The notes under the pieces: generated by a model | Seen by the model: the letters and a program-made list of their open reading frames with translations, nothing else | The model's database searches: none | What the model was told of the DNA's origin: nothing | IMG/VR virus record: IMGVR_UViG_3300001487_000219 | DNA length: 23,166 nucleotides | Direction: 5' to 3' (one strand) | Source: a virus | Part shown: piece by piece, positions 1-23,166 of the stretch | How positions within the stretch are numbered: the first letter of the stretch is position 1 | Layout of the letters: each line of letters opens with the position of its first letter | Made by a program: the position numbers and the translations under genes

Positions 1-587
1 TGATAGTGCCAATTCATATCGACGTTTCCAGAAATTCCCTTTACTTTTCCTTTGCTAGAGTATTGATGATAAATACAATCATAATGAGGAACATCATTAT
101 AATCGGCAAGCCATATTATATATTTTTTTATTGTTGAAGCATCATACCAGTTTTTATAATAATCTTGGTTTAAATAAAATCCAGCTTTGTATCCTTGACT
201 TTCAATATAATCACAAAAGGCATTTGTAAAATCAATACAATTAGTTCTTGTTAATTTAATACCTTTCTTTTTGGCACTATTTACTGTATCATATTCAAAA
301 TCATAGAAAATAATAATATCTTTACCAAGGCCCGCCTCTTCAACGTTTTTAATGCAAGACTTAGCTTCTTTTATTGCGTCATTTTTATTTAATGCATACG
401 CAAAATGATATACGCCATGAATAGCAATGCCCGCATCTTTAAATTTTTTTACATTTGTTAAGAAATGCTTATCTATTGCTTGTCTATATCCCTATCTAAT
501 AATGACAAAATCTATCCCATCATCCTTAATTTTTTTAGCGTCTATATTTCCTTGCCATTGAGAAATATCTATACCTTTTAAAGTCAT
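1..587 (-). CDS. GH25-family lysozyme/muramidase (endolysin). The C-terminal part is cut by the window edge. It contains an in-frame TAG at 494-492 that must be read as sense
   Basis: The minus-strand ATG at 587-585 follows a GAAAGGAGATAAA ribosome-binding site. Translation gives MTLKGIDISQWQGNIDAKKIKDDGIDFVIIR[TAG]GYRQAIDKHFLTNVKKFKDAGIAIHGVYHFAY... The GIDISxWQG and FVII(K/R)xGY motifs are typical of glycoside hydrolase family 25. The frame stays open to position 1 with no other stop. Confidence 0.8.
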
Positions 588-620
588 TTTATCTCCTTTC
601 TAAAAAGAAAAACGGGAGAA

Positions 621-851
621 TTATTCTCCCGTTTCTTCTTGAGTATCTTCAATATCTTTTAATTCAGGCAATCCTGCTAGACTTGTCATAATTGATAAGA
701 TACCAGCTGTGCAAGCTACTGATCCTACATAGATCCAATCTACTTCTTTAAGCGCGGCTCCTACAGTAATCATAGAAGCAAAAGTCTGTGCAAATGTTTT
801 AATTGCACGAATACCAGCAGCTTTTAGCCATCTTTTATTTTTTTCACTCAT
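621..851 (-). CDS. Holin (two transmembrane helices and a charged C-terminal tail; resembles the TcdE/phage holin family)
   Basis: The 76-aa product is MSEKNKRWLKAAGIRAIKTFAQTFASMITVGAAL...WIYVGSVACTAGILSIMTSLAGL followed by an acidic tail, PELKDIEDTQEETGE. The gene lies immediately upstream of the lysozyme on the same strand. There is an AAAGGAGGTG ribosome-binding site, and the stop is TAA. Confidence 0.7.
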   Translation of the reverse strand: MSEKNKRWLKAAGIRAIKTFAQTFASMITVGAALKEVDWIYVGSVACTAGILSIMTSLAGLPELKDIEDTQEETGE

Positions 852-857
852 ACAAAT

Positions 858-900
858 AACACCTCCTTTTGTATATAATTAATATAAAAAAAGAGGTGTT
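858..900 (-). promoter_or_regulatory. Imperfect hairpin that can base-pair the holin Shine-Dalgarno sequence with an upstream anti-SD-like CACCTC element
   Basis: The plus strand has aacacctcctttt (858-870) and aaaaagaggtgtt (888-900), which form an inverted repeat with one mismatch and a loop of about 16 nt. On the minus-strand mRNA the 858-868 arm is the GGAGGTG ribosome-binding site of the holin ATG at 851. Confidence 0.3.
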
Positions 901-909
901 TATATTTAA

Positions 910-1332
910 TTATTCTGACCTTTTATATCTTTCTTTAATGATTTTTAAATAATTTTTATTTGCTTGCAATTCAGTATTAATTTTTAAAATCTCATCTTCA
1001 AGAGATAAAATATTAATACGATACTTTTTCGCAAGTACTTTAAGTCGTTCAATAGCGGCTTCGTTATCTGGGCAAAAATGTGAAAAATCTTTAATTGCAT
1101 CCTGAATAGTATTAAAGCGAATTTTTTCTCTTTTTAATTCTGTAGTATAGAAATCTCTAAATGCCTTTTTCTCTGCAATGCGGCAACCTAAAAATTTACT
1201 TTGGACTGATGTATCTTCGGGATGTACCTTTGCAACTCCTGTAAAATATCCAGATTTTGTTTTTATTACAACGGTAGAGACACCAGTGTCCGCGTCATAT
1301 GTTGATTTAAAAAGTTTTGCTGCCGTTCTCAT
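910..1332 (-). CDS. Hypothetical protein (140 aa, predicted coiled coil at the C-terminus)
   Basis: This is an intact ORF preceded by the ribosome-binding site AAGAAAGGA and terminated by TAA. I recognise no motif in it. Confidence 0.55.
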   Translation of the reverse strand: MRTAAKLFKSTYDADTGVSTVVIKTKSGYFTGVAKVHPEDTSVQSKFLGCRIAEKKAFRDFYTTELKREKIRFNTIQDAIKDFSHFCPDNEAAIERLKVLAKKYRINILSLEDEILKINTELQANKNYLKIIKERYKRSE

Positions 1333-1435
1333 GTTTAGTTCCTTTCTTCTTTCTAATAAAATCTCTAATAATAATAAAAGCCATTTCTACAAAAAGTGTA
1401 CTAAAAATACCTACTAGAACTGGATTTACCGTCAT
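1307..1435 (-). CDS. Possible small membrane peptide (42 aa) overlapping its neighbours
   Basis: Its ATG at 1435-1433 overlaps the TGA of the upstream phosphoesterase gene (ATGA). The product, MTVNPVLVGIFSTLFVEMAFIIIRDFIRKKKGTKHENGSKTF, has one hydrophobic helix and a basic tail. It overlaps the start of the 140-aa gene by 26 nt. It could be a spurious ORF. Confidence 0.2.
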   Translation of the reverse strand: MTVNPVLVGIFSTLFVEMAFIIIRDFIRKKKGTKHENGSKTF

Positions 1436-1974
1436 TTGTTTTTCTCCTTATATTTTTCAATATCTTTAATAATTTGTTCGATACTTACTGGTGTACAATT
1501 ATGAGCATCTACCGCTACATTATAAATACTATATTGCCCAAATTCAAATTTATTAGGGCTATGAGTATGTCCAGATAAATTCCAAAAGAAGCGTTCATCT
1601 TCAAAATTGCTTACAAAAGTAGGATAATGAGAAAGAAAAAATGCTTTTCTTTTATTGTATTTATATATTGAAGCGAAACCAAGATACGTCATATTATATT
1701 CTGTTTGATATTTATTAAGTTTATTTTTTGTATCATGGTTTCCCCAAATAACAATTTTTTCTCCGTTTAATACTTTATAAACCCTGTTCCATTCCTTTTC
1801 ATTTCCGCTCATACAAAGGTCGCCAAGAATGTATACAGTATCTTCTGGAGTAACAACACTATTCCATCTTTTAATAATTTCAGTATCATGTTCTTCTATT
1901 GAAGAGAAGCCGCGCGGCCGCCAAATAAAATCTTTGTCGTGGCCGATATGAAGGTCAGATGTAAAATAAATCAT
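1432..1974 (-). CDS. Calcineurin-like metallophosphoesterase (predicted 2',3'-phosphatase/phosphoesterase of an RNA repair set)
   Basis: The 180-aa product carries the ordered metallophosphoesterase motifs: DLHIGHD (DxH), LGDL (GD), GNHD and GHTH. The start codon lies 1 nt after the kinase TAA. Confidence 0.8.
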   Translation of the reverse strand: MIYFTSDLHIGHDKDFIWRPRGFSSIEEHDTEIIKRWNSVVTPEDTVYILGDLCMSGNEKEWNRVYKVLNGEKIVIWGNHDTKNKLNKYQTEYNMTYLGFASIYKYNKRKAFFLSHYPTFVSNFEDERFFWNLSGHTHSPNKFEFGQYSIYNVAVDAHNCTPVSIEQIIKDIEKYKEKNK

Positions 1975-1975
1975 A

Positions 1976-2467
1976 TTATTTCCTTTCTAAGAGATTCATA
2001 TTTATCCCATCAAAGGTATAGATATAATCAAATGGCTCATTATAAGTAGGAGGTTCTAGTCTAGTATACATATTATGAATTTCATGCGGAGGAACATAGG
2101 CCAAAGTGCCTTTTCTAGTGTCATTACGAGATAGACAAATCTCAAGAGGAATTTTAAAGTAAATTCCTATTATTATTGTTTTTGTCCTATCAATATGTAG
2201 AGCATGAAAAAGTTTGTAACGGCTTTTTAAATTTAAATGGGTGGCGTCTGCGATAACATCTTTCCCATCTGTAATATTTTCATTAATTTGTCGAATAAAT
2301 TCTTTATAGACTTGTTTTTCTTTAGAAAAATAATTGTCTTTTTTATCAATCAATGAAAATCTAATATCGTCTCTTGAGACATGGGTTATTCCTAATAAAT
2401 TCTTTTTAGCAAGGGTAGTTTTGCCTGAACCAGGAATACCCATAAAAACATATAAAATATTTTTCAT
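1976..2467 (-). CDS. pnk: Polynucleotide 5'-hydroxyl kinase, homologous to the T4 Pnk kinase domain (P-loop)
   Basis: GIPGSGKTTLAKK...HVSRDDIRFSL matches T4 Pnk GCPGSGKSTWAREF...NINRDDYRQSI. VIADATHLNLKSRYKLF matches VIISDTNLNPERRLAWETF. LSRNDTRKGTLAYVPPHEIHNMY matches [21 protein letters not shown]. The protein is 163 aa, so it is the kinase domain only. Confidence 0.8.
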   Translation of the reverse strand: MKNILYVFMGIPGSGKTTLAKKNLLGITHVSRDDIRFSLIDKKDNYFSKEKQVYKEFIRQINENITDGKDVIADATHLNLKSRYKLFHALHIDRTKTIIIGIYFKIPLEICLSRNDTRKGTLAYVPPHEIHNMYTRLEPPTYNEPFDYIYTFDGINMNLLERK

Positions 2468-2470
2468 AAT

Positions 2471-2986
2471 TTATCTCTGCCAATCAATCCAATCGTAAGG
2501 AATAGTTTGATTTTGTTCAGGAGTATACCAACGTCCTGAGCGACTTCTTATCTGCCATCTTCTTTCTGCGGTGCTATATCTTTCATTACGTGTTTCTAAA
2601 GTAGTTCCAAAAATATAACGAATACTATTGTCTTTATTTAGTTTTAGAGAAATCCATTTTCTATAGCCTCTTCTTACATAAAAATCATTGGTAATAAGCT
2701 GTCCCGTATAGCTTTCATATGCATACCAACGATTACCGCCATCTCGCAATCTAATTTTACCCTGTGTTAAACTGCCTCTTGGAGAACCAGGAATACTTGT
2801 TTTATGTCCGTAATACCAATGGCCTTCAAACTTAAAGTATCCGGTCATAAGTTTTCCATGTTTAAAAATATAAAGATTTCCTGATTCATCTCCGATGATT
2901 CCGTGGACAAGCTGCCGCTCTTTCATTTGTTCAAAAGTTACTCCAGTTTTCAAGCTATCCTTAGCATAAACTGGATTGGCCATCAA
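2471..2986 (-). CDS. Cell-wall (choline)-binding repeat protein. It is possibly secreted if translation starts at a non-AUG codon upstream (3028 or 3025)
   Basis: It contains repeats of the type GYFKFEGHWYYGHKTS and GGNRWYAYESYTGQ, which fit the GWxKxxGxWYY cell-wall-binding repeat. The in-frame upstream sequence (open back to a TAA) encodes I-I-K-R-L-F-T-I-F-F-I-A-I-V-L-M-A-N-P-V-Y-A, a textbook signal peptide. It has no ATG, GTG or TTG start; an AAAGGAG ribosome-binding site lies 5-8 nt upstream of ATT/ATA. Confidence 0.55.
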   Translation of the reverse strand: MMANPVYAKDSLKTGVTFEQMKERQLVHGIIGDESGNLYIFKHGKLMTGYFKFEGHWYYGHKTSIPGSPRGSLTQGKIRLRDGGNRWYAYESYTGQLITNDFYVRRGYRKWISLKLNKDNSIRYIFGTTLETRNERYSTAERRWQIRSRSGRWYTPEQNQTIPYDWIDWQR

Positions 2987-3058
2987 TACAATAGCAATGA
3001 AAAAAATAGTAAAAAGTCTTTTTATAATATTTGCTCCTTTATTTTATATTTTATATTT

Positions 3059-4282
3059 TTACTGATGAAACTTCAACAAGAACTCATTAGATACTGCCTT
3101 AAAAGATTGCACTCCATCTTCCGAGCGGAAAACAATACCTTCGCGCATATCTCCATCTACCTGAGAAGTATCGGTTGCATATTCTAGCAATTCGTCAACA
3201 GTATCAGGAAGAATGAATTTGCTATTGATAACTGGCACGCAAGGAATCCGGTAATAATCTTCAAGCAACTCTCTCATTTTAAGAGTATTGAATCTACCCT
3301 TATCAGATGTAATTAGGTTAAATGCCATAAAATCATGTCCATTCAGATGATAATCTCTCTTCTGTACTCCTGCCCCATAAGTTTCTCCCTGAATTGTAAT
3401 CCATTCTGCTTCAGGGAACAAACTCAACATTTCAGTTAGAACATGTTCAATATGGTATTTTTCTGCCATCTCGGTATAAATATTAGTTTCATAAAAGCAA
3501 GTTTTGTCAGGCTTATCAAAACAAACATTTCGAGAGCAAACATAGAACTCATTTTTGTGAGGCCATTTTCCTCTTTTGATAGTGAAAGTAGTTGAAGAAC
3601 CATCAATCTTTTCGGTTGCAATCCAAGGGTCCTTATTCTGAAGAATCCAAGGCATATTCTGTACTCTTTCTTCATCAGTTTTCTTTACCCAGGCAGGCCA
3701 ACCAGTTTTATCCCTTTTCTTTCCAAAGAAAATGAAAAGAAGTTTCTTTCCCCATTCCCGTTTCATAAGCCAGCGGAAAGGCTGTTTTGCAAAAAGTTTA
3801 CCATGACGCTGAGCCATTTTCTTATATTTATCTGCGGAAGGAGCTTTGCGGGCGTTATCTTCTGCGACATAATAAGTTACCCCAAGCTGTTTAGTGAGGA
3901 AACGAGAATCATTTCCAGCATTATGTTCAACCCCGTTAGAGTCATGAATAGAATAACCATAATTATGATTTTCTATTGTCCATCCGAAATTTGCGGCAGA
4001 AATAAGAAGTCCCTGAGAAATAGAACGGCACATTTTTTGAGTCTTTACGCGGTATTTCTTTTTCGCAAGAAAATCCATATTAATAAAAGGCTCTACTTCA
4101 GGAAGTTTTGAGTCAATTTCAAAGTAAATTGCAGGGTCGCCCGCTTTAAACTCTCCCTTTCCAACAACGATAGTCCATCCGCCCACATGAGCAAGTTCTA
4201 CTCTATCATATCCTTCGATAGGAGTAATATCGTCAATGGTTACAACATAAGCAAGTTCTCTTTCGTTATTTGCATTAAGCAT
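3059..4282 (-). CDS. ATP-dependent RNA ligase (covalent nucleotidyltransferase; the N-terminal extension before the NTase domain suggests an Rnl5-like architecture)
   Basis: The 407-aa product has motif I, ATEKIDGSS, with the lysine near residue 220. It also has the motif IV/V-like EGIVFR...KAVSNEFLLK. An N-terminal domain of about 200 aa (YVVTIDDITPIEGYDRVELAHVGGWTIVVGKGEFKAGD) precedes the catalytic lysine. Confidence 0.8.
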   Translation of the reverse strand: MLNANNERELAYVVTIDDITPIEGYDRVELAHVGGWTIVVGKGEFKAGDPAIYFEIDSKLPEVEPFINMDFLAKKKYRVKTQKMCRSISQGLLISAANFGWTIENHNYGYSIHDSNGVEHNAGNDSRFLTKQLGVTYYVAEDNARKAPSADKYKKMAQRHGKLFAKQPFRWLMKREWGKKLLFIFFGKKRDKTGWPAWVKKTDEERVQNMPWILQNKDPWIATEKIDGSSTTFTIKRGKWPHKNEFYVCSRNVCFDKPDKTCFYETNIYTEMAEKYHIEHVLTEMLSLFPEAEWITIQGETYGAGVQKRDYHLNGHDFMAFNLITSDKGRFNTLKMRELLEDYYRIPCVPVINSKFILPDTVDELLEYATDTSQVDGDMREGIVFRSEDGVQSFKAVSNEFLLKFHQ

Positions 4283-4445
4283 AGAAGAATCCTCCTTTCA
4301 TATCTTCATTATTAATAATTCTTTCAATAAAGAAAATTTTTTCTTTATCTGAAAGGAAATTACTTTTTAATATTTTTTTTATGTTATCTATTTGATATTC
4401 CATTCTGAGGTAATCCTCATTTTCATCTGGGTCAAACATTCCCAT
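4275..4445 (-). CDS. Small hypothetical ORF (56 aa) bridging the 86-aa gene and the RNA ligase
   Basis: MGMFDPDENEDYLRMEYQIDNIKKILKSNFLSDKEKIFFIERIINNEDMKGGFFYA. Its TAA overlaps the ligase ATG (ATGCTTAA). It is below the 60-aa cutoff of the ORF track. Confidence 0.25.
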   Translation of the reverse strand: MGMFDPDENEDYLRMEYQIDNIKKILKSNFLSDKEKIFFIERIINNEDMKGGFFYA

Positions 4446-4447
4446 AA

Positions 4448-4708
4448 TCAATCTTCCCTTTCTGTCAGTGTTGTAAATTCCTCAAGACGTAAACTTAAAA
4501 CATCGTCCTCAATATAAAAAATATCATTACCGTAAGTAGATTCATTCCAGGTTATGAACATAGTTAGAAGTTGGCCTACTCGCAAACTAGGGTGCTTATG
4601 ATGAAGTGCTTTAAAATCATCCCAAAAACTCATAATTTCTATGAATCTTTGAATACATGTATCTTCACTCTTGTTATTAATAGCATTAAGTCTCTTATTA
4701 TTTGTCAT
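4448..4708 (-). CDS. Hypothetical protein (86 aa)
   Basis: This is an intact ORF with a TGA stop. I recognise no motif in it. Confidence 0.5.
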   Translation of the reverse strand: MTNNKRLNAINNKSEDTCIQRFIEIMSFWDDFKALHHKHPSLRVGQLLTMFITWNESTYGNDIFYIEDDVLSLRLEEFTTLTERED

Positions 4709-4711
4709 TTC

Positions 4712-4825
4712 TTATTTCCTTATTAAATTTTTAATTAATGTTATTAATGCAATATCCAGCACAATTAAACATAGTATTAATGAGATAAAACTTGTTGCAA
4801 TAAAAATATTAAATAAAATATCCAT
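4712..4825 (-). CDS. Possible small hydrophobic peptide (37 aa, one transmembrane helix)
   Basis: MDILFNIFIATSFISLILCLIVLDIALITLIKNLIRK is tightly packed between the 65-aa and 86-aa genes. It could be spurious. Confidence 0.2.
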   Translation of the reverse strand: MDILFNIFIATSFISLILCLIVLDIALITLIKNLIRK

Positions 4826-4828
4826 TTT

Positions 4829-5026
4829 TTATCCTATCGGCATACCTAAACTTTTAAATTTAATTTTTTCAAAAATTTCTGCAATCCATGTCGCTTGAAC
4901 CATACCATTTTCTACTGGATACTTTTTTAATTCTTTATAAAAATCCTCGATATAAATAGCTTCTGTAGGTCGTTTTTTCCATTCTCCATAAAAATCATTT
5001 TTCATTTTTTCATTTCCTTTTCTCAT
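4829..5026 (-). CDS. Hypothetical protein (65 aa, or 58 aa if translation starts at the second ATG, which has a better AAAGGAA ribosome-binding site)
   Basis: The ORF has a TAA stop. The first ATG at 5026 lacks a ribosome-binding site; the ATG at 5005 has one. Confidence 0.45.
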   Translation of the reverse strand: MRKGNEKMKNDFYGEWKKRPTEAIYIEDFYKELKKYPVENGMVQATWIAEIFEKIKFKSLGMPIG

Positions 5027-5055
5027 TTCTTATAAATAAATTTTATCAAAAATTT

Positions 5056-5097
5056 ATAAAAAAAGCAAGAAAAATTGTTTGACCAATTTTTCTTGCT
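5056..5097 (-). terminator. Intrinsic terminator immediately after the MVP-like gene
   Basis: A perfect 14-bp stem, agcaagaaaaattg (5064-5077) paired with caatttttcttgct (5084-5097), has a 6-nt loop. On the minus-strand transcript it is followed by a U-run (TTTTTTTA). Confidence 0.65.
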
Positions 5098-5105
5098 TAT
5101 AAAAA

Positions 5106-23166: not shown

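Follow-up and report, generated by a model that had tools for sequence, protein, structure and literature searches.

An endolysin gene with nine in-frame amber codons, probably read as glutamate by a phage-encoded suppressor tRNA

The window, by which we mean the whole 23,166-nucleotide stretch of viral DNA analysed here (IMG/VR record IMGVR_UViG_3300001487_000219), begins with a holin and endolysin gene pair in which the endolysin (lysin) is interrupted by TAG. Comparison with related genomes leads us to propose that this lysin, whose full-length gene has nine in-frame TAGs, is probably gated by a phage-encoded CUA suppressor of the tRNA-Glu type, with TAG most likely read as glutamate. That TAG stands mainly for glutamate in this phage, and not for glutamine as in code 15, is a conclusion we hold with somewhat greater confidence. 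TAG falls at conserved Glu sites and the suppressor has Glu-type features, and the two together make glutamate the most likely reading. The window is presumably part of a virulent-type phage genome of about 140 kb from an uncultured phage with a Bacillota host, the host affinity being drawn only from the lysin homologues and the tRNA-Glu signature.

A lysin interrupted by TAG

The features of the lysin within the window are as follows.

593..599, minus strand: Shine-Dalgarno-like AAAGGAG, 5 nt 5' of the lysin ATG, read from the sequence and conserved in relatives
3..587, minus strand: N-terminal 195 codons of the endolysin with its GH25 muramidase domain (Pfam and PHROGs); the gene runs past the left edge of the window
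567..569, minus strand: first catalytic Asp, codon 7 (GIDIS), 5' of TAG-32, from the LytC alignment
492..494, minus strand: in-frame TAG at lysin codon 32 in the motif FVIIR-TAG-GYR; TAG in 17 of 17 sequences, Glu the most likely reading
294..302, minus strand: catalytic D-x-E of GH25 (D-F-E, codons 96-98), 3' of TAG-32, from alignment with LytC 2WW5/2WWC (YDVE)

Read on the minus strand, the gene runs ATG(587-585)...AGA(497-495) TAG(494-492) GGA TAT, which gives the N-terminus MTLKGIDISQWQGNIDAKKIKDDGIDFVIIR, the TAG, and then GYRQAIDKHF... in frame up to the window edge. With the TAG bridged, lysin residues 6-185 match the GH25 family profile PF01183 on both sides of TAG-32 (95.6 bits against a cutoff of 27, profile positions 1-180 fully covered), and endolysin families of PHROGs are matched at E = 1e-44. 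Looking up the holin protein located ENA contig NODE_148 (139,964 bp), in which stretches of 10.9 and 11.7 kb match the window at 100% identity. On this contig, the complete lysin (L022:10265-11737) is 490 aa long, ends in TAA and combines GH25 (6-185), CHAP and GW wall-binding domains. Its nine in-frame TAGs lie at codons 32, 197, 206, 282, 300, 385, 390, 456 and 488; an earlier sequence-only reading of this DNA, which had reported a single TAG, was accurate for the part inside the window (codon 32, 494-492) and not for the full gene.

Alignment with LytC (2WW5) pairs D7, D96/E98 and D190 of the lysin with IDIS, YDVE and RVDV, so that the strand-1 Asp, the D-x-E and the C-terminal Asp of a GH25 enzyme are all present; in entry 2WWC, the D-x-E Glu of the LytC chain is replaced by Gln. 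E98 is Glu in 109 of 110 homologues. On these features the gene product is a predicted GH25 muramidase endolysin. Codon 32 itself is non-catalytic; next to the invariant Arg31, it fills the variable x position in a conserved strand motif. The sequence-only reading had put this TAG inside the catalytic motif, a placement that does not stand, as the catalytic residues lie elsewhere.

TAG usage along the genome

Beyond the lysis genes, the window divides into two blocks that differ in their use of TAG.

910..8184, minus strand: TAG-free same-strand block, with no TAG in any gene
8209..23166, plus strand: late structural (baseplate, tail-fibre) block in which TAG is sense; long tidy genes appear only with TAG read-through, and there are orthologues in relatives

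By Pfam and PHROGs annotation, the first block encodes a 140-aa ORF, a phosphoesterase, a PNK-like kinase, a 170-aa ORF and an RNA ligase, together with small ORFs, an MVP-like protein and a 182-aa ORF. In the second, the in-frame TAGs per gene number 22, 13, 5, 13, 4, 2, 4, 1, 0 and 1. When TAG is read as sense, the plus-strand fragments between 8.2 and 23 kb become long abutting genes, and ORFs of 100 codons or more then add up to 28.6 kb of coding sequence, compared with 18.9 kb without read-through. All genes of the window stop at TAA or TGA. In-frame TAG is therefore found in both structural and lysis genes, the distribution expected of a recoded phage.

The lysin is a TAG island inside an otherwise TAG-free gene block. 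It is flanked on its own strand by gyrB, gyrA and NAD-ligase genes on the 3' side and by the RNA ligase, PNK-like kinase, phosphoesterase and MVP-like genes on the 5' side, and its nine TAGs in 490 codons compare with one TAG in 4,937 codons of 19 same-strand neighbour genes (Fisher p = 3e-9). No TAG occurs in gyrB, gyrA, ligase, RNA ligase, helicase or PolIII, as expected for replication and early genes in standard code. Farther along the minus strand TAG returns, in genes for a Gmk-like protein, NrdD, dUTPase, RuvC and a GIY-YIG protein (16 TAGs); with 1-5 TAGs each in NrdD, dUTPase, RuvC and Gmk, the standard-code pattern is partial there. The claim that this strand is otherwise written in standard code thus holds for the neighbours of the lysin and lapses at greater distance. 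The same reading had cast recoding as a late-gene and lysis timer, and the nearly TAG-free neighbours, together with the 2-22 TAGs of plus-strand structural genes, support a gating of lysis by recoding in silico.

Two TAG positions are retained in every lineage

TAG-32 recurs in each of the 17 independent assemblies compared, namely the window and 16 relatives from different samples whose lysins are 99-59% identical in amino acid sequence; the relatives include twelve IMG/VR loci and three short public contigs. Recurrence of TAG at codon 32 in homologous phages, which had been proposed as a check, was accordingly found in 16 of 16 relatives, while the codons flanking it vary synonymously (for example AGA/CGT for Arg31). 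TAG-456 is likewise present in 13 of 13 full-length lysins. Each of these lysins has 6-10 TAGs, but only those at codons 32 and 456 are common to the whole set; the other positions come and go, and the codon pair 299/300 has exactly one TAG in every full-length lysin. Set against other lineages, by contrast, an average TAG of the window's lineage finds TAG opposite it only about 17% of the time, so that positions 32 and 456 look selected as TAG. Their fixation despite the availability of Glu codons points to selection on stop-codon identity itself.

These patterns bear on whether the lysin is specially gated at all. It could instead be an ordinary late gene whose TAGs have accumulated neutrally as a consequence of a code change across the genome, a view that fits its TAG density (1.8%, close to the 1.8-2.2% of structural genes), its TAG/(TAG+GAR) fraction of 37.5% against 21.8%, a difference judged non-significant for 24 sites, and the TAGs in non-structural genes farther along the strand. 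We nevertheless consider this unlikely, since it leaves unexplained the presence of TAG-32 and TAG-456 in every lineage, the TAG always kept in codon pair 299/300, and the avoidance of TAG by the genes next to the lysin, among them the holin with its 13 orthologues.

Conservation also disposes of simpler accounts. The chance that we are dealing with an artefact or a dead gene, whether through sequencing or assembly error, a pseudogene, or an active truncated enzyme made from an internal start, is negligible: the identical codon recurs in 17 independent assemblies from different samples, and the frame stays open over 490 codons with three domain matches. There is no in-frame ATG, GTG or TTG in lysin codons 2-190, and because D7 lies 5' of TAG-32, any restart beyond the TAG loses the first catalytic Asp. 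The absence of a start before codon 191 and the conservation of TAG-32, seen in 16 assemblies besides the window, exclude the two objections that the sequence-only reading had raised against itself, a downstream in-frame start and a sequencing error. Its central claim, that the lysin needs TAG read-through, is borne out by the missing starts and by a CUA tRNA in the same genome.

TAG occupies glutamate positions

We aligned 21 gene families of the window and its relatives with the codons threaded through. TAG was partnered by GAA/GAG far more often than by CAA/CAG, with counts of 106 vs 29 at 70-90% identity and 182 vs 34 at 45-70%. Glu gave the best fit to the partner spectrum by more than 200 log-likelihood units, and columns scored as 'TAG or Glu' were conserved exactly as well as Glu itself. 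Where TAG replaced the residue of an otherwise invariant column, each column being counted once, that residue was Glu in 23 cases, and Gln, Lys and Asp in 2 each.

Individual sites agree with these counts. Position 32 of the lysin is variable among 110 homologues below 64% identity (A 59, E 25, with Q outside the seven commonest residues), and E is the residue at this position in the closest homologues of standard code, which read REGYR. In the lysin of one relative (L015), TAG stands at the catalytic Glu (FFDF-TAG-YD). Within the CHAP region, TAG takes the place of Glu in GGT-E-CG in the lysin of the window's genome and in CGV-E-RH in that of another relative (L012), and in the Gmk-like gene of the window's genome it lies at the Glu common to the three best-matching solved guanylate kinases, RP(G/S)E.

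The established alternative is ordinary code 15, in which TAG is glutamine as in crAss-like, Lak and phAss-1 phages; the gating logic would be unchanged. Glutamine is the assignment in published recoded phages (PMC10607447; bioRxiv 10.1101/2021.08.26.457843), some variable columns of our alignments mix TAG and Q, and public pipeline translations of these genes already contain Q. For the lysin family, these Q residues sit at TAG sites where the DNA reads TAG, and are there because of code-15 translation. A further point in favour of code 15 comes from the window's own lineage: among genomes 94-97% identical to the window, TAG exchanges with CAG in 4 columns, CAA in 3 and GAG in 1. Set against this, TAG pairs with Gln in just 6-7% of cases at longer range, compared with 56-79% for true Gln codons; the conserved columns give Glu 23 against Gln 2, so that it is Glu and not a conserved Gln with which TAG aligns; and Gln at the GH25 catalytic Glu of L015 or at the conserved Glu of the guanylate kinase would be expected to inactivate the enzyme. 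The suppressor described below also lacks the D arm, 5-nt variable loop and G73 of the Gln type and scores low on a Gln model. We therefore judge code 15 improbable for this phage.

The short-range exchanges nevertheless call for an explanation. Across other lineages at 88% identity or more, the TAG pair counts are GAA 46, CAG 23, GAG 2 and CAA 2. Five of the seven Gln exchanges of the window's lineage fall in the tail-fibre gene at 18027-20498, where 6 of 8 TAG columns differ at 93.8% nucleotide identity, faster than neutral under either reading. It is possible that TAG to CAG is favoured as the only viable transition out of TAG, that tail-fibre alleles have been swapped with code-15 phages, or that some Gln is inserted at TAG. 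A switch of the window's lineage to Gln was considered and rejected, given that this lineage itself has TAG at conserved Glu sites and a suppressor of the Glu type.

The last of these possibilities extends to ambiguous decoding, in which some of the CUA tRNA would receive Glu and some Gln (mischarging by the GlnRS of a host that has one is an example) and TAG would be placed where either residue works. Amber suppressors in E. coli are prone to Gln mischarging, the TAG partners are roughly 90% Glu-like and 10% Gln-like (an estimate from the pair counts), and the short-range exchanges are with CAG. Yet TAG also occupies sites where Gln should be non-functional, and no second amino acid is required if CAG is simply the one viable transition from TAG. 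We rate ambiguous decoding as slightly less probable even than code 15, and take TAG as mainly glutamate in what follows.

A phage-encoded CUA tRNA of the glutamate type

Neither the window nor about 30 neighbouring loci contain a tRNA recognised by ARAGORN; the program's intron mode gave none at default thresholds and only noise at lowered score thresholds. A walk leftward crossed the replication module (ligase, RecJ-like, NrdD) and met no tRNAs. Walking along relatives in the other direction placed a tRNA array 5' of a DUF2828 gene, about 13 kb past the right edge of the window. One contig there (L129) shares an 8,690-nt overlap with the window's genome, free of mismatches (100% identity), and its positions 1-74 are the CUA tRNA of that genome, lacking the two or three 5' bases at the contig end. 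The complete tRNA is found in a relative (L130:4318-4393), where it scores 53.4 bits against the Rfam tRNA model. The two loci identify a phage-encoded CUA suppressor tRNA.

The complete suppressor has U8 and G9, a D arm of GUCA-AACGGUUUA-AGAC, a 4-nt variable loop and A73; its G1.U72 first pair and a G7.G66 mismatch weigh against the proposed reading. The phage tRNA-Glu genes of the same arrays have these features in common with it. The phage tRNA-Gln genes of those arrays, with a D arm of GCCAAGCGGTAAGGC, a 5-nt variable loop and G73, are unlike it, so by D arm, variable loop and A73 the suppressor is of the tRNA-Glu type and not of the glutamine type found in code 15. The clearest evidence came from the motif GGTCAARCGGTT(N)AAGAC, which, searched for in 185,579 species genomes, occurred at no fewer than 120 bacterial loci; among the matches listed, all but one were Bacillota by record title, and all 112 ARAGORN-called tRNAs with the motif were tRNA-Glu (87 UUC, 24 CUC, one miscalled).

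We also built Glu and Gln covariance models from the phage tRNA-Glu and tRNA-Gln sets. The suppressor scored 61.5 vs 48.7, 55.5 vs 36.9 and 58.9 vs 48.4 bits on the Glu and Gln models, respectively. Because unrelated tRNAs also score about 8-10 bits better on the Glu model, little below the margin of the suppressor, this test is weak by itself. By simple pairwise similarity to 271 phage tRNAs, Asp, Glu and Arg were tied. A blastn search of GenBank phages with the suppressor gave no informative match, and a search of IMG/VR for its exact sequence yielded no further copies beyond the two contigs already in the comparison. In more distant phages (L155) the suppressors are Gln-like, so the Glu type appears to be a feature of the lineage.

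ARAGORN labels the suppressor tRNA-Pyl because its label follows the anticodon only. A tRNA-Pyl has a 3-nt variable loop and a 6-bp anticodon stem, lacks the D-loop GG and the T-loop consensus, and is found alongside pyl genes. We rejected the label, since the suppressor has GG in the D loop, a GTTCGA T loop and the general tRNA fit given above.

The GluRS of E. coli and Thermus reads the anticodon, and with such recognition Glu charging of a CUA tRNA is not guaranteed; in hosts with GlnRS, the tRNA could be mischarged with Gln. The roughly 90 kb of the genome outside the surveyed part could also carry a second suppressor, a release factor or a synthetase.

A proposed order of events

Under host translation alone, UAG would terminate and the lysin mRNA would yield a 31-residue fragment without the D-x-E centre, the truncation that the sequence-only reading had foreseen. 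Early in infection, the host release factor would thus halt the lysin at codon 32. The suppressor body appears to be a Bacillota tRNA-Glu, from whose CUC anticodon CUA differs by one substitution. Once the tRNA array is expressed and the suppressor accumulates, UAG would be read, most likely as glutamate, and full-length lysin would then be made alongside the TAG-rich structural proteins. As all nine TAGs must be read, lysin yield should be a steep function of suppressor level. Wall degradation would in this way be tied to the late phase, in an infection order that we infer.

Relation to known recoded phages

Recoded lysis cassettes have been described in crAss-like, Agate, Jade and other clades, with TAG read as Gln, and recoding has been proposed to block premature lysis; the most recoded families include a lysozyme-type gene (Borges et al., bioRxiv 10.1101/2021.08.26.457843). 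Since the lysis-gating model is already present in that work, the gating idea itself is not new. The window's phage has in common with those phages in-frame TAG in structural and lysis genes, standard-code replication-type neighbours and a suppressor tRNA. It differs in that comparison and tRNA both point to Glu, and in having a lone TAG-island lysin, a TAG-avoiding holin and single TAG positions conserved across lineages.

Code 15 itself has been validated by metaproteomics in crAss-like phages (PMC9523058). As in code 15, TAG alone is reassigned in the window's phage, TAA and TGA stay stops, and the host presumably uses the standard code; the difference is the amino acid, neither the Gln alignment nor the Gln-type suppressor being found here.

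The gut phages of the phAss-1 ('Phassvirus') group have genomes of 133-138 kb, in which 37-41 ORFs contain TAG, and encode two or three tRNA-Sup-CTA, the suppressor being typed as Gln; some members have TAG in the holin or dUTPase (PMC10607447). The window's phage resembles them in its similar genome size, large tRNA array, TAG in structural genes and Firmicutes-type relatives. It differs in showing no nucleotide similarity within the GenBank phage collection: megablast of the whole window against GenBank phages gave no match and tblastn with the lysin a best match of 41% identity, so no annotated relative offers support.

Reassignment of a stop codon to glutamate has a eukaryotic counterpart. 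In the peritrich ciliate nuclear code (NCBI table 30), both TAA and TAG encode Glu. That reassignment is nuclear and genome-wide, whereas here it is phage-borne and confined to certain genes, and TAA is the main stop; reading through TAA in the window gives spurious overlapping ORFs.

In the searchable literature we found no report of amber-to-glutamate reassignment in phages, and published work reads TAG as Gln. What is new here is the Glu-type suppressor, the pattern of TAG at Glu sites and the position-specific conservation of TAG-32 and TAG-456. We think it reasonably likely that this is the first phage lineage with amber reassigned to glutamate and that TAG-32 and TAG-456 are under purifying selection as a lysis lock.

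If TAG is glutamate, phage amber reassignment is not uniformly to Gln, and pipelines limited to code 15 would mistranslate this clade, with a wrong residue at every TAG. If the proposed lock is real, stop-codon identity and not the amino acid would be the selected feature that ties the lysin to the late phase. The locus, with its recoded lysin, unrecoded holin and neighbours, and conserved TAG positions, offers an unusually clean natural test of the lysis-safeguard hypothesis. A natural tRNA-Glu(CUA) working in Bacillota would also be of interest for genetic-code expansion and for the identity rules of GluRS and GatCAB. More generally, our results suggest that suppressors may arise by a single anticodon change in whichever host-like tRNA tolerates it.

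The holin and the intergenic hairpin

Two further features lie 5' of the lysin.

621..851, minus strand: r1t-type holin, 76 aa, TAA stop, no TAG (PF16945 and phrog_443)
608..636, minus strand: intrinsic-terminator-like hairpin with T-run between holin and lysin, the top terminator-like match

The holin matches PF16945 at 57.2 bits against a cutoff of 26.9 and the PHROGs holin family phrog_443. Like other r1t holins, it is a small predicted membrane protein adjacent to the endolysin and above the profile threshold, with two hydrophobic stretches read from its sequence. The sequence-only reading had it as TAG-free with a TAA stop, and this is what we find at 851..621. Among 13 distinct orthologues, 11 have no TAG and 2 have one; within a single 76-aa holin the absence of TAG is not significant.

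In gene pairing and order and in its GH25 catalytic residues, the cassette resembles canonical holin-endolysin systems (r1t holin; Cpl-1, LytC, Psm), with which it also shares a lysin without a signal peptide and with a C-terminal wall-binding domain. It is unlike them in the nine-TAG translational lock proposed for the lysin and in the conserved terminator-like hairpin between the genes. The end of the holin lies 33 nt from the start of the lysin, and the hairpin, whose stem has 13 pairs and whose loop contains the holin stop codon, lies 20 nt before the lysin ATG. Its structure is retained in four other lineages with different stem sequences.

TAG use across the genome

In the window's own genome, in-frame TAG codons are carried by NrdD, dUTPase, RuvC-like and glutaredoxin-like genes (one to five apiece) that lie near a guanylate-kinase-like gene, so TAG use extends beyond the structural and lysis genes. 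Within the guanylate-kinase-like gene itself (L039:19759-20340), TAG occupies the RP(G/S)E motif position that is Glu in all three of the best-matching solved guanylate kinases. The highest TAG density we saw belongs to a 322-aa protein encoded about 11 kb to the left of the window start (L032:2268-3236), where 16 in-frame TAGs make up 5% of the codons and the surrounding replication region is otherwise TAG-free; the protein has a membrane helix at its N terminus and a GIY-YIG domain at its C terminus, with a long coiled coil between them.

Codon 456 of the lysin gene (L022:10265-11737), which lies in the GW domain outside the window, is the second TAG that is universally conserved, and the adjacent codons 299 and 300, also outside the window, hold exactly one TAG in every lineage, as TAG-Glu, Glu-TAG or Gln-TAG. 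Three lysins of related phages (P0017, P0021 and P0033, from loci L013-L015) appear in public protein collections with Gln where the DNA reads TAG, following a code-15 gene call. If TAG encodes Glu, these public sequences hold the wrong residue. Upstream of the lysin gene, a terminator-like hairpin with a T-run covers the holin stop codon (window 608-636, minus strand), and the lysin ATG lies 20 nt further on. This hairpin is kept as a structure in four other lineages, with differing stem sequences, and is absent in L013.

The tail-fibre gene (window 18027-20498, plus strand) differs from that of the relative L016 at six of eight TAG columns, five of them TAG/CAR and one TAG/CGG, in a pair that is 93.8% identical there. 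Amino-acid divergence reaches 9% in this gene, compared with 1-3% in its neighbours.

tRNAs

The suppressor type varies within this phage group. More distant relatives have CUA tRNAs of 90-91 nt in which the anticodon stem is followed by a long insertion (L110:20832-20921 and L138:8065-8155), and others (L155) have two CUA tRNAs that are Gln-like. The tRNA array of the window's genome also includes, next to tRNA-Gln(UUG), an AT-rich tRNA-like gene of 72 nt (29% GC) with the anticodon UCA (L129:2186-2257), which would be predicted to read TGA. TGA is still the stop codon of several window genes, and reading through it in the window did not merge ORFs. Within the TAG-free minus-strand block, window 1432-4282 could serve to shield phage tRNAs, including the suppressor, against host anticodon nucleases.

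Split genes and a vault-like protein

A GIY-YIG gene interrupts gyrA (L024:14820-18230) in one near-identical genome, and a PolIII-alpha-like gene that is a single 1,325-aa ORF at locus L041 (14968-18945) is divided in the window's genome into pieces of 859, 306 and 367 aa (L039:14599-19784). Together, these split genes look like the traces of mobile endonucleases moving through the replication module.

An 829-aa protein (window 5106-7595, minus strand) contains the shoulder and repeat domains of the major vault protein (PF11978, 83 bits). In a tblastn comparison with GenBank phages it matches only three "uncultured phage" records of 462-735 kb, at 39-42% identity.

Follow-up and report, generated by a model that had tools for sequence, protein, structure and literature searches.

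RNA repair sets of phages and bacteria are the closest described counterparts of the locus considered here. Phage T4 encodes a 5'-kinase, a 3'-end phosphoesterase and ATP-dependent RNA ligase (Rnl1 and Rnl2), the kinase of T4 Pnk being fused to a HAD phosphatase. In Pnkp/Hen1 of Clostridium thermocellum and Pnkp1-Rnl-Hen1 of Capnocytophaga gingivalis, a kinase and a binuclear metallophosphoesterase act together with a ligase, which in the Pnkp1 system is likewise a separate protein. Other phages carry variants of this theme: Bacillus phage Thrax2 has a kinase-HD fusion adjoining an Rnl1-type ligase and Pseudomonas phage Milchi a kinase-HAD fusion near an Rnl2-type ligase, a modular pattern that published phage RNA repair sets fit (PMC7824862). 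The Rnl5 ligases, a family already including members from bacterial viruses, comprise DraRnl of Deinococcus radiodurans, whose gene shares an operon with that of a DEDDh-like protein, and NgrRnl of Naegleria gruberi. The members studied seal duplex nicks and require RNA only at the 3'-OH side, tolerating DNA elsewhere, and Deinococcus deleted for DraRnl is more sensitive to ionising radiation and slower to reassemble its genome; the physiological substrate is not known (PMC5397189).

The locus lies in a 23,166-nucleotide stretch of viral DNA (the window) whose source is a large gut or rumen phage in which TAG is read as an amino acid. Three minus-strand genes, called at the same coordinates in an earlier sequence-only reading, encode an Rnl5-family ATP-dependent RNA ligase (3059-4282, 407 aa), a standalone P-loop polynucleotide 5'-kinase (1976-2467, 163 aa) and a small calcineurin-like binuclear metallophosphoesterase (1432-1974, 180 aa). 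The trio is best read as a split RNA healing-and-sealing pathway for broken polynucleotide ends, an interpretation that we consider probable. The kind of system is already known, and the poorly understood Rnl5 ligases gain from it a testable job.

Profile searches uphold the family assignments of all three proteins. The kinase matches AAA_33 (2.1e-16) and phrog_505, 'polynucleotide kinase' (3.5e-19). Its family profile, with matches counted at E<=1e-3 and a significant aligned stretch, retrieves from the PDB only polynucleotide kinases and PSTK: the CthPnkp kinase domain, which is closest in sequence (2.7e-17), PSTK (3.4e-15), Pnkp1 (8.1e-14), T4 Pnk (3.1e-12) and mammalian PNKP (1.6e-7), with neither a zeta toxin nor an adenylate kinase among them. 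The motif-by-motif correspondence with the T4 Pnk kinase domain that had been proposed is borne out over residues 2-154 only (hhalign probability 98.3%), the catalytic motifs of the two homologous domains aligning one to one: GIPGSGKTT with GCPGSGKST, SRDDIR with NRDDYR, ADATHLN with SDTNLN, and RNDTRKG with RNSKRG. The key residues K16/T17 (P-loop), D33 (predicted general base), R36, D74 and R118 (lid) are invariant across homologues. As had also been claimed, the 163-aa protein has no HAD phosphatase domain, and the best 120 of 316 homologues, 140-201 aa long, have no second domain recorded. The nearest homologues in cultured phages, in the Tsamsa/Thrax group of Bacillus phages and in Milchi, are 28-33% identical. 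The kinase is not distinguishable by sequence from PSTK-type tRNA kinases, PSTK being its best NCBIfam match (3.8e-12); the C-terminal tRNA-binding domain of PSTK is missing from it.

The ligase consists of an N-terminal OB domain (~8-100), a linker/insertion (~101-200) and a nucleotidyltransferase domain (~195-404), an architecture that assigns it, by sequence, to the Rnl5 family. Pfam matches are the PHA02142 OB-fold (PF21189, 5.8e-19, residues 10-94) and RNA_ligase (PF09414, 1e-20, residues 218-397); phrog_968 matches at 1.7e-65, NgrRnl (5cot) aligns across both domains (E=4e-32), and TIGR02306, RNA_lig_DRB0094, gives 1.9e-33, which is under that model's cut-off. The predicted KxDG motif is K225-I-D227-G228 (motif I), and motifs III (E300), IV (E381-G382) and V (K395) are likewise intact, the catalytic residues being invariant in 88 homologues and shared with DraRnl and NgrRnl. 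What had been described as an N-terminal extension is indeed present, and is not a mere extension: it is the signature OB domain of Rnl5 enzymes such as DraRnl and NgrRnl. The source ligase exceeds these two by ~65 aa, owing to clade-specific insertions that are conserved in the linker between its domains, a basic-hydrophobic segment (151-192) among them; the insertion is absent from homologues in Pseudomonas and Microbacterium phages. Unlike T4 Rnl1 or Rnl2, it combines an N-terminal OB domain with the lack of a C-terminal domain, and an Rnl1-like assignment was rejected on this architecture. Since the enzyme has the Rnl5 OB domain and studied members seal duplex nicks (PMC5397189), the analogy drawn earlier with anticodon-loop repair by T4 Rnl1 is not the closest.

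The phosphoesterase matches Metallophos (2.3e-8) and phrog_547 (3.3e-46), and its metal-binding motifs (D7-x-H9, G51-D52, G78-N79-H80, H116 and G135-H136-x-H138) are all present, and across 68 homologues their residues are either invariant or conserved in at least 93%. PDB entry 1xm7 is the nearest solved structure both in sequence (E=4.7e-12) and as the best fold match of an AlphaFold model with pLDDT 89 (TM 0.70), followed by GpdQ, Rv0805 and Mre11. The protein belongs to the uncharacterised aq_1665/phrog_547 clade, 1xm7 itself being a protein of unknown function; a lambda/Pnkp-type phosphoesterase was rejected, since sequence and fold both place it with aq_1665. We infer that it would act as a 2',3'-cyclic-phosphodiesterase/3'-phosphatase. 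The resemblance to Pnkp/Hen1 noted in the sequence-only reading thus holds at the modular level, whereas the phosphoesterase clade differs (not lambda-phosphatase-like), the ligase is Rnl5 rather than Rnl4, the three predicted activities reside on three polypeptides, and no Hen1 methyltransferase occurs within 10 kb of the cassette. Relative to T4, a lone kinase and a separate calcineurin-like enzyme stand in place of the kinase-HAD fusion, and the source phage has no known PrrC-type target. Thrax2 and Milchi share the kinase/phosphoesterase/ligase pattern, but their phosphoesterase is of HD or HAD type and kinase-fused, and their ligase families are different too.

The genes form part of a predicted minus-strand transcription unit in the phage's standard-code (non-late) gene block. 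Its upstream boundary is likely a strong intrinsic terminator after an MVP-like gene (5063-5098; 15-bp stem and T-run, fold energy -23.5 kcal/mol, z = -5.67), and the likely downstream boundary is a terminator-like hairpin where the holin gene ends (608-636; 13-bp stem and T-run). Three small ORFs of 65, 86 and 58 aa (4275-5026), for which family searches gave no match, open the unit; 24/80 loci have the 86-aa ORF upstream of their ligase, and the last of the three runs 8 nt into the ligase gene. The ligase is followed by a variable ORF, the kinase, the phosphoesterase, a 42-aa ORF, a 140-aa ORF and the holin (PF16945, 1.8e-15). A single ORF (2471-2986) lies between ligase and kinase, placing the ligase two genes upstream, in agreement with the earlier description, as is the 1-nt gap between the kinase stop and the phosphoesterase start. 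A Shine-Dalgarno sequence, GAAAGGAAAT, falls within the 3' end of the kinase gene, and the two genes are probably translationally coupled.

Over ~90 related metagenomic loci the trio stays linked while neighbouring genes change. Among viral loci anchored on the ligase and extending 3 kb or more downstream of it, ligase, kinase and phosphoesterase are co-directional within 3 kb in 53/68; in 8 more the two healing genes lie elsewhere within 10 kb, mutually adjacent in 7. Kinase and phosphoesterase are almost always neighbours, with a median gap of ~40 nt, and in most loci remain 5-125 nt apart even where the pair sits away from the ligase. The order persists at 38-45% protein identity, with intervening genes varying, and recurs in MAG contigs with a ligase of 44-45% identity. 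Exceptions are relatives in which the ligase occurs without the kinase (L045, L047) or without either healing gene (e.g. L056, L061, L075, L077). The arrangement is beyond chance; since the loci all belong to a single broad phage lineage, the synteny may be partly inherited rather than selected. Viewed with the predicted families, the conserved linkage supports a joint healing-and-sealing function, a linkage that DraRnl, with its DEDDh-like operon partner, does not share.

In the favored pathway, a transesterifying ribonuclease, for which a host anticodon nuclease, a HEPN or toxin RNase or a CRISPR-associated RNase are candidates, would cut RNA to leave 5'-OH and 2',3'-cyclic-phosphate (or 3'-phosphate) ends. 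The kinase would transfer a phosphate from NTP to the 5'-OH, and the phosphoesterase would open, then remove, the 2',3'-cyclic or 3'-phosphate to yield a 3'-OH. The ligase, adenylylated at K225, would then pass AMP to the 5'-phosphate and seal the break. Because characterised Rnl5 enzymes seal duplex-held nicks, a break within base-paired or structured RNA, be it tRNA, rRNA or some other folded molecule, is the most likely substrate, ahead of free single strands. The trio may thereby counter a host RNA-cleaving defence; neither a candidate RNA substrate nor a nuclease inhibitor is present in the window. Besides the intact active sites and the gene linkage, the similarly modular sets of cultured phages favour this reading, as do independent ties to tRNA biology: the tRNA arrays in or near which Rnl5-like ligases of other phages lie, and the DRB0094-family enrichment in recoded gut phages. 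The link of DraRnl to DNA repair, the kinase's likeness to PSTK, the many phrog_547 proteins that have no RNA ligase nearby and the relatives lacking healing genes speak against it.

Repair of DNA or RNA-DNA-junction nicks during replication, recombination or defence against host nucleases is an unlikely alternative, in which kinase and phosphoesterase would clean 5'-OH/3'-phosphate nicks and the ligase would seal those with ribonucleotides ending the 3'-OH strand. The tolerance of Rnl5 enzymes for DNA beyond the 3'-OH side and the radiation sensitivity and slower genome reassembly upon DraRnl loss (PMC5397189) would suit such a role, as would the weak likeness of the phosphoesterase to Mre11 folds and to PdeM, a ligase-associated DNA-damage phosphoesterase (3.3e-5), but both similarities are far under family thresholds. 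On the source contig the cassette sits in a nucleic-acid-metabolism block, with gyrB and gyrA, another metallophosphoesterase and an NAD-dependent DNA ligase within 9 kb; a dedicated DNA ligase is thus already available to the phage. In cultured phages the kinases most closely related to this one adjoin Rnl1 or Rnl2 RNA ligases, and Rnl5-like ligases of other phages occur in or beside tRNA arrays: inside one in Microbacterium phage A3Wally, and at most 10 kb from arrays in several more distant relatives.

Relatives of the phage have large tRNA arrays, ROOL and drum RNAs, and group I introns in the vicinity of the ligase, which could point instead to maturation of phage-encoded tRNAs, which we judge distinctly unlikely. 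The phosphoesterase would here clear 2',3'-cyclic phosphates left by ribozyme or endonuclease cuts before CCA addition, and kinase and ligase would process or rejoin other fragments. The upstream product of HDV-type cleavage ends in a 2',3'-cyclic phosphate. In recoded gut phages, the HDV-like theta ribozymes cleave precisely at the 3' ends of tRNAs, 95.5% of which have no encoded CCA, and 'RNA ligase, DRB0094 family' is reported as 140-fold enriched in the phages bearing these ribozymes (PMC10879173). Kienbeck et al. 2024 proposed an aminoacylation-like role for that ligase, with end-healing genes unmentioned (PMC10879173). Their phages and the source share the ligase family and stop-codon recoding, but a scan based on the published region layout, which recovered its positive control, gave no theta ribozyme in 1.47 Mb (the window and 106 loci), and an Rfam search found no HDV-like match. 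Many tRNAs of the relatives are only 6-20 nt apart, too close for a ribozyme to fit between them. In close relatives no tRNA occurs within 10 kb of the DNA ligase gene, and the window itself contains none. Theta-ribozyme phages, moreover, have predicted Bacteroidota hosts in ~90% of cases and count among them code-15 genomes, a ligase-bearing one included, whose ribosome-site motifs are non-SD (TAA-type) (PMC10879173), whereas the ribosome-binding sites of the source phage are SD-type.

That the three genes form no single pathway, with linkage as inherited synteny, the phosphoesterase degrading signalling nucleotides or other small phosphodiesters as anti-defence and the kinase acting on nucleotides or, PSTK-like, on an aminoacyl-tRNA, is also distinctly unlikely: phrog_547 proteins are widespread (>1,600 phage records, often with no RNA ligase nearby), the phosphodiesterases GpdQ and Rv0805 are the next fold matches after aq_1665, PSTK leads the kinase's NCBIfam matches and several relatives retain the ligase alone, but the kinase-phosphoesterase pair stays tight even apart from the ligase, the kinase has no PSTK-type tRNA-binding domain, and the trio is the exact make-up of known healing-sealing enzymes.

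Overall, the family assignments and joint healing and sealing proposed in the sequence-only reading stand, in contrast to the Rnl1 analogy and a special link to suppressor-tRNA dependence. Recoding of TAG in late genes is real; the link is unsupported because the window has no tRNA gene and because relatives carry the cassette just as often with a local TAG-recoding signal (21/25) as without one (15/18).

The variable ORF between ligase and kinase (2471-2986, 171 aa) is probably outside the repair function. Its product is of secreted type, with a weak cell-wall/choline-binding-like repeat as its one match (Choline_bind_3, 0.0084). The reading frame runs on upstream as ...IIKRLFTIFFIAIVLMANPVYA..., a signal peptide, and the ATG start appears, from a start-codon comparison with the related locus L002, to be mutated. 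The ORF is found in only 3/80 related viral loci; in contigs with an identical kinase the slot is filled by 184-aa or 125-aa alternatives, and in 49 relatives by a ~95-aa Zn-ribbon gene instead.

An Rnl5-type RNA ligase (407 aa, minus strand, 3059-4282) is followed in transcription order by a kinase (163 aa, minus strand, 1976-2467) and a metallophosphoesterase (180 aa, minus strand, 1432-1974), and the three proteins probably constitute a single healing-and-sealing pathway acting on RNA. The sequence-only reading had placed and described these genes correctly, down to the gap of 1 nt between the kinase stop and the phosphoesterase start; a Shine-Dalgarno sequence lies within the end of the kinase gene. 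Searching IMG/VR for the ligase yielded 80 loci (ligase identity 58-92%, contigs up to 240 kb). Among the 68 that extend at least 3 kb downstream, 53 have all three genes in one orientation within 3 kb, and 8 further loci have the kinase and phosphoesterase elsewhere within 10 kb, mutually adjacent in 7 of the 8; across loci the gap between these two genes has a median of ~40 nt. Gene order is maintained while kinase and phosphoesterase identity drops to ~38%, and it recurs in MAG-binned contigs from rumen and rabbit gut in which ligase identity is down to 44-45%. A small number of relatives are missing the kinase, or the kinase and phosphoesterase together. Related contigs were binned with MAGs of Clostridia, Lachnospiraceae, Erysipelotrichaceae and Bacilli, and megablast of window positions 1-8000 against 50,697 phage records gave zero matches among cultured phages.

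The ligase is predicted to be a nick sealer of the Rnl5 family, not an Rnl1 enzyme. A hallmark of Rnl5 ligases is that they seal duplex nicks bearing a ribonucleotide 3'-OH end in a Mn2+-dependent manner. Pfam cut-offs are passed by two domains, the PHA02142 OB-fold (PF21189, residues 10-94, 5.8e-19) and RNA_ligase (PF09414, residues 218-397, 1e-20). Among solved structures, its relatives are entries for the Naegleria gruberi RNA ligase (NgrRnl) only, with a best E of 4e-32, and NgrRnl aligns over both domains (residues 8-100 and 195-404). Thus what had been described as an N-terminal extension is the OB domain by which the Rnl5 family is defined. The architecture is that of Rnl5, with the OB-fold ahead of the nucleotidyltransferase and the chain ending 12 residues past motif V, free of any C-terminal appendage. 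Alignment with NgrRnl pairs motif I (EKIDGSS with KLDGSS; K225 nucleophile, D227, G228), motif III (QGET with QGEI; E300), motif IV (REGIVF with REGLVF; E381-G382) and motif V (SFKAVS with SFKAIS; K395), so that the motifs III-V on which the ligase assignment had been made to depend are present, and the residues of all four motifs are invariant across 88 homologues. The best NCBIfam model is RNA_lig_DRB0094 (TIGR02306, 1.9e-33); the score of 115.8 bits falls below the equivalog cut-off of 151.15 bits because a linker insertion breaks the match into two stretches. Relative to NgrRnl and to the Rnl5-like ligases that cultured Pseudomonas and Microbacterium phages encode, the interdomain linker has ~65 extra residues, which include a strongly conserved basic-hydrophobic stretch, DKYKKMAQRHGKLFAKQPFRWLMKREWGKKLLFIFFGKKRDK (ligase residues 151-192). 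The AlphaFold2 model has a mean pLDDT of 56.5, with values below 50 in the insertion, which is too uncertain for the insertion to be interpreted.

The kinase matches Pfam AAA_33 (2.1e-16) and KTI12, and among PHROGs it matches phrog_505, 'polynucleotide kinase' (3.5e-19). When a profile of 20 family members was run against all PDB sequences (E<=1e-3 plus a significant aligned stretch), the complete set of matches comprised the CthPnkp kinase domain (2.7e-17), PSTK (3.4e-15), Pnkp1 (8.1e-14), T4 Pnk (3.1e-12) and mammalian PNKP (1.6e-7). Profile alignment with T4 Pnk, using a sequence that agrees with 1ltq along its full length, has a probability of 98.3% and covers T4 residues 2-154 only. The P-loop GxxGxGK[ST] (G10-T17), RDDxR (D33, R36), DAT (D74) and the lid RNxxR(K)G (R118) match T4 Pnk, in which their counterparts are K15/S16, D35, R38, D85 and R126, and these residues are unvarying in 66 homologues. 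A 3'-phosphatase fusion is absent from the protein, whose 163 residues align with the T4 kinase domain alone, and the best 120 of 316 homologues are 140-201 aa long with no second domain recorded. The best NCBIfam match is the Ser-tRNA kinase PSTK (3.8e-12), close to the polynucleotide-kinase scores; the C-terminal tRNA-binding domain of PSTK is lacking. The sequence by itself does not separate a polynucleotide kinase from PSTK, and it is only the gene context that favours the former. Readings as a zeta toxin, an adenylate kinase or an AAA ATPase were dropped, as the PDB profile search returned only polynucleotide kinases and PSTK; the family proposed by the sequence-only reading withstood that comparison.

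The phosphoesterase matches Pfam Metallophos above cut-off (2.3e-8) and phrog_547 (3.3e-46). All of the two-metal-binding motifs, DxH, GD, GNH[DE], H and GHxH, are present (D7/H9, D52, N79/H80, H116, H136/H138), their residues being kept in at least 93-100% of 68 homologues. Its nearest solved structure is Aquifex aq_1665, whether compared by sequence (4.7e-12) or by fold (TM 0.70, for a model with pLDDT 89), followed by low-score fold or sequence matches to the phosphodiesterases GpdQ and Rv0805 and to Mre11; neither search returned a Pnkp phosphatase or lambda phosphatase. Proteins of phrog_547 occur in 1,619 cultured-phage records, and the Listeria and Enterococcus phages inspected show no tight linkage between them and RNA ligases. 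Given this relationship and this distribution, the putative role on 2',3'-cyclic or 3'-phosphates is suggested by gene context only. The cassette would give the aq_1665/phrog_547 clade a function.

Phages are already known to answer host RNases with RNA healing and sealing, so a system of this kind is no novelty. What the window and its relatives add is an Rnl5 gene that stays linked to genes for a 5'-kinase and a 3'-end phosphoesterase despite deep divergence, within a metagenomic family that is very abundant, with at least 7,993 homologues. Rnl5 enzymes seal nicks whose 3'-OH strand is RNA and are present in bacterial viruses, their physiological functions being described as uncharted (PMC5397189). 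The conserved linkage provides the clearest contextual argument that phage Rnl5 acts on breaks that carry a 5'-OH and a 2',3'-cyclic phosphate, an activity testable with three small recombinant proteins and a direct handle on Rnl5 biology. A rather unlikely alternative is that the cassette repairs DNA or RNA-DNA nicks, for which the implication of DraRnl in recovery after irradiation (PMC5397189) may be cited.

A set for RNA end healing and sealing had been proposed by analogy with T4 Pnk and Rnl1 and with Pnkp/Hen1. The proposal was right in kind; the Rnl1 part of it gives way to Rnl5, and the window kinase stands alone whereas that of T4 Pnk is fused to a 3'-phosphatase. The likeness to Pnkp/Hen1 holds for modularity, whereas the components differ: Pnkp/Hen1 combines a lambda-phosphatase-like phosphoesterase with an Rnl4-type ligase domain where the window has the aq_1665 type and Rnl5, and the genes called within 10 kb on the source contig include no methyltransferase that could be a Hen1 partner. 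Phage ATP-dependent RNA ligases accompany a polynucleotide kinase and an interchangeable phosphoesterase, which is occasionally calcineurin-like (PMC7824862). The nearest kinase homologues of cultured phages match this picture, being fusions of kinase and HD domains beside an Rnl1-type ligase (Bacillus phage Thrax2) or of kinase and HAD domains near an Rnl2-type ligase (Pseudomonas phage Milchi). The window adds a further combination, of standalone kinase, aq_1665-type phosphoesterase and Rnl5. Rnl5-like ligases of cultured phages (Pakpunavirus, Aeromonas T4-like, jumbo and Microbacterium phages) are less than 35% identical to that of the window, and in Microbacterium phage A3Wally the gene lies within a large tRNA array.

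The phage recodes TAG in its late genes. The plus-strand late and structural genes from 8176 on (8176-23166) are open only with TAG as sense, eight ORFs carrying 22, 13, 5, 13, 2, 4, 1 and 1 in-frame TAGs (61 in total), and one recoded ORF has matches to a tail-protein PHROG and to phrog_32343 that extend over several of its TAG positions. No gene of the window, minus-strand genes included, uses TAG as a stop. The recoding recognized by the sequence-only reading therefore stands, and the special need of tRNA repair that it derived from a suppressor tRNA found no support. ARAGORN returned zero tRNA genes in the window, and in 43 related loci that span 15 kb or more the cassette showed no association with a local TAG-recoding signal, the kinase-phosphoesterase pair occurring in 21 of 25 loci with the signal versus 15 of 18 without. 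A search of close relatives, anchored on the source contig's DNA ligase gene, turned up no tRNA within 10 kb. In one relative (L075, ligase 71% identical) it is reading TGA, rather than TAG, as sense that raises coding coverage, from 0.53 to 0.86, so differing stop-codon reassignments may occur within the ligase-bearing lineage. More distant relatives carry ROOL RNA (328 bits), drum RNA (73 bits) as well as group I introns amid extensive tRNA arrays, a few kb away from the ligase (L061 1882-2465 and 4922-5231; L080 1918-2029; L057 1617-1834), and L061 encodes a tRNA of 87 nt whose anticodon is CUA and whose variable arm is long.

After HDV-type cleavage the tRNA ends in a 2',3'-cyclic phosphate, so a phosphoesterase would be needed ahead of CCA addition, which makes tRNA maturation by clearance of such phosphates an attractive alternative role for the cassette. 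The DRB0094 ligase is 140-fold enriched in recoded gut phages with theta ribozymes, HDV-like self-cleaving RNAs, behind their tRNAs, and an aminoacylation role was guessed for it there (PMC10879173). Chemically, end repair or end maturation is a more plausible reading of that enrichment than aminoacylation. For the present lineage, however, maturation is unlikely. A theta-ribozyme scan, with the region layout rebuilt from Supplementary Data 1 of PMC10879173 and the positive control recovered, gave 0 hits in 1.47 Mb of the phage lineage; Rfam in E-value mode found no HDV-like match in three tRNA-rich loci, and the tRNAs of relatives are often merely 6-20 nt apart. The Rfam search of the window itself found no tRNA-like, Y-RNA-like or ribozyme element. 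That the three genes have unrelated functions is improbable: all loci come from one broad lineage, so part of the linkage signal is shared ancestry, but survival of the tight kinase-phosphoesterase pair through rearrangements argues for selection.

The slot between ligase and kinase is variable. Of the 80 viral loci, only 3 share the 171-aa ORF that fills it in the window (minus strand, 2471-2986), and contigs whose kinase is identical have a 184-aa or a 125-aa ORF instead. In 49 loci (L013 11323-11631 and 48 others) the slot holds a ~95-aa zinc-ribbon gene, absent from the window, which makes a four-gene cassette; its product, with the pattern CxxC...GHLKKLYCxxC...NFDxxGNRKEP, matches phrog_1257, 'ribosome associated inhibitor A; zinc finger domain' (5.6e-10). 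The 171-aa ORF (2471-3013 region) encodes a signal peptide and starts with ATG in the related locus L002 (MKKLFTIFF...) versus ATA/ATT in the window (IIKRLFTIFF...), with a good Shine-Dalgarno sequence kept upstream, so the window copy either has a non-canonical start or is in the process of decay. In another relative (L045 11962-13505) the zinc-ribbon gene takes the place of the kinase and the phosphoesterase gene is seemingly split by a 327-aa ORF, whose N-terminus resembles, by eye, a GIY-YIG homing endonuclease.

Upstream of the ligase lies a homologue of eukaryotic major vault protein (MVP; 829 aa, minus strand, 5106-7595; MVP_shoulder 1.9e-23, Vault_3 2.7e-8). An MVP-like gene precedes the ligase in 19 of the 80 viral loci, as it does in 4 MAG contigs, even at 44% ligase identity. 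The MVP shoulder domain has the SPFH fold, and SPFH/Band-7 scaffolds reportedly feature in the comparative genomics of RNA repair systems by Burroughs and Aravind (NAR, 2016). In eight relatives, membrane-anchored SPFH/Band-7 proteins (PF01145, 3e-25 and 1e-26) are encoded ~0.1-4.5 kb from the ligase (L075 11399-12301, L077 12892-13782, and also L028, L059, L067, L069, L071 and L094). Together with the MVP-like gene, these neighbours suggest a recurrent pairing of ligase and SPFH scaffold, found also in some relatives without kinase and phosphoesterase. Phage MVPs were reported in a 2023 preprint in which neighbouring RNA-repair genes and recoding are unmentioned (10.1101/2023.11.10.566534).

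A far more speculative extension of the healing-and-sealing pathway, to be regarded as a long shot, is that ligase, kinase and phosphoesterase form a dedicated machine for translation-RNA ends in an abundant recoded phage lineage of gut and rumen, joined in most relatives by the ~95-aa zinc-ribbon protein and often by an SPFH-fold scaffold, whether MVP homologue or Band-7 protein. Its work would be to clear 2',3'-cyclic phosphates and to mend broken phage tRNAs, the TAG suppressor among them. The phage's switch to its own genetic code would thereby be protected or even gated, and Rnl5 would gain its first physiological substrate.

The cassette belongs to a minus-strand block (1-8187) of densely packed standard-code genes. 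Transcription would pass first through a 182-aa ORF (7636-8184) and then the MVP-like gene, which has a promoter-like site upstream (8245-8217) and a strong terminator behind it (5098-5063), the only element revealed by folding of the cassette intergenic regions. Three small ORFs separate this terminator from the ligase, and a 42-aa and then a 140-aa ORF lie between the phosphoesterase and an r1t-type holin (621-851). A GH25/CHAP endolysin follows directly, with only its start in the window (3-620). A second, terminator-like hairpin (636-608) separates holin from endolysin, and the endolysin carries an in-frame TAG (...VIIR*GYRQ...), so lysis may need terminator read-through and also TAG suppression. 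Downstream of the lysis genes, the source contig (L083 13615-20492) encodes gyrB, gyrA, a second metallophosphoesterase of 190 aa and, two genes later, an NAD-dependent DNA ligase, a second phosphoesterase-ligase pairing of the same phage.
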